Origin: an uncultured Mucilaginibacter sp.
GTDB taxonomy: Bacteria; Bacteroidota; Bacteroidia; Sphingobacteriales; Sphingobacteriaceae
Reading direction: 5' to 3'
Assembly (NCBI GenBank): GCA_963422535.1
Contig: OY730227.1
Location: 2,655,582 to 2,719,581 of the forward strand
Length of the DNA stretch: 64,000 bases
In this document: positions 1-64,000 of the stretch, piece after piece
Position numbering within the stretch: the first letter of the stretch is position 1
How the letters are laid out: every line of letters begins with the position of its first letter
The notes under the pieces: model-generated
The model's input: only the letters and a program-made list of their open reading frames with translations
Told to the model about the DNA's origin: nothing
The model's database searches: none
Translations under genes and position numbers: made by a program

Positions 1-984
1 AGCAAGGGCAGTTGTTTTATAGGGGGCAATGTATCGCATGGTTCGGGTGGTCCACGAGTGGTAAAATATGGTACTATTCGAGAGTATATATTGAATTTGG
101 AAGTAGTGTTGCCCAATGGCGAAGTAATTTGGACGGGGGCTAATACCCTCAAATACGCATCGGGCTATAACCTTACCCAACTGATGATAGGCTCGGAAGG
201 TACGTTAGGCATCATTACCAAAATTGTAACCAAACTGATACCCAAGCCTACGCACGATGCCTTGCTGCTGGCATCGTTTACAAGCAACGAACAAGCTTCT
301 GCTGCTGTGTCGGCTATATTTAGAGCGGGCATAGTGCCATCGGCATTAGAGTTTATGGAGCGGAAAGCATTAGAATGGGTAATAAAATTTGATGGTATCA
401 ATTTTGATTTGAAAGCGGATATCGAAGCATTTTTATTGATAGAAGTAGATGGTACTAATACCGATGTGATATTTGCCGATTGTGAGAAAATAAACCATGT
501 GTTAGAACAGTTTGGCTGTAAGGATGTGCTATTTGCTGATACCGCCGCACAAAAAGACGAATTATGGCGATTACGACGCACCATGGCAGTATCGGTAAAA
601 TCGAACTCGGTGTATAAAGAAGAAGATACCGTAGTGCCTCGTGCCAAACTACCTCAACTGATAAAAGGAATAAAAGAGATAGGCGCAATGTATGGCTTCG
701 AGTCTATTTGCTATGGGCACGCAGGCGACGGCAATGTGCACGTGAATATTATAAAAGGCAATATGAGCGATGATGATTGGAATAATAAACTGAAAGAGGG
801 CATCAGCAAAATATTTGAACTAACGGTAGCCTTAGGCGGCACGCTATCAGGCGAGCATGGCATAGGTTTGGTGCAAAAAGAGTTTATGCCTATAAAATAC
901 ACAAATATCCATTTCGAGCTATGGCGAGGTATAAAACGCACTTTTGATGCCAATGGCATACTCAACCCAGGGAAGATGTTTTAG
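1..984 (+). CDS. FAD-linked oxidase, GlcD/D-lactate dehydrogenase family (5'-truncated by the window edge)
   Basis: Frame is open from base 1 (SKGSCFIGGNVSHGSGGPRVVKYG). Motifs GSEGTLGIIT, GHAGDGNVH and SGEHGIG, and the C-terminal FDANGILNPGK, match the FAD-oxidase_C family. Confidence 0.9.
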   Translation, partial: SKGSCFIGGNVSHGSGGPRVVKYGTIREYILNLEVVLPNGEVIWTGANTLKYASGYNLTQLMIGSEGTLGIITKIVTKLIPKPTHDALLLASFTSNEQASAAVSAIFRAGIVPSALEFMERKALEWVIKFDGINFDLKADIEAFLLIEVDGTNTDVIFADCEKINHVLEQFGCKDVLFADTAAQKDELWRLRRTMAVSVKSNSVYKEEDTVVPRAKLPQLIKGIKEIGAMYGFESICYGHAGDGNVHVNIIKGNMSDDDWNNKLKEGISKIFELTVALGGTLSGEHGIGLVQKEFMPIKYTNIHFELWRGIKRTFDANGILNPGKMF

Positions 985-1021
985 ATGTAGTGTGAGTGTT
1001 TTTTGGTACCTGTATTTTTTG

Positions 1022-1029
1022 TACTTTTG
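1022..1029 (+). promoter_or_regulatory. Bacteroidetes sigma -7 box (TACTTTTG) upstream of the 469-aa gene
   Basis: Matches the TAnnTTTG consensus, 36 nt before the ATG at 1066. Confidence 0.5.
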
Positions 1030-1065
1030 TAATACTTTAAATAACCTGATTTAAAGTAGATTACT

Positions 1066-2475
1066 ATGGATAAATTAATTGAATTACCTACAAAAGACCT
1101 TCTTGATAAATTTGGTTTAGGATCTCATAAACCCGGTTCAGGGAGTGCCGCAGCTTTGCAGGCATTGTTAGCAGTACAACTAATACGGACGGTTATAAAG
1201 TTGAGTAAAGAAAGGGATAATTATAGAAAATATCTATCTAATTTTAATAGAATTGAAGAGGACTTAGATAATCGAATTTATCCAGAATTACTGAATTTTT
1301 TTCAACTTGATTCTGAACAATTTGACAAGGTTATAAAATTGCGTAAGGAACGTTACGATGAGAAAAATGACATTAAGAAAAAGAAAATAATAGAAAATTT
1401 AGATGATGCTTTATTGCAGGCTACAAAGACACCAATAGCAATAGCAAAACTATCAGTAGATTTAGCAGAACATGCTTTATTTATATTTGATAATGGTTTT
1501 AAGTCTGCAAGAGGGGATTCAGGTGTTGCCCTAAATAATGCAATGTCCACAGTTTCAGGCTGTCTTTCAATTATTAATCTAAATTTATTAACATTAGGCG
1601 ATGATAAGCAGGTTGATGTGATTAGATTAGAATCAGTCCAGTTAAGGGATTCATTCCAAGAAATGATTATTAAGACCACCGAACGACTTGATGTGCTTGA
1701 AAAGGAAGTGCAGCGAAATCAAACATATAATGAAGATTTAAAGAGCCTTTTACTGGAAAATGGGGAACGTTCAGATTTGTCATATGATGAAATTGAAAAA
1801 CTTGTGCGTCGGGTACAAAATTTTCTATGGAGGTATTCTGATAAAATTTTTAAAAAAACGCCCCCCGAAAATATGATTGACCTGCTTAATCCTGAAATTG
1901 TTTTAACCAAAATTTTAGGCTATCAATTTAAAAAGTCAAGAAATTTAGGTAATCATGGTACAGAAGGTGGGACTTTTGAAATAGCAGGAATTATTGATAA
2001 ATCTCAAAAGCAGGTTACTATTTCTCAACATTTTCCTAAAGAGAGCCAAAATTTCACAGCAGCACATGAATTGGGGCACGTATTTTTACATCGACAAACT
2101 GTATTACATAGAGATAGAGCAATAGATGGGGCGAGTATGGGTATTTCTAGAGAGCCGATAGAACTTCAAGCAGATAAATTTGCCACGTTTTTTTTACTTC
2201 CCAAAAAAAGAGTCAAACTTATTTTCAGGGATTTATTTCTATCTGATAAATTTATTATAAATGAAGATACAGTATTTGCATTGACAGGCGATAGAGTAAG
2301 TACGTTTAGAAGGAAATATAGAAATTTACGAGAATTATCTAGATTTATTGCAGGTGCTGGGTCTTATGATGGAAATCAATTTAATTCCATGTCGAAAATA
2401 TTTAATGTATCTGTAGAAACAATGGCTATTCGTTTGGAAGAGCTTGAATTAGTAGAGTTTCCTTCAATCGAGTAA
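1066..2475 (+). CDS. Cyclodeaminase/cyclohydrolase (FTCD_C-like) domain fused to an ImmA/IrrE (Peptidase_M78) zinc metalloprotease domain
   Basis: N-terminus: LLDKFG..KPGSGSAAAL (P23), LDSEQF and ARGDSGVA, resembling FTCD_C/FchA. C-terminus: FTAAHELGH (H334-E335-H338), IELQADKFATFFLLP (E366) and FNVSVETMAIRLEELEL, typical of IrrE. Confidence 0.8.
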   Translation: MDKLIELPTKDLLDKFGLGSHKPGSGSAAALQALLAVQLIRTVIKLSKERDNYRKYLSNFNRIEEDLDNRIYPELLNFFQLDSEQFDKVIKLRKERYDEKNDIKKKKIIENLDDALLQATKTPIAIAKLSVDLAEHALFIFDNGFKSARGDSGVALNNAMSTVSGCLSIINLNLLTLGDDKQVDVIRLESVQLRDSFQEMIIKTTERLDVLEKEVQRNQTYNEDLKSLLLENGERSDLSYDEIEKLVRRVQNFLWRYSDKIFKKTPPENMIDLLNPEIVLTKILGYQFKKSRNLGNHGTEGGTFEIAGIIDKSQKQVTISQHFPKESQNFTAAHELGHVFLHRQTVLHRDRAIDGASMGISREPIELQADKFATFFLLPKKRVKLIFRDLFLSDKFIINEDTVFALTGDRVSTFRRKYRNLRELSRFIAGAGSYDGNQFNSMSKIFNVSVETMAIRLEELELVEFPSIE

Positions 2476-2554
2476 TAAATTCTCAGTATAAAAGAAAATA
2501 TGGTGTTGTATAGCTTGCTAAGCAAAATAATCTATCAAACATTTCATCTCCACC

Positions 2555-2597
2555 CTACCGCATCATCCCTTTATTGGCTGCATGATAATGTTTTTTT
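2555..2597 (-). repeat. Degenerate direct-repeat copy of the last ~14 codons of cutC (att-like, distal copy)
   Basis: ctaccgcatcatccctttattggctgcatg-ataatgtttttt aligns with ttaccgcatcatcccctcattggctgcgcggataatatttttt (7903-7946). By-eye count is about 36 of 42 identical positions, with one 1-nt gap. Confidence 0.8.
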
Positions 2598-2606
2598 AAT
2601 TTTTAA

Positions 2607-2641
2607 AGGCGGTGATTTAAAACCAATCTCATCAACCGCCT
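2607..2641. terminator. Hairpin downstream of the 142-aa gene (possible terminator)
   Basis: aggcggtgat ... atcaaccgcct stem with one bulge; U-tract is weak. Confidence 0.4.
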
Positions 2642-2649
2642 CGCAAAAC

Positions 2650-3078
2650 CTATAATTCAAAATATTGGTTAAACTTATTTAAATGCACTTTGATGCCATC
2701 TAATGATTGTGCTGCTTTGCCCAACTTTGTAGTATGTGCAAACTTTGTTACCTGCCCCATAAACGGTTCGAGCCATTTATGCAAAGCTTGGTGATCAGCT
2801 CCCTTCATTTTGCATTCTTTTATCATTTTATTTAAGCCCGCTTGCAAATCGCTGGCTGTTTTATGGTAGGCGTTTAAAGATTTGTCTTTGCCAGTGTTAA
2901 ACGCTTGCACAATTTCCTGTAAGTGTTTAACATTGTTATTGGTACTGTTGTCAACCTTCCATTTCGCCCCTTTGTTTAGGGTCAACATTTCTGATGATGT
3001 TTGATAAGCAAACGCGCTTGCGTTATTTACAAGTAGTACACAGGCTATTAAATGGAGTGTTATAAGTAGTTTTTTCAT
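2650..3078 (-). CDS. Secreted/periplasmic hypothetical protein of the type found in Bacteroidetes heavy-metal clusters
   Basis: Signal peptide (NNASA), LTLNKGAKWKV motif and IKECKMKGADHQALHKWL. Confidence 0.7.
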   Translation of the reverse strand: MKKLLITLHLIACVLLVNNASAFAYQTSSEMLTLNKGAKWKVDNSTNNNVKHLQEIVQAFNTGKDKSLNAYHKTASDLQAGLNKMIKECKMKGADHQALHKWLEPFMGQVTKFAHTTKLGKAAQSLDGIKVHLNKFNQYFEL

Positions 3079-3308
3079 TACGACTGATTTAGTATTTGTT
3101 TAAAGAGGCAAAATAGCTACTTTTTTATTATCCCTCTCAATTGCGGTTTTTTATGACGATTTTATGAAATAAAAAAACAAGACGAAATGTCACTTTCGAG
3201 GCAATTTTATTTTTTGTTATACTACATGTATTTTTACACACATTATTTTTATTAGTGTATGATTATATAAATTTATCCAACTCAACGTTTTATTAGCATT
3301 CATGTAGC

Positions 3309-3341
3309 GAATTTTATAACTTTTGAGCACAATTGTATAAA
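3309..3341 (+). promoter_or_regulatory. Tandem direct repeat with 21-bp period (candidate AraC-family operator)
   Basis: AATTTTATAAC (3310-3320) and AATTGTATAAA (3331-3341) lie just upstream of the -7 box at 3362. Confidence 0.4.
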
Positions 3342-3361
3342 TAGAGTCCTTAATTATTGTA

Positions 3362-3369
3362 TATCTTTG
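3362..3369 (+). promoter_or_regulatory. Bacteroidetes -7 promoter box TATCTTTG for the copper operon
   Basis: Exact TAnnTTTG match, 7 nt before the ATG at 3377. Confidence 0.55.
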
Positions 3370-3376
3370 TAATTAC

Positions 3377-3763
3377 ATGAAGAAGGTAGCAATCTTTAGC
3401 ATAATGATATTTTATCTGTTTCTTTCAACAGATGTATATGCGTGCTTTATGCATTGTTCAGCAAAATATCTTATTGCGAGTACGCATAAACTTAGTTCCC
3501 GTTATCAAAAAAAACATTGTACAAAAAGCAAGGCGTGTGATTGCTGCAAAAACCATGGTAGTTTTTCAATCAAAGAAAACATTAAGCCAGGTTTTGTTTT
3601 TCAATTTTCAAAAATTGTATTCATTAATACCAAGACATTATTGTCAGGATTTCTTTTAGATGTCCCAACAATAAACAATGAGATTTATTGGGCCGAAAAT
3701 CATAGCCCGCCTAGTAAATCAGGCAGAATGTTATTAACAGAAATCTGCTCCCTTCAAATTTGA
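3377..3763 (+). CDS. HYC_CC_PP-like Cys/His-rich protein
   Basis: Hydrophobic N-terminus, MHC, CDCCK and NHSPP motifs in the order typical of the family; first gene of the metal operon. Confidence 0.65.
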   Translation: MKKVAIFSIMIFYLFLSTDVYACFMHCSAKYLIASTHKLSSRYQKKHCTKSKACDCCKNHGSFSIKENIKPGFVFQFSKIVFINTKTLLSGFLLDVPTINNEIYWAENHSPPSKSGRMLLTEICSLQI

Positions 3764-3833
3764 TTTTTAAGCTGTAATAGTATCTTTTGCTGATTTAGAT
3801 ATTTATATCTTTTCGTTTAACAGCTTAATTAAA

Positions 3834-4403
3834 ATGCCACTATACATAAAAAATATGGTTTGCGACCGTTGCAAAATGGTAGTAAAGCAACAGTTGGAAT
3901 ATTTAGGTTTTCAAGTGTCCGAAATTGGTTTGGGTATTGCCACAGTAGTTTCGCAACCCGATAGTAATCAATTGCTTGAAATATCATCTTCGTTGAAATT
4001 ATACGGCTTCGAACTCGTCGACAATGAAAAAGATCGGATAGTTCAACGTATTAAAGATTTGATTGTTGAAATAGTACATCATTCCGATTTAATGGATGGA
4101 GGTATTAATATTTCGGAATATCTTTCACAAAACTTGAATAAGCGTTATACTTATTTAAGTAAACTGTTTTCCGGTGTCGAGGGTTTTACGGTGGAAAAAT
4201 TCATTATTCAGCAAAAAATAGAAAAAGTAAAAGAATTGCTTGAATATGGTGAGCTTAGTCTTAATGAGATAGCTTGGAAAATGGGCTATAGCAGTAGTGC
4301 TCACTTAGCAACGCAATTCAAAAATATAACTGGAGTAACAACCAGTCAGTTTAAGTTATCAGAACAAGGTGGAAGAGTACCACTTGACAAAATTAAATCA
4401 TAA
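3834..4403 (+). CDS. AraC-family regulator with an N-terminal HMA-like metal-binding domain
   Basis: N-terminal IKNMVCDRC (CxxC); C-terminal AraC HTH (LNEIAWKMGYSSSAHLATQFKNITG). Confidence 0.9.
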   Translation: MPLYIKNMVCDRCKMVVKQQLEYLGFQVSEIGLGIATVVSQPDSNQLLEISSSLKLYGFELVDNEKDRIVQRIKDLIVEIVHHSDLMDGGINISEYLSQNLNKRYTYLSKLFSGVEGFTVEKFIIQQKIEKVKELLEYGELSLNEIAWKMGYSSSAHLATQFKNITGVTTSQFKLSEQGGRVPLDKIKS

Positions 4404-4414
4404 TAAATAACATC

Positions 4415-4915
4415 ATGAAAAAAATATTTTTATTGGTTGCAATAATTGCAACTGTAGTTGTAAAATCAACTTTTGCTTTGAGTATCTCTGTATCATCGCT
4501 TTCATCATTACTTTCGTCATACTACGATATAAAAAATGCGTTAATCAATTCGGACGTTAATACAGCAGCTTCAAAGGCAGGCTATTTTGTGAAAGAAATA
4601 AATAGCATTGATGTGAAGTCATTATCCGAATCGGATACGAAAGTTTTTATGGAGTTTCAAGAGAAATTGATTTTTGATGCGCGACATATTTCTGAAAACA
4701 AGGACATAGCCCATCAACGGGAGCATTTTGCCAATTTTTCAGCCAATTTTTACAAACTTGCAAAAGCTATTAAACTAACCAATCAGGCTATTTATTACGA
4801 CTATTGCCCGATGCAAAAAGGCTATTGGTTATCTGCTGATGCAGTAATTAAGAACCCTTATTTTGGGAAACAAATGTTAACCTGTGGTAAGATTACTGAA
4901 ACGCTGAACAAATAA
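4415..4915 (+). CDS. DUF3347-domain periplasmic metal-binding protein
   Basis: Signal peptide; CPMQKGYWLS...IKNPYFGKQMLTCG. Confidence 0.85.
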   Translation: MKKIFLLVAIIATVVVKSTFALSISVSSLSSLLSSYYDIKNALINSDVNTAASKAGYFVKEINSIDVKSLSESDTKVFMEFQEKLIFDARHISENKDIAHQREHFANFSANFYKLAKAIKLTNQAIYYDYCPMQKGYWLSADAVIKNPYFGKQMLTCGKITETLNK

Positions 4916-4929
4916 TAAAGAAATTACAA

Positions 4930-4955
4930 CAACGTGAGTTTTAGTGCTCACGTTG
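4930..4955. other. Intergenic hairpin (9-bp stem; possible mRNA stability or termination element)
   Basis: CAACGTGAG-N8-CTCACGTTG. Confidence 0.5.
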
Positions 4956-4979
4956 CTAAATTGTATTAAAATAAACATC

Positions 4980-5218
4980 ATGAGAAATATAATTATTATT
5001 GCAGTAATTGCAATAGCTATACTAAGCTGTAACAACAGCATAAATTAGAAACTATTAGCAATGCTTTTACCGAAGGAACTATGCCATTTTCTTCTTATTT
5101 GCTAATACGCCCTAATACAGCTCTTTCGCCAAACGAAAAAGCAATAATAAACAATTGGATTAAAGAGATAAAAAGCAATCTACGAGATGCTTTATCAGCA
5201 AAAGTCTATTTATATTAA
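4980..5218 (+). pseudogene. Chimeric remnant: 5' end of a lipoprotein gene joined out of frame to the 3' end of a Haem_bd (cytochrome c-like haem-binding domain) gene
   Basis: 4980-5048 reads MRNIIIIAVIAIAILSCNNSIN* (lipobox ILSC). In another frame from 5042: KLETISNAFTEGTMPFSSYLLIRPNTALSPNEKAIINNWIKEIK, matching the Haem_bd C-terminal MPxxSY...LS..W pattern. Confidence 0.65.
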
Positions 5219-5228
5219 CATTATTGAA

Positions 5229-7628
5229 ATGAAAAAGATAACAATAATTACTTGCTTTTTACTTTTAGAGGCTACAACATTTGCTCAAATGCAAATGACT
5301 ATGCCAATGAAAAAAGTAAAATCGAAAACAAATACAACAACAAAACAAGCCGAAAAAAAAGAAGATGTAATGCCTGAAAAGGCAAATATAACTACTACGA
5401 CTAATTCAACCAATCAAAAGCTAGTCTCATTAACACCTGCTACAAAAAGCGGAAAAATCATCAGGTATGATTTGTATGTTAAAGATACCACTGTAAACTT
5501 TACTGGAAAATCAAAACCTGCAATTGCGGTAAATGGCTCTATTCCTATGCCTACACTTTATTTTACAGAAGGGGATACAGCAGAAATTTATGTGCATAAT
5601 ACGCTTAAAGAAAGAACAATAATTCATTGGCATGGGCTTATTTTGCCTAATCAATACGATGGTGTTCCATTTTTAACTACTCAGCCTATAGAGCGGGGTA
5701 AAACGCACCTTTTTAAATTTCCAATTGTTCAAAATGGTACATATTGGTATCACTCACATCAAGAGTTGCAAGAGCAATCAGGGATGTACGGTTCTTTAAT
5801 ATTTCATAAACGCAATGAGTCCGAGATGAAAGAATTTCCGATGATATTAAGCGATTGGACAGATACGAATCCGAAAGAGGTTAATAGAAGTCTTCATAAT
5901 CAAACAGATTGGTTTAGTATTCAAAAAGGTACAACACAAAGTTATGCCGAAGCCATTAGGTCAGGTAATTTCAAAACGAAACTAGCTAATGAATGGAAGC
6001 GAATGACAGCAATGGATGTGAGCGATGTGGCTTATGATAGATTTTTGATTAATGGAAAAACCAATAATGAGCAACCTCAATTTAAAGCTGGTGATAAAGT
6101 AAAACTAAGGATAGCTAATGGAGGTTCATCAACCTATTTTTGGCTTACTTGGGCTGGCGGTAAAATGACAGTTATTGCAAACGATGGAGAGGATGTTGAG
6201 CCAATTGAGGTTGATCGCTTGATTGTGGCTGTTGCCGAAACTTATGATATAATTGTTACAATTCCTAAAGATGGTAGATATGAGTTGTTGGCTACACCAG
6301 AAGACAGAACAAGTTCGGCTTCGTTGTGGTTAGGCGCAGGCACTAAAATAAGCGCACCTCATTTACCTAAGCTAAAATATTTTGCTGGAATGAAGATGAT
6401 GAATGATATGATGAAGATGAATGGCGATATGAAAGAAATGGATAGTATGCAGATGGCAAATCAAGTAATGGATATGAATACAGTAATGTATCCCGAAATT
6501 TCTGGGTCAGAAAGTGCAGATGTCAAAATGAGTGATACTACGCACAATACGATGAAAGATAATATGAGTGGGATGGACATGGGAAGTATGACGCCAGATA
6601 TAGTTACGCTCAATTATGGGATGTTAAAAGCTGTTAAAAAAACCACACTACCCAACGCGCCTACAAAGAACTTATATTTTGAGCTTACTGGTAACATGAA
6701 TAGGTATGTATGGACAATTAATAATAAAACTGTTTCAGAAGCAGATAAGATATTGATTCGGAAAGGCGAAAATGTGCGCATTGTGTTATACAACAACACA
6801 ATGATGCGTCACCCGATGCATTTGCATGGGCATTTCTTTCGGGTATTAAACGGGCAAGGCGAGTATTCGCCATTAAAAAACACATTGGATATAATGCCTA
6901 TGGAACGTGATACCATAGAGTTTGCTGCTACCGAAAGCGGTGATTGGTTTTTCCATTGCCATATTTTATATCATATGATGAGCGGGATGGGGCGCGTTTT
7001 TCAATACGAGAATTCGCCAATTAACCCCGAAATACTCGACCAAGTAAAGGCATTTAAAATGGTTAAACGCGAAGATCGTATGCTGCATTTTATGGCAAAA
7101 GTAGGTTTAGAAAGTAATGGCACCGATGGAGAGTTCATGCTAGCTAATACTCGCTGGAAAGTTTCTTCATTATGGCATCTTGGCTTAAGTAGTAAAGAAG
7201 GATATGAAAGTGAAACGATGATAGGTCGATATATTGGCAAAATGCAGTGGCTATATCCTTATATTGGTTTCGACTATCATTTTAAAACAAAGAATCTTAA
7301 CGAAAAAAATATTTTTGGTAGTGATTATAAAACACTGTTTGGACAAATCAGCAATAAAGAGAGTAGGCGAACGGTAGTAGCTGGTTTAGCCTATACATTG
7401 CCATTGTTGTTTGTAGCCGATACACGTATTGATGGTGATGGCAAAGTGCGAGTTCAATTGGGGCGAGAAGATATTCCTGTATCAAAACGTCTTCGATTTA
7501 ACCTAATGGTGAATACGGATAAAGAATATGCAGCTGGTTTTCGTTATATAATAACAAAATACTTTTCCTTATCAACACATTATGATAGCGATATGGGATT
7601 GGGCGGGGGATTAACAATAGTTTATTAA
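5229..7628 (+). CDS. Multicopper oxidase (CopA/PcoA family) with a Met-rich insert and a C-terminal beta-barrel-like extension
   Basis: Cu ligands HWHG, WYHSH, HPMHLHGH and HCHILYHM; Met-rich segment. Likely start is 5229 (signal peptide MKKIT...TFA-Q); the ORF track starts at 5187. Confidence 0.93.
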   Translation: MKKITIITCFLLLEATTFAQMQMTMPMKKVKSKTNTTTKQAEKKEDVMPEKANITTTTNSTNQKLVSLTPATKSGKIIRYDLYVKDTTVNFTGKSKPAIAVNGSIPMPTLYFTEGDTAEIYVHNTLKERTIIHWHGLILPNQYDGVPFLTTQPIERGKTHLFKFPIVQNGTYWYHSHQELQEQSGMYGSLIFHKRNESEMKEFPMILSDWTDTNPKEVNRSLHNQTDWFSIQKGTTQSYAEAIRSGNFKTKLANEWKRMTAMDVSDVAYDRFLINGKTNNEQPQFKAGDKVKLRIANGGSSTYFWLTWAGGKMTVIANDGEDVEPIEVDRLIVAVAETYDIIVTIPKDGRYELLATPEDRTSSASLWLGAGTKISAPHLPKLKYFAGMKMMNDMMKMNGDMKEMDSMQMANQVMDMNTVMYPEISGSESADVKMSDTTHNTMKDNMSGMDMGSMTPDIVTLNYGMLKAVKKTTLPNAPTKNLYFELTGNMNRYVWTINNKTVSEADKILIRKGENVRIVLYNNTMMRHPMHLHGHFFRVLNGQGEYSPLKNTLDIMPMERDTIEFAATESGDWFFHCHILYHMMSGMGRVFQYENSPINPEILDQVKAFKMVKREDRMLHFMAKVGLESNGTDGEFMLANTRWKVSSLWHLGLSSKEGYESETMIGRYIGKMQWLYPYIGFDYHFKTKNLNEKNIFGSDYKTLFGQISNKESRRTVVAGLAYTLPLLFVADTRIDGDGKVRVQLGREDIPVSKRLRFNLMVNTDKEYAAGFRYIITKYFSLSTHYDSDMGLGGGLTIVY

Positions 7629-7821
7629 TCAGTAAGTATTATTGCAATTAATTTTTCCTATATGTAAGAGAGATTATATACTTATACTTTAATGTGGGAA
7701 TGCAGCGCTATCGATACGCCAACTGGACAAATAGAGCATGGATTTTAGAAATTCAGTTTATTGATAGAGTGAATAATATTGGTGGCTTTTTTGAGTAATT
7801 ATTGCCCACTAATGTTCACTA

Positions 7822-7874
7822 AATTGCTGTAACTTCCTAAAATAGATTGACTATTTTAGGAAGTTACAGCAATT
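7822..7874. terminator. Perfect 24-bp inverted repeat between the convergent MCO and cutC genes
   Basis: aattgctgtaacttcctaaaatag-attga-ctattttaggaagttacagcaatt. Confidence 0.65.
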
Positions 7875-7902
7875 ATGATTAAAAGTAGGGTTTATTTAAA
7901 GC

Positions 7903-8673
7903 TTACCGCATCATCCCCTCATTGGCTGCGCGGATAATATTTTTTACCATTTCGGTTTTGGTTACTTCAATGCTAAACTCATCTACATAGTTGAGCCCCA
8001 TTTTTATATGGTCGTTTTGGTATTGCATCACGCTGCTTACACGCCCTTTGGCCGATGAGTGTATCTGGGTAGCTTTGGTAAAGTGCACCAAATCGGATAC
8101 ATTGCGCTCTTTTATACCACTGCCTGGCATAATGATAATACGGTTGCCCGCTTTTTCTATCAGATGGATTAAATTGGGCGTACCTTCAATGGCTGTGCTT
8201 TTTCCGCCAGATGTTAGCAGACGCTCGCAACCAATTTCAATCACATCTTCTAACGCTTGGCTCAAATCAGGACACATATCAAACGCACGATGGAAGGTAA
8301 CACCAAGTCCAGCTTTTTTAGCCATTTGTGTCAACTCTTTACAACGTTTTTTATCGATAGTGCCATCCGAGTTCAAAATGCCTATTACAATGCCGTCGCA
8401 TTTAGCATCAATGCAATTTTGTACATCGGCTTTCATTATCTCAAACTCGGTATCGGTATATAAAAAATCGCCACCACGTGGGCGAATAAGCACATATAAT
8501 TGGATGTGTAATAATTTACGGGCTACCAGTATTTGCCCATACGAAGGTGTAGTGCCGCCTTCGTTTAAGTTTTCGCATAGTTCAACACGTATAGCACCGC
8601 CTTCTTGTGCTGCTAACGCCGAGGTAACAGAATTGGCGCAAACTTCGAGTTGGATAGTAGTATAATTATTCAT
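7903..8673 (-). CDS. cutC: CutC family protein (TIM barrel)
   Basis: LEVCANSV..A..AQEGGAIRVELC, EGGTTPSYG, IRPRGGDFLY, TFHRAFD and LLTSGG. Likely start is 8673; the ORF track gives 8694. Confidence 0.93.
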   Translation of the reverse strand: MNNYTTIQLEVCANSVTSALAAQEGGAIRVELCENLNEGGTTPSYGQILVARKLLHIQLYVLIRPRGGDFLYTDTEFEIMKADVQNCIDAKCDGIVIGILNSDGTIDKKRCKELTQMAKKAGLGVTFHRAFDMCPDLSQALEDVIEIGCERLLTSGGKSTAIEGTPNLIHLIEKAGNRIIIMPGSGIKERNVSDLVHFTKATQIHSSAKGRVSSVMQYQNDHIKMGLNYVDEFSIEVTKTEMVKNIIRAANEGMMR

Positions 8674-8730
8674 GGTTGATGATAGATAGTTCAATTTTGC
8701 TACTCATGGTAGGTAGCGTTTGTGCCAAAA

Positions 8731-9738
8731 TTAATAAGCACTTTTTCCTTTTACTAATTGTTCTTGGTTATCGGCAGTACACACAGCAAACGAAAAACCG
8801 CTTTGAATAGCATAAGCACCGTACTCGCCTTTTTTGTTGATAGCCAAAAAGCCCACTTGTATTTGTTTGGCTGTTTCGGGTTTCTTTTTGATAATTCTTC
8901 TTACAGCTTCTCTGCAAGCATCTTCGGGCGATAAGCCTTGACGCATCAACTCTACCACCAAAAAGCTACCCACATTGCGTATCACTTCTTCGCCCACACC
9001 TGTTGATGTTGCTCCGCCTACTTCATTATCTACATATAAGCCTGCGCCTATGATAGGGCTATCGCCTACACGCCCGTGCAGTTTAAAAGCCATGCCACTC
9101 GTAGTACACGCGCCCGATATATTGCCTTTGGCATCAATAGCCAGCATACCTATGGTGTCGTGATTGTATTGATTACCCGGAACGTGTTGTTTGTTTTCGA
9201 TATTCATTACAGGGCTATATTTGGCAGTTTTGAGCCACTCTTTCCATGCCTTTTCCGATTCCTCACACAAAAGTTTTTCGCGCTTAAAACCTTGCTCTAC
9301 AGCAAACTGACTTGCTCCTTCGCCAACTAACATTACGTGCGGCGTTTTCTCCATCACCAAACGTGCTACTGATATAGGATGTGCAATATCTTCCATTGCC
9401 GCCACTGAGCCACAATTGCCAAACTCGTCCATAATACAGGCATCGAGTGTTACGTGCCCATCTCTATCAGGATAGCCAGCTCTACCCACGGTATGGTTTT
9501 TCATATCCGCTTCGGGTATTCTCACTCCAGCTTCTACCGCATCCACAGCCCGCCCGCCTTTTTTCAGCACTTCCCAAGCACCTTTATTGGCTGCTATGCC
9601 AAAATCCCAAGTAGAAATTACAATAGGAAGATTGCCACTCGGTTTTAGTGCTAATGTTTTGGCTACTGCCGAGCGCGACAAAGCCGCAAGTGATGCACCT
9701 GCAGCTGATATTTTGATAAATTTGCGGCGATTATACAT
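8731..9738 (-). CDS. N4-(beta-N-acetylglucosaminyl)-L-asparaginase (glycosylasparaginase, Ntn hydrolase) with a Tat signal
   Basis: RRKFIK twin-arginine motif; autocleavage site HD/TIG; GRVGDSPIIGAG and ATSTGVGE. Confidence 0.92.
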   Translation of the reverse strand: MYNRRKFIKISAAGASLAALSRSAVAKTLALKPSGNLPIVISTWDFGIAANKGAWEVLKKGGRAVDAVEAGVRIPEADMKNHTVGRAGYPDRDGHVTLDACIMDEFGNCGSVAAMEDIAHPISVARLVMEKTPHVMLVGEGASQFAVEQGFKREKLLCEESEKAWKEWLKTAKYSPVMNIENKQHVPGNQYNHDTIGMLAIDAKGNISGACTTSGMAFKLHGRVGDSPIIGAGLYVDNEVGGATSTGVGEEVIRNVGSFLVVELMRQGLSPEDACREAVRRIIKKKPETAKQIQVGFLAINKKGEYGAYAIQSGFSFAVCTADNQEQLVKGKSAY

Positions 9739-9783
9739 GACCGCTAATATAGAAAGTTTGAACCGATATTAACAGTGTGTTAA

Positions 9784-10212
9784 CTACTTTCCTGCGGTTT
9801 GCATTAATGGGCGAACTTCTACACTTCCACCAAACTCAAATATGGGGCATTTACTCGCTATGGCTTTAGCATCGTCTATATCATTAGCCTTAATAATCAA
9901 TATCGAACTCATCAATTCGCCATTGGCTACATAAGCTCCTTTTTTAACGGTTTTGTCAGTACCACTTATGGTTTCGCCGTCATTAGTAGGGCGATACCCG
10001 CTTACTATATTGCCGTTTTTTGCCAAATTGCCCATGTACTCCATCCATTTTTTAATATTGGCTTGCATGGCTTCAGTTGATGGCTGCGGTGCTGCAATAT
10101 TGTAGCGAATAACAAATATGTATTGCGATTGTGTAGGTGCTTTTGCTTGGTCTTGGGCAAATAATGCAGTCCCTGCAAATAAAAGTAATGTTAAAAGAAT
10201 GATTTTTTTCAT
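9784..10212 (-). CDS. YCII-related domain protein with a signal peptide
   Basis: LFA-Q signal; C-terminal DAKAIASKCP..GGSVEVRP typical of the YciI/DGPF family. Confidence 0.8.
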   Translation of the reverse strand: MKKIILLTLLLFAGTALFAQDQAKAPTQSQYIFVIRYNIAAPQPSTEAMQANIKKWMEYMGNLAKNGNIVSGYRPTNDGETISGTDKTVKKGAYVANGELMSSILIIKANDIDDAKAIASKCPIFEFGGSVEVRPLMQTAGK

Positions 10213-10457
10213 GACGTTTCTTCTAAGTTTTCGTTGTCGGTTTTTTCAGCAGCTATTGTTTCGCATTGCTCCAAATCGCGTGCAAATATTTTCAACTTAA
10301 TGCCGCCTATAGCTTGGTTATAGGGTGCCATTACGCCCATGTTTTGGTCGGTTATAAAGCAGTGGATACCCCTATCTTCAAACTTGGTGCGCATAATTTG
10401 CGCTTGCATTGGGTCGTAGTAAGTAGCAAATGTGATGATATCGTCTTCTTTTTGCAT
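10209..10457 (-). CDS. DUF2007 domain protein
   Basis: A.IMRTKFEDRGIHCFITDQN...GGIKLKI pattern; 4-nt overlap with the downstream gene. Confidence 0.8.
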   Translation of the reverse strand: MQKEDDIITFATYYDPMQAQIMRTKFEDRGIHCFITDQNMGVMAPYNQAIGGIKLKIFARDLEQCETIAAEKTDNENLEETS

Positions 10458-10531
10458 AGCTAATAAATAATTTACGCTTGATAGTAATCTTATCCAAAAA
10501 TGAGAAATTGTTTTGGTTAATTTGAATAATT

Positions 10532-11479
10532 ATGAATCGGATTGATCGCATCGCAGCTATACTCATTCAACTTCAATCGCGAAGGGTGGTAAAAGCGAGT
10601 GATATTGCCGAACGGTTTGGTATCAGCTTACGCACCGTTTACCGTGATATTAAAACCTTAGAAGAAGCAGGCGTGCCATTAATAGGCGAGGCAGGAGTAG
10701 GGTATGCTATTATGGATGGCTATCGATTGCCGCCCGTGATGTTTACACGCGATGAGGCAGCAGCTTTTTTGACCGCCGAGAAGCTGATGGAGAAACTAAC
10801 CGACCCTTTATCTGATGAAAACTATAAATCGGCGATGTATAAAATTCGCTCAGTATTGCGCGCCACCGATAAAGATTTTTTAGAAAACATCGATGGGCAT
10901 ATCGAAGTTTTTAAAAGTAGGCGTACATCGGGGAGTAATCAGCTTCATCTTAATCCATTACAATTGATTTTGAATAGCATTGCACACAAAAATGTAGTGG
11001 AGATAAGTTACTTTGCCTCATCAACCCAAACCGAAAGCAAACGCTGTATTGAACCAGTAGGTGTTTTTTATCAAGATAATTATTGGCACTTGATAGCTTG
11101 GTGCAGGTTGCGAAATGATTATCGCGATTTTAGGCTCGACCGTATTTTGAATATTACTCTTACTGCTGAATATTTTAGCACACAACACCCCAATCTAAAG
11201 GAGTTTATTAAAAAAGAAGCGAAAGAGAAAAACCTGCAAACCGTAATCATACGTGTCGAGAAAAAGGCATTGCCCTATATCAATGAGCAGAAGTATTACA
11301 CCGGTTTCGTATCAGAACAAGAGATGGGCGACGAGGTAGAAATGACTTTCTTAACCGAGTTTATAGAGGGTTTTGTGCGCTGGTTGCTGATGTATGGCGA
11401 TATGGCAAAAGTGATTAGTCCTGATAGTTTAAGAGTGCGGGTTAAAGAATTGGCGAGTATTATCTATCAAAAACATTAA
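10532..11479 (+). CDS. YafY-family HTH_11-WYL-WCX transcriptional regulator
   Basis: MNRIDRIAAIL, SLRTVYRDIKTL, GVGY and WHLIAWCRLRNDYRDFRLDRI (WYL domain). Confidence 0.93.
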   Translation: MNRIDRIAAILIQLQSRRVVKASDIAERFGISLRTVYRDIKTLEEAGVPLIGEAGVGYAIMDGYRLPPVMFTRDEAAAFLTAEKLMEKLTDPLSDENYKSAMYKIRSVLRATDKDFLENIDGHIEVFKSRRTSGSNQLHLNPLQLILNSIAHKNVVEISYFASSTQTESKRCIEPVGVFYQDNYWHLIAWCRLRNDYRDFRLDRILNITLTAEYFSTQHPNLKEFIKKEAKEKNLQTVIIRVEKKALPYINEQKYYTGFVSEQEMGDEVEMTFLTEFIEGFVRWLLMYGDMAKVISPDSLRVRVKELASIIYQKH

Positions 11480-11494
11480 TAATTTATTTCCTGC

Positions 11495-11510
11495 TGACAT
11501 AGGGTTGTCA
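11495..11510. promoter_or_regulatory. Palindrome TGACA-N6-TGTCA upstream of the SRPBCC gene (candidate WYL-regulator operator)
   Basis: TGACATAGGGTTGTCA lies 15 nt after the WYL stop and 42 nt before the next ATG. Confidence 0.55.
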
Positions 11511-11552
11511 TTACGAGGTGGTTGATTTGTGTAAATAATCAAATCAATCAAT

Positions 11553-11972
11553 ATGGAAATCTTAAACATTTCAATAAACTTAAATGCCAGTATGGGCAAA
11601 GTTTGGCAAGCATTAACAGATGCAAGCATAGTAAAGCAATATTTTTTCGGCACTAATTTAACTTCAGATTGGAAAGTAGGCAACCCCATAGTTTTTGAAG
11701 GAGAGTGGGAGGGAAGGGCATATAAAGACCAAGGCATTATCCTCGAAATTGAAACAGGGAAGTATGTAAAGTATAGCTATTTCAGCTCCATGTCGGGCAT
11801 GGAGAATAAGCCCGAAAATTATGTTAATATCAGTTATCATTTATCCGAAAAAGATGGCGCAACGCAATTAATAATCACTCAAGATGGTATTAAAGATAAA
11901 GCATTGAAAGAGCATGCCGAACAAACTTGGTTGTATGTATTAGGTAAAATGAAGGAGCTAATAGAAGAATAA
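11553..11972 (+). CDS. SRPBCC/AHSA1 (START-like) domain protein
   Basis: KVWQALTD....QYFFG..SDWKVG..EGEWEG; TWLYVLGKMKELIE. Confidence 0.88.
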   Translation: MEILNISINLNASMGKVWQALTDASIVKQYFFGTNLTSDWKVGNPIVFEGEWEGRAYKDQGIILEIETGKYVKYSYFSSMSGMENKPENYVNISYHLSEKDGATQLIITQDGIKDKALKEHAEQTWLYVLGKMKELIEE

Positions 11973-12051
11973 TCTATTTAAACTATTAATATATATAAAT
12001 GGTATAATAATTTGATTAATAATTAACTGTAAATCAATATAACTAAAGGTA

Positions 12052-12525
12052 ATGAGCGATTTAATGGATTTTAGACAGGAAAATATTGGGCAGTTTTATG
12101 TTATGGGCGTCTCGACACGCACCACAAATGCAGGTGGGCAATCGCAAAAAGATATAGGAGATTTATGGGCTAAGTTTATGTCTGATAATATTTCCGAGCG
12201 TATGAGCAATAAACTATCAGAAGATATATATTGTGTTTACACCGAGTATGAAAGTGATTATACGGGATGCTATACTGTGATTATAGGTTATAAGGTAGCA
12301 CACGCTGATATAGTACCCGATGGGCTTGTTGTTGCTCCAATTAAAAAGGGTAAATATCAGATATATTCACCACAGGGTAAATTCCCTGATAGTGTAATAA
12401 CCACTTGGATACATATATGGCAAAGTGATATAGATAGAAATTATACTACCGATTTTGATTGCTATAAAGCAGGGGCATTAAGTTTTGAAGATACCAAAGC
12501 AGAGGTGTATATAGCAGTAAAATAA
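12052..12525 (+). CDS. GyrI-like effector-binding domain protein
   Basis: GVSTRTTNA..DIGDLWAKF, IYCVYTEYESDYTG, W.HIW and R.YTTDF. Confidence 0.88.
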   Translation: MSDLMDFRQENIGQFYVMGVSTRTTNAGGQSQKDIGDLWAKFMSDNISERMSNKLSEDIYCVYTEYESDYTGCYTVIIGYKVAHADIVPDGLVVAPIKKGKYQIYSPQGKFPDSVITTWIHIWQSDIDRNYTTDFDCYKAGALSFEDTKAEVYIAVK

Positions 12526-12540
12526 TACGCTATAAAGGCA

Positions 12541-13875
12541 TTATCTATTAAAAGTCAATCTTTTGCCAATATTACCTTCAATAATACTTCCATTATGATA
12601 GGCTAAATTGCCTGATACTATGGTACTCATGACTTTTGATTTGAAGTTTGTACCTTCAAAAGGGCTCCATTTGCATTTGTAAAGCAAATTGTTTTTATCA
12701 ACTGTCCACGCATTGTTTAAATCAACCAATACTAAATCGGCATGATACCCTTCACGAATAAACCCTCGCTTTTCTATTTGAAAGCAAATAGCCACGTTGT
12801 GCGCCATTTTTTCAACTATTTGAGCGAGGTTTATTTTATTTTGATGATACAACTCAAGCATAGCAGGCAAAGCGTGCTGCACCAATGGCCCACCCGATGG
12901 TGCTTGCAAATAAGCTTGTGCTTTTTCTTCGATGGTATGCGGTGCATGGTCGGTAGCAATCACATCAATACGCCCATCTAATACAGCTTTTAAAATGCCA
13001 TCCCTATCGCTTTCTTTTTTAATAGCAGGATTCCATTTTATAAAGTTGCCTTTAGTGGCATAATCTTTATCGCTAAACCATAAATGATGAACGCAGGCCT
13101 CGGCAGTTATTCGTTTGTCTTTTAGTGGGGTATGGTTATCAAAAAGATGCGTTTCGCGCGCTGTTGATATATGTAAAATATGCAGGCGAGTATTGTGCTT
13201 TTTAGCTAATTCAACTGCCATTGACGAAGATAAATAACAGGCTTCTTCGCTCCTGATAATGGGGTGCATATCAATCGTAATATTATCGCCCAATGTTTGC
13301 TTGTATTGAGTAGCGTTCTGTTTGATGGTAGCCTCATCTTCGCAATGCACGGCTATCAGCATAGGCGATTGGGCAAAAATGTGATCCAACGTGATAGGAT
13401 TATCCACCAACATATTGCCTGTTGATGAGCCCATGAAAATTTTTATTCCGCAAACGTTATTGGTGTCGGTTTTTAATACTTCTTCTAAATTGTCATTAGA
13501 AGCACCCATATAAAACGAGTAGTTAGCCAGTGAGTTATGAGTTGCTATTTGATACTTTTGTTCAAGTAAATCTTGCGTTAAAGTATTCGGAACAGTATTG
13601 GGCATCTCCATAAACGAGGTAATACCACCTGCTACTGCCGCTCTCGATTCGGTATATATATCGCCTTTATGAGTTAAGCCGGGCTCTCTGAAATGCACTT
13701 GGTCATCAATACAACCGGGTAATAAATGTAAGCCTTCGGCATTAATTACCTTATCAGCCGTGGCATCAATTTGTGTGTCTATCCGCTCAATCAAGCCGTC
13801 TTTTATCAATACATCGCTGATGTATTCACGGTTTTCATTTACAATAGTGGCTGCTTTTATGAGAATAGACGACAT
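12541..13875 (-). CDS. pyrC: Dihydroorotase (type I)
   Basis: IDDQVHFREPG, EMPNT, IAVHCED, HILHIST, KWNP and IATDHAPH. Confidence 0.93.
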   Translation of the reverse strand: MSSILIKAATIVNENREYISDVLIKDGLIERIDTQIDATADKVINAEGLHLLPGCIDDQVHFREPGLTHKGDIYTESRAAVAGGITSFMEMPNTVPNTLTQDLLEQKYQIATHNSLANYSFYMGASNDNLEEVLKTDTNNVCGIKIFMGSSTGNMLVDNPITLDHIFAQSPMLIAVHCEDEATIKQNATQYKQTLGDNITIDMHPIIRSEEACYLSSSMAVELAKKHNTRLHILHISTARETHLFDNHTPLKDKRITAEACVHHLWFSDKDYATKGNFIKWNPAIKKESDRDGILKAVLDGRIDVIATDHAPHTIEEKAQAYLQAPSGGPLVQHALPAMLELYHQNKINLAQIVEKMAHNVAICFQIEKRGFIREGYHADLVLVDLNNAWTVDKNNLLYKCKWSPFEGTNFKSKVMSTIVSGNLAYHNGSIIEGNIGKRLTFNR

Positions 13876-13974
13876 AATATTGTTTCGGAGTTTTAATACG
13901 TTACAAATTTAAGATATATAAATCCAAAATATTCAACAGATGTACAATTTATGACGTGAGCCGAGTAGATAAAA

Positions 13975-14011
13975 CAAGTAAGGCTTCCCGATATGGAGAA
14001 GCCTATACTTG
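13975..14011 (-). terminator. Probable terminator of the receiver-HEAT-GT2-LtaS operon
   Basis: caagta-aggcttc / gaagcct-atacttg stem just after the stop at 14029, with an A-run on the + strand left of it (U-tract on the - strand). Confidence 0.55.
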
Positions 14012-14028
14012 CAGATGTCTGTTTATGA

Positions 14029-16080
14029 TTATCGCCTTTTACTAGGAGTATAATGCTGGTGAATAGTATCGGGGATGATATAATTCCCTGTACTGATTTG
14101 TGTGTTTCGCTTTTTAAATTGGTCGAAAGCGTTTTTTAGTTGGTTAGCTTTTTCGTCATCATGTATCGGGTCTTCACCCAATTCGCCATTGAGTTTAAAT
14201 AGATTGTCGCCGTTCAGATGATATTCGCCCATAATGAAATCGATAATATCGGTCTTGGTTTGCATCAATGGGTAGTTGTGTATATTTTGGAAATTTCGAG
14301 CAGTATCTAATCCTTGCCCCATCCAACTTACCAACGAAGGTCCTTTGGTTTTGAAATTGTGATGCAAATAGGAAAGCAAACTCGGACTAATATCAAAATG
14401 TGTTGATACTGATGATATTTGTGCAGAGCGTTTCAGCATTGGCGAATAAACAATGAGTGGCACATGGTAACGGTCTATTTTATCACTCATCGGTATTTCG
14501 GGCATACGGTGGTCGCCTGTTATCAAGAAAATAGTATTGTTAAAATCAGCACGTTTTTTGTAATTATTGATAAACCCACGCAAAGCATCATCTAAGTATA
14601 AAATACTTGCATATTGCAATTTGTAGTTACGATACTCGTTCTTTTTAGCATCATCAAAACCAAGTTTAGTCATCCTATCCTCAAACTGTTTTAGGTATTT
14701 ATCTTCCTCGTTTATCGCAAACGGATTGTGAGTTGATACCGTAAGTACAACACTTAGCTGAGGCATGGTAGCTTTTTCATCTCTGGTTACTAAGTAATGA
14801 CGGAATAACTCTTTGTCGTTATACCCCCACGAAAAGCCATTTGGTGCAGGCAAACGTACGTATCCTGCTGGGAATGATTTTTCGTCATTTAGCTCGTCAA
14901 CGGCATTCATTTGCAAAAAGGTTTTCATGTTGTCGAACTTTGCATCGCCACCGTAGTAGAATGAGGTATGATAGCCATTGTATTTTAAAAGACTTAGCAA
15001 CGATAAATGCTTAGGCATACCATCTCCTAGCCCTAAGAAACCATTTTTTGCAAATGGTAACGAACCTAATACCGATGGTAGCACGGCAAAAGTACGACCA
15101 CCTTCGCTCAAAAAGTTTTTCCAGTATAAGCTTTTGTTTGATAGCGAATCAATAAATGGAGTGAAATTGCCCAAATATGCGCCTTCGTTTGTAAATGCTC
15201 TACCCAAACCTTCAACCAATACAATCACAATGTTTGGTGGTGTCGAACCACTTTTTATAAATGGCGATAACACATCGTTCACACTATCACTATGTAAAAA
15301 TGGATAATGCTCAGGGTCGGTATATTTAAAGCCAATTGCTTTTGCCTTGTTCGAGTCGCCATAATCGTTGATATAGCTATCGGCATAAATATCAATATCA
15401 TCAGGTCCTGGGAAGAAATGCTTGTAAGATGCTGTCCAAAAGAAATCAGATTTATTAATAACTAAATTGTTTGAAAAATCGGATTTGAAGCTGGAATGAC
15501 CAATAAGAGCTTGCCCGCCAATTATTACAAATAGGAGCGAGCCCACAACTAAACAGGTAGCCCCATATTTTTTTACCCTCATGCGTGGGGCTACACGCCA
15601 CACCGCCACAAAAGTACAAGCCAGTATAAAAAAGAAACCAATAAGCGAAATAGCACTTACGCCTGATGCACCTACGGTTTGCTTAATATCTTTAATGGAG
15701 TAGCTATACAAATCGGCACCAAGCGGTACTAATGAGGTAGTAAAATAGCTTACCAAACTCACTTGAATGACTGCCGCCAAAATGATGAAGATTGAAAATA
15801 CTATCCATGCAATTTTTTGCGAAATCCAGTTGAGTATGGCATATATAACAAAAAGATATATTTGGCATTTGAGCCAAAAAGTCAAATCGTTTAATAGCAT
15901 CCAAAATATAGTACTACCAATGTTTTTTGGGAATTGGTGTGCAATGCCATTATAAGTAAGCTCAAATAAGCTCAAAATAAAAATGAGCATTAACCATACG
16001 AGCGAAAGCTTGGTAAATAATATACTTGCTAAGGTATATTTTAGCGAGAACTTTCTTTTTCGAGTTATTTTTTCTTCCAT
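14029..16080 (-). CDS. LTA synthase (LtaS/OpgB)-family membrane phosphotransferase (sulfatase fold)
   Basis: About 5 N-terminal TM segments; VLVEGLG, catalytic-Thr-like GGRT, VSTHNPF and GDH metal ligands. Confidence 0.85.
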   Translation of the reverse strand: MEEKITRKRKFSLKYTLASILFTKLSLVWLMLIFILSLFELTYNGIAHQFPKNIGSTIFWMLLNDLTFWLKCQIYLFVIYAILNWISQKIAWIVFSIFIILAAVIQVSLVSYFTTSLVPLGADLYSYSIKDIKQTVGASGVSAISLIGFFFILACTFVAVWRVAPRMRVKKYGATCLVVGSLLFVIIGGQALIGHSSFKSDFSNNLVINKSDFFWTASYKHFFPGPDDIDIYADSYINDYGDSNKAKAIGFKYTDPEHYPFLHSDSVNDVLSPFIKSGSTPPNIVIVLVEGLGRAFTNEGAYLGNFTPFIDSLSNKSLYWKNFLSEGGRTFAVLPSVLGSLPFAKNGFLGLGDGMPKHLSLLSLLKYNGYHTSFYYGGDAKFDNMKTFLQMNAVDELNDEKSFPAGYVRLPAPNGFSWGYNDKELFRHYLVTRDEKATMPQLSVVLTVSTHNPFAINEEDKYLKQFEDRMTKLGFDDAKKNEYRNYKLQYASILYLDDALRGFINNYKKRADFNNTIFLITGDHRMPEIPMSDKIDRYHVPLIVYSPMLKRSAQISSVSTHFDISPSLLSYLHHNFKTKGPSLVSWMGQGLDTARNFQNIHNYPLMQTKTDIIDFIMGEYHLNGDNLFKLNGELGEDPIHDDEKANQLKNAFDQFKKRNTQISTGNYIIPDTIHQHYTPSKRR

Positions 16081-16092
16081 CTTCCTTGTCTT

Positions 16093-17517
16093 TTATACTT
16101 TTTTATCTGCAGCAAAACCTTGTCTAGTCATTTCGCCCCAGCTATTGCGTTTCCTTATCAAATCGATATTTCCCCTTATTGCCGAGAATACTACAAACGG
16201 GTGGAATATGATAGGCTCTAAAATGGCTACTAATACTAGCCGTAAAATATCTTTTGTGTTTTTGTATTGATTATAGGTTATCACTTCCATCAGGATAGCG
16301 AAAATGGAGTATAATATACCCACACTTATTACCCCTACTATGATGAGTAAAGCCGAATAATTGAGCTGCCCTGCTAAACAATAGATGATAAGCCCTATTG
16401 TACCCAAGAATTCAATAATAGGTGCTAAAAATTCAAAAAACAACCAATAAGGATAGCTAAGCATGCCCATTAAACCATAATTGGGATTGAAGAACATTTT
16501 TCTATGAAAGCGTAGCGTTTCAATAGTTCCTCTTGTCCAACGGTTACGTTGCCTGCCTAATATTTTAAATGTAGTAGGAGCTTCTGTCCAGCACAATGGG
16601 TCGGGTATAAAACTTACCTTATATGGTTCGCCAAGCTCTTCCATATATCTACGCATCCGCACTACCAGTTCCATATCCTCACCTACGGTATCGGGGTTGT
16701 ATCCACCGCAATTAATCACTACTTCACGATCAAATGCACCAAATGCACCCGATATAAGTAGCAATCCGTTTAAGCGTGTCCAAGCCATACGACTTAGCAA
16801 AAAAGCACGTATATATTCAAGTGTTTGTATGCGGGGTAAAAACTTTTTAGGCAAATTTACTTTTACAAGTTTGCCATCTTCTATTTCGCAACTATTGGCT
16901 ATCCGCACCACACCACCCGAAGCAATTACTCTGTGTGTGGCGTTTTCTAAGAAAGGCTTGGCTAGTTTCAGTAACGAATCTTGCTCCAAAACACAATCCA
17001 CATCAATACATACATAATAATTGTTTTGACCAATGTTGATACCCACATTTAAGGCATCGGCTTTGCCACCATTCTCTTTATCAACCACTATAAGTTTACG
17101 ATAAACAGGATTGTAGCTTTTATAAACACCTCTTACTTTTTTTGTTTTGATACGCTCGTTTACAAAATAATCTACCTTATGCAGGTCGTATGCTTTAATT
17201 AATTTTTCGAGCGAATCGTCTTTACTCCCATCGTTTATGATAATTACTTCCAGTTTATTATAATGTAGCGAAAGCAAGGAGCGCACGTTTTCGATGATAG
17301 ACGAGCCTTCGTTATAGGCTGGTGCGAGAATACTAAAACTCGGCAACTCATCCGAAGATGCTAGCACGCGATAATCGGTAAAGCTATTTTTATGTAAGTA
17401 ACGGCGCGTTTCGCTAATAGAAAATATACCTATTAATATATAACAGGTCATTAACAACAACGAATACAGCAATATGCCGTAAGTAAATATGTGTAATATA
17501 AACGTTTGCCAACTCAT
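16093..17517 (-). CDS. Processive GT2 glycosyltransferase, PgaC/IcaA-like
   Basis: PAYNE, DGSKD, GGKADALN, CIDVD (DxD), GEDMEL (TED-like) and RQRNRW (QxxRW); TM helices at both termini. Confidence 0.9.
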   Translation of the reverse strand: MSWQTFILHIFTYGILLYSLLLMTCYILIGIFSISETRRYLHKNSFTDYRVLASSDELPSFSILAPAYNEGSSIIENVRSLLSLHYNKLEVIIINDGSKDDSLEKLIKAYDLHKVDYFVNERIKTKKVRGVYKSYNPVYRKLIVVDKENGGKADALNVGINIGQNNYYVCIDVDCVLEQDSLLKLAKPFLENATHRVIASGGVVRIANSCEIEDGKLVKVNLPKKFLPRIQTLEYIRAFLLSRMAWTRLNGLLLISGAFGAFDREVVINCGGYNPDTVGEDMELVVRMRRYMEELGEPYKVSFIPDPLCWTEAPTTFKILGRQRNRWTRGTIETLRFHRKMFFNPNYGLMGMLSYPYWLFFEFLAPIIEFLGTIGLIIYCLAGQLNYSALLIIVGVISVGILYSIFAILMEVITYNQYKNTKDILRLVLVAILEPIIFHPFVVFSAIRGNIDLIRKRNSWGEMTRQGFAADKKV

Positions 17518-18656
17518 GCTGCTAATTCTCCTTTTATTTGCATCACCATTTCGTTAAGTGGATAACCAACAGCCTCCACATGATTATTGAGTGAGTTTAA
17601 TCCGCTTTTGCCTATTTTAATTAAAGCACGAGCAGCATTAATTTTTATCTCATTGTTTTTATTGTCAAGCAAATCAACTAAAAATGGAATATCATCTTCT
17701 GAGCCGATATTTTCAAATGCTTTTACTATGGCTACTTGGTGTTTGATGTTCTCCTTCATAAATCGCGACATAAGCTCGCTTGCAGTTTCTTCGGTATATA
17801 TCTCCGAAAGGCAATGGATAGCTTCTAATCTAACTTGCGATTTGGTATGGTCAAGACATTGAATAATAGTATCATGTGCCTCAAAACGGTTGTATTTTCG
17901 TGCAAATTTCAGGGCAAATGCCACAACGCTACTGTTGGTTGATTGTAGCCAATTATCAATATTTATTTCGGTTGGCGCAGCGGTTGATAGTTGTTGTAAA
18001 AGCTTTATTTGTTGCCAATCAGAAATAGGATAGGTAATAGTATCTAAAAATTGAAGTCCGTCGAACCCATCAAACTGTACAATGGCTGTTTGCGCTTCCA
18101 TACGTACCAATTCGTTCGGGTGGTTGGTTAATGAGAATATTTGCTCTACATATTCCTTCATCTCCATCACTGTAAGCTCTTGTACAGCTTTGGCTTTAAT
18201 ATGCCAAAACCTACTTTTTAAATTGCTTAAAGCATATTTATCCAGTCGTAATTGTTTGTAAAGTTTTATTAAATTATCAGATGATGTTCCAGAAATGTTC
18301 TTTTTTGCCAACATGATTTCCTGCATCAACAACCGCCTGAAATGCCTGCTACGAAGTAGTTTTTTTGCTCTGCTGGTTACAGGGATAGTGGTATTTTCGC
18401 CTTCTTCCTCGTCTAAAAATACGGCTTTTTGTATCAATAAATCCGATATTAATCGCCATTTATCATGCTTGCTTTCAAAAATATTTTTGTAGAGCATATA
18501 AAGCAGCATGAACACCAAAATACAGCTAATAAGACAGCCTATGGCAAGCATTACTGCTCCTTGATAATGGAGTTTTATAGGATATACCCCTGTTATAAAT
18601 GTAGTAATGTTCAATTTTTTTATTGTTAATAGCTTATATAGATTGCCACCTGCCAT
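17514..18656 (-). CDS. Membrane-anchored HEAT-repeat protein
   Basis: One N-terminal TM helix, then repeated helical units (WHIKAKAVQEL, VRMEAQTAI, VRLEAIHCL, IKINAARAL). Start codon is uncertain; 4-nt overlap with the GT2 gene. Confidence 0.82.
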   Translation of the reverse strand: MAGGNLYKLLTIKKLNITTFITGVYPIKLHYQGAVMLAIGCLISCILVFMLLYMLYKNIFESKHDKWRLISDLLIQKAVFLDEEEGENTTIPVTSRAKKLLRSRHFRRLLMQEIMLAKKNISGTSSDNLIKLYKQLRLDKYALSNLKSRFWHIKAKAVQELTVMEMKEYVEQIFSLTNHPNELVRMEAQTAIVQFDGFDGLQFLDTITYPISDWQQIKLLQQLSTAAPTEINIDNWLQSTNSSVVAFALKFARKYNRFEAHDTIIQCLDHTKSQVRLEAIHCLSEIYTEETASELMSRFMKENIKHQVAIVKAFENIGSEDDIPFLVDLLDNKNNEIKINAARALIKIGKSGLNSLNNHVEAVGYPLNEMVMQIKGELAA

Positions 18657-18690
18657 GCTTTGTTATAGTATTCAAAAAAACTGTCAAATG

Positions 18691-19059
18691 TTATTTTACA
18701 GTAGTGGTATCAAATCTGCGTACACGTACTGATAATTCATTCGGACTAAATGGCTTAGTGATATAATCATCAGCTCCAAGTTGGAATGCTTCGAGTACCA
18801 CGTTTTCTTGCCCCATACCCGATAATATGATAATTGGCGTGCCCGTTGGGTATTTCTTTTTTACAGCACCTACTACTTCAAGTCCCGATAGGTATGGCAT
18901 CATAATATCGGTAATTACCAAATTGGGTTGAAATTCTTCGAGTTTTGCCACAGCCTCTCTACCATCGTGCGTAACAATTACTTCGTGCCCATCTTTTTTA
19001 AGACGAAACTCAAGCATCTTAAGCATTAATTGATCGTCTTCGGCTATCAAGATTTTCAT
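18691..19059 (-). CDS. Single-domain response regulator (receiver only)
   Basis: ILIAEDD, phospho-acceptor ITDIMMP, ILS and DDYITKPF; no output domain. Confidence 0.93.
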   Translation of the reverse strand: MKILIAEDDQLMLKMLEFRLKKDGHEVIVTHDGREAVAKLEEFQPNLVITDIMMPYLSGLEVVGAVKKKYPTGTPIIILSGMGQENVVLEAFQLGADDYITKPFSPNELSVRVRRFDTTTVK

Positions 19060-19388
19060 ACTGTATTTTTTTAATAATCAAATAAATAAAATACCACCCT
19101 TTGAAGGCAATATCGCTTGTATACGTGGCAGTATTTATAATAGTTCCGAAATTTGAAATTTAGTTGCGTTGGGTTTTATAACTAATTAATATATAGCTAT
19201 TTATTGAATAGTTGTATGCGAAAAGTTGGATGCTTAATAGCGATATTATTTGCATGAAAAAAGCATTAAACTACATATGTTTTTTGAGATGCTTTACTAT
19301 GTAAAACATATTTTATGAACTGTATATATTTTAAATGAAACGCTATTTTATGTTTATTTGTAGCACATTCTTTTAAAACACCTTCAAG

Positions 19389-20750
19389 ATGAAAATACAT
19401 TTTATAGCCATTGGTGGCAGTGCTATGCACAATATGGCTATTGCTTTACACAAAAAAGGATTTCGGGTTACGGGTTCGGATGATGTGTTGTTTGAGCCAT
19501 CAGTTTCACGCTTAGCTAAACATAGTTTGCTACCCAAAAAAGAAGGCTGGCATCCCGAAAAAATTACTACTGATATTGATGCTGTTATATTAGGTATGCA
19601 CGCCCGTGCCGATAATCCCGAATTGTTGCGAGCGCAAGAGTTGGGCTTGAAGATATATTCGTATCCCGAATACATTTACGAACACTCAAAAAATAAATTG
19701 AGAGTGGTAATAGGGGGTAGCCATGGTAAAACAACCATTACCTCCATGATATTGCACGTGTTGAAAAATGTAGGTAAAGATTTTGATTATATGGTAGGGG
19801 CGCAGTTAGAAGGGTTTGATACCATGATGAAACTAACCGACGATGCTCCAGTAATTATAATTGAAGGCGATGAATATTTGTCATCACCAATTGATAGGCG
19901 ACCAAAATTCCATCTATACAAAGCTAATATTGGCGTAATAAGTGGTATAGCTTGGGATCATATTAATGTTTTCCCAACGTTTGATAATTATGTTGAGCAG
20001 TTTAAACTGTTTATGGATACCATAGCGGCAGAAAATGGCGAACTTATTTATTGCCAGCAAGATAATGTGTTGAACGATATTGTTAAAAATACTATTTATA
20101 AGGTAAAAAAATTACCTTATAATTTACCTAATTATATAGTTGAAAATGGAATTACTTTTATTATTACAAAAAATAATAAATTTAAATTAAATGTTTTTGG
20201 CGAACATAACTTATTAAATATAGAGGCTGCACGGCTAGTTTGTGAAAGTTTGGGAGTAGCTGAAAGCGAATTTTATACACAAATAAACAGCTTTAAAGGT
20301 GCAGCACGCCGTCTCGAGCTAATGGGCGAAAATGAAAACTCGAATTTTTATAAAGATTTTGCACACTCGCCATCAAAATTAAAGGCTACTATTCAGGCAG
20401 TTAAGGCGCAATTTCCGAATAGGAAACTTATTGCCTGTATCGAGCTGCATACTTTTAGTAGCTTAAATAAGGAGTTTTTGAACGAGTATGCCCACACTAT
20501 GGACGAAGCAGATACAGCTATTGTATTAATAGACAGAAAAACTTTTGAGCATAAAAATTTAACGCCATACGGAATTGATGAAGTAAAAAGTGCTTTTGAA
20601 AGGGGAGATTTATTGTTTTATGATAGCCCCGAAATGCTTTTAAAATACTTGGAGAGCCTTAATATGAGTGATTTAAACTTATTGATGATGAGCTCTGGAA
20701 ACTTTGGAGGTATTGATTTAAATATTCTTTCAAAAAAATATTATAAATAA
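19389..20750 (+). CDS. Mur ligase family protein, Mpl/MurC-like (murein peptide ligase)
   Basis: IHFIAIGGSAM, GGSHGKTT, EGDEY, GIAWDH and DFAHSP. Confidence 0.88.
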   Translation: MKIHFIAIGGSAMHNMAIALHKKGFRVTGSDDVLFEPSVSRLAKHSLLPKKEGWHPEKITTDIDAVILGMHARADNPELLRAQELGLKIYSYPEYIYEHSKNKLRVVIGGSHGKTTITSMILHVLKNVGKDFDYMVGAQLEGFDTMMKLTDDAPVIIIEGDEYLSSPIDRRPKFHLYKANIGVISGIAWDHINVFPTFDNYVEQFKLFMDTIAAENGELIYCQQDNVLNDIVKNTIYKVKKLPYNLPNYIVENGITFIITKNNKFKLNVFGEHNLLNIEAARLVCESLGVAESEFYTQINSFKGAARRLELMGENENSNFYKDFAHSPSKLKATIQAVKAQFPNRKLIACIELHTFSSLNKEFLNEYAHTMDEADTAIVLIDRKTFEHKNLTPYGIDEVKSAFERGDLLFYDSPEMLLKYLESLNMSDLNLLMMSSGNFGGIDLNILSKKYYK

Positions 20751-20821
20751 TTGCTTTATATTTAATTTTTTTGTTGTATTTTTATTTAACTAAAGAGAAA
20801 CCTTGTCTTAGTTATATAAAA

Positions 20822-21166
20822 ATGAAATTAATCGGAAAAAAAATCAGGCTGCTACGCCATCAAAAAGGATGGAGCCAAGAAGATGTAGCAAAAAAATTGG
20901 ACATCTCAATCCCAGCGTTCTCTAAAATAGAAACAGGGATAACGGACATCAACTTATCGCGTCTTGAACAAATTGCTACTTTGTTTGAAATGACGGTTAT
21001 ACAGTTGCTTACATTTGATGAGGATGATAGTACTAGCAAGGAGTTTATTAATGAATTGGAAACAATTAATAGTAAACTTTTGCAGCGAGAGGCGGAAGTA
21101 ATTGAATTACAAAAGAAGGTAATTGAATTGTTTGAAGAGATAAGAAGCACCAAACAGAGAGTTTAG
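20822..21166 (+). CDS. XRE-family HTH regulator with a C-terminal coiled coil
   Basis: KIRLLRHQKGWSQEDVAKKLDISIPAFSKIETG. Likely ATG is 20822; the ORF track gives 20771. Confidence 0.88.
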   Translation: MKLIGKKIRLLRHQKGWSQEDVAKKLDISIPAFSKIETGITDINLSRLEQIATLFEMTVIQLLTFDEDDSTSKEFINELETINSKLLQREAEVIELQKKVIELFEEIRSTKQRV

Positions 21167-21192
21167 TTGTTACTAAAATTTGATGATGGTTA

Positions 21193-21642
21193 TCAGCGTT
21201 TCATTGCTCTGTCCATCTCAATTTTAGTATCACGTTCTTTTAATGTTTCGCGTTTGTCAAAAGTCTTTTTACCTTGAGCTAAACCAATTTCTAATTTAGC
21301 AAAACCGCGCTCACTAATAAAAAGGGCAAGGGGCACTATGGTTAATCCTTTTTCTTCGCCACGGGTTTGCAGTTTTTTTAGTTCTTTTTTATTCAATAAT
21401 AAAACTCTATCACGTTTAGCTTCGTGGTTATAAAATGAGCCGAAAGAATATTCGGCAATATGCAAATTGCGCACAAATAATTGATTATCAATAAATGTAC
21501 AAAAAGCATCATTCAAGTTGGCTTTCCCATCCCTGATTGACTTTATTTCGGTACCCAGTAATTTTATTCCGGCTATGTATTTATCCAGAATACTGTATTC
21601 AAAATAGGCTTTCTTGTTTTTTATATATAAATCCTGACTCAT
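21193..21642 (-). CDS. smpB: SsrA-binding protein
   Basis: NKKAYFEY, AGIKLLGTEIKSIR and GKKTFDKR. Confidence 0.97.
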   Translation of the reverse strand: MSQDLYIKNKKAYFEYSILDKYIAGIKLLGTEIKSIRDGKANLNDAFCTFIDNQLFVRNLHIAEYSFGSFYNHEAKRDRVLLLNKKELKKLQTRGEEKGLTIVPLALFISERGFAKLEIGLAQGKKTFDKRETLKERDTKIEMDRAMKR

Positions 21643-21671
21643 CTCTTGCGCTTTTGCTGCAAATATGCAAA

Positions 21672-23576
21672 TTATTTCGGTTGTGGCTTTACTACCAACA
21701 CAGGCACGTTTACTAAATGGCGCACCGAGTTTACCGTAGTGCCAAATATAAGGTCTTTAATGGCTTTATGACCATGCGAACCCATTACCACAAAATCAAT
21801 ATGTTTATCATTTACAATTTGTGCTATTGCTTTGGCAGCTCGCCCATAGCCAATTTCGCCTTTTGCGGTATAGCCCATCTCTGTTAATGAGGTTACATAT
21901 TTACTTAAATTATCCACATCGCTTTGTGTTTCATGATCCATCACCTCAGTACCATAATAGCGTGCACCAGCCGTTTCAACTACGTGTATTAAAGTATAAT
22001 GTGCATCTTCCCCACCTTGCATAATAGCGTGTCTTATACAATCGCGGTCGTTACTCGAAAAGTCAATCGTGATACCAATATTTTGATAGGTAATAGGTGT
22101 AAGGTCGGTTATTTTTGTAGCCAATCCATGTGGTACTTGTGCAGGTTGGTCTTTATGTTTAGATAATATTGGCATCAAAAATACATAGAGTAATAATAAA
22201 GCTGTTGCAATGGTAATAGGTATCACTATGGCATATATCCATATTGAAGAGTGAGGATATTGATTTATCCAGTCATTAATTTGACTATATACCAATTTGG
22301 CATTTAGCCCGATGATTAATACAGCGCAAGCCCAAGCTAAGATTTTAACTTTCAGTCCGATAGCAAATTCGCCCATGCGTTTCTTATCCGAAGTAAAGTG
22401 AATAAGCGGCACAATGGCAAAACCCAATTGCAGGCTTAGCACTACTTGGCTTAATATAATCAAACTTCCAAGCCCACTCTCGCCAAAATAAATAATGGTA
22501 AATACAGCAGGTATAATGGCCAACAGCCGAGTTAATAGCCGCCGTAGCCAGGGCTCGATACGCAGGTTGATATGCCCTTCCATAATAATTTGCCCCGCAA
22601 GTGTACCTGTTATGGTCGAGCTTTGCCCCGATGCAATAAGCGCAATAGCAAATAGCGTAGGGGCTAATGAACCGAAGATGTGCCCTAATAGTTTGTAAGC
22701 ATCCTGAATTTCGGCTACTTGATAAAACCCGTTTTTAAAAAATGCACTTGCAGCTAATATTAATATGGCAGCGTTGACAAAAAATGCAAGATTGAGCGCA
22801 ATGGTGGTATCGTAGAAATTGAATTTGATAGCCGCTTTGATGCCCTCGCTGCTACGGTTTATTTTTCGGGTTTGTACTAACGACGAATGCAGATATAAAT
22901 TGTGTGGCATAACGGTTGCGCCGATAATACCAATGGCGATATACAGCATATTCTGACTGATAGTATCGCCTTTAAATAAATTGTTAGGGATAAATCCTTT
23001 AGCTATTTCGGTAACATTTGGACCAACAATAAACATCTCTATCAGGTAAGATATCCCAATAATGAATATCATCGACATGATAAAAACCTCCAGCTTTCGC
23101 ATCCCTTTGTTCATTAAAAACAACATCAATATGGTATCAGTAATGGTGAGCGATACACCCCATACCAAAGGCAAATGAAATAATAGCTGTAAGCCAATAG
23201 CCATGCCAATAATTTCGGCCAAATCGCAAGCAATAATGGCTATTTGTGCCAATATGTAAAGCCAAAAGTTAACAAAATGAGAGTAAGTATTTTTTGACGC
23301 TTGTGCCAAATCGAGCCCTCGCACTATACCCAATCTTGCACTTAATGATTGTAGCAGTAAGGCAATTAAGTTGGATACGAATAAAACCCATGTCAGTTTG
23401 TAGCCAAAGGCACTGCCGCCAGCAATATCCGTAGCCCAATTGCCAGGGTCCATATATCCAACACTTACTAAATAAGCAGGACCCAAAAAAGCCAATAACT
23501 TGCGCCAGCCCAATTTGTTTTCGGTACTTACTGAGCTATGTACATTGGCTAATGATTGATTTTGTTTATCGTTCAT
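21672..23576 (-). CDS. mntH: Nramp Mn2+/Fe2+ transporter with a C-terminal universal-stress-protein domain
   Basis: VGYMDPGNW and GATVMPHNLYLHS; C-terminal VVMGSHGHK...FGTTVNSV (USP domain). Confidence 0.93.
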   Translation of the reverse strand: MNDKQNQSLANVHSSVSTENKLGWRKLLAFLGPAYLVSVGYMDPGNWATDIAGGSAFGYKLTWVLFVSNLIALLLQSLSARLGIVRGLDLAQASKNTYSHFVNFWLYILAQIAIIACDLAEIIGMAIGLQLLFHLPLVWGVSLTITDTILMLFLMNKGMRKLEVFIMSMIFIIGISYLIEMFIVGPNVTEIAKGFIPNNLFKGDTISQNMLYIAIGIIGATVMPHNLYLHSSLVQTRKINRSSEGIKAAIKFNFYDTTIALNLAFFVNAAILILAASAFFKNGFYQVAEIQDAYKLLGHIFGSLAPTLFAIALIASGQSSTITGTLAGQIIMEGHINLRIEPWLRRLLTRLLAIIPAVFTIIYFGESGLGSLIILSQVVLSLQLGFAIVPLIHFTSDKKRMGEFAIGLKVKILAWACAVLIIGLNAKLVYSQINDWINQYPHSSIWIYAIVIPITIATALLLLYVFLMPILSKHKDQPAQVPHGLATKITDLTPITYQNIGITIDFSSNDRDCIRHAIMQGGEDAHYTLIHVVETAGARYYGTEVMDHETQSDVDNLSKYVTSLTEMGYTAKGEIGYGRAAKAIAQIVNDKHIDFVVMGSHGHKAIKDLIFGTTVNSVRHLVNVPVLVVKPQPK

Positions 23577-24223
23577 ATCGCAATCAATAAGTTATTTGCC
23601 ACTTCTCGGCTGATGTGTATTTTTTGGTCATTCACTTCTATAGTTAGCGAGTGGTCGTAAGCATTAATCTCTCTGATGGTTATTTTTTTGCCAATGGTTA
23701 GGTGCATCTTTTCGAGATATTGAAGATAGGTGGGCGAGTGGTCGCGCACACCCGAAATAATACCATTCTCGTTAATAGCTAATGCCGAAACGGGCTTTAA
23801 TTGGTGTGTTTTAAATAAGCCATTGCTGTCGGGTATTGGGTCGCCATGCGGGTCATATTTCGGATACCCCATAAACTCATCTAAGCGATTAATCAACTCT
23901 TTCGATGAAATATGTTCCAATTCTTCGGCTACATCATGCACTTCATCCCATTTAAAATTCAGCTTCTCTACCAAAAAATATTCCCAAAGCCGATGCTTAC
24001 GAATAATATCTACGGCAATTTTTTCGCCAGATGGGGTGAGTGTAACGCCTTGATATTTGGTATAATTGATGAGGTGTTTATCTGCCAGTTTTTTAAGCAT
24101 ATCCGTTACCGATGCCGCTTTGGTATTCAACGAACTGGCAATTTGATTGGTGCTGGCATATTCATTTTGTAATGATAAATGAAAAATAGCCTTCAAATAA
24201 TTCTCTTCAGTAAATGTATTCAT
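23573..24223 (-). CDS. mntR: DtxR/MntR metal-dependent repressor with a FeoA-like tail
   Basis: TEENYLKAIF, RKHRLWEYFL, AEELEH and DPHGDPIP; overlaps mntH by 4 nt. Confidence 0.9.
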   Translation of the reverse strand: MNTFTEENYLKAIFHLSLQNEYASTNQIASSLNTKAASVTDMLKKLADKHLINYTKYQGVTLTPSGEKIAVDIIRKHRLWEYFLVEKLNFKWDEVHDVAEELEHISSKELINRLDEFMGYPKYDPHGDPIPDSNGLFKTHQLKPVSALAINENGIISGVRDHSPTYLQYLEKMHLTIGKKITIREINAYDHSLTIEVNDQKIHISREVANNLLIAI

Positions 24224-24244
24224 TTAAACAAATCTAATAAAAAA

Positions 24245-24260
24245 TTTAGATTAGTCTAAA
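24245..24260. promoter_or_regulatory. DtxR/MntR-type operator palindrome
   Basis: TTTAGATTAGTCTAAA, 22-37 nt upstream of the mntR ATG; resembles TTAGGTTAACCTAA-type boxes. Confidence 0.65.
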
Positions 24261-24331
24261 AATTTAAGAGAAATTTTATTTCGATATAAATAGTTTTTTG
24301 AAAAATTATATTTTGTTTATTAACTTAAAAC

Positions 24332-24339
24332 TATATTTG
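24332..24339 (+). promoter_or_regulatory. -7 box TATATTTG for the Lrp/AsnC gene
   Basis: TAnnTTTG match 7 nt before the ATG. Confidence 0.5.
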
Positions 24340-24346
24340 TACCATC

Positions 24347-24817
24347 ATGGCAGCTGAACTAGATAAGATAGACCTACAGATTCTTAAAATATTGCAAGAG
24401 AACGGCAGAATTACAAATTTGCAACTTTCAAACGAAATTGGACTTTCGCCTGCACCCACGTTGGAGCGTGTGCGTAAACTCGAAAATGCCGAGTATATAA
24501 AAAGTTATCACGCGCTTGTTGATGAAGAAAAATTGGGTTTAGGGATAAAAACATTTATTCAGATATCGCTTGATTTTCATAAAAACAATACCATTCAGGT
24601 GTTTTTAGATGAGATACAAAAAATAAAAGAAGTAACCGAGTGCCATCATGTTACAGGGCAATGCGATTTTCTGTTGAAAGTGTATGTAAGCAATATTAAA
24701 GCCTACGAACAACTGATAATGGAGAAAATAAGCCGCATACCTGTGGTTAAAACTTTTCAAACCATGATGATTATGTCAACCAGTAAAAAAGAACCAATAG
24801 TTCCGTTGGAGTATTAG
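24347..24817 (+). CDS. Lrp/AsnC family regulator
   Basis: LDKIDLQILKILQENGR, GLSPAPTLERVRKLE and ECHHVTGQCDFLLKV. Confidence 0.93.
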   Translation: MAAELDKIDLQILKILQENGRITNLQLSNEIGLSPAPTLERVRKLENAEYIKSYHALVDEEKLGLGIKTFIQISLDFHKNNTIQVFLDEIQKIKEVTECHHVTGQCDFLLKVYVSNIKAYEQLIMEKISRIPVVKTFQTMMIMSTSKKEPIVPLEY

Positions 24818-24847
24818 TCTTTTGGGTTAAGCAAACAATTTCCTGTT

Positions 24848-25525
24848 TTAATGTATTTGCCAGTCAACTGGTGCATTACCTTCTTTTTCTAAAAGCATAT
24901 TTGCTTTTGAAAAAGGTTTTGAACCATAAAATCCTCTCTCGACAGATAGTGGCGAGGGATGTACTGATTTTAAAATATGATGTTTACTTTGGTCTATTAA
25001 TACTGCCTTTGATTGTGCATAATTGCCCCACAATATAAATACGATCCCCTTTCGTTGGTCTGATAGCTTTTTAATCACCACATCAGTAAATTGCTCCCAT
25101 CCTCTTTTTTGATGCGATGCTGCCTCTCCTGCCCGAACAGTAAGTGTAGCATTGAGTAGTAATACACCTTGCGCTGCCCACTCTTCCAAATTACCGTGCT
25201 TGGGTAGGGTAAAACCGGTTATATCAGTCAATAGCTCTTTGTAAATGTTGTTTAACGAACGAGGTATGGCAATACCTTTTTGTACCGAGAATGATAAACC
25301 ATGCGCCTGATGCTCGCCATGATATGGGTCTTGTCCGATGATGACCACTTTTACTTTATCGAATGGCGTTTTGTTAAATGCGTTGAAAATTTCGTTACTC
25401 TTTGGATAAATCACACGCCCTTCAGCCTTCTCTTGTTTTAAAAATTGCTTCAGTTTTAGCATATATTCCTTCTCAAATTCTTCCTCTAAAACTTTAAGCC
25501 ACGATGTTTCTAAATCTATTGCCAT
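24848..25525 (-). CDS. ung: Uracil-DNA glycosylase (family 1)
   Basis: GQDPYH, GLSFS, VLLLN and HPSPLS. Confidence 0.97.
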
Positions 25526-25599
25526 AAATATTGATACAGATGTTGGTTAAGAATACAAATAAACGGATATTTGCAGTCTATTTTATAGCATACAAAATT

Positions 25600-26151
25600 A
25601 TGTCAAATATTCTTCGATTAATTATTGCCTGCGTTATAGCAGGAGCGGGTGTTACACTATGTGGTTTTGGTTTTTGGGGATGGGGTATATTGGTGTTTTT
25701 AATGGGTGGTATGGTGCTGCTTACTTATTTCTTTAACGAAAATATGCTGATAGCTCAGTATTATCTACGTAAAGAAAATACAGTAAAAGCCGAAGAGTGG
25801 TTGTTGAAAATAAGTAACTACGAAAAGCAATTGAACAAATCGCAACATGGCTATTATAATTTATTGATTGGATTGATAGAGTCGCGCAAAGCACCTATGA
25901 AATCTGAAAAATATTTTAAAAAGGCACTTTCTTTAGGAATGAAAATGTCGCACAATACAGCATTAGCAAAATTGAGTTTAGCGGGTATAGCAATGGGTAA
26001 ACGTAATAAGCGAGAGGCTCAAATGTATTTGCAAGAAGCTGCTAAGGATGATAAAAACAAATTACTTGCTGATCAGATAAAAATGATGAAAGGGCAAATG
26101 GCGCAGATGGATAAACAGCAAGTGGTTCGTGGGGGATATCGCCAGTTTTAA
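25600..26151 (+). CDS. Membrane-anchored TPR-like hypothetical protein
   Basis: Two N-terminal TM helices, then TPR-like helices. Likely ATG is 25600; the ORF track gives 25531. Confidence 0.7.
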   Translation: MSNILRLIIACVIAGAGVTLCGFGFWGWGILVFLMGGMVLLTYFFNENMLIAQYYLRKENTVKAEEWLLKISNYEKQLNKSQHGYYNLLIGLIESRKAPMKSEKYFKKALSLGMKMSHNTALAKLSLAGIAMGKRNKREAQMYLQEAAKDDKNKLLADQIKMMKGQMAQMDKQQVVRGGYRQF

Positions 26152-26191
26152 TTATAAAAAGTAGGCTTTAAAAGATTTTACCTTTTAAAGC

Positions 26192-26404
26192 CTATTTCTC
26201 ATCAAGCGAGCTGTAATAATCGGGCTCTGATAGCTTAAATTCTCGCGACGTGCTGTTATCTTCAGAGATATTTTGCGTCGTATCAGTTGTATTTGATACC
26301 TCAACTATCTTTAATAAACTACGAATAAACGATAAATCGAACTTACCTCTATTTAGTTTTATTAAGTACTCACTCTCTGTAATTTCTAAAATTGAATTTG
26401 TCAT
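26192..26404 (-). CDS. Small hypothetical protein (70 aa)
   Basis: Fills the gap downstream of lysS on the same strand, with a plausible start and composition. Confidence 0.55.
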   Translation of the reverse strand: MTNSILEITESEYLIKLNRGKFDLSFIRSLLKIVEVSNTTDTTQNISEDNSTSREFKLSEPDYYSSLDEK

Positions 26405-26501
26405 AAATATACTATTAGCTATTGCGCATAAAATTAAACGGAATAGCCAATACTAAAGTTTTGATGACTTTATGATTTTATTATCAAATTGTTAAGCAAA
26501 A

Positions 26502-28223
26502 CTATTCAAACCAAGCCATTACCGCCTCTTTTGTAGGTATGGTGATATCCAGTTTTAACTTTTTACGCATCCCGCCCAAATCGTTAAAAACCTTGTTCGG
26601 GTTGGCTGCTTTTAACTCTTCTACAGTATTAAAGCCCATTTTATTCAACACCACAACCCACTCGGTAGGCACGCCAATTTTTATGAAATCATCAGCAGTG
26701 GCTACTTTTGCTTTCTTTTCGGGGCGCATTTGTGGGAAAAATAGCACTTCTTGTATGGTGCTTTGGTTAGTCATGAGCATTACCAAACGGTCGATACCAA
26801 TACCCAGCCCCGATGTAGGCGGCATACCATATTCTAAAGCACGCAAAAAATCATCATCCATAGCCATCGCTTCTTCGTCGCCACGCCCTGCCAATATCAA
26901 CTGTTCTTCCAAACGTTGGCGTTGGTCAATCGGATCGTTCAACTCGGTATAAGCATTGGCTATCTCTTTACCATTTACAAATAGCTCGAAACGCTCCACT
27001 AAACCATCTTTGGTACGATGCTTTTTAGCAAGCGGGGTCATTTCGATAGGATAATCGGTAATATAGGTAGGTTGTATAAGGTTGGCTTCTACTTTTGCGC
27101 CAAATATCTCATCAATCAATTTACCTTTACCCATGGTATCATCTACCTCAATACCCAACTCTTTACAAGTTTCGCGTAGGGCAGCTTCATCCATTGCCGA
27201 TACATCTATACCTGTGTATTTCAATATCGAATCGTACATGGATAATTTGGTGTATGGCCCTTCAAAATTGATTTCGTTTTCGCCTACCTGCACTACTGGT
27301 ATGCCGTGTACAGCACGGGTAACGTGCTCTAAACAAGCCTCTACCATTGCCATCATCCATATATAATCTTTATAAGCCACATATATCTCTACCGATGTAA
27401 ATTCGGGGTTGTGCGTTCTGTCCATCCCCTCATTGCGAAACATCTTACCAAACTCATACACCCCATCAAAACCAGCCACTATCAATCGTTTCAGATACAA
27501 CTCGTTAGCAATGCGCAAATAGAGCGGCATATCCAAAGTATTGTGATGTGTAGCAAACGGGCGTGCAGCCGCACCACCATGCACAGGTTGTAGGATAGGG
27601 GTTTCTACCTCCATCCAACCGTTGCTATTAAAATAATCGCGCATCGAGCTGATTACTTTAGAACGGTTCATGAATATTTGTTTAAATTCTGGATTTACAG
27701 TCAAATCTACATAACGTTGGCGATAGCGCATTTCGGGGTCGGTAAAGCCATCGTGTATATGCCCTTCCTCATCACGCTTTACAATAGGAAGCGGTTTTAA
27801 CGATTTTGAAAGTAACGTAAATTCACGCACGTGTACCGATATTTCGCCAGTTTGGGTTAAAAACACATACCCTTTTACCCCAATATAGTCGCCTATATCC
27901 AACAGTTTTTTAAATACAGTATTATATAGCGTTTTATCCTCATCAGGGCATATATCATCACGTTTTAAATAAACTTGGATGCGCCCAGTCGAATCTTGCA
28001 ACTCAGCAAACGAAGCATTACCCATAATGCGGCGCGTCATGATACGACCAGCCAATACCACATTTTGATAGGTATCAGCATTTGTTTCAAAGTTTTCCTT
28101 TATATCTTGGGCAAATGCGGTGATAGGATAAGCCTCGGCAGGGTATGGGTTGATACCCAAGTTGCGTAGCTGTTGTAACGATTCGCGGCGTAATATTTCC
28201 TGTTCGGATAGTGCAATACTCAT
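26502..28223 (-). CDS. lysS: Lysine--tRNA ligase (class II) with the Bacteroidetes C-terminal extension
   Basis: [37 protein letters not shown] and [16 protein letters not shown]. Likely start is 28223. Confidence 0.97.
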
Positions 28224-28329
28224 AGTTTTTATTAAAGAATGCAAAAATAGGACTTTTTTTGTGGACTTATAAGCCAATAATGAGCTGTTTTGCCCGATAT
28301 TTTAAAACAGATTAAATACTTTTCGTTAT

Positions 28330-30243
28330 TTAATCAACTTCTGTTTCCATTAGGTACATTTCGTCAATAGCGGTGGCATATTTTTTCTCAATTACCTTGC
28401 GCTTGGCTTTCATGGTAGGGGTTATCTCGCCATCTTCGATACTAAACGGGTTGCGTTTTACTTTAAAGTTTTTTATGCGCTCAAACTTTGCCAATTCGGT
28501 TGATAAACGTTTGATATCTTGTGCTATCCACTCCGTTATTTCTTTATCGTCAATAAAGGGGGTATTATCGGCAAAAAAATCATCTCCTAAGTTGAAATTC
28601 TCTTGCAGTATCTCGCGCGAGGGTACAATTATAGCAGTAATATACTCACGCTTATCGCCCACTAAAAACACCTGCTCTATTTTAGGGCTTTTCAAATAAG
28701 TGTTCTCAACAGGGGTAGGATATACGTTTTTTCCATAGGCATTTACCAGCATATTTTTAAGGCGGTCGGTTATTTGTAGATTGCCTTTATAAAACCTGCC
28801 GATATCGCCCGTATGCAGCCATCCATCTTTATCAATTACGCTGGCAGTTTCTTCGGGTTTGTTCCAATAGCCTTTCATTACACAATGCCCACGCACTATA
28901 ATTTCGCCTTCTTCTGATTGAAAATTTTCTTTAAACGTATGGTGAGTTTGTATGGTGTGAATTTCCTTGGTATCTATGTTTTGTATGCCTACTTCGATAC
29001 GGGGGATGATGCGCCCAACGGTTCCGTATATCACACGTTCGTTTTCGGTAACAGCCATTACTGGCGAGGTTTCTGTCAACCCAAAGCCTTCTAATACTTT
29101 AATGCCTAAATCGCCAAAAAACTCGCCGATGTTTTTGGGTAAAGCACCTCCACCCGAGATAAGAAATTTTAACCGTCCGCCTGTTCGCTCTTTTATCTTG
29201 CTGAAAACTAACTTCTCGGCAATTTTATGCTGCCTGCGTAGTAACAAACTTGGTTTTTTGCCGCTCTCTATTACCAATCTGTATTTGCGCCCAATAGCCA
29301 ACGCCCACACAAAAATCTTTGTTTTTAAACCACCTGCCGATGTGCCATTTTTCATGGCTCTATCGTGTATGCGTTCCAATAGTCGGGGTACGCAACACAT
29401 TACAGTAGGACGCACTTCGCCCATGTTTTTTGCTAATAAATCTAAGCTTTGTGCAAAGGCAATAGTGCAACCTTCGTACAAACAGATATGATAAGTAGCA
29501 GTGCGTTCAAATACATGCGATAGGGGCAGAAACGACAAAAATTTATCTGTATTTTCGAGTACTTGTATTTGCTCCAAACTTGCACGCACATTTTCGGTCA
29601 AGTTATGATGCGTAAGCATTACACCTTTGGGTACGCCCGTAGTACCCGATGTATAGATGAGGCACGATAAATCGGAAGGTAAAATAGCCTCACGAGCAAT
29701 ATTAATAACAGTACGGTATTGATCAACAAGTTGATGCCCTTCTTCAAGTAATTTTTTCAGACAAATGATACCCGAATACAAATTAGCTTTACTACTATAT
29801 TTTTCAAAATCATCAAACGCAAGAATAATACGTATGAGCGAAGGGCAATTGTTGGCTACTTTATAAACCTTTTTTAACAAAAACGGAGTGCCCACTAAGA
29901 TAGTTTTGGCTTCCGAGTCGTTCAGTATATACTCAATTTCGCTTTCGGATAGCGTAGGATAGATGGATGTGTTTACTGCACCAATTTGCTGCAAAGCTTG
30001 ATCATAATAAATATAATCAGGTCCGTTTTCAATAATTAATGCTAAGCGGTCGCCTTTTTTTATGCCGATATTTAATAACCATGCCGATATGGTATCAATT
30101 TTTTCGAGTGCTTCTCTATACGAAATCTCAACCCATTCATCCTTAACCTTGTGCACCAAAAAGGGATGGGTATCAGGATGTATATTAGCAACAATGTTGC
30201 GTATCAAATTAGGGACAATGGTACGTTCGGCTACAGAATTCAT
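28330..30243 (-). CDS. Long-chain fatty acid--CoA ligase (AMP-dependent synthetase)
   Basis: IYTSGTTGVPKG, EGFGLTE, WLHTGDIG and ITDRLK. Confidence 0.92.
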   Translation of the reverse strand: MNSVAERTIVPNLIRNIVANIHPDTHPFLVHKVKDEWVEISYREALEKIDTISAWLLNIGIKKGDRLALIIENGPDYIYYDQALQQIGAVNTSIYPTLSESEIEYILNDSEAKTILVGTPFLLKKVYKVANNCPSLIRIILAFDDFEKYSSKANLYSGIICLKKLLEEGHQLVDQYRTVINIAREAILPSDLSCLIYTSGTTGVPKGVMLTHHNLTENVRASLEQIQVLENTDKFLSFLPLSHVFERTATYHICLYEGCTIAFAQSLDLLAKNMGEVRPTVMCCVPRLLERIHDRAMKNGTSAGGLKTKIFVWALAIGRKYRLVIESGKKPSLLLRRQHKIAEKLVFSKIKERTGGRLKFLISGGGALPKNIGEFFGDLGIKVLEGFGLTETSPVMAVTENERVIYGTVGRIIPRIEVGIQNIDTKEIHTIQTHHTFKENFQSEEGEIIVRGHCVMKGYWNKPEETASVIDKDGWLHTGDIGRFYKGNLQITDRLKNMLVNAYGKNVYPTPVENTYLKSPKIEQVFLVGDKREYITAIIVPSREILQENFNLGDDFFADNTPFIDDKEITEWIAQDIKRLSTELAKFERIKNFKVKRNPFSIEDGEITPTMKAKRKVIEKKYATAIDEMYLMETEVD

Positions 30244-30341
30244 TCGGTATAATTGACTTTCACTAATATTTTAGCGATAAATATAATGATTGTACTGATT
30301 TTATTTCAATACAATCATTTGTCAATAGTTTAAATGAAGTG

Positions 30342-30668
30342 TTAAACCGAAAAACTTTCGCCACAACCACAGGTGCGGGTTGCGTTAGGATTATGGAAAT
30401 TGAAACCTTTGCCGTTTAATCCATCCGAAAAATCAAGCTCAGTACCAGCAAGATATAAAAACGATTTCATATCGAGGGCTAAGCGTATGCCTTTATCCTC
30501 AAAAAACTGGTCGCCTTTTTTTATTTCGTTATCAAAATCGAGGTTATAGGATAAACCCGAACAGCCACCACCTTGTACCGAAACACGCAAAAAGTAAGAC
30601 CCATCAAGACCTGCATCTTTCATCAAATGCTCTACCTTACTTTTTGCTTTATCCGTTATAGTTACCAT
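30342..30668 (-). CDS. iscA: HesB/IscA Fe-S carrier protein
   Basis: GGGCSG and TCGCGESF. Confidence 0.92.
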   Translation of the reverse strand: MVTITDKAKSKVEHLMKDAGLDGSYFLRVSVQGGGCSGLSYNLDFDNEIKKGDQFFEDKGIRLALDMKSFLYLAGTELDFSDGLNGKGFNFHNPNATRTCGCGESFSV

Positions 30669-30746
30669 TGTGTTTTTTTAGCCACAGCATTTGCAAGAGT
30701 TACCACCTTTTACTCGGTTTTAACTCTCGAAAACGTGTTTCTGTAA

Positions 30747-31160
30747 TTAATGATGTGTTTTTTCGCTTTCAATTGGTGCAAGACCATTCTTTACACGATA
30801 ATCGTTAATGGCTGCTTTAATAGCATCCTCAGCCAGTACCGAGCAATGTATTTTTACTGGTGGCAAAGCCAATTCTTCAACAATGTCCATGTTGTCAATC
30901 TTCATGGCATCATCAATTGTTTTACCTTTCAGCCACTCGGTAGCTAATGATGACGATGCAATAGCCGAACCGCAACCAAATGTTTTAAATTTAGCATCGG
31001 TAATGATATTGTCGTCATTAACCTCAATTTGCAAACGCATTACGTCGCCACACTCTGGCGCACCTACCAAACCTGTTCCTACTTTGCTGCTACTTTTATC
31101 TAAAGTGCCAACATTGCGTGGATGGGTGTAGTGATCAATTACTTTATCTGAATAAGCCAT
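30747..31160 (-). CDS. iscU: Fe-S scaffold protein
   Basis: GAPECGDVM, FGCGSAIA and LPPVKIHCS. Confidence 0.95.
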   Translation of the reverse strand: MAYSDKVIDHYTHPRNVGTLDKSSSKVGTGLVGAPECGDVMRLQIEVNDDNIITDAKFKTFGCGSAIASSSLATEWLKGKTIDDAMKIDNMDIVEELALPPVKIHCSVLAEDAIKAAINDYRVKNGLAPIESEKTHH

Positions 31161-31222
31161 AGCTTTATGTTTTTAATATTAGTTTTTTATTTACTCAATC
31201 AATTTCCAAAATGCAGTATTGC

Positions 31223-32434
31223 TTAGTGTTCTGCCCACTCTATCGAATCTAAATCGATACCTTCTTTAAACATTTCCCAAAGTGGAGAAAGCTCGCGTAA
31301 GTGGGTAACCGCCTTTTTAGTTACTTCAATAGCGTAATCTACTTCTTCGTCTGTTGTAAAACGTCCTAGTCCGAAACGAATAGATGAGTGTGCTAAATCG
31401 TCGGATAAACCTAAACTCTTTAATACATACGATGGTTCAAGTGATGCAGATGTACATGCCGAGCCGGATGATACCGCCAAATCTTTCATAGCCATCATCA
31501 AACCCTCACCTTCTACGTATTTGAATGATATATTGGCTACATGCGGCAAACGGTGTGTCACATTACCATTTACATAACTCTCTTCTAATTCTAATAGTGA
31601 AGTTTGTAATCTATCGCGCATAGCCGATAAGCGTTTGGCTTCGCTTTCCATTTCTTGCCCGCACAGCTCACAAGCTTTACCAAAACCTACTATACCAGGT
31701 ACGTTTAACGTGCCTGAGCGCATACCACGCTCGTGCCCGCCACCATCCATTTGGGCAGTAACTTTCACTCTCGGGCCTTTGCGGCGTACATATAATGCAC
31801 CTACACCTTTAGGGCCATACATTTTGTGCGCTGTAAAAGCCAATAAATCAATACCATCAGCATTTACATCTACTGGTATTTTACCTACTGCTTGGGTAGC
31901 ATCAGTCATAAACAATGCGCCAAACTTATGTGCAATAGCAGAAATTTCTTTAATAGGTTGGATAACGCCAATCTCGTTATTGCCATACATGATTGAAACC
32001 AAAATAGTTTCGGGAGTCATAGCGGCTTCCAATTCTTGCAAATTTACCAAACCATCTTCTTGAACAGGTAGATAGGTGATGCGTGCACCTAATTTTTCTA
32101 AATGTTTACAAGTATCTAAAATGGCTTTATGCTCGGTTACAGTAGTAATGATGTGATTACCTTTATCTTTATACATCTCAAACACACCTTTGATAGCCAA
32201 GTTATCGGCTTCGGTTGCGCCTGATGTAAAGATGATTTCTTTTTCACTTGCACCTATTAGTTTGGCTACTTGCTCGCGAGCGTAATCAACACCTTCTTCG
32301 GCTACCCAACCAAAGGCGTGGTTGCGACTTGCGGCATTACCAAATTTTTGATTAAAAAATGGTAGCATAGCTTCAAGTACCCTCGGATCCATTGGGGTAG
32401 TGGCGTTATTGTCAAGATATATTGGGATATTCAT
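31223..32434 (-). CDS. iscS: Cysteine desulfurase
   Basis: [25 protein letters not shown] and SSGSACTS. Likely start is 32434. Confidence 0.96.
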
Positions 32435-32533
32435 ATCAATTTTATTAATAATGTACAAAGATAAGTAAAGTTTTTATTTAAAATGATTACAAACAAGGTT
32501 GAATAATCAGATAAACGTAATTATTTACAATAT

Positions 32534-32941
32534 TTGGACATGAAACATATTGAACATATTGGTATAGCTGTTAGTGATATTGCAAGCGCAGGTAAACTAT
32601 ATGAAAAATTGCTGAATACAGCTGTTTATAAGGTAGAAGAAGTAGCATCAGAAGGAGTAAAAACAGCCTTTTTGCAAACGGGGATAAATAAAATTGAGCT
32701 TTTAGAAGCTACTTCTGTGGATAGCCCTATTGCAAAATTTATTGAGAAAAGGGGAGGAGGCATACACCATATTGCTTTTGAAGTAGAAGATATCATAGCC
32801 GAAATGGAGCGATTAACACAAGAGGGCTTTATCTTATTAAACGAACAACCAAAGCAAGGTGCTGATAATAAATTGGTGTGTTTTGTTCACCCCAAAAGCA
32901 CAAACGGTGTATTGATAGAGCTTTGTCAAGAGCGAAAATAA
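32534..32941 (+). CDS. mce: Methylmalonyl-CoA epimerase (VOC family)
   Basis: IEHIGIAV, GGGIHHIAF and FVHPKSTNGVLIEL. Confidence 0.92.
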   Translation: MDMKHIEHIGIAVSDIASAGKLYEKLLNTAVYKVEEVASEGVKTAFLQTGINKIELLEATSVDSPIAKFIEKRGGGIHHIAFEVEDIIAEMERLTQEGFILLNEQPKQGADNKLVCFVHPKSTNGVLIELCQERK

Positions 32942-32958
32942 AATAATAAGGCTGCTTG

Positions 32959-34293
32959 TTATGGTAACTTGCTGAAATCTATATCGGGTGTTTGGTGTTG
33001 CAATGGGCGTTCAAAATTACCATTACGAGGCGTGTAATTATTAAAGAAACCGCAATCTTTTAGGTAGAACGCATTGCCCTCTAAACCACCTGCATAATCC
33101 ATCCGATAGCCCTTTGCGCCTGTGTTATCGCAAGTAAAGTGAGCTTTATTCAGTTCATGCCAGTTGCTATTGGTGTCGTATATCCATTGGTTGTTGAATT
33201 GTACGCTACGTGTAATAGTACCTTGCTCGGGTTCAAAATTCTCTAAAAACGAATATAAATGGTTTAAATAGGTAGTTGTTTTTGGGCGACTAAAGCTTGC
33301 TATCAATTGCCATTTGCCCAACTCAGGAGCATAAAAATAAGCGGTATAGGTAGTTCTGTCTTGCCCTTCGGGTTTAGCATGTAGCAAAAAACGATAGGTG
33401 TTTCCAGCCTTCCACATATAATTCAAATAGCTTTGCCCTCCTGCGCCCTCATTGCCAAACTCTCCAATATGCACGTTCTCGCCTTTTTTTAATAGATTTA
33501 TTTTTTGGTCGGCAGGTATTGCTTCGGGATTATCAGTATTAAACGGACTCCATACCGAGAACAGAATATGGCGTTCGGTAGGCGAATTTACTTGCATCCC
33601 AAAATATCCCTCCCCAAAGCCATCAGCCATAAAATACGAGCCCAATACATCATTTCCTTGTGGTACAGTTACCTCGTTATAAAACCATTCGGCATTTACA
33701 TTATCAGGCGTATTATAGTTTAAATGTACTGATGGGCCACGTCTTCCCCAATGAAAAAAATTATCATCATTGTTTTTTACATAGGCGGTTTTGTTATCAA
33801 TAACATTTCCACTTAGTTGAATACTACTAATGTTTGCAAATAAATCGCCAGTTTTATTAACGCCATGTATTTTGATGGCTACATAACCGGTGTCTTTTAC
33901 CGTCCATTCGCCTGCATAGTAGGTTTTTGATAGATTGTTGTTTACCTTAATTTCTTTAGTACTTCCTAAAGTGGAAACGGCTATTTTGCTTTCGCCGTTA
34001 GGTACAGCAATGTTTAAGTATAATTTAAACTTGCCAGTATGCCCAAAACGCACATAAGCAATAAAATCTGCTTTAGCATCACTCCAATTTACAATGCCAT
34101 CATTACTGATGTTGCCACCAAGTGTATCTTTATCCACTCGCCAAGCATTACCACCCAACGGAATATTTATTAAGCTATCAGTCTGCGGCATTGTATGTTC
34201 TGTTGCTTTAGCACAACTTATACTAATTATGGATACAGCTATTATTGGGATGACGAAAATGATGTGAAGTTTGGAGCGTAGGGTCGAAATCAT
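32959..34293 (-). CDS. DUF5077/DUF3472 secreted protein (probable lipoprotein)
   Basis: ISISC lipobox-like; WGRRGPSVHL, FYNEVTVP, GYFGMQVNS and FGNEGAGGQS. Confidence 0.8.
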   Translation of the reverse strand: MISTLRSKLHIIFVIPIIAVSIISISCAKATEHTMPQTDSLINIPLGGNAWRVDKDTLGGNISNDGIVNWSDAKADFIAYVRFGHTGKFKLYLNIAVPNGESKIAVSTLGSTKEIKVNNNLSKTYYAGEWTVKDTGYVAIKIHGVNKTGDLFANISSIQLSGNVIDNKTAYVKNNDDNFFHWGRRGPSVHLNYNTPDNVNAEWFYNEVTVPQGNDVLGSYFMADGFGEGYFGMQVNSPTERHILFSVWSPFNTDNPEAIPADQKINLLKKGENVHIGEFGNEGAGGQSYLNYMWKAGNTYRFLLHAKPEGQDRTTYTAYFYAPELGKWQLIASFSRPKTTTYLNHLYSFLENFEPEQGTITRSVQFNNQWIYDTNSNWHELNKAHFTCDNTGAKGYRMDYAGGLEGNAFYLKDCGFFNNYTPRNGNFERPLQHQTPDIDFSKLP

Positions 34294-34973
34294 GAGTTAT
34301 TTGGATGCTGCTTTAAATCGGCGGCAATGATATGAAATATTTGCATAAAATCATCATAAAGTTCATTTCGATATGCAGTTAGCACGGTATTCATGTTTTG
34401 CTCATGCTCGGGTGTAAACGGGTTTTCCCATACACGCATACATATTCGTTTAAGGGCATAGGCTATTTTTTCGGTTTCTACATAAGTTTCTAGATAGCGA
34501 CTCGATTTGAATTTTTCATAAAATTCAAAAAATCGTTCGGTTGTTTGCAATCCTGCAAAGTTTAAAAACTGTGCAATTACTTCATTGTCGCAGTTGTTTA
34601 GGTGTGTGTAGAAACTGTTTGTAGCTATCTTTTCGGTAGTGAGTAAAAGATTATCCAATATCAACTCAAGGGCAATATGCCCCAAGAAAAATGGTTTTAC
34701 GGGCGAGCCTGCAATAGATGGAGCAAGTATATTTTTGAGTTGATGCGAGTGCGAAGTAAAAAAAGAAGATGAATGAAAATAGCGGTCAACTTCCAAATGT
34801 TTTTTCCAACCAGTGATGATGCTGTTTATTTCGCTATTCGGATGATTTAGCTTTTCGGGATGAATAATGATGTTTTTATCTGCATTTTTCAACAAATCGG
34901 GTAGCACTATACCCAATATATGGTATGGATTGTTTATATCCTTGTCGAAATAATAATGCGATAGAAAATTCAT
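34290..34973 (-). CDS. AcpH-like (ACP phosphodiesterase / HD-like) hypothetical protein
   Basis: MNFLSH, LPD, H..VDRYFH and GHIALELILD pattern. Confidence 0.6.
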   Translation of the reverse strand: MNFLSHYYFDKDINNPYHILGIVLPDLLKNADKNIIIHPEKLNHPNSEINSIITGWKKHLEVDRYFHSSSFFTSHSHQLKNILAPSIAGSPVKPFFLGHIALELILDNLLLTTEKIATNSFYTHLNNCDNEVIAQFLNFAGLQTTERFFEFYEKFKSSRYLETYVETEKIAYALKRICMRVWENPFTPEHEQNMNTVLTAYRNELYDDFMQIFHIIAADLKQHPNNS

Positions 34974-35070
34974 ATTGTTTCACTTCTACGTGTTTTATAG
35001 GCATAATGTACAAAAAATATCTGATTGCTGTTTAATTAGAAGGTAAAAATCAATTTTTCGGCTATTCTTC

Positions 35071-35078
35071 TATCTTTG
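35071..35078 (+). promoter_or_regulatory. -7 box TATCTTTG for tyrS
   Basis: TAnnTTTG match 17 nt before the ATG. Confidence 0.55.
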
Positions 35079-35095
35079 CAGCTTTAATATATACG

Positions 35096-36379
35096 ATGAA
35101 TTTTGTAGAAGAATTACGCTGGAGAGGCATGCTGCATGATATTATGCCTGGAACTGAAGAATTGCTAAATAAGGGCATGGCATCGGGTTATATAGGTTTT
35201 GACCCTACTGCCGATTCGTTGCATGTGGGTAGCTTGGCTCAAATCATGACTTTAATCCATTTTCAACGTGCAGGGCACAAGCCTTTTGCATTGGTAGGTG
35301 GTGCTACTGGTATGGTGGGCGATCCCTCTGGAAAATCGCAAGAACGTAATTTGTTGTCAGAAGATGTGTTGCAACACAATTTGGCTGGCATACAAAAGCA
35401 ACTAGAAAAGTTTTTGAATTTTGATTGTGGTGCTAATAGTGCCCAAATGGTGAATAATTACGATTGGTTTAAAGATTTTTCTTTTCTAAACTTTATTCGC
35501 GATGTGGGCAAACATATCACCGTAAACTATATGATGGCTAAAGATTCGGTAAAAAACCGCATCAATGGCGATACCGGTATGTCGTTCACCGAGTTTACTT
35601 ATCAATTGGTACAAGGGTATGATTTTTATTATTTGTGGAAACATCATCAATGTGTTTTGCAAATGGGAGGCTCAGACCAATGGGGTAATATTGTTACTGG
35701 TACTGAACTGATACGCCGTAAAGATGCTGGCGAGGCATTTGCACTTACTACACAACTTATTAAAAAAGCTGATGGTACTAAGTTTGGTAAAACCGAAGGT
35801 GGTAATATATGGCTCGACCCCGAAAAGACATCGCCTTATCAGTTTTATCAGTTTTGGCTGAATACTAGTGATGCTGATGCCAAGACTTACATTCGGATAT
35901 TTACTTTGTTTGATAGGGCTAAAATTGAAGCACTGGAAGTTGAGCACGATACTGCGCCGCATTTGCGTTTGTTGCAAAAGGAGTTGGCAAAGGATATTAC
36001 TATTCGCACGCATGGCGAAGCTGCATACCAAAAGGCGATTCAATCGTCGGAGTTTTTGTTTGGGAATACGGGTATTGAGTTTTTGAATGAATTGAGCAAT
36101 GCCGAGGTATTGGCATTGTTTGAGGGTGTGCCCAATTATAATATCAGCGCAAGCGAATTATCCGAAGGTGTAAATGTGGTTGATTTGCTTGGCGCAAAAA
36201 CAGCTGTGTTTGCATCAAAAGGCGAAGCTAAAAAGATGATACAAGGCGGTGGGGTAGCTATTAATAAAAGCAAGATTGAGTCCGTTGATAGCATCTACAA
36301 CTCCGAAAACCTAATTGGTGGCAAGTTTTTAGTAGTACAAAAAGGAAAGAAAAATTATTTTTTGATTGTTGTAGAATAA
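35096..36379 (+). CDS. tyrS: Tyrosine--tRNA ligase
   Basis: [13 protein letters not shown] (HIGH-like), [15 protein letters not shown] and a C-terminal S4 domain. Confidence 0.97.
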
Positions 36380-36416
36380 TTTGCAAAACCGACAAAAAGT
36401 ATTTATTTTTGGATAA

Positions 36417-36926
36417 ATGTCCAAGAAGGTAAAAAAATATACCGATAATATAATAGAGCCAAGCATCGTAAGTGAGCCTATGGTAGCTTATATTGCTTCG
36501 CCTCCTAGTCATCCTTTTTATAGTTTATTGGGTAGCTCTAAGCAATCTCGGTTTGTTAATGATCAGGATGTTTTACAAATCACAAGGGATGGCTTGCCAA
36601 AGCTTACGCTGTTATCATTAGCTCAAAAAATATCGCTCACTATTCAAGATTTGGCAAATATCATGCACATTTCTGAGCGCACTTTACAGCGTTACGATGA
36701 TAATGCCATTATCAAAACCGAATATTCTGAGAAAGCTATTGAGCTTGCTCGCCTTTATACTCGTGGGGAGGAGGTTTTTGGTTCGATGGATAAATTCAAA
36801 GTTTGGATGAAAACTCCTAGTCATATATTTAATGGTGATACTCCTATGTCGCTCTTAGATACGTCTTTTGGTTTTAATATGATTTTTAAGGAGTTGGGTC
36901 GTATCGAGCACGGTATTTTTGCTTAA
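36417..36926 (+). CDS. Xre/MbcA/ParS-family antitoxin (HTH plus DUF2384-type C-terminus)
   Basis: LANIMHISERTLQRY; FGSMDKFKVWMKTPS..FNGDTPMSLLDT..G..GRIEHG. Confidence 0.9.
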   Translation: MSKKVKKYTDNIIEPSIVSEPMVAYIASPPSHPFYSLLGSSKQSRFVNDQDVLQITRDGLPKLTLLSLAQKISLTIQDLANIMHISERTLQRYDDNAIIKTEYSEKAIELARLYTRGEEVFGSMDKFKVWMKTPSHIFNGDTPMSLLDTSFGFNMIFKELGRIEHGIFA

Positions 36927-36928
36927 TC

Positions 36929-37384
36929 ATGTTGTTGTATCGTTTATCTAAATGTATCTACGCTGATGATTTGAGCGGTGCTGGTGCAAGGTTATATGGT
37001 GGTAGGTGGAACAGCGAAGGTAAAGCTTTGGTTTACTTAGCATCAAGTCGTTCGCTGGCGGTGTTAGAAACCTTGGTTCATTTGCCGCCTACGCTTATTC
37101 CTGATGATTTTTGTATGGCAACTATCGAAGTGCCTGATCATAATTTTGGCGCTATTCAACAGCAATTGTTGCCACAAAATTGGCGCGATTATCCCGATCA
37201 AGGTATATTAAAGCAAATGGGTAATTTCTTTTTACTCGAAAATAAACATTTGCTTTTACGTGTTCCTTCGGCAGTTGTAGGCGAAGAGTTTAATTATTTG
37301 CTTAACCCAGCACATAGCAATGCCTCAAAAGTGAAAATCAAAAGCATCGAGCCTTTTTCTTTCGACAATAGGTTGATTACTTAG
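36929..37384 (+). CDS. RES-domain toxin (ParT/MbcT-like NAD+-degrading family)
   Basis: LYR, GGRWNS, YLASSRSLAVLE, VPSAV and NYLLNP (R, E, S conserved). Confidence 0.92.
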   Translation: MLLYRLSKCIYADDLSGAGARLYGGRWNSEGKALVYLASSRSLAVLETLVHLPPTLIPDDFCMATIEVPDHNFGAIQQQLLPQNWRDYPDQGILKQMGNFFLLENKHLLLRVPSAVVGEEFNYLLNPAHSNASKVKIKSIEPFSFDNRLIT

Positions 37385-37390
37385 TGAAAT

Positions 37391-38050
37391 TTATAAATCG
37401 CTCAATAATTCCAATTTCTTAGCATTGTATTCTTCCTGGGTGATAAGTCCGCTATCAAACAATGTTCTAAGTTTTTTGAGTTTTTCGGTAAGTGCATCTG
37501 CTTTTGGGGCTTCTTCGTGCACGGGTGGAGCCTCAACTATTACTGGCGCAGGCTGAGGGGTTACCACTATAGGTTGCGCTGCTATGGCTGCACCCGCATG
37601 ACCTTCTAAATTAATTGAGCCCGATTCGGCGCGTTTTTCTTCCAAATCACGTAAGCGACGAGCTTCACGCTCGGCTTCTTTACGTTCTTGAGCGTATTGG
37701 TACAATTTTCTGCCTTGTACTTTAGGTAGATAATCAACCCCCATTTCGGCACCATTGGTAGCTTTTATGCTAAATATTGCACCTATAATTTCTTCTTTGG
37801 TATATACATCTACTATATCTTTCCAAACAAAATCAATAAATTTTATCGACAAGCCTAAATTGGCAGGTGTAAAAAACAATACTCTTTTGTTGGTTAGTGC
37901 TACGCAATCAGGCAATATATTTACCAATGGTTTTTTTTGTGTGGCAATATATATTATCTCTTCGCCAGTGGTTAAAAGGTCGGTAAGGCGCGAATATACT
38001 TTTTCAACAGCTTTTTGGTCTTGCTGATCGTTCAAAAATTTCTCAATCAT
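37391..38050 (-). CDS. Bacterial PH-domain protein with a C-terminal SHOCT domain
   Basis: ALTNKRVLF (bPH); EKLKKLRTLFDSGLITQEEYNAKKLELL (SHOCT). Confidence 0.82.
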   Translation of the reverse strand: MIEKFLNDQQDQKAVEKVYSRLTDLLTTGEEIIYIATQKKPLVNILPDCVALTNKRVLFFTPANLGLSIKFIDFVWKDIVDVYTKEEIIGAIFSIKATNGAEMGVDYLPKVQGRKLYQYAQERKEAEREARRLRDLEEKRAESGSINLEGHAGAAIAAQPIVVTPQPAPVIVEAPPVHEEAPKADALTEKLKKLRTLFDSGLITQEEYNAKKLELLSDL

Positions 38051-38109
38051 TTTATTTCGATATTGATAGAGGCAAAAATAGTAATAATCTCTTAGTTGTG
38101 ATATAAGTT

Positions 38110-39096
38110 TTAAGCAATCAGTAAATTACAGCCCCGTATGTCCGAATTATCAAAACGCCCCAATACTTCAAACGAACCATCGGCATATACTTTCCCCAAA
38201 TCTTGTGTGGCAATAAAAGCACACGAGTTGATATTTGCCAAATCAATCACATTAATGCCACCTGTTTTGCCGTTTTCGAGATAGTTGATAGGGTCGTTGG
38301 TGTCACGTGTTTTGATTTTCATCCAAGGGGGGCAATTAAATATTCCATTGCCTTTAGAGTATGCTTGCGATAGCAGCTCAGTCATCCCATATTCGGAGTG
38401 TATGGCATTCACCCCAAAACCATTGCATAGTGTTTGATGCAATTCTTCGCGTATCATTTCTTTACGCCGCCCTTTCATGCCGCCCGTTTCCATTACAATC
38501 AGCTCTGGAAAATGGATAGTGTGGTGCTCAACAAAATCGAGCAAAGCAAACGTTACGCCAATAAGCAGGGTAGGTTTTTGAGCTTGTTGCTGCTTTTTTA
38601 ATTGTTCAAATAAATCGACATGATTATGCAAAAAGAAACCACTATCGGCATTGTTTGATTGTTTAACCAAATCTTCTGCCATATAAATTAACGATGAGCC
38701 GTCTCTTTCGAGGTACGATGGTAGCAATGCTAATACACAGTAATTGGTAATATCACCATAAAATAGCTTAAATGCTTTTCGATAGCTTTCTTCGTACCAA
38801 CTTACATCCGTTACCAAATGTTTACTGTTAATTGCACCCGTAGTACCCGAACTGGTAAATGCGATTTGCACAGGCTTATTGTCGCTCAATACTTCGTGCG
38901 ACTTAAAAAAACTAATAGGTAAAAATGGTATTTGATTGATGCTGTTTACCGAATTGATATCAACCTTAAGATGTGTGATAAACTCGCGATAAACCGCACA
39001 ATGCTGAGCCTGATAGCGAAATATTTGCATAGACATATCATCAAACTGTTGTTCGTTTGCGATAGCAAATAGCTGTTGCTTATTAGGCTTTATCAT
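38110..39096 (-). CDS. LuxE/PaaK-family acyl-protein synthetase-like acyl transferase
   Basis: FTSSGTTG, METGGMKGRR, SEYGMTELLSQ and ATQDLG. Confidence 0.85.
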   Translation of the reverse strand: MIKPNKQQLFAIANEQQFDDMSMQIFRYQAQHCAVYREFITHLKVDINSVNSINQIPFLPISFFKSHEVLSDNKPVQIAFTSSGTTGAINSKHLVTDVSWYEESYRKAFKLFYGDITNYCVLALLPSYLERDGSSLIYMAEDLVKQSNNADSGFFLHNHVDLFEQLKKQQQAQKPTLLIGVTFALLDFVEHHTIHFPELIVMETGGMKGRRKEMIREELHQTLCNGFGVNAIHSEYGMTELLSQAYSKGNGIFNCPPWMKIKTRDTNDPINYLENGKTGGINVIDLANINSCAFIATQDLGKVYADGSFEVLGRFDNSDIRGCNLLIA

Positions 39097-39230
39097 GCTG
39101 GCAAAGATAAGTTAATGTATAGATATGTAAGCAGAACGAAATAAATTGTAATTGCTCTATATTTATTTCTATCGATAGAAAACAAGTGCGATATTTTTAC
39201 GTTTTTTGTGTATAATTAATTTACGTCATT

Positions 39231-39908
39231 ATGAACAAGTCAAAATTTATTGTCCTTCCTTTATTGCTAAGTATTGTATTTATCATCACATCAGCACTAC
39301 GTATTGATGACGACAAACAAACCGAGAAAATAAATAGTGCTACTACTGTTTTAAAAGAGTTTAGCGAAATGAAAGAAAGCATCCCGCATGAATTGATTTC
39401 GGAGTGTGAAGGCATGGTGATTATACCCAAAATGATAAATGCAGGCTTCGGGATAGGTGGTAAAAGAGGGAAAGGTGTAGCAGTTGTTAAATTGCCTAAT
39501 GGTAAATGGAGCGACCCTGTTTTTGTAACCCTTACTGGTGGTAGTGTTGGTTTTCAGATAGGTGTGCAATCGGTTGATTTGGTATTGGTTTTTCGCCATA
39601 AAGGTGTGCTAACAAAAGTTAAAAAAGGCGATTTTACTATCGGTGGCGATATATCAGCAGCGGCTGGGCCAGTAGGTCGGAACACATCAGCAAATACCGA
39701 TTATAAATTTGAAGCCGAGGTTTATTCCTATTCACGTAGTCGAGGCTTGTTTGCAGGTATCAGTATAAATGGTTCAAATTTGGCAATTGATAAAAAAGCC
39801 AATGCCGCCTATTATGGCGATGATGTTTCTTCTCAAGATATTTTCGGCAGAGCCAAAAGCAAAACAGATGCTGTACAAGAATTGAAAGAGGCATTAGATA
39901 ACCTATGA
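39231..39908 (+). CDS. SYLF/Ysc84 lipid-binding domain protein
   Basis: GFGIGGKRGKG, GGSVGFQIG, AAAGPVGR and YSYSRSRGLFAGIS. Confidence 0.9.
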   Translation: MNKSKFIVLPLLLSIVFIITSALRIDDDKQTEKINSATTVLKEFSEMKESIPHELISECEGMVIIPKMINAGFGIGGKRGKGVAVVKLPNGKWSDPVFVTLTGGSVGFQIGVQSVDLVLVFRHKGVLTKVKKGDFTIGGDISAAAGPVGRNTSANTDYKFEAEVYSYSRSRGLFAGISINGSNLAIDKKANAAYYGDDVSSQDIFGRAKSKTDAVQELKEALDNL

Positions 39909-40062
39909 GAATGCCCAAATTTGATTAAATAATATTGCTTTCATAATCTGATAGTTAGGTTGTTTTATTTAAACTATCGGCTTGTTTTTTTAGAAAACTG
40001 CTGCCTAAGTAAAACTTAATCCTATTGTTATCGTACAACGACGAATACTAACTTTTGTAAGT

Positions 40063-41322
40063 ATGTTGTATGGTATGAACGTAAAACGATATTTCTCTTT
40101 TTTAATACTAATCATTTTTGTTAAAATAGCTTCTGCACAAGATGGATATTCGTCTGATGAGCTTTTTCAGCAGGCACGCAAAGCGGCATTTGACCAAAAA
40201 GATTACCCCAAGGCAATTGCATTATGCAAGCAGGCATTAGTTAGAAGTCCCGATTATGCGGATATTCATATTTTTTTAGGTCGAGTATATACTTGGAGCG
40301 ATAAACTTGATAGTGCACGTGCTCAATTTGATGAGGTAATAACCAAACATCCTGATAATGAAGATGCTGCTTTGGCGTATGGTAGTTTAGAGTATTGGAA
40401 TAATAATTCGCCAAAAGCTTTGCAATTGGTACAAGGCGGGTTAAATCATCATCAGCAATCAAAAGATTTATTGCTATTAAAAGCTAAGGTATTGAACGAT
40501 TTGCATCGTTATAAAGAGGCGAATAATACGCTTGATACTTTGCAAAAAACCGACCCAAGCAATACCGAAGCACGTGCTTTGGCTGATAGGATAAAAGACA
40601 ACGCATCGGCAAATAAAATTGGTGTTTCGTACGATTATATTTCCTTCGATAAGCAATTTAGCAACCCTTGGCATTTAGCCAGTTTTGAATATAGCCGGCA
40701 AACCAATGTAGGCACTATAATAGGTATAGTGAACTATGCTAATCGGTTTAATTCAAATGGTTTACAATACGAGATAGATGCCTATCCACATATCTCAAAA
40801 ACGTTTTATGCCTATGTAAGCGAGGCGTATTCGGGTAATGTAGGTGTGTTTCCAAAATACAGAACGGGAGTTTCATTATACGCCAATTTGCCTAATAGTT
40901 TTGAAGGCGAGGCAGGGTTTAGATATTTACATTTCACAGGCGATACTTGGTTATATACACTCTCGTTGGGTAAGTATTATAAAAATTTTTGGTTCAATTT
41001 CCGTACTTATCTTACGCCATCGTACAATTCTATTTCGCAATCTTATTCGTTCCATGCTCGCTATTATACGGGCGGTGCCGATGATTATTTTTCATTCGGT
41101 ATAGGTACAGGGGTTTCGCCTGACGACCCACGCAATATCATATTGCTAAATAATGGTAATAATTATAAGCTACACTCTAATAATATATCGGTAGGGTATA
41201 AGCACTCTTTCAAAAAATTCGATATCATATTTATTAATGTAGGGCTCGAAAATCAAGAATATCAATATCAAACACATGGTAATCAATTGGATATAGGCAT
41301 AGGTTATCAAAAAAGATTTTAA
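40063..41322 (+). CDS. TPR-containing YaiO-family outer-membrane beta-barrel protein
   Basis: Signal ASA-Q; N-terminal TPRs (GRVYTWS..D.AR); C-terminal alternating beta-strands ending in GYQKRF. Confidence 0.82.
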   Translation: MLYGMNVKRYFSFLILIIFVKIASAQDGYSSDELFQQARKAAFDQKDYPKAIALCKQALVRSPDYADIHIFLGRVYTWSDKLDSARAQFDEVITKHPDNEDAALAYGSLEYWNNNSPKALQLVQGGLNHHQQSKDLLLLKAKVLNDLHRYKEANNTLDTLQKTDPSNTEARALADRIKDNASANKIGVSYDYISFDKQFSNPWHLASFEYSRQTNVGTIIGIVNYANRFNSNGLQYEIDAYPHISKTFYAYVSEAYSGNVGVFPKYRTGVSLYANLPNSFEGEAGFRYLHFTGDTWLYTLSLGKYYKNFWFNFRTYLTPSYNSISQSYSFHARYYTGGADDYFSFGIGTGVSPDDPRNIILLNNGNNYKLHSNNISVGYKHSFKKFDIIFINVGLENQEYQYQTHGNQLDIGIGYQKRF

Positions 41323-41328
41323 TACACG

Positions 41329-42489
41329 ATGAAGAAAAGGCATTTACTGTTGTATGTAATTCCTGGTATTTTACTATTCCCAGTTTGGATGTTATTGGCT
41401 TGGTATTTTACCCCAAAAACCAAACTTGTGGCAGCTATAGTTGATAAAACTGTGCTTAATCAAGATGGGCAAGAGCATATCTCGTTTAATTGGCTTCTGA
41501 ACAATATGCGATATACCAAAACCAGTAATGAACGGTATCACATAGGTGCTGATTATTATGGCTTTTTTCCGAAAGAAAATAAAAAATTCAGGATTAAAGG
41601 TTTAGAACGATTTTCATCAGAGCAGTTACAACAGTTAAGTACTGATGCCGATATGACTTATTTTACCGATACCTACGGCATTTATAAACAAGAATGGTAT
41701 AATCAGCACGAAAGCACCGAGCGTTCGGGTATATTGTATGGTGGTATGAGTGCTCAAGATGTTGAGTTTTTGCAAAATATGAAAGCAAAACACAAACTTA
41801 TCATCGCCGAGTTTAATACCATAGCCTCGCCTACTAATGTGGATAATAGAAACAAATTTGAGAAGCTTTTTGGTATGCACTGGACAGGCTGGACGGCACG
41901 CTATTTTGATAGTTTCGATACCATAAAAAATAAAGAATTACCTCGATGGCTGATTAATGATTACAAGCGCGATCATGCCAAAACATGGCCTTTTCATAAA
42001 TCGGGATTGGCATTTGTGAACAATAACGACCAAGTGGTGATATTAGAAGATAGTACCCACATGACCGACCCTGTACCACATATTATTACCTTAGGATATG
42101 GGCAAAAATACCTTTCACTTCCCGAGCGAATGAAATATCCATTTTGGTTTGATGTAATAGCACCCGATTTATCTGTAAACCATGCCATATCACGGTTTGA
42201 ATTGGGCTTAAATGATAAAGGCACTGCCGAACTTAAAAAGAACAATATCCCCACAACCTTCCCTGCTATTATTATGCACAGAGGCAAAGATTATAAGTTT
42301 TACTACTTCTCTGGCGATTTTTGTGATAACCCCATTGGTATAGCTACATCCTATTTTAAGGGCGTTAGCTTGTTTAAATGGATGCTATACAATACCGACG
42401 ACCCTACCGAGCGTAAAAGCTTTTTTTGGGACTTTTACCGCCCTATGATGACCCATATTTTGGAAGAAGATATACCAAAAAAGAAATAG
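41329..42489 (+). CDS. Membrane-anchored periplasmic hypothetical protein, co-transcribed with the YaiO-like gene
   Basis: One N-terminal TM helix; starts 6 nt after the upstream stop; VDKT..EH..FNWLLN, DTYG and YFSGDF motifs. Confidence 0.7.
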   Translation: MKKRHLLLYVIPGILLFPVWMLLAWYFTPKTKLVAAIVDKTVLNQDGQEHISFNWLLNNMRYTKTSNERYHIGADYYGFFPKENKKFRIKGLERFSSEQLQQLSTDADMTYFTDTYGIYKQEWYNQHESTERSGILYGGMSAQDVEFLQNMKAKHKLIIAEFNTIASPTNVDNRNKFEKLFGMHWTGWTARYFDSFDTIKNKELPRWLINDYKRDHAKTWPFHKSGLAFVNNNDQVVILEDSTHMTDPVPHIITLGYGQKYLSLPERMKYPFWFDVIAPDLSVNHAISRFELGLNDKGTAELKKNNIPTTFPAIIMHRGKDYKFYYFSGDFCDNPIGIATSYFKGVSLFKWMLYNTDDPTERKSFFWDFYRPMMTHILEEDIPKKK

Positions 42490-42496
42490 ATGGAGT

Positions 42497-42919
42497 TTAT
42501 TTTTTTTCGAGGCTAAAAGTTATTGGCAAAGAATAATATACTCGTACAGGTTTGCCATTCTGGAATCCAGGAGTCCATTTAGGACTGTTTTTTAACACGC
42601 GTATAGCCTCCTCATCTATTTCTTTTGATACACTTCTCAAAACCCGTATATGACTTAAACTGCCATCTTTTTCAACTACAAAGAAGAGGAAAACTTTGCC
42701 TTGAATATTTTGTTTTTGAGCTTCTAGAGGGTATTTAATATTTGCGGCGATGTATTCAGAAAATGCTGTCATTCCTCCCTCAAAAACAGGTGGAACCTCT
42801 ACACCTGTGAATATTCTTTTATCGGTGTCATTTTGCATTTTTGGTAAATCATTGCTCACTTGCGCTTTAGCTACTGTAAAGCAGGCAGTCATTAATAGTG
42901 TAATAAGGATTGTTTTCAT
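42497..42919 (-). CDS. Short TonB C-terminal domain protein with a cleavable signal peptide
   Basis: PPVFEGG, IKYP.EA..NIQGKV..FVVEKDG and WTPGFQNGKPV; signal AKA-Q. Confidence 0.85.
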   Translation of the reverse strand: MKTILITLLMTACFTVAKAQVSNDLPKMQNDTDKRIFTGVEVPPVFEGGMTAFSEYIAANIKYPLEAQKQNIQGKVFLFFVVEKDGSLSHIRVLRSVSKEIDEEAIRVLKNSPKWTPGFQNGKPVRVYYSLPITFSLEKK

Positions 42920-42921
42920 GT

Positions 42922-44514
42922 TTATTCGATAATTACTTTTTTAATATAAAATACTTCGGGGTCTATTGTTGGGATTGTTTTACTATTTAGAGTTATACCT
43001 TTACTATCTATCATCAAACGCTTAGTGCTCTCATCGGTGCGAATATCAAGCGGTAAAGCCATATTAATGTTTTGTAATTTGATGTGATACTTATTGTTTG
43101 GCAATTGTTTGATATGTACTTCCAATTTGTTGGTGGTGCGTAGATACAAATCAAACAATGGTTTCAAATTGTGTCCTGTTTCTTTTGTGAAAAATCGTTC
43201 TACATCATCGGTATTTACCAAATTATCATACGTGTATTGCGAACTGGTTGCAAACTTTTTCAATGCAGGGAAAAACAAACTATCGCCTATTACATAGCGC
43301 AATGTGTGCATAAAAAATGCTCCTTTCGAATAGATATCATCAGTATAGGCAGCTTCTTCGTCCATGTCGGGGTGCTGCACTACGGGCAATTTATTTTCGA
43401 TGCCATAAATACTTTGCTGAAATATTTTATTATAGGCATTTTCCCCTTCAAACTCTCTGGTATATAAAGCATCTCCAAACGAGCATATCCCTTCGTGTAT
43501 CCAATAGTCGGCCCAATCTTTGGCGGTTACTTTATTACCCCACCATTCGTGCCCAAATTCGTGGTGCATCAACCAATCGTAATCTTCGCCACCAATTTTG
43601 GTGTAGTTAAATTTATTGCCATAAGCTACCATGCTTTGATGTTCCATACCCAAATGAGGCGTTTCAACCATACCTATCTTTTCTTTAGCCCAAGGATACT
43701 CACCAAAATACTTTTCCTGCTCACGAATAGTTTTTACAAAAACATCCAAAAAATGCTCGGCTTTATCAGCATGCTCATTCAATACATAAAATTGAACAGG
43801 AACAGAATGCCCATCAACGGTAGTATATGGTCGGCTATATACTTTATAATCGCCTACATTAAACAATATGCTATAATTGTTGATAGTATAATTTGTTTTC
43901 CAATGATAGGTAGCCGTATTGCCTTTTTGTGTCACACTTTGCAATAAGCCCGGTGCAGCTACTACCAAATCTTTCGGAACGGTAATCATCATATCCACTC
44001 CTTCATTTGGTTCGTCGGATGGATGGTCTTTACAAGGGAAATAAACTTTACCGCCAGTGCCTTCGGCAGTTATAGCCATCCATTGATGCCCAGTTGCATC
44101 TCGCGTCCATGTGAAACCATCGTCCCAAGGTGGGCGACGCGCTACGTGTGGTTTGCCGCCATAAAATACTTTTACACTCGCTTTTCCAGTAGCTAGTTTT
44201 TTATCAAGATGGATAGCAATCAGGTTGTTTTTATAATCAAACTTTTCGCTCTTCCCATTTACCAATACACGATGCACATTTAACGAGTCGAGCAAATCAA
44301 ATAGTAATACACGTGTAGGTTTTGATAGGATGATATCAATAGTGGTATAACCCTCAATAGCATGCTGGTCAAAATCAATATTTAAGGCAATGGTGTAATG
44401 TCTTACATCCATTATAGCTTGTTCAGGCTTTAATTTTCCACCCGATGTAAGTTTTTGGGCATCAACTGTAGTAAAGCACAAGGCTATTAATATTAAAATA
44501 AAAAATGCTTTCAT
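42922..44514 (-). CDS. Secreted M1-family aminopeptidase
   Basis: LGMEH (GAMEN-like), HEFGHEWWG...IHEG and IYSKGA; signal VDA-Q. Confidence 0.9.
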   Translation of the reverse strand: MKAFFILILIALCFTTVDAQKLTSGGKLKPEQAIMDVRHYTIALNIDFDQHAIEGYTTIDIILSKPTRVLLFDLLDSLNVHRVLVNGKSEKFDYKNNLIAIHLDKKLATGKASVKVFYGGKPHVARRPPWDDGFTWTRDATGHQWMAITAEGTGGKVYFPCKDHPSDEPNEGVDMMITVPKDLVVAAPGLLQSVTQKGNTATYHWKTNYTINNYSILFNVGDYKVYSRPYTTVDGHSVPVQFYVLNEHADKAEHFLDVFVKTIREQEKYFGEYPWAKEKIGMVETPHLGMEHQSMVAYGNKFNYTKIGGEDYDWLMHHEFGHEWWGNKVTAKDWADYWIHEGICSFGDALYTREFEGENAYNKIFQQSIYGIENKLPVVQHPDMDEEAAYTDDIYSKGAFFMHTLRYVIGDSLFFPALKKFATSSQYTYDNLVNTDDVERFFTKETGHNLKPLFDLYLRTTNKLEVHIKQLPNNKYHIKLQNINMALPLDIRTDESTKRLMIDSKGITLNSKTIPTIDPEVFYIKKVIIE

Positions 44515-44527
44515 TGTTTTAATATAA

Positions 44528-45505
44528 TTAGTATTCTCTTATCATTAACCCGTCGGCAAAGTCGCGGAGGTATTGTTTATGCTCGGTTGGTAGGCTGATA
44601 GCATCAAGGGCTTCAAATGCTTTGTCGGTATAAGTTTGCATCGCATTTTCGGCAAATTGTCTTACCTGCAATTGGTTGTATAACTCGGTTACGGCTATTA
44701 CTTTTTCTTCATTTTTATTGGGTTGTTGTACACTTATCCAATGGTTTAGTTCACGGGTTTGTGCTTCGTTAGCCAATGCTAATGCTTTTATCAGGAGGAA
44801 TGTTTTTTTGTTAGCCAATATATCGCCGCCTACTTGTTTGCCAAACTTTTCGGGATTACCATATACATCCAAAATATCATCCTGCAACTGAAAAGCAATA
44901 CCCAGTTGTTCGCCAAAAGTGTATAGCAAATCGGCATCTGTACTACTTGCGCCACCTATCATCGCGCCAATTTTTAATGCTCCACCTAATACTACTGCTG
45001 TTTTTAGCCGTATCATATTGATATACTCCTCAATATTTACATCGCTACGGTTTTCAAACTCCATATCTATCTGCTGCCCTTCGCATACGCCTACGGCTGT
45101 ATCGTTAAAGATATCTAATATGGGGCGAAGCAGATGGTCGTCAACCTGCATCATTAGCTTGTAACCCTCTATCAGCATTACATCGCCTGATAGTATTCCC
45201 ACATTTTGGTTCCAACGCTCGTGCACGGTTACACTTCCACGTCTTAGCGGGGCATTGTCCATAATGTCATCGTGCATTAGGGTGAAATTGTGAAACACCT
45301 CGATAGCCAAAGCAGGAGGGATGGCTTTTTGTACATCTCCGCCAAACATATCGCAAGCCATCAGTAACAATGCTGGGCGCATGCGTTTGCCGCCAAGCGA
45401 TAGTATATATTTTATAGGCTCATATAACTCTGCTGGATAGGTAGGAAAACTGAGTTTGTTTACTTCTTCGCTTATTATCGTTTGCAAATCAAAAAGTGGC
45501 TTCAT
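44528..45505 (-). CDS. Polyprenyl diphosphate synthase (IspA/IspB family)
   Basis: GGKRMRP, HDDIMD..RRG, EGQQID, KTA and FQLQDD. Likely start is 45505. Confidence 0.93.
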   Translation of the reverse strand: MKPLFDLQTIISEEVNKLSFPTYPAELYEPIKYILSLGGKRMRPALLLMACDMFGGDVQKAIPPALAIEVFHNFTLMHDDIMDNAPLRRGSVTVHERWNQNVGILSGDVMLIEGYKLMMQVDDHLLRPILDIFNDTAVGVCEGQQIDMEFENRSDVNIEEYINMIRLKTAVVLGGALKIGAMIGGASSTDADLLYTFGEQLGIAFQLQDDILDVYGNPEKFGKQVGGDILANKKTFLLIKALALANEAQTRELNHWISVQQPNKNEEKVIAVTELYNQLQVRQFAENAMQTYTDKAFEALDAISLPTEHKQYLRDFADGLMIREY

Positions 45506-45536
45506 ATATTTAAAAAAGTAGGGCAAAGTTAAACTA

Positions 45537-47669
45537 CTATTGCAGTAACGAGAAATCAATCTGCTTCTTTGTCAAATCAACATTCTTTACTCTAATGCGC
45601 ACTTCATCTCCTAAGCGGTAAACTTTCTTTTTACGCTGACCAATAATGGCATAATTTTTTTCGTCGAGGGTATAAAAATCATCTGTTATATCGCGTAGGC
45701 GTATCATGCCTTCGCATTTGTTTTCGATAATTTCTACATACATACCCCACTCGGTAACGCCCGATATGATACCCGTGTAGGTTACACCAATTTGGTCTTT
45801 TAAGAATTCGGCTTGTTTATATTTTACTGATGAGCGTTCGGCATCGGCCGCTTTCTTTTCCATTTGCGACGAATGTTGGCACAGTTTTTCATAATGCTCG
45901 GCATTGGCCGATTGCCCGCCATTAAGATAATGGAATAATAGGCGATGCACCATCACATCGGGATAACGACGTATAGGCGATGTAAAGTGGGTATAATAAT
46001 CAAATGCTAAACCGTAGTGACTGCTGCTTTTGGTGGTATAAATAGCCTTTGCCATAGCCCGAATAGCCAAATGCGTTAATACATTTTGCTCTTTTTTGCC
46101 CTCTACATCTTCCATCAAAAAGTTTAATGATTTGGCTGTTTCTTTGTCCGATTTCATATTGATGCGATAGCCAAACCTTGCAGCAAATTGCGCAAAACTT
46201 GCCAAGCTTTCGGGTTTGGGCGAGTCGTGCGCACGATACACAAACGTATATTTGTGTTTCCCTTTGCCTTTTTTACTGATAAACTCTGCCACTTTTCTGT
46301 TAGCCAGTAGCATAAAATCTTCAATAAGCTTATGCGCATCTTTACGCTCTTTTACATACACGCCTACAGGTTTGCCCTGCTCATCCAATTTAAATTTTAC
46401 TTCGGTAGTTTCAAAACTAATAGCACCATTTTTAAATTTCCTATCCCGTAGTTTATAGGCTAGTTCATTTAGTTTTAATATTTCGGTATCAAATTCGCCT
46501 GCTTTATTTTCAATAATGGTTTGCACTTCTTCGTATGTAAAACGCCTGTTCGAGTGGATGATAGTTTTGCCAAACCACTCATCAACCACGTGGGCTTCTT
46601 CATTCAGTTCAAACACTGCCGAAAAGCAAAGTTTATCCTCTTTTGGGCGCAACGAGCATAAACCGTTCGAGAGCCTTTCGGGAAGCATGGGTATTACCCT
46701 ATCAACCAAATAAACTGATGTGCCTCGTTCAAATGCTTCTTTATCCAAAGCCGAATCGGGGATGATATAGTGCGATACATCAGCAATATGCACACCTATT
46801 TCGTAATTACCATTGGGGAGTGTTTTAAACGAAATTGCATCGTCAAAATCTTTAGCATCAAAGGGGTCGATAGTAAAAGTTAAAATATCCCTAAAATCTC
46901 GTCTTTTTTTAATCTCATCAGCCGTAATAACGTCCGAAATTGCTTCGGCATCGTGCTCCACCTCCGCAGGAAACGACAAGGGGAAACCATACTCGGCAAG
47001 TATGGCATTCATCTCGGTATCATTCTCGCCTTGTGCCCCCAAAATATGTTTAATGCGCCCTACAGGATTTTTTGCTTCGGCAGGCCAATCGGTAATTTCG
47101 GCTACTGCTTTTATGCCATTTTTTGCTCCGTTAAGTTCGCTGATGGGGATAAAAATATCGTGCATCATTTTCCTATCATCAGGAATAAAAAATGCAAACC
47201 GTTCGGATAGCTTTACAATACCCGTAAACTCCATTTTATTGCGCTGGAGTATTTCTATAACCTCGCCCTCTTTGCGCGAGCCTTTGCTTTTGGCATATAC
47301 ATACACCTTCACACGGTCGCCATTTAAGGCATTGCGCAGCTTGCGAGGTGCTACAAAAATATCGGCCTCGCTGTCGTCATCCGTTACAATAAAAGCCGAG
47401 CCATCGTTGGTTAAATCAACCTTACCCTCTACAAAAGTTTTCAACTCGCGCAGTTGAAACTTACCAGGCGAAAGCTCGCGCAGTGTGCTTTTTTTTGCTT
47501 CTTCTTTTAAGATATCGAGTATAATGTCGCGTGCTTCGGGGTCAATAATGTTGAGCTTTGCAGCAACTTGCTTGTAGTTTAGTGCGGTATTACCATTTTG
47601 CTCAAATACCCCAAGCACCAATTGGGTGAGTACTTGCTTAATAGATGAGCTGTTTTTATGTTTCGACAT
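45537..47669 (-). CDS. rnr: Ribonuclease R
   Basis: Cold-shock/OB domains, TIDPFDAKDFDDA, YTHFTSPIRRYPD and a C-terminal S1 domain. Confidence 0.96.
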   Translation of the reverse strand: MSKHKNSSSIKQVLTQLVLGVFEQNGNTALNYKQVAAKLNIIDPEARDIILDILKEEAKKSTLRELSPGKFQLRELKTFVEGKVDLTNDGSAFIVTDDDSEADIFVAPRKLRNALNGDRVKVYVYAKSKGSRKEGEVIEILQRNKMEFTGIVKLSERFAFFIPDDRKMMHDIFIPISELNGAKNGIKAVAEITDWPAEAKNPVGRIKHILGAQGENDTEMNAILAEYGFPLSFPAEVEHDAEAISDVITADEIKKRRDFRDILTFTIDPFDAKDFDDAISFKTLPNGNYEIGVHIADVSHYIIPDSALDKEAFERGTSVYLVDRVIPMLPERLSNGLCSLRPKEDKLCFSAVFELNEEAHVVDEWFGKTIIHSNRRFTYEEVQTIIENKAGEFDTEILKLNELAYKLRDRKFKNGAISFETTEVKFKLDEQGKPVGVYVKERKDAHKLIEDFMLLANRKVAEFISKKGKGKHKYTFVYRAHDSPKPESLASFAQFAARFGYRINMKSDKETAKSLNFLMEDVEGKKEQNVLTHLAIRAMAKAIYTTKSSSHYGLAFDYYTHFTSPIRRYPDVMVHRLLFHYLNGGQSANAEHYEKLCQHSSQMEKKAADAERSSVKYKQAEFLKDQIGVTYTGIISGVTEWGMYVEIIENKCEGMIRLRDITDDFYTLDEKNYAIIGQRKKKVYRLGDEVRIRVKNVDLTKKQIDFSLLQ

Positions 47670-48238
47670 AAGTGCGTTTTAATTGCACTAAAGGTACTAA
47701 GATTACCCGAACCCAAATGGATAATAATTATCTTGATGCTATACCATCGTTACGCCAAAAACTAAAGCGAGATAAACTCTTTGTCATCATCTATCACAGC
47801 TATTAATAAACTCAACAGTATTGCCTTTTCTTTCAGGGTTTCCTAGTAAATACCAAACCTGTTCGAGTGTTTACATATATTGGAACATTTTTTTATTTAT
47901 TAAGTAAGAGCCTAATCTTGGTTCTAAGTCATTAAGATGCCTTTTTTCTTTTTGGAACTTCGTAGGCAGCTTTAAACCATTCATTTAATTACAAAACTTC
48001 CATACTTGAACAATTCTATTATCATTCTCAATAGCTGTAAGATTTAGTTTATTCAAGACTATATCAATGTTACTTTCTCCAACATTACCTCAGTATCAAA
48101 AGAACCTTCTTCAATATCGTATATTAAAGTTTTCGACTCTAAAGTGTTAGTATAATCTATATGGAATTTCGTATCAATGAGCAAGGTTAAAGGGTAAATA
48201 GCGTGTTTTGTTAATTTATTTACAAGAAGATGAATGCC

Positions 48239-48862
48239 CTACCAAGTAGCAGGAGCAATTTTATTCTTATTTGGTATTTCAAAAACGCTATTGTCTAATT
48301 TCATAGGAGTTATACTTATAGCTGTGCTAGAGAAAGTGAACAGCTCATTTTCATATACCGTTTTTAGGGGTAATGCTTTCGTTTTTGACACCATGTCGTA
48401 CCAATTTCCATAAGCATGTTGTTTAAATAGATCAGGGTTTACCCGATACTTCGTATTGTAATAATAATATACCTTACTTTTCGGAGTATAAACTATTAGC
48501 ACATCACAAAGTACCCCCATAACAGTTTCTTTGCTTTTTCTAATTTCATACTTTGTTGCGGCATCTTTATTTTTACTATAATCTTCCCAATAAAGCGAAT
48601 CAGATTTAGCTGTAAGCGAATAACTTCTATTTTCTGCACTTTTATACAGTTGCATTTTAACAAACGAGCCATTGAAGATGGATTTGTAATCACCTCCCTT
48701 AATATAATATTCCTGTGTTGTGCCCATAATTGTATTCAGTTGCTCATCCTTCAATCGAGCAGAGTTGCTTTTATAGGAATTGGCGTAAGTAATCTTTCCC
48801 TCAAAGGATTGAGCAAAGCCAATCATTGGACTAAATAATAATAATAAAATAAATACTTTCAT
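48239..48862 (-). CDS. Secreted hypothetical protein (DUF4412/GLPGLI-like architecture)
   Basis: Signal GFA-Q, FEGKITY, ETVMGVLC and ALPLKT. Confidence 0.65.
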   Translation of the reverse strand: MKVFILLLLFSPMIGFAQSFEGKITYANSYKSNSARLKDEQLNTIMGTTQEYYIKGGDYKSIFNGSFVKMQLYKSAENRSYSLTAKSDSLYWEDYSKNKDAATKYEIRKSKETVMGVLCDVLIVYTPKSKVYYYYNTKYRVNPDLFKQHAYGNWYDMVSKTKALPLKTVYENELFTFSSTAISITPMKLDNSVFEIPNKNKIAPATW

Positions 48863-49110
48863 TCGTTTGGGTGTAAAGGTTTGTTTAAAGTTAGATAATT
48901 TTTCTTAAATTCTATTTCGACGGTATTGCCAATTCTAGCGGCTGTAATGTGTAAGTTACCAGTAAATGTTTTTTGTCAACTGTAAACTTAGAGGAATAGG
49001 TAAACAAAGGATTTACAGAATGATTTCCCATATAATTACATTCAACAATTATTTTATTTCCTACATCTTTAGTCATTTTCGATAGTTTTTATAGCAGCGT
49101 GCGTGTCCCC

Positions 49111-49515
49111 TTACCGCCAGCACCCAATTATTGCTCCCATCAAGGTTAATGATACGATGCTATAGCCGCCGTTTATAAAAATATGTCGCCAGCTGCGTAG
49201 TTCAAATAAACTATGAATAGCAATTGCCGAAAATGCCCATATCCCAGCCAAAAAACCGGCTTCGGCACCCCAAGCGGTGGTGGTTTTTGCATCAGCCAAA
49301 AACATAGCCAAATTTACCGCCATGAGTAACGAAAATATAGCAGTAAAGCCAAATATCTTTGCTTTGTTGCCTTTTTCAAGTTGTTCAACAGTCAAATTGC
49401 TGTCGTTCATCCAAGCGTTGCCAAATACCGAACGTGAATACCAAACGCCACCCACGGCAAATGATGATAAGCCAGCCACTAGGGTAGCCAACCAGTTGAT
49501 TTGTGAAAAGTCCAT
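49111..49515 (-). CDS. DUF1761-family membrane protein
   Basis: INWLA.LVA..GGVWYS..FG..W; FINGGY; four TM segments. Confidence 0.85.
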   Translation of the reverse strand: MDFSQINWLATLVAGLSSFAVGGVWYSRSVFGNAWMNDSNLTVEQLEKGNKAKIFGFTAIFSLLMAVNLAMFLADAKTTTAWGAEAGFLAGIWAFSAIAIHSLFELRSWRHIFINGGYSIVSLTLMGAIIGCWR

Positions 49516-49567
49516 CGTTTAAAGGTTAATTAAAGTTCAAATAAAGATAAAAAAACTTTATTCAATT

Positions 49568-52297
49568 TTACTGCACCTTATATCGATATACGTATCGCCC
49601 TATATTACCATCTTTATCAATACCCTCTATAATGGCTTTATACGTGCCCACGCCATCGGCATTATAAAACTCGAATGTGGTATTTCCATTTTTATCGGTT
49701 ATAATGTTCGGGTTCCAATAAATGGTACTGCGGTAATCGTTCGGTGTGCTATTACTTGCAGGTCGGTCGTATTTCGGCGAGTAAAATACTCTTGAGGTAG
49801 TATATCCACCAGGGTAAAACTCCACTACATTGTTTTTGGGCAATAGTGCCAATAGTTGGTCTTTGGTTATTTTCTCGCCTTTGGGCTGCTGTTTCATGTT
49901 TACTACCAAAACCCCTTTTGTATTCGTGGTCCGATTGATGCTGCTTAATCCATCGCTATTAAATATCTCAACAGATTCCACCATATTAGGGTCAACGTTG
50001 GTAAGGTAATTATAATCAACCGACATACCATTCACATATATTGCTACAGGCAATCTATTTCCGCTATTATAATCGCGTGTTACATAAAAGTTATCGCTAT
50101 CAAAAGTCAATCCAATAGCCGACCCAAGTAAGCATTGTGTAAATACTCCACAGCCTTTAAATCTATCTCCTGTTATGGTATGGTCGGCTTCAAAACTTAA
50201 GCCACTTAATGTACCATAATCGTTATGACTTGCTTTTTTTAAAGCCACTTTTGATTTGATGACCACTTCTTTTAGTTCACGAGGTTTATTAAACTGCTTT
50301 TTGCTGTTTTGTAAATAGGGGTGCAGGATGCTATCTATATTGGCTACTGCTCCTACTTGATTAATGAATAGGGTAGATGGAGGAGCAATTACACCATCTA
50401 CATCCACTTTCAAATTATTACCATTGGCATTATCTCTACCATTTACTACTACTTTAGACGAGTCGGCCAAAATGATATTTGAAAACCTAAACCTACCATT
50501 TACATCGGTAACAGTTTGTGTCGAAAAGCTTTTATCAGGTATAAATAAACGTACATTGCCTCTTGCAACGGGTATGCCTGCATTGGTACGCAATGTGCCT
50601 GTTATTTCAATGCCTTGTTCGGGAAAGAATGTGATTGGAGGTATTTTATCAGCAATCAAATTTTTGTACGAAAACCTCCTGTAACCTTGTGTTAGCATCA
50701 ACACATCCAAATCGGCATTAGTTTTTTCGTTCGGGCGATTGAAGTAATAGTTGGGTTTTTCAATAAAGCCTCTCAAGTCTGATGTCAATAGTTGATAGGT
50801 TAAAATAGTGGTTTCGTCGTTTTCGTCATAAGGTACAATACTTTCGTTGATAACCGATGCCGAAAAATTACCTTCCACAGGCACAGTCTTGTTTTTAGCC
50901 AAAACTAAAAACTTTACTTTTTGCCTACGCGAATAGGAAGCAAAGTCGGATTTTAGTGACAGATTTAATTGGTCGTGGTTTTGGATAAATACCACACGCT
51001 CGCTTAATGGAGAGCCTTTTACCGAAAAAATAGTTATCTGTAAAACCCCCGTCGGGAATTTGCTTTTAGGGATATATGCCACATATACAGGGTTTTTTAA
51101 AATGGCTTGTGCTGCATAGCACACTATGCCACCACTTTGTGCCATTACGTAGAATGATTTGTTTTGATTTTTTTCAAAAAACTCGCTATTGGCGGTAATT
51201 TTAATGGCAATGGTATCAACTCTCGAATTATTTACCGATAGGTTGATGCCTTGTATGCGCGCCGTAGGTAGGTCGAAACTATTTTGTGTGCCATCAGCAA
51301 AAGTAAAATTAGCTTTATAGGTTTTATCCACTTCGGGCAATAGCGCAAATACACCCATGCCCAAATGCTGTGAAGTGAAGTTTGCCACCACTGCACCCGT
51401 GTTGTCAACTATTGTTCCAGTAGCACCTATGCCCAAGCCATCGGGCTTTAAGGCTTTAAAAGCCACTCGTGAGCGCACACCATTTATTAATGTGCCACCT
51501 TCTGGAAAAAACTGAACATCAATACTTGGTGGTGTTATTTCTATCGGGAAGGCTTTTGTGATAGGCTTTGTTTCGCCAATATTTAGCTCGGTGTTTATCG
51601 TACTTGTTTTAATGTCGGTAGTTTTTTCTGTCGAAAAACTGATATTAAGCACTCCATTTACATCTGTTTCTCCTTTGCCTTTTGCTATAGTTTCGTCGGA
51701 GTTTACTACCGTCCAATTTACTTTTTTATTGCTGTAAGGCTCTCCGTTTTGGTTTTTATATACTACAGTTGCGTTTATTTTCGATAGCTTATCAGTAATA
51801 GAATTTTTAAATGATATGCGTGGTATTACCTGCCCATCTTGAGTGCTGCCAATGGTTATAGTTTTGTTAAAATAGTAGGCAATATCAGCGTTTCGCATCC
51901 AACGGGTATATGCTCTGATGTGATAATGCCCCCGTTTTATATAGGTAGATGGTAACGGTATATAGCCATTACTTGTGCCATTTACAATCGGTAATTTAAG
52001 TTCGTTTATTAGTTGGCTTTCATCATTAGTTATATCTACATACAATATTCTACTTAGTGCCGAAAGTTGATGCAAGTCAATCGTTACGTAAGCCTTAAAC
52101 CAAATGGTATCACTCGCTGCATAATATGGCTTATCGAAATGTAAGTAAACTTTTTCGGTAGGTCTATCATTAGTAAGTTTCGAGGTTTTAGCAATAATAG
52201 TTGTAAGTGGGATACTATCACGTTGTGCAGATACGGTTAGATGTGTAATAGCTACTATAACGGTTAGTACGAATAAAAATCTACGTAAATTCATCAA
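49568..52297 (-). CDS. Large secreted MG2/macroglobulin-like protein with carboxypeptidase-regulatory-like and plug-like domains
   Basis: EKVYLHFDKPYY..DTIWFKAY, FFPEGG, LDVLMLTQG and YRSTIYWNP..F.FYNAD. Confidence 0.75.
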   Translation of the reverse strand: MMNLRRFLFVLTVIVAITHLTVSAQRDSIPLTTIIAKTSKLTNDRPTEKVYLHFDKPYYAASDTIWFKAYVTIDLHQLSALSRILYVDITNDESQLINELKLPIVNGTSNGYIPLPSTYIKRGHYHIRAYTRWMRNADIAYYFNKTITIGSTQDGQVIPRISFKNSITDKLSKINATVVYKNQNGEPYSNKKVNWTVVNSDETIAKGKGETDVNGVLNISFSTEKTTDIKTSTINTELNIGETKPITKAFPIEITPPSIDVQFFPEGGTLINGVRSRVAFKALKPDGLGIGATGTIVDNTGAVVANFTSQHLGMGVFALLPEVDKTYKANFTFADGTQNSFDLPTARIQGINLSVNNSRVDTIAIKITANSEFFEKNQNKSFYVMAQSGGIVCYAAQAILKNPVYVAYIPKSKFPTGVLQITIFSVKGSPLSERVVFIQNHDQLNLSLKSDFASYSRRQKVKFLVLAKNKTVPVEGNFSASVINESIVPYDENDETTILTYQLLTSDLRGFIEKPNYYFNRPNEKTNADLDVLMLTQGYRRFSYKNLIADKIPPITFFPEQGIEITGTLRTNAGIPVARGNVRLFIPDKSFSTQTVTDVNGRFRFSNIILADSSKVVVNGRDNANGNNLKVDVDGVIAPPSTLFINQVGAVANIDSILHPYLQNSKKQFNKPRELKEVVIKSKVALKKASHNDYGTLSGLSFEADHTITGDRFKGCGVFTQCLLGSAIGLTFDSDNFYVTRDYNSGNRLPVAIYVNGMSVDYNYLTNVDPNMVESVEIFNSDGLSSINRTTNTKGVLVVNMKQQPKGEKITKDQLLALLPKNNVVEFYPGGYTTSRVFYSPKYDRPASNSTPNDYRSTIYWNPNIITDKNGNTTFEFYNADGVGTYKAIIEGIDKDGNIGRYVYRYKVQ

Positions 52298-52407
52298 AAT
52301 AGGTTGAAAAAAGATGTCCGATAAATATAGGTATTTAGCCGAATAGCTGAAGGGTATATTTGGGGTTTAACACTTTTTTACAATTGCAAAATGGATAGGT
52401 ATAAATA

Positions 52408-52463
52408 AATAAGACTTAATTTGGCAGCTCTCAGAAACAGAAGCCAGCAAATTAAGTCTTATT
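52408..52463 (-). terminator. Rho-independent terminator after the 71-aa gene
   Basis: Perfect 16-bp arms aataagacttaatttg / caaattaagtcttatt with an A-rich left flank. Confidence 0.7.
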
Positions 52464-52483
52464 AAAAAAGTGTAAGGTAGAAA

Positions 52484-52699
52484 TTAACTCCAGCCAGTAC
52501 CTTTTTTTGCGTTGCCATTTTGTATATGACCTTCGGCAGTAGCCTTGCTCATAATAGCAGCCATTTTATTACCTGCGCTATCTTTTCCTGTTGCAATGTA
52601 CCTGCCTGATTTTACGTCAATAACTGGATCAATCATTGGAACGTTTTTAGTTTTTGTTTTTACTGAATACGCGGTTATACCGCTTCCTGCTGTTGCCAT
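52484..52699 (-). CDS. Small basic protein resembling DUF5679 but lacking its cysteines
   Basis: AYSVKTKTK..M.DP....K.GRY.ATG....GNKM; has its own terminator. Confidence 0.6.
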   Translation of the reverse strand: MATAGSGITAYSVKTKTKNVPMIDPVIDVKSGRYIATGKDSAGNKMAAIMSKATAEGHIQNGNAKKGTGWS

Positions 52700-52972
52700 G
52701 ATAAGTTGTTTTTAATTTGTTTATATAAACCCGTTTTAAGGCTAATTGTTTACAATAAACGTATTTTTTGGCATTCCTCCCTATTTAAGTTATCAACGTA
52801 TTATCCGTTTTCAACATATTTATTTAGCATACTAATAGTGTAATTAATTGCAATGTTTGTAAGTAGCTTTTAATCAAATAGATATGAATATGCTAAGTGT
52901 GCCCAATTAATGATAGCGCAGTTATACAAAAAAGTAAAATTTGTTGTTAATATTGTACAAGCAAAATCAGCT

Positions 52973-53173
52973 ATGAACAAAAAGCGAGATACAAGTATAG
53001 CCTATCTACTTTTAGGTATATATGCGCTCATGGTCAATTGGTATTACAACCACTCCATTATATTGCTCATTTTTGCCTATATTTTTTGGCCTTTTTACTT
53101 GGTTTACGAACTACTTTCGGGGCATCTATCGCATGATATGTGGAAGATTATCCCTTTATCTTATTTTAAATAA
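52973..53173 (+). CDS. Small two-TM membrane protein
   Basis: Hydrophobic 66-aa ORF just upstream of the PNPOx-like gene. Likely ATG is 52973; the ORF track gives 52910. Confidence 0.55.
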   Translation: MNKKRDTSIAYLLLGIYALMVNWYYNHSIILLIFAYIFWPFYLVYELLSGHLSHDMWKIIPLSYFK

Positions 53174-53178
53174 TCAAT

Positions 53179-53745
53179 ATGGCAAAGTTTTCAGACAGCA
53201 TTCAACCCTCACACAAAGCATTTATGGAGCATCAGAAAATGTTTTGCGTGAGTAGTGCACCACTTAGTGCCGATGGGCATATCAACCTTTCGCCAAAAGG
53301 AACAGATTGTTTTCGAGTATTATCACCCAATAAGGTAGCCTATATGGATGTAATAGGTAGTGGTAACGAAACATCGGCTCACATACTCGAAAACGGACGC
53401 ATCACCATTATGTTTTGCGCTTTTGATGGGCCACCCAATATTTTACGTTTGTATGGTACAGGCAAAACAGTATTGCCAAGCGATGCCGAGTGGGATGAAT
53501 TGGCAGTTCATTTTGAGTTGAAACTCGCTACACGGCAAATTATTGTAGCCGATATAGCCCAAGTGCAAACCTCGTGTGGTTTTAGTGTGCCTTTGTATGA
53601 ATATGTAGGCGAGCGCGACCATGCCGATAAATGGGCTAATAGCAAAGGTGCCGAAGCATTAGAAGCCTATAAGTTGGAGAAAAACCTTGTAAGTATTGAT
53701 GGTTTACCTACTGCCTTGTACAAGAAGGAAAAGGCGACACGATAA
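53179..53745 (+). CDS. Pyridoxamine 5'-phosphate oxidase-like FMN-binding protein
   Basis: INLSPKG, GSGNETSAH..ENGRITIMFCAF and QTSCGFSVP. Confidence 0.88.
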   Translation: MAKFSDSIQPSHKAFMEHQKMFCVSSAPLSADGHINLSPKGTDCFRVLSPNKVAYMDVIGSGNETSAHILENGRITIMFCAFDGPPNILRLYGTGKTVLPSDAEWDELAVHFELKLATRQIIVADIAQVQTSCGFSVPLYEYVGERDHADKWANSKGAEALEAYKLEKNLVSIDGLPTALYKKEKATR

Positions 53746-53756
53746 GTGTAAGTTTC

Positions 53757-54110
53757 TTATGCTGCTATCACTTGTCCAATAAATAGCAACGTTTTGGTAT
53801 GGGGGATAATGATATGAATTTCTCGCATACCATACGCTCTGTTGAAAGGCGGTTTTACTTTTATGCCCTCAAGCCTGTTTTTGATTTGTTCCCATAAATT
53901 ATCAATATCATCTACTTCGAGATAAAATTCCATTTCGCCAATAGCTTCGCCTGCTTGCAAAATATGAATGCTGCAGCTATTTTTATCGATAATGGCATAA
54001 GTTCCTTCATCTCTTACCACCCCGAATCCTAATACTGTTGTGAAAAAACTAAGCGTTTCTCGCACATTATACGAGGGTATCATCGGGCTTAAATGTAATG
54101 CTTTATACAT
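53757..54110 (-). CDS. VOC/glyoxalase-bleomycin resistance family protein
   Basis: FFTTVLGF, FYLEVDDID and RAYGMREIHI. Confidence 0.8.
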   Translation of the reverse strand: MYKALHLSPMIPSYNVRETLSFFTTVLGFGVVRDEGTYAIIDKNSCSIHILQAGEAIGEMEFYLEVDDIDNLWEQIKNRLEGIKVKPPFNRAYGMREIHIIIPHTKTLLFIGQVIAA

Positions 54111-54132
54111 TTTGTGCTAAAAAATTGCATTA

Positions 54133-55026
54133 CTAATGTACAGTTTTCTCATACTCTTTTTGCATTACTCGTGCAGTTTGGGTTTTGCCTTCGTGATGCC
54201 AGCCTGGCGGGTTGATGAGGTATTTTAGTTTGGTTTTCAAATCGGGGGCATACTTCACATCTTGTAATAATGCCTTCCATTCGTGAAATAAGATATTTGC
54301 TGGCCCTGCATCTTCAACAGGTTTCGTGATGCCGTATTTAATAGGTTCGGGTAGGTTTTCTTCTCTAAAAGTACCAAACAATCTATCCCAAATAATAAAC
54401 ATCATCCCCATATTTTTATCTAAATAAGGAATGTTTGAAGCATGATGAACACGGTGATGCGATGGGGTAACAAAAATCCATCCATACCATTTGGGCAATT
54501 TAATTTGATATTGCGTATGCACGATATTGCCATAAAGTTGAGTGACCAGATAGGCATACAAAATATCTATCGCGGTAAAGCCCATTAATGCTAATGGTAA
54601 ATAGAAAAATACACGATACAACGGCTCGAACACAGTTGAACGAAAACCAGTAGTAAGGTTAAAATGTTCGGATGAGTGATGTGTAACGTGCACAGCCCAA
54701 AACAAGCGGCAATAATGACCCACATAGTGCAACACCCAGTATAAAAAATCTTGTGTGATAACTAATATTGCCCAATAGGCTACGGCATTTTTTAGCTCGA
54801 ATAGTCTAAATTGATAGGTGTATTGTAGGATAAAAAAAGTAAAGCCTTTAACAATTAAATTAACTACAAAAGCGAGCAAAGTGAGGTAGATATTGGTTAT
54901 AGTATCTCGCTTCTCGTAATACTTTCGATTTTCGCGATAGCTTAGCCACATCTCAACAAGTGTAAGCAATACCAATACGCTTATTAGTATTATCACCGCC
55001 CCACTTCTTGAATTTATATCGAACAT
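54133..55026 (-). CDS. Sterol desaturase / fatty acid hydroxylase family protein
   Basis: His boxes HYVGH, HVTHH, HT and HHRVHH. Confidence 0.9.
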   Translation of the reverse strand: MFDINSRSGAVIILISVLVLLTLVEMWLSYRENRKYYEKRDTITNIYLTLLAFVVNLIVKGFTFFILQYTYQFRLFELKNAVAYWAILVITQDFLYWVLHYVGHYCRLFWAVHVTHHSSEHFNLTTGFRSTVFEPLYRVFFYLPLALMGFTAIDILYAYLVTQLYGNIVHTQYQIKLPKWYGWIFVTPSHHRVHHASNIPYLDKNMGMMFIIWDRLFGTFREENLPEPIKYGITKPVEDAGPANILFHEWKALLQDVKYAPDLKTKLKYLINPPGWHHEGKTQTARVMQKEYEKTVH

Positions 55027-55027
55027 C

Positions 55028-56077
55028 TTATAATGAAGAATAATAGCTCAAACTATTGTAAAGTTCGTCTTCGGTACAGATATTATCAATACGGCATTCG
55101 CCAATAGCTGCCAATAAAGTGCAATTTATTTTGCCCGATTGGTTTTTCTTGTCCTTTTGCATAATGCTGTATAGTTCATTATAACAACCTTCGGCTATGG
55201 TATATTTAGGATATAGCTGGTTGATAGTAACTACTATTTCGTTCAGTTCGGCTTCACTTAAACCTGTTTTTAGGTTTGATAGTTTTGCTTCACAAATCAT
55301 CCCTATTGCAATAGCTTCGCCATGCGTAAGCGGGTTTTCATCATTCATCAACGAGTAAGTTTCAACCGCATGACCAATGGTATGCCCAAAGTTTAAACTC
55401 TTGCGGATGCCCTTTTCGTGTGGGTCTTCAATTACCACCTTGTTTTTTATCCCAACAGAGTGATATACCAATGCCGCAGATGGTTTTTTCAAATCGCTGG
55501 TTTTTAATAAATTCCAGTAGCTGGCATCAAATATTAACCCGTGTTTTAACATTTCGGCAACGCCCGATAAAATTTGTCTTGCTGGTAAAGTTTGCAGAAA
55601 AGTATGTTCGATAAAAACGGCTTTAGGTTGAGTAAATGTGCCGATGATGTTTTTGATATTATCCATATCAATACCAGTTTTACCACCTACCGAAGCATCA
55701 ACCTGCGAAAGCAGGGTAGTAGGTATATGCACAAAATCAATCCCACGTTTATAGGTTGATGCTGCAAAACCGCCCAAATCACTAATCACCCCGCCACCTA
55801 AATTGATGAGCAAACTTTGCCTATCCGCATCAAAATCAATCAGCATTTTCCACACACCTATACAAAAATCAATATTCTTGTTTTCTTCGCCAGCGGCGAT
55901 TTCAATAATATCGAAATCCTTAATATAATCTTTGATAATAGGTAGGCAATGCTCCCCGGTGTTTTCGTCAGTCAATACAAAACACTTCGAGTAATTACCT
56001 TTTTCTATAAATGTAGCCAGCTCGGCTAATGTATGCTTAAAATAAATTGGATAGCTAATGCTATTTAGCGTATTCAT
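55028..56077 (-). CDS. aroB: 3-dehydroquinate synthase
   Basis: GGGVISDLGGF, PTTLLSQVDASVGGKTG and NFGHTIGHAVE. Confidence 0.96.
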   Translation of the reverse strand: MNTLNSISYPIYFKHTLAELATFIEKGNYSKCFVLTDENTGEHCLPIIKDYIKDFDIIEIAAGEENKNIDFCIGVWKMLIDFDADRQSLLINLGGGVISDLGGFAASTYKRGIDFVHIPTTLLSQVDASVGGKTGIDMDNIKNIIGTFTQPKAVFIEHTFLQTLPARQILSGVAEMLKHGLIFDASYWNLLKTSDLKKPSAALVYHSVGIKNKVVIEDPHEKGIRKSLNFGHTIGHAVETYSLMNDENPLTHGEAIAIGMICEAKLSNLKTGLSEAELNEIVVTINQLYPKYTIAEGCYNELYSIMQKDKKNQSGKINCTLLAAIGECRIDNICTEDELYNSLSYYSSL

Positions 56078-56081
56078 AAAG

Positions 56082-56288
56082 TTATACTAACTTAATTATT
56101 GTTCCCCTGAATTCAACCATATCGCCTTGTTTTACTTTCAGGCGTTTGCGATAATCAACCTCGCCGTTATATTTTACTTCGCCTTCGGCTACTACAATTT
56201 GCGCCTCGCCCCCTGTATCAACCAAAGCAGTTGCTTTCAAAAGTTGTATCATGGGTATATAATCGCCTTCTATTTTGAACTCTATCAT
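56082..56288 (-). CDS. S4-domain RNA-binding protein (YaaA/YbcJ-like)
   Basis: YIPMIQLLKA..TGGEAQ..V.EG.V..NGEVD.RKR. Likely start is 56288. Confidence 0.88.
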   Translation of the reverse strand: MIEFKIEGDYIPMIQLLKATALVDTGGEAQIVVAEGEVKYNGEVDYRKRLKVKQGDMVEFRGTIIKLV

Positions 56289-56354
56289 TAAGGGCAAAAA
56301 TAAACTATTCAAAGGATATTGAGTTATTTGCTTTGCATTTTATAATTTTGCGCC

Positions 56355-57557
56355 ATGCTCAATAACGAAACTGTTACTAACCCCGGTAAGGGCGAACTAT
56401 CTTTTGAAAATACCGAAATAGCTTTCCGCCATTCTTCAAATGCTGATTTAAAACGTGCCTATTGGCTTTTCAGCATGATAAATATTAACTTTTTTGTAAA
56501 GATGGGGCCACCTATTACCAACTTTGCCATGAAAATTGGGTTGCCTATAAAGGGTATTATTAAGGCTACCATATTTAAACATTTTTGCGGTGGCGAGGCT
56601 ATTACTGAGTGCGATAATACAATTAAAAACCTGCACAAAGGCGGCGTAGGTACTATATTAGATTATTCTGTTGAGGGTGAGGATGAAGAAGGTGTGTTTG
56701 ATGCTACCCGCGATGAAATTATCTTAACCATTAAGCGTGCCACAGGCGATAAAGCTGTGCCTATTACCGTATTTAAAGCCACAGGCGTTTGCAGGTTTGC
56801 TTTGCTCGAGAAGTTGGATGCTGGTATAAAATTAACCCACGATGAGGAAATGGAGTGGGAAAAGGCGCAAAATAGGGTATTGGCAATATGCTCAAAAGCG
56901 CATGAAAATGGCATTCCAGTAATGATTGATGCCGAAGAAACTTGGATACAAAACACAATTGATTTATTGGCATTAAACATGATGCGCAGGTTTAATAAGG
57001 AGAAAGCAATTGTGTATAATACCTACCAAATTTATAGGCACGATAAATTAGCATCGTTAAAAAATGATTACACCGTTGCGGCAAACGAAGGCTTTATTTT
57101 GGGTGCAAAATTGGTTCGAGGAGCTTATATGGAAAAAGAGCGTAAGCGTGCTGCCGAAATGGGTTATGCTTCGCTAATTCAGCCCGATAAGCAATCTACC
57201 GATAGGGATTATGACGCTGCTTTAAGTTTTTGTGTTGAGCATCTTGCACAAATAGCTTTTGTAGCTGGTACACACAACGAAAATAGTTGTCGTTTGCTTG
57301 CCGATTTGTTAAACCAAAAAGGCATCTCCTATCATCACCCACATGTATATTTTTCTCAATTACTGGGCATGAGCGATAATCTGAGCTTCAATTTAGCTGA
57401 TGCAGGATATAACGTAGCCAAATATGTGCCTTATGGGCCAGTAAAATCGGTATTACCTTATCTGTTCAGACGAGCACAAGAGAATACCGCAATTGCAGGG
57501 CAAATGAGCCGCGAATTGAGTTTAATTATTAAAGAAAAAAATCGTAGAAAAATTTAA
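56355..57557 (+). CDS. Monofunctional proline dehydrogenase
   Basis: ILDYSVEG, MIDAEE, KLVRGAYM, GTHNE, SQLLGM and KYVPYG..YL.RRA.EN; -7 box TAATTTTG at 56343. Confidence 0.92.
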   Translation: MLNNETVTNPGKGELSFENTEIAFRHSSNADLKRAYWLFSMININFFVKMGPPITNFAMKIGLPIKGIIKATIFKHFCGGEAITECDNTIKNLHKGGVGTILDYSVEGEDEEGVFDATRDEIILTIKRATGDKAVPITVFKATGVCRFALLEKLDAGIKLTHDEEMEWEKAQNRVLAICSKAHENGIPVMIDAEETWIQNTIDLLALNMMRRFNKEKAIVYNTYQIYRHDKLASLKNDYTVAANEGFILGAKLVRGAYMEKERKRAAEMGYASLIQPDKQSTDRDYDAALSFCVEHLAQIAFVAGTHNENSCRLLADLLNQKGISYHHPHVYFSQLLGMSDNLSFNLADAGYNVAKYVPYGPVKSVLPYLFRRAQENTAIAGQMSRELSLIIKEKNRRKI

Positions 57558-57700
57558 TCGCATTTTACCCAATTGTGGCATTTTTTGCTGATTGGGGAAA
57601 TATGATTTTATTAGAAAAATAAAAGTATTTCTATTTTTCTATAAATTCAATTAAAACTTAAATCGAAGCCTTTTTTAAGAAAATAATTGAAACATTAACC

Positions 57701-57799
57701 CACCCAAAAACGTTTAAATGACAGTCGATAATCATATAATTTATAAATAGTTATATCGACTGTTCTTTATTCAATTGGTTTGCACCGTGTTTTTGGGTG
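57701..57799. other. Nested inverted repeats in the leader upstream of wza
   Basis: Outer arms CACCCAAAAAC (57701-57711) / GTTTTTGGGTG (57789-57799); inner arms ACAGTCGATA (57721-57730) / TATCGACTGT (57754-57763). Confidence 0.5.
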
Positions 57800-58034
57800 C
57801 TAACTACCTGTTTTTTTACTAAAGCATTCAAAGCAAAATTGCTTGCATTTTCAAACAAGCAGTTTTTAATTTAATTAAGCTTGATTAAGCATTTAATTGC
57901 ACCATTATGGTATGATTTTTGCCTGTTCGAGTAATTAATTATTAATAAAAGCCAGCAATTGTATAATTGTTTTTAAATTTATCTGAAAATATAAAATGGT
58001 TGCTTTTAAACAATAAAATATAATTTTGAGACCT

Positions 58035-58844
58035 ATGATAAACTTTAAATTAAAAAAAATAGCTATTGCTCTTATTGTTTTGGTTTTGTCTTGCAGCTCA
58101 TGTAGCTCATACAGAAATGTCCCATACTTTCAGGATGTAGATCAAAACACGATTAGTAAGGAGGATATTAACAATTACTCGCCATTTGTAATTCAATCAG
58201 GCGATTTATTGGGTATCAATGTTACCACCGATTCGAAAGGAGCAGAGGCATTTAACTACAATTTGAATAGAATAAGCGGCATTTCGGGCGATACAGGTTT
58301 GCATAATGAGATGGGTTCTCAAAACTCGGTTATAGGGTTTTTGGTTGATGTAAATGGTAATATCAATTTGCCATACATTGGTTTAATGAAGGTTACAGGT
58401 TTAACAACAAATAACTTGGCAGAACAGCTGCAAAACAAACTGGTAAACATATTTAATAAGCCAGTAGTTAATGTAAGAGTTTTAAACTTCAAAATATCAG
58501 TTTTGGGAGATGTACAACGTCCTGATGTTTTTACCGTTCAAAACGAACGTATTACTATAACTGAAGCTTTAAGTTTGGCTGGCGATTTGAATATTACAGG
58601 TATCAGAAATAACATATTGTTAATTCGTGAAATTAACGGTAAACGTGAATACATACCAATAGATTTAAACTCAAAAAAATTATTTAGCTCGCCATTTTAT
58701 TATCTAAAAAATCACGATGTAATTTATGTTACACCAAATAGGGCTAAGTTTTCGAGCAATAATACGGCTGGTTTCCAAAAAGTGAGTTTAATTATTTCAG
58801 CAATTTCGGTTATTGCCCTCTTCCTTGTCAACAAAAAATTATAA
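58035..58844 (+). CDS. wza: Polysaccharide export outer-membrane lipoprotein
   Basis: Lipobox, IQSGDLL.I.V, G.INLPYIG, SLBB domain (EALSLAGDL) and LKNHDVIYV. Start is 58026 or 58035. Confidence 0.92.
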   Translation: MINFKLKKIAIALIVLVLSCSSCSSYRNVPYFQDVDQNTISKEDINNYSPFVIQSGDLLGINVTTDSKGAEAFNYNLNRISGISGDTGLHNEMGSQNSVIGFLVDVNGNINLPYIGLMKVTGLTTNNLAEQLQNKLVNIFNKPVVNVRVLNFKISVLGDVQRPDVFTVQNERITITEALSLAGDLNITGIRNNILLIREINGKREYIPIDLNSKKLFSSPFYYLKNHDVIYVTPNRAKFSSNNTAGFQKVSLIISAISVIALFLVNKKL

Positions 58845-58860
58845 TTACAACAATTAGTAC

Positions 58861-61218
58861 ATGAGTGTTAATAATAAAAACAATCAAATAACAACTTTTA
58901 CTTTACCAGTAGCGCAAACTCAATCAACAGATTTTGCAAAACGTATAAAACATTATCTTTTTTATTGGCCGTGGTTTATTCTATCACTGGCACTATTTGG
59001 TGCAGGAGCTTATTTTCTTATTAAAAATGCGACACCCATCTACCCAATTACTGCATCTCTCGAATTTAAAAACTCAAAAGGTGTTACAAATTATAGCTCC
59101 GAAAAGAAAAGCTTACAAGAGCTTGACCAGATAAGTACCCCTATCGTTTTTCAAAACGAAATAGAGGTAATACGGTCGAAAAAAATCATGTTGCAAGTAG
59201 TGAATAGCCTCAAACTTTGGGTGAGCTACTCAAAAAAGGATGGAATGAGTACTCGTGACTTGTACAATGCAAGTCCATTAAATTTTCAATTCATCAATAC
59301 GCCCGCTTGGATTGATAGTAAAGGAATATTATTAGCTATCATTATAAAAGATAGTGATAGCTTTATTGTAAAAGATAAGGATGATAAACAAACCTTATTC
59401 AAATATGGGCAATACATAAAAAGTGATTTTGGACTTTGGAAGCTAGATAAAACAGCTTTAATCAATAATTATTTAGGAGCTAATATTCAAATTAAGGTGG
59501 GTAATCCCTCATTAATTGCAGATGGGTATGTAGCAGGTATAAAAACCAATTTTGAAGATAAAGAAGTACCATTCGTAACCGTAACCTTCTCAGATATCGT
59601 ACCTAAACGTGGCGTAGATATTTTAAACCAGGTTATCAAAACATATATTCAAAGCGGTGTTGATGAAAAGAATAAAAAAACACAAGCTACCATTGCTTTC
59701 TTGACTAAACGCATAGATTCTATTGGTAAAGATTTACACGCCAATGAATCGCAAATTGAAAACTATGAAGTAAAACAAGGGTTGACAGACATTGCATCGC
59801 AATCACAATCGTATGTGCAAGATAAGCAGGCCAATACACGTTCATTAAATGATATTAATATACAGATTAGAATAATTAACAATATCGAAAGATATATTAA
59901 TTCGGCTCAAGATATTGATAAACAGCCATCAACGCAAGGATTGCAAGACCAAGGATTGAATTACTTGATGGAGAAATTATCAGAATTGCAACTACAAAAG
60001 CAAAATTTACTGGCTACCAATCCTAAAGACAATCCAGTATTTGGCCCACTTAACAATCAGATTAAAAATATTCAGGAAAAAATAAGAGAAAAGATACGTA
60101 CAAATAAGGAAACATTACTATTGACCAAAAATCAGTTAGAATCTTATGGTTCAAAATCGGAAGGTCAAATACGAAATGTGCCTACTCAGGCTACACGCTA
60201 TGCCGGTATGAAACGCGATAAAGATGTAGAAGAGCGTTTATATACCATTTTGTTAGACCAAAGAGAGCAATTGTCATTAAACATAGCTTCAACTGTTTCT
60301 GATGCGCAGGTTGTAGATGATGCACGTGCGGGAGCCGCAACATGGCCCAAGCCAGTACTGTTTTATATGTTTGCCGTAGCATTGGGTCTGTTAGTACCTG
60401 TAGGAGTTATTTATGGGGTGGATAGCCTTGATTTTAATAAAATTACCAATCCTAAGCAAATTGAAGATGCCTTAGGACTACCAATTTTAGGCGAGCTTTC
60501 GTTTCAAAAATCAACTTCGCCATTGGTTATCACTCAAGGTAAAGAAAACAATGCCATAGGCGAGCAATTCAGGCTATTACGCACCAATTTGAGTTATTTA
60601 TACAACAACATCGAAGGCAGAGATAATACAAAAGGCAGAGTTACTTTGTTTACATCGAGCACAGCGGGCGAAGGTAAAAGTTTTGTAAGCTCCAATTTGG
60701 CGATGACATTGGCTTACTCTACCAAAAAAACCATCATACTCGAGATGGATTTACGCAAGCCAAAAGTAGTATCTATGTTTAACCTATCGGCAGAACATTT
60801 AGGGGTAAGCAACTATTTGAGTGGCGAAAACGTAAGGATAGAAGATTTGATACAACATACGGATGTAGCGGGGTTAGATATTATCAATTGTGGTACTATT
60901 GATATAAATCCATCGGAATTATTAGAGCGCGAACAACTTGGCGAATTAATAGCACGGCTACGTACCATGTATAACCACATTATTATTGATACGCCGCCAG
61001 TGCATTTAGTTACCGATGCTTTAATTATTGCGCAGCACGTAGATGTATCGTTATATGTAATTCGTCAAGGCTATACACAAAAAGACGAGCTCGATTTTAT
61101 CAAGGTTACTAACCTTGCCGAGCGATTGCCACAACTCAATATCGTATTTAATGGCATCAAGCGTGTTAAATATGGCTACGGGTATAATTACGATACGGGA
61201 TACTATGTTAATAAGTAA
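58861..61218 (+). CDS. wzc: Chain-length regulator / BY-kinase
   Basis: Two TM segments, EQFRLLRTNL, Walker A GEGKS, DLRKP, DTPP and a C-terminal Tyr cluster (YGYGYNYDTGYY). Confidence 0.93.
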   Translation: MSVNNKNNQITTFTLPVAQTQSTDFAKRIKHYLFYWPWFILSLALFGAGAYFLIKNATPIYPITASLEFKNSKGVTNYSSEKKSLQELDQISTPIVFQNEIEVIRSKKIMLQVVNSLKLWVSYSKKDGMSTRDLYNASPLNFQFINTPAWIDSKGILLAIIIKDSDSFIVKDKDDKQTLFKYGQYIKSDFGLWKLDKTALINNYLGANIQIKVGNPSLIADGYVAGIKTNFEDKEVPFVTVTFSDIVPKRGVDILNQVIKTYIQSGVDEKNKKTQATIAFLTKRIDSIGKDLHANESQIENYEVKQGLTDIASQSQSYVQDKQANTRSLNDINIQIRIINNIERYINSAQDIDKQPSTQGLQDQGLNYLMEKLSELQLQKQNLLATNPKDNPVFGPLNNQIKNIQEKIREKIRTNKETLLLTKNQLESYGSKSEGQIRNVPTQATRYAGMKRDKDVEERLYTILLDQREQLSLNIASTVSDAQVVDDARAGAATWPKPVLFYMFAVALGLLVPVGVIYGVDSLDFNKITNPKQIEDALGLPILGELSFQKSTSPLVITQGKENNAIGEQFRLLRTNLSYLYNNIEGRDNTKGRVTLFTSSTAGEGKSFVSSNLAMTLAYSTKKTIILEMDLRKPKVVSMFNLSAEHLGVSNYLSGENVRIEDLIQHTDVAGLDIINCGTIDINPSELLEREQLGELIARLRTMYNHIIIDTPPVHLVTDALIIAQHVDVSLYVIRQGYTQKDELDFIKVTNLAERLPQLNIVFNGIKRVKYGYGYNYDTGYYVNK

Positions 61219-61388
61219 TACCCCTATTTGGTAACTAAGTTGTAAAATAAGATAATAAGGTATTTATCTATTCTTCATAGGTTATAATCACTTTTGAGAA
61301 TACATAAACAATACCTTAATATCAATTTAAGCTGGATAACCAGCACTTGAAAGAAAAGGATTTTAAAGCTTTAGGGATACATCTATCA

Positions 61389-62810
61389 ATGTCTATATTA
61401 AAAAAACTAGCTAATAATATTGTAGTAAAAAATGCCTCATATGTTACTATTGGCGGTATTTTAGCACAGTTAATCAACCTAATTGCATTAATAAAAATTG
61501 CTAAAATTTTCAGCCCAAGTTATTATGGTGTTTATACATTTTTAGGTGTTCAAGAACAACTATTGGTTACACTAGCCGATTTGGGCATACGAAATATAAT
61601 TATACGCACCATTGCCAGAAATAAAATGGCTACCAATGATATTTTGGTGAATGGCATATTGCTACGTATGGGGTCAACCCTCATCGTTGCCGCTATATAC
61701 TACATCTACAACCTTTATGCAGGTAGTTTATCAAATGTGTATGTTGCCCTAATTTGCATTTATGTGTTTTTTAACTGTATATCCAATTTGTTAGAATCCA
61801 TTTTTTGGGGTCATCAAAAGATGTTACCAACAGCATTGGTTAATGTATCTACAAGTATTATTTGGCTCACTACAGTTTATTTTTTACCCTTAAAAAGCTT
61901 TACCGTTCAAAATATATTTATCATCCTGTTTTGTATCAATGTGGTATTAGCAGGCTCGATATATTTTATTGTGTTAAAAGTGCAAAAACTGTTGATGGGT
62001 AAAATTCAACCCTTCCTCAAATCATCTACCGCGCTATTGAAAGAAAGCTGGCCATATTTTATGCTGATATTAATTAGCATACCTTTCGGTTATCTTACCA
62101 ACAATTATTTGGATATCAACTCTACAAAAACTGAGATAGGCTATTTCAACCTTACCCAAAAACTGATAAGCCCCGTATCAATGGTTATAGGGTTTACGCT
62201 GTCGGCATTATTCCCAAATCTTTCCAGTCTTTGGGTAAATGATGAGGGCAAGTTTAAACGCCTATTGGTAAAAGGCATTCGCTCTTTTATGCTGGTAGCC
62301 TTGTTATGCTGCTTTATGTTTACCTTGTTTATTGATGAGGCAGTGCATCTCATACTACCCAAATACGCACCAGTGGTAAAAGTAACCCAATTGCAAATTT
62401 GGTATGTGTTTTTGATGGGAACAAACAGTTTGATAGGCACAATTTGGGGAGCTACAAACAACGAGAAGAAGTTTATCAAAAGTACATTTATAAATGTTTG
62501 TATATCGGCACCAATATTATTTTTTGGTAGCAAATATGGCGCAATAGGGCTATCATACGCCTATGTAATATCATTTGCTTTATTTGAGGTGTACCTTTGG
62601 AACGATTTCAAAAAATCAATCAAAATTACTATCCCTCAAGATAAACTATTGTGGTTGATAGCCATATTTTTATTCGTAGTTTCTTATTATTTATTAGATA
62701 AGGTGGGGTTAATATTAAAAATCAGCATATCGGGTTTAATCATCTCTACTATATCATATTATATCTATAAAATTTCGAGAAAGCAGCCTGTAGTAGAAGA
62801 GGTGAAGTAA
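61389..62810 (+). CDS. wzx: Oligosaccharide flippase
   Basis: Many TM segments; VKNASYV, YGVY, DLGI and EIGYFN. Likely ATG is 61389. Confidence 0.85.
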   Translation: MSILKKLANNIVVKNASYVTIGGILAQLINLIALIKIAKIFSPSYYGVYTFLGVQEQLLVTLADLGIRNIIIRTIARNKMATNDILVNGILLRMGSTLIVAAIYYIYNLYAGSLSNVYVALICIYVFFNCISNLLESIFWGHQKMLPTALVNVSTSIIWLTTVYFLPLKSFTVQNIFIILFCINVVLAGSIYFIVLKVQKLLMGKIQPFLKSSTALLKESWPYFMLILISIPFGYLTNNYLDINSTKTEIGYFNLTQKLISPVSMVIGFTLSALFPNLSSLWVNDEGKFKRLLVKGIRSFMLVALLCCFMFTLFIDEAVHLILPKYAPVVKVTQLQIWYVFLMGTNSLIGTIWGATNNEKKFIKSTFINVCISAPILFFGSKYGAIGLSYAYVISFALFEVYLWNDFKKSIKITIPQDKLLWLIAIFLFVVSYYLLDKVGLILKISISGLIISTISYYIYKISRKQPVVEEVK

Positions 62811-62852
62811 AATTGTTAAATCTGTTTAAAATAATATCAATCATAGTTTAAA

Positions 62853-63803
62853 ATGCTTTTTACAATTGCCATACCAGCTTATAAAAGCAAGTTTTTGAAA
62901 GAGTGTATTGATAGCATCTTGGCTCAAACATACACCCACTTTGAGTTGATTATTGTAAACGATTGCTCGCCCGAACCAGTTGATAGCATTGTTAGCCAGT
63001 TTACCGATACCCGAATTAGCTATTATAAAAATGAAGTAAACCTCGGTGCCGAAAACTTGGTTAAAAACTGGAACAATGCGCTAGCAAAAGCATCAGGCGA
63101 GTTTTTTATGATGATGGGCGATGATGATAGATTAGAGCCTAATTACTTAGAAGAATTTGTGAGCCTGATTAAGAAGTACGATACATTAGATGTTTTTCAT
63201 TGTCGTTCTAAAATTATCGATGAGCATTCCGATTTTATCCAACTAACCCCCTCTTGGCCCGAATATGAGTCGGTTTATGATAGCATCTGGCATCGCATAA
63301 ACAACTATCGACTGCAGTACATTTCAGATTTTGTTTACCGCACCGAGGTGTTGAAACGCAATGGCGGCTTTTTTGATATTCCGCTAGCTTGGGCTTCCGA
63401 TGATATAACGGCCTATATAGCAAGCATCGGAAAAGGCATAGCACATACCAATAATCCAGTTTTCAATTATCGTCAAACACGTTATACCATCACCTCATCG
63501 GGCAATAGCGAATTGAAGATGAAAGCTATTTTGATAGAACATAATTGGTTCAAAACTTTCTTAAAATCAAAACCAACTCACCCCAATGATTTGATAGTTT
63601 ATACTAATTTATGCGAGCAGGTTGATGGGTATATCAACGTGAAGAAATTAGCAACGCTAACTGCATCATTAAAAGGAAAGCTTTTTTCGGGTGCAATGAG
63701 TTGGTATAAAAATAGGGAGAAATATCACTTATCTACTTCAACTATCGTAAAAGCTGTTTTGAAGCGGTTAAAACTGATTATTAGAAATAAAGATAATAGA
63801 TAA
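62853..63803 (+). CDS. GT2 (GT-A) glycosyltransferase
   Basis: IAIPAYK, SILAQTY..FELIIVNDCS and GDDD. Confidence 0.9.
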   Translation: MLFTIAIPAYKSKFLKECIDSILAQTYTHFELIIVNDCSPEPVDSIVSQFTDTRISYYKNEVNLGAENLVKNWNNALAKASGEFFMMMGDDDRLEPNYLEEFVSLIKKYDTLDVFHCRSKIIDEHSDFIQLTPSWPEYESVYDSIWHRINNYRLQYISDFVYRTEVLKRNGGFFDIPLAWASDDITAYIASIGKGIAHTNNPVFNYRQTRYTITSSGNSELKMKAILIEHNWFKTFLKSKPTHPNDLIVYTNLCEQVDGYINVKKLATLTASLKGKLFSGAMSWYKNREKYHLSTSTIVKAVLKRLKLIIRNKDNR

Positions 63804-63816
63804 GAGAGTAGATAAT

Positions 63817-64000
63817 ATGGAGCAAAACGCAATATACCCAAATCAAAAACGATGGCATTTCTATTATATCTTGCTGATTGCCTTTGCGTCTTTTGGTTTT
63901 TTTAAGCCAACCATATTAGAAAAAACAGTTGTTGAGCATTTTCGTAATTTTTATTTCGACGTTCTTTTGCTCTTGTTTTTGATAGCATTGCCAACTATTT
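63817..64000 (+). CDS. 5' part of a membrane protein, possibly the Wzy polymerase (runs off the window)
   Basis: Open frame MEQNAIYPNQKRWHFYYILLIAFASFGFF...; hydrophobic; follows the GT2 gene in a Wzx locus. Confidence 0.45.
   Translation, partial: MEQNAIYPNQKRWHFYYILLIAFASFGFFKPTILEKTVVEHFRNFYFDVLLLLFLIALPTI

What the first reader, a model, noticed from the sequence alone, without database searches (positions are those of the whole stretch)
2555..7946. Copper cassette inserted at the 3' end of cutC, marked by a duplicated cutC terminus
Seen: the last ~14 codons of cutC (KNIIRAANEGMMR*, 7903-7946) recur 5.3 kb downstream at 2555-2597 as KNII-(1-nt gap)-AANKGMMR*. Similarity stops exactly at the stop codon (TAA vs TAG). 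Everything between the copies is metal-related cargo, and there is no integrase. Established: tyrosine-integrase elements that target the 3' end of a gene restore it and leave the displaced end as a distal direct repeat. Inference: this is an old, immobilised islet using cutC as its attachment site, a target I have not seen described. A copper island landing in a gene annotated 'copper homeostasis' may be selection or coincidence.
Basis: partly seen in the sequence, partly recalled or inferred. Interest (0 to 1): 0.75.

Follow-up and report, generated by a model that had tools for sequence, protein, structure and literature searches.

The report
Displaced cutC end beside copper islet
A short copy of the end of the cutC gene really does sit 5.3 kb away, on the far side of a small integrase-less patch of accessory copper genes. 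It is an old recombination scar of a kind this Mucilaginibacter genome carries at several genes, and nothing shows that cutC is a dedicated docking site for a mobile element.

Summary
The last 14 codons of cutC (7903-7944, minus strand) recur at 2555-2597 (36/42 identical, one 1-nt gap), and this sequence occurs only twice in the 3.12-Mb genome. Similarity ends at the stop codon.

Between the copies lie a solitary accessory gene (orf142) and a copper module (Cys/His-rich orf128, AraC, DUF3347, CopA-type multicopper oxidase). That module sits at changing positions across Mucilaginibacter.

New findings:
- A second displaced gene end (M24 peptidase, 7721-7822) plus a perfect 24-bp hairpin lies at the cutC-proximal edge.
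- Three more gene–insert–gene-end scars (argS, a Kir-like channel, a 150-aa gene) exist elsewhere in the genome, each around a single gene and with no integrase.
- Differences between copies fall mainly on third codon positions, so the remnants were once ends of working alleles.

No integrase or recombinase fragment lies in the cassette. The closest known relative is only about 75% identical, so no empty site can be found. In 19 congeners cutC abuts other genes and no integrase.

Best reading: an old Campbell-type insertion of DNA from a closely related lineage at the cutC 3' end, later eroded. The enzyme is unresolved. A decayed cutC-specific integrase element remains possible. The link to "copper homeostasis" looks coincidental.

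The parts
1066..2475 (+). Left flank gene: FTCD_C + Peptidase_M78 (IrrE-like) fusion. It is itself accessory and low-GC.
   Evidence: Pfam. GC 32.6%. Found in 11 of 229 congeners, with different neighbours each time.
2555..2597 (-). Displaced copy of the cutC 3' end (KNII/AANKGMMR*), frameshifted and non-coding.
2608..2640 (.). Hairpin terminator shared by orf142 and the FTCD_C/M78 gene.
   Evidence: -18.3 kcal/mol, z = -3.6, followed by a U/A tract.
2650..3078 (-). orf142: small secreted protein of unknown function, a solitary accessory gene.
   Evidence: No family match. Found in 28 of 229 congeners and never beside the other cassette genes.
3377..3763 (+). orf128: Cys/His-rich small protein that heads the copper module.
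   Evidence: Translation. Homologues lie upstream of AraC/DUF3347/MCO in congeners. The precomputed Pfam label is DUF8199.
3834..4403 (+). AraC-family regulator of the module.
   Evidence: Co-located with the module in several congeners.
4415..4915 (+). DUF3347 protein.
   Evidence: Adjacent to the MCO in most congeners.
5187..7628 (+). CopA-type multicopper oxidase, 813 aa. The last ~200 aa have no family match.
   Evidence: Three Cu-oxidase domains. TIGR01480 scores 412 bits, below its 479 cut-off. Single copy in the genome. Best homologue 76%.
7721..7822 (+). Displaced 3' end of an M24-peptidase gene (…NRAWILEIQFIDRVNNIGGFFE*LLPTNVH*). It runs to the position of the full gene's stop codon.
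   Evidence: 83% over 87 nt (91.5% over 59 nt) to the end of the intact gene at G000 2975791-2976477, 312 kb away and in inverted orientation. tblastn E = 1e-11. 10 of 15 codon differences are synonymous.
7822..7874 (.). Perfect 24-bp inverted repeat with a 5-nt loop, between the M24 remnant and the cutC stop. Probably a bidirectional terminator.
   Evidence: -35 to -37 kcal/mol, z about -10 to -11. One of 10 perfect hairpins of at least 20 bp in the genome. No other copy.
7903..7944 (-). Proximal repeat copy: the functional last 14 codons of cutC.
7903..8673 (-). cutC, intact, with a lineage-specific C-terminal GMMR extension.
   Evidence: The extension is absent from the 119 closest homologues but present in the remnant.
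8731..9738 (-). Asparaginase_2 gene, the conserved upstream partner of cutC across the genus.

Best explanation
The 42-nt copy is the displaced original end of cutC. It was left when DNA from a closely related Mucilaginibacter lineage entered by a single reciprocal (Campbell-type, 'ends-in') crossover within the 3' part of cutC.

The incoming DNA supplied the present last codons of cutC, the hairpin terminator behind them, and the end of an M24-peptidase gene that had been cutC's convergent neighbour (or a scar beside it) in the donor. The resident end stayed attached to its old flank, the FTCD_C/M78 gene.

The redundant material between the copies was then eroded, and replaced or complemented by accessory genes (orf142 and the orf128-AraC-DUF3347-multicopper-oxidase module). 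This happened in a genome under strong deletion pressure: 3.1 Mb against 2.5-8.4 Mb (mostly 4-8 Mb) for the genus.

Shown:
- the repeat and its uniqueness;
- the accessory nature and variable position of every gene between the repeat copies and of the left-flank gene;
- the second scar;
- the absence of any recombinase;
- the selection signature in the differences between copies.

Inferred:
- the Campbell-type geometry;
- the donor;
- the order of events;
- that the crossover used general homologous recombination rather than a dedicated integrase. My split within the Campbell-type reading is roughly 55:45 in favour of homology-driven.

Today the segment is a fixed chromosomal islet that most plausibly gives copper tolerance through periplasmic Cu(I) oxidation under an AraC-type regulator.
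For: - The repeat is real, unique and in direct orientation, bracketing low-GC DNA.
- Both copies share the GMMR tail, which none of 119 closest CutC homologues has, so both descend from this lineage or a very close one.
- Across five scars (cutC, M24, argS, a Kir-like gene, a 150-aa gene), 24 of 38 substitutions are at third codon positions (p = 1.6e-4), with 20 synonymous against 12 non-synonymous codon changes. The remnants therefore diverged as parts of working genes, not as neutrally decaying local duplicates.
- The cutC-proximal side reads cutC end, 28 nt, hairpin, M24 gene end. That is the layout of a chromosomal junction of two convergent genes, not of an element's attP.
- The M24 remnant is closest to G000's own M24 gene.
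- Remnants that run to the stop codon form a 3'-end-specific class: 7 from last-100-nt queries, of which 5 lie 0.1-5.3 kb downstream on the same strand (three with gene inserts, one a 117-nt tandem duplication, one cutC). First-100-nt queries gave no near-gene remnant. Three of these scars enclose single genes without an integrase.
- cutC and argS 3' ends are both synteny breakpoints relative to the genus.
- The copper module sits among different neighbours in all 14 congeners examined, and the MCO occurs at 65-70% identity in other families, so it moves horizontally.
Against: - A 42-nt homology is short for RecA-driven crossover. The model therefore needs a longer original duplication and later erosion down to 42 nt and about 100 nt next to functional neighbours. 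That erosion is plausible but not shown.
- The narrow length range of all scars (42-87 nt) and their restriction to 3' ends are also what att sites of integrase-borne elements look like.
- No donor, intermediate or empty site is available.
- M24 is never next to cutC in the 25 congeners that carry it.
- For cutC alone the codon-position signal rests on 4 substitutions.
Confidence: 0.4

Rival explanations
1. This is a decayed site-specific integrative element: a CIME-like remnant of an ICE, IME or islet carried by a tyrosine recombinase. Its attP mimics the last 14 codons of cutC. The 42-nt copies are attL and attR, and the integrase and transfer genes have been deleted.
For: - Direct repeats of a gene's terminal codons that end at the stop codon, bracketing low-GC accessory DNA.
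- The scar class is 3'-end specific and 42-87 nt long, as att sites in gene ends are.
- The genome holds 14 tyrosine-recombinase matches that could have acted in trans.
- Integrase-less elements that keep attL and attR are a described end state (CIME; PMC5704250).
- The longest identical block is 14 nt (GGGATGATGCGGTA), at the very end of the gene, a possible crossover core.
Against: - No integrase or fragment lies in or beside the cassette.
- Four independent scars in this genome all lack one, and three enclose just one ordinary gene.
- No integrase homologue or cutC-end repeat lies downstream of cutC in 19 congeners.
- The core is absent from the genome and metagenome collections.
- An M24 gene end and a terminator lie directly next to the proximal copy, which looks like captured chromosomal DNA rather than an attP.
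- No literature describes cutC as a target.
Confidence: 0.3
2. An intragenomic rearrangement by-product. On this reading the cutC and M24 remnants are duplicated breakpoint ends of inversions, translocations or junction duplications during genome reduction. The accessory genes then landed in, or were carried to, the new gene-free junction. No foreign circle was involved.
For: - The ancestral convergent neighbour of cutC (c2) and its companions c3 and c7 now lie 242-266 kb away.
- The intact M24 gene lies 312 kb away in inverted orientation relative to its remnant.
- The genome holds a 117-nt tandem duplication of a convergent gene junction that creates exactly such outward-pointing end remnants (case E at G000 333.2-333.4 kb).
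- The cumulative GC-skew slope flattens across 2.6-2.9 Mb.
Against: - Third-position-biased divergence means the copies diverged as functional alleles, which a local duplication of a single-copy gene end cannot do.
- A simple junction duplication would put a full M24 gene and a second hairpin left of the cutC remnant. Instead an unrelated accessory gene is there, and the hairpin is single-copy.
- A single inversion explains the M24 pair but not the cutC pair, which is in direct orientation 5.3 kb apart.
Confidence: 0.2
3. Chance resemblance of an AT-rich intergenic stretch to the end of cutC.
For: The repeat is short (42 nt) and imperfect, and the region is AT-rich.
Against: - E = 2.7e-5 against the whole genome, and 0 of 100 shuffles match.
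- It has the same strand and register through the stop codon, lies within 5.3 kb of the gene, and encodes the lineage-specific GMMR tail.
- Four other scars of the same form exist in the genome.
Confidence: 0.02

Closest known systems
CIMEs (cis-mobilizable elements) and accretion at gene 3' ends, e.g. ICESt1-related elements at the fda 3' end in Streptococcus thermophilus (review PMC5704250; Pavlovic et al. 2004 cited there)
   Same: An integrase-less segment flanked by direct repeats that include the end of a protein-coding gene, with the gene kept intact. There is modular accretion of unrelated accessory genes next to it.
   Different: - No related functional element using the same site is known.
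- The att nature of the repeats is unproven.
- The repeats are 14% diverged.
- A second, unrelated gene-end scar sits inside.
- The host is a Bacteroidota genome.
Genomic islands integrated in protein-coding genes by dedicated integrases, e.g. the dusA-specific family (PMC4482086)
   Same: An island in a housekeeping-type gene, with the element restoring the interrupted end.
   Different: Those elements target the 5' end, always carry the integrase next to the junction, and recur at the same site in more than 200 genomes. Here there is no integrase and no recurrence in 19 congeners.
Campbell-type (single-crossover) integration of circular DNA by homologous recombination, as with suicide plasmids or F'/specialised-transduction-like captured chromosomal DNA (own knowledge)
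   Same: It produces a direct duplication of the shared gene segment around the inserted DNA. One copy completes the gene and the other is displaced with the old flank. The incoming side carries donor chromosomal context (here a terminator and the neighbour's gene end).
   Different: Natural cases are rarely recognised. The surviving repeat is much shorter than efficient RecA substrates, so later erosion must be assumed.
Bacteroidota copper-resistance modules with a CopA-type multicopper oxidase and DUF3347
   Same: The gene order orf128-like / AraC / DUF3347 / MCO is shared with many Mucilaginibacter genomes at 62-78% protein identity.
   Different: Here the module is pared down to four genes. 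It lacks the P-type ATPase and efflux genes that flank it in several congeners, and it sits beside cutC, unlike in any of the 33 congener loci examined (19 cutC loci and 14 MCO loci).

Membership tests
Tyrosine-integrase integrative element (ICE/IME/genomic island) | Integrase gene inside the element, next to one att site | tested here: not met
   The nearest PF00589 match is about 104 kb away. There is no recombinase fragment in 900-8000 by tblastn with all genome proteins.
Tyrosine-integrase integrative element (ICE/IME/genomic island) | Direct repeats (attL/attR) that include the target gene's end and keep the gene intact | tested here: met
   36/42 nt direct repeat ending at the stop codon. 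cutC is intact.
Tyrosine-integrase integrative element (ICE/IME/genomic island) | Empty site in relatives (target joined directly to the distal flank) | tested here: inconclusive
   In 19 congeners cutC is never joined to the FTCD_C/M78 flank. The closest relative of this lineage anywhere is only 75% identical in CutC. The only other assembly is 100% identical over 20.8 kb.
Tyrosine-integrase integrative element (ICE/IME/genomic island) | Recurrence of integrase-bearing elements at the same site in other genomes | tested here: not met
   No integrase homologue in the 16 kb downstream of cutC in 19 congeners. No self-repeat of their cutC ends. The core pattern is absent from genome contigs and metagenome contigs.
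Tyrosine-integrase integrative element (ICE/IME/genomic island) | Excision to a circle with reconstitution of attB | not testable with these tools
CIME (cis-mobilizable element) | Has lost integration and transfer genes but keeps attL and attR | tested here: inconclusive
   The lack of such genes and the presence of flanking repeats are shown. That the repeats are att sites of a site-specific system is not shown.
CIME (cis-mobilizable element) | Derived from, or related to, a functional element that uses the same att site | tested here: not met
   No such element was found in the congeners or collections searched.
CopA-type copper-resistance multicopper oxidase module | Three cupredoxin (Cu-oxidase) domains and similarity to the copper_res_A subfamily | tested here: met
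   PF07732, PF00394 and PF07731 all match. TIGR01480 is the best NCBIfam match at 412 bits, below its 479-bit cut-off. Sources name homologues 'CopA family copper-resistance protein'.
CopA-type copper-resistance multicopper oxidase module | Copper-dependent phenotype or regulation | not testable with these tools
   No expression or phenotype data are available.

The most novel reading that the evidence does not exclude
The cutC scar may be one instance of a lineage-wide, integrase-independent way of adding genes. On this reading, small cassettes (one to five genes) are inserted precisely at the 3' ends of resident genes (cutC, argS, a Kir-like channel gene, a 150-aa gene, formerly an M24 peptidase gene). 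Each brings a replacement for the last 14-30 codons and displaces the old end. This would be a cassette-insertion mechanism not yet described for Bacteroidota.
Probability: 0.1. Interest if true: 0.65.

Novelty: new member of a known kind. Interest (0 to 1): 0.3.

Why it matters
If it is simply a scar, it adds one documented case of how a reduced soil-type Bacteroidota genome acquired and kept a minimal copper-oxidase module. It also warns against reading a gene name ('copper homeostasis' CutC) as a functional link. In 33 congener loci the copper module and cutC are never neighbours, and cutC's conserved partner is an asparaginase.

The more useful point is methodological. Short gene-end remnants that run to the stop codon, and whose differences fall on third codon positions, mark places where DNA from a related lineage was spliced in. 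This genome has at least five. With closer relatives they would let one date and orient individual transfer events and separate integrase-driven from homology-driven insertion.

Tried and rejected
1. Empty-site search:
- Synteny was examined in 19 congeners plus 16-kb downstream regions. The relatives are too distant; they show a different ancestral neighbour (c2) that in G000 lies 242 kb away.
- The 5.8-billion-protein search found no CutC above 75% identity.
- The only other contig carrying the identical protein is 100% identical over 20.8 kb.
- Its record could not be searched further.

3. An extension of the repeat to about 85 nt is not significant.

4. A third cutC remnant left of the FTCD_C/M78 gene (the tandem-accretion prediction) was not found.

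5. Terminal inverted repeats or a transposon-like structure of the cassette: none beyond chance-level short matches.

6. Repeat-family explanation: the 42-mer, the hairpin and the flanks are single-copy apart from the pairs reported.

7. Rfam found no RNA family in 1-12000.

8. Symmetric inversion around ori/ter: the skew extremes are at 1.55 and 3.02 Mb and are not centred on the cutC-M24 interval.

9. M24 next to cutC, or the copper module next to M24, in congeners: not seen.

10. Gene-order empty site for the argS scar: downstream of argS is variable in all congeners, so it is uninformative.

11. Same scar class in about 600 kb of congener loci: none found, but only about one was expected.

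12. One search was a mis-aimed query and added nothing.

Full report
**Setting**

The window is G000:C1:2655582-2719581 of a single-contig 3.12-Mb genome. Source names on the closest homologues place it in Mucilaginibacter.

The lineage is isolated. The best CutC homologue among 5.8 billion proteins is 75% identical and the best multicopper oxidase is 76%. The genus set of 229 species genomes ranges from about 2.5 to 8.4 Mb, mostly 4-8 Mb, so G000 is among the smallest.

A second public contig (ENA ERZ25068833, 2.94 Mb) carries the same CutC. It is 100% identical to G000 over 20.8 kb, with the same structure.

**The observation**

cutC (minus strand, 7903-8673, 256 aa, full-length PF03932) ends …VKNIIRAANEGMMR*. 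The sequence 2597-2555 on the same strand reads KNII, a 1-nt deletion, then AANKGMMR*. That is 36/42 identity with one gap, and similarity ends at the stop codon (TAA vs TAG).

The core pattern occurs twice in the window and never in 100 shuffles. Whole-genome BLAST with cutC finds only the gene and this fragment (E = 2.7e-5), and short-word BLAST finds no other copy. A weaker in-register match about 45 nt further upstream is not significant (p about 0.15).

**What lies between the copies**

Reading on the plus strand:
- orf142 (2650-3078, minus strand), a small secreted protein with no family match;
- orf128 (3377-3763), Cys/His-rich;
- an AraC-family regulator (3834-4403);
- a DUF3347 protein (4415-4915);
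- an 813-aa CopA-type multicopper oxidase (5187-7628).

The block orf128/AraC/DUF3347/MCO recurs in the same order in many congeners at 62-78% protein identity. Its neighbours differ in all 14 loci examined, and it often lies inside larger metal islands with P-type ATPases and efflux genes. It is single-copy in G000.

orf142 occurs in 28 of 229 congeners and is never beside the other cassette genes. So 'all metal-related' holds for four of the five genes.

GC is 33.7% across 1000-7800, against 37.5% for the genome and 41-44% for the core genes either side. The low-GC patch includes the gene left of the remnant.

That gene is an FTCD_C + Peptidase_M78 fusion at 1066-2475. It is itself accessory, present in 11 of 229 genomes with different neighbours each time.

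**A second scar**

First, 7721-7822 (plus strand) is the 3' end of an M24-peptidase gene. It is 83% identical over 87 nt (91.5% over 59 nt) to the end of the intact 228-aa gene at G000 2975791-2976477, and it runs to the position of that gene's stop codon. The intact gene lies 312 kb away in inverted orientation. The remnant matches G000's own gene better than any congener's. The M24 gene is accessory (25 of 229 genomes) and is never next to cutC there.

Second, 7822-7874 is a perfect 24-bp hairpin (-35 to -37 kcal/mol, z about -10 to -11). It is single-copy and one of ten perfect hairpins of at least 20 bp in the genome. Most plausibly it is a bidirectional terminator.

The cutC-proximal edge therefore reads cutC end, 28 nt, terminator, M24 gene end. 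That is the layout of a chromosomal junction between two convergent genes.

**No recombinase, no recurrence**

The genome has 14 PF00589 matches, the nearest about 104 kb away. tblastn of all G000 proteins against 900-8000 finds no recombinase or transposase fragment.

In 19 congeners, the 16 kb downstream of cutC holds no homologue of G000's integrases and no repeat of their own cutC end. The core pattern is absent from the 185,579-species genome collection and from the metagenome contigs. I found no paper describing cutC as an attachment site.

**Synteny**

Asparaginase-cutC is conserved in all congeners examined. Downstream, 13 of 19 have a convergent ~940-aa gene (c2), followed in most by an HscA-like chaperone gene (c3) and others.

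In G000 these genes lie 242-266 kb to the right, in scrambled order. Genes further out (c27, c28, c9, c14, c13) are still collinear on the left.

The cutC 3' end is therefore a synteny breakpoint, and the sequence left of the remnant is not the genus-level ancestral neighbour. At 60-75% identity, however, the relatives are too far away for a fair empty-site test.

**A class of scars**

I scanned the last 100 nt of 2,464 ORFs against the genome. Nine partial, low-copy matches fell in non-coding DNA. Seven run to the stop codon, and five lie 0.1-5.3 kb downstream on the same strand. The first 100 nt gave three distant weak matches and mid-gene segments gave two IS-related ones.

Besides cutC and M24, three have the same gene–insert–gene-end form:
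- argS (G000 3029744-3031510; 61-nt remnant; 1.1-kb insert with an SDR gene);
- a Kir-like channel gene (114534-115508; 47-nt remnant; 1.4-kb insert with a lipoprotein gene);
- a 150-aa gene (2891105-2891557; 68-nt remnant; 1.8-kb insert with an NHL-repeat gene).

In each case similarity ends within 0-4 nt of the stop codon, each copy has its own terminator, and no integrase is present. Downstream of argS is also variable across the genus.

Another case (333.2-333.4 kb) is a plain 117-nt tandem duplication of a convergent junction.

**Selection signature**

Over the in-frame parts of the five scars, 24 of 38 substitutions are at third codon positions (binomial p = 1.6e-4). Twenty codon differences are synonymous against 12 non-synonymous, including multi-nucleotide synonymous changes in the M24 remnant (CGT/AGA, CTA/TTG).

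The remnants therefore diverged from the present gene ends while both were parts of working genes. They were disabled only later, by frameshifts or a nonsense codon. This argues against in-situ target-site or slippage duplications. It argues for juxtaposition of two alleles from related lineages.

The GMMR tail points the same way. It is shared by cutC and its remnant but absent from the 119 closest homologues, which places the other allele in a very close relative.

**Interpretation**

A single reciprocal crossover of circular (or ends-in) DNA at the 3' part of cutC accounts for:
- the direct repeat;
- the intact gene;
- the displaced end attached to a different flank;
- the abrupt loss of similarity at the stop codon.

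What drove the crossover is not settled. I favour general homologous recombination with donor chromosomal DNA, followed by deletional erosion, for these reasons:
- the incoming side carries a terminator and a neighbouring gene's end;
- both alleles are lineage-specific;
- four scars lack integrases;
- the genome is strongly reduced.

The scars are short, uniform in length and confined to 3' ends.

An intragenomic rearrangement origin fits the inverted M24 pair and the displaced ancestral neighbours. It fits poorly with the selection signature and with the direct cutC pair.

Chance is effectively excluded.

**The 'copper into copper-homeostasis gene' coincidence**

In 19 cutC loci and 14 MCO loci from congeners the two are never neighbours. 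cutC's conserved partner is an asparaginase. From my own knowledge, the copper phenotype originally ascribed to E. coli cutC has been attributed to the sRNA MicL encoded within it. I did not check this here. Coincidence is the economical reading.

**Verdict**

This is a new instance of a known kind of scar, of modest interest. The genome-wide class of gene-end scars is the part most worth following up.

Noticed in passing
window 7721-7874: The displaced 3' end of an M24-peptidase gene is followed by a perfect 24-bp hairpin, directly behind the cutC stop. The intact M24 gene is 312 kb away in inverted orientation.
   Followed up: yes
G000:C1 3028564-3031510, 114534-116996, 2889232-2891557 (outside the window): Three further gene–insert–gene-end scars (argS, a Kir-like channel gene, a 150-aa gene). 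Each encloses one accessory gene, none has an integrase, and similarity ends at the stop codon.
   Followed up: partly
G000:C1 127011-127185, 152018-152191, 2949891-2949948 (outside the window): The last 58-175 nt of a GspF/PilC-like gene occur three times. Two copies bracket a 25-kb region with two tyrosine recombinases, IS fragments and very large ORFs. A 5.9-kb segment with the recombinase pair is repeated at 99.98% identity at 885003-890883.
   Followed up: no
G000:C1 333237-333402 (outside the window): A 117-nt tandem duplication of a convergent gene junction leaves outward-pointing remnants of both gene ends.
   Followed up: partly
window 1066-2475: The FTCD_C + IrrE-type M78 peptidase fusion gene is low-GC (32.6%). 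It is present in only 11 of 229 congeners and always solitary among different neighbours, the pattern of a mobile single-gene accessory or defence locus.
   Followed up: partly
window 5187-7628 (residues ~610-813): The multicopper oxidase has a C-terminal extension of about 200 aa with no family match. Many homologues carry PF19335 or PF13473 metal-binding domains there instead.
   Followed up: no
whole genome G000: At 3.12 Mb this is among the smallest genomes of a genus where most run 4-8 Mb. It is an isolated lineage: the best CutC homologue is 75% identical and the best MCO 76%. Genes ancestrally next to cutC are scattered 242-266 kb away. A second public assembly of 2.94 Mb is identical over the 20.8 kb compared, so about 176 kb may differ elsewhere.
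   Followed up: partly
window 7903-7917: CutC carries a lineage-specific four-residue C-terminal extension (GMMR), absent from the 119 closest homologues.
   Followed up: yes
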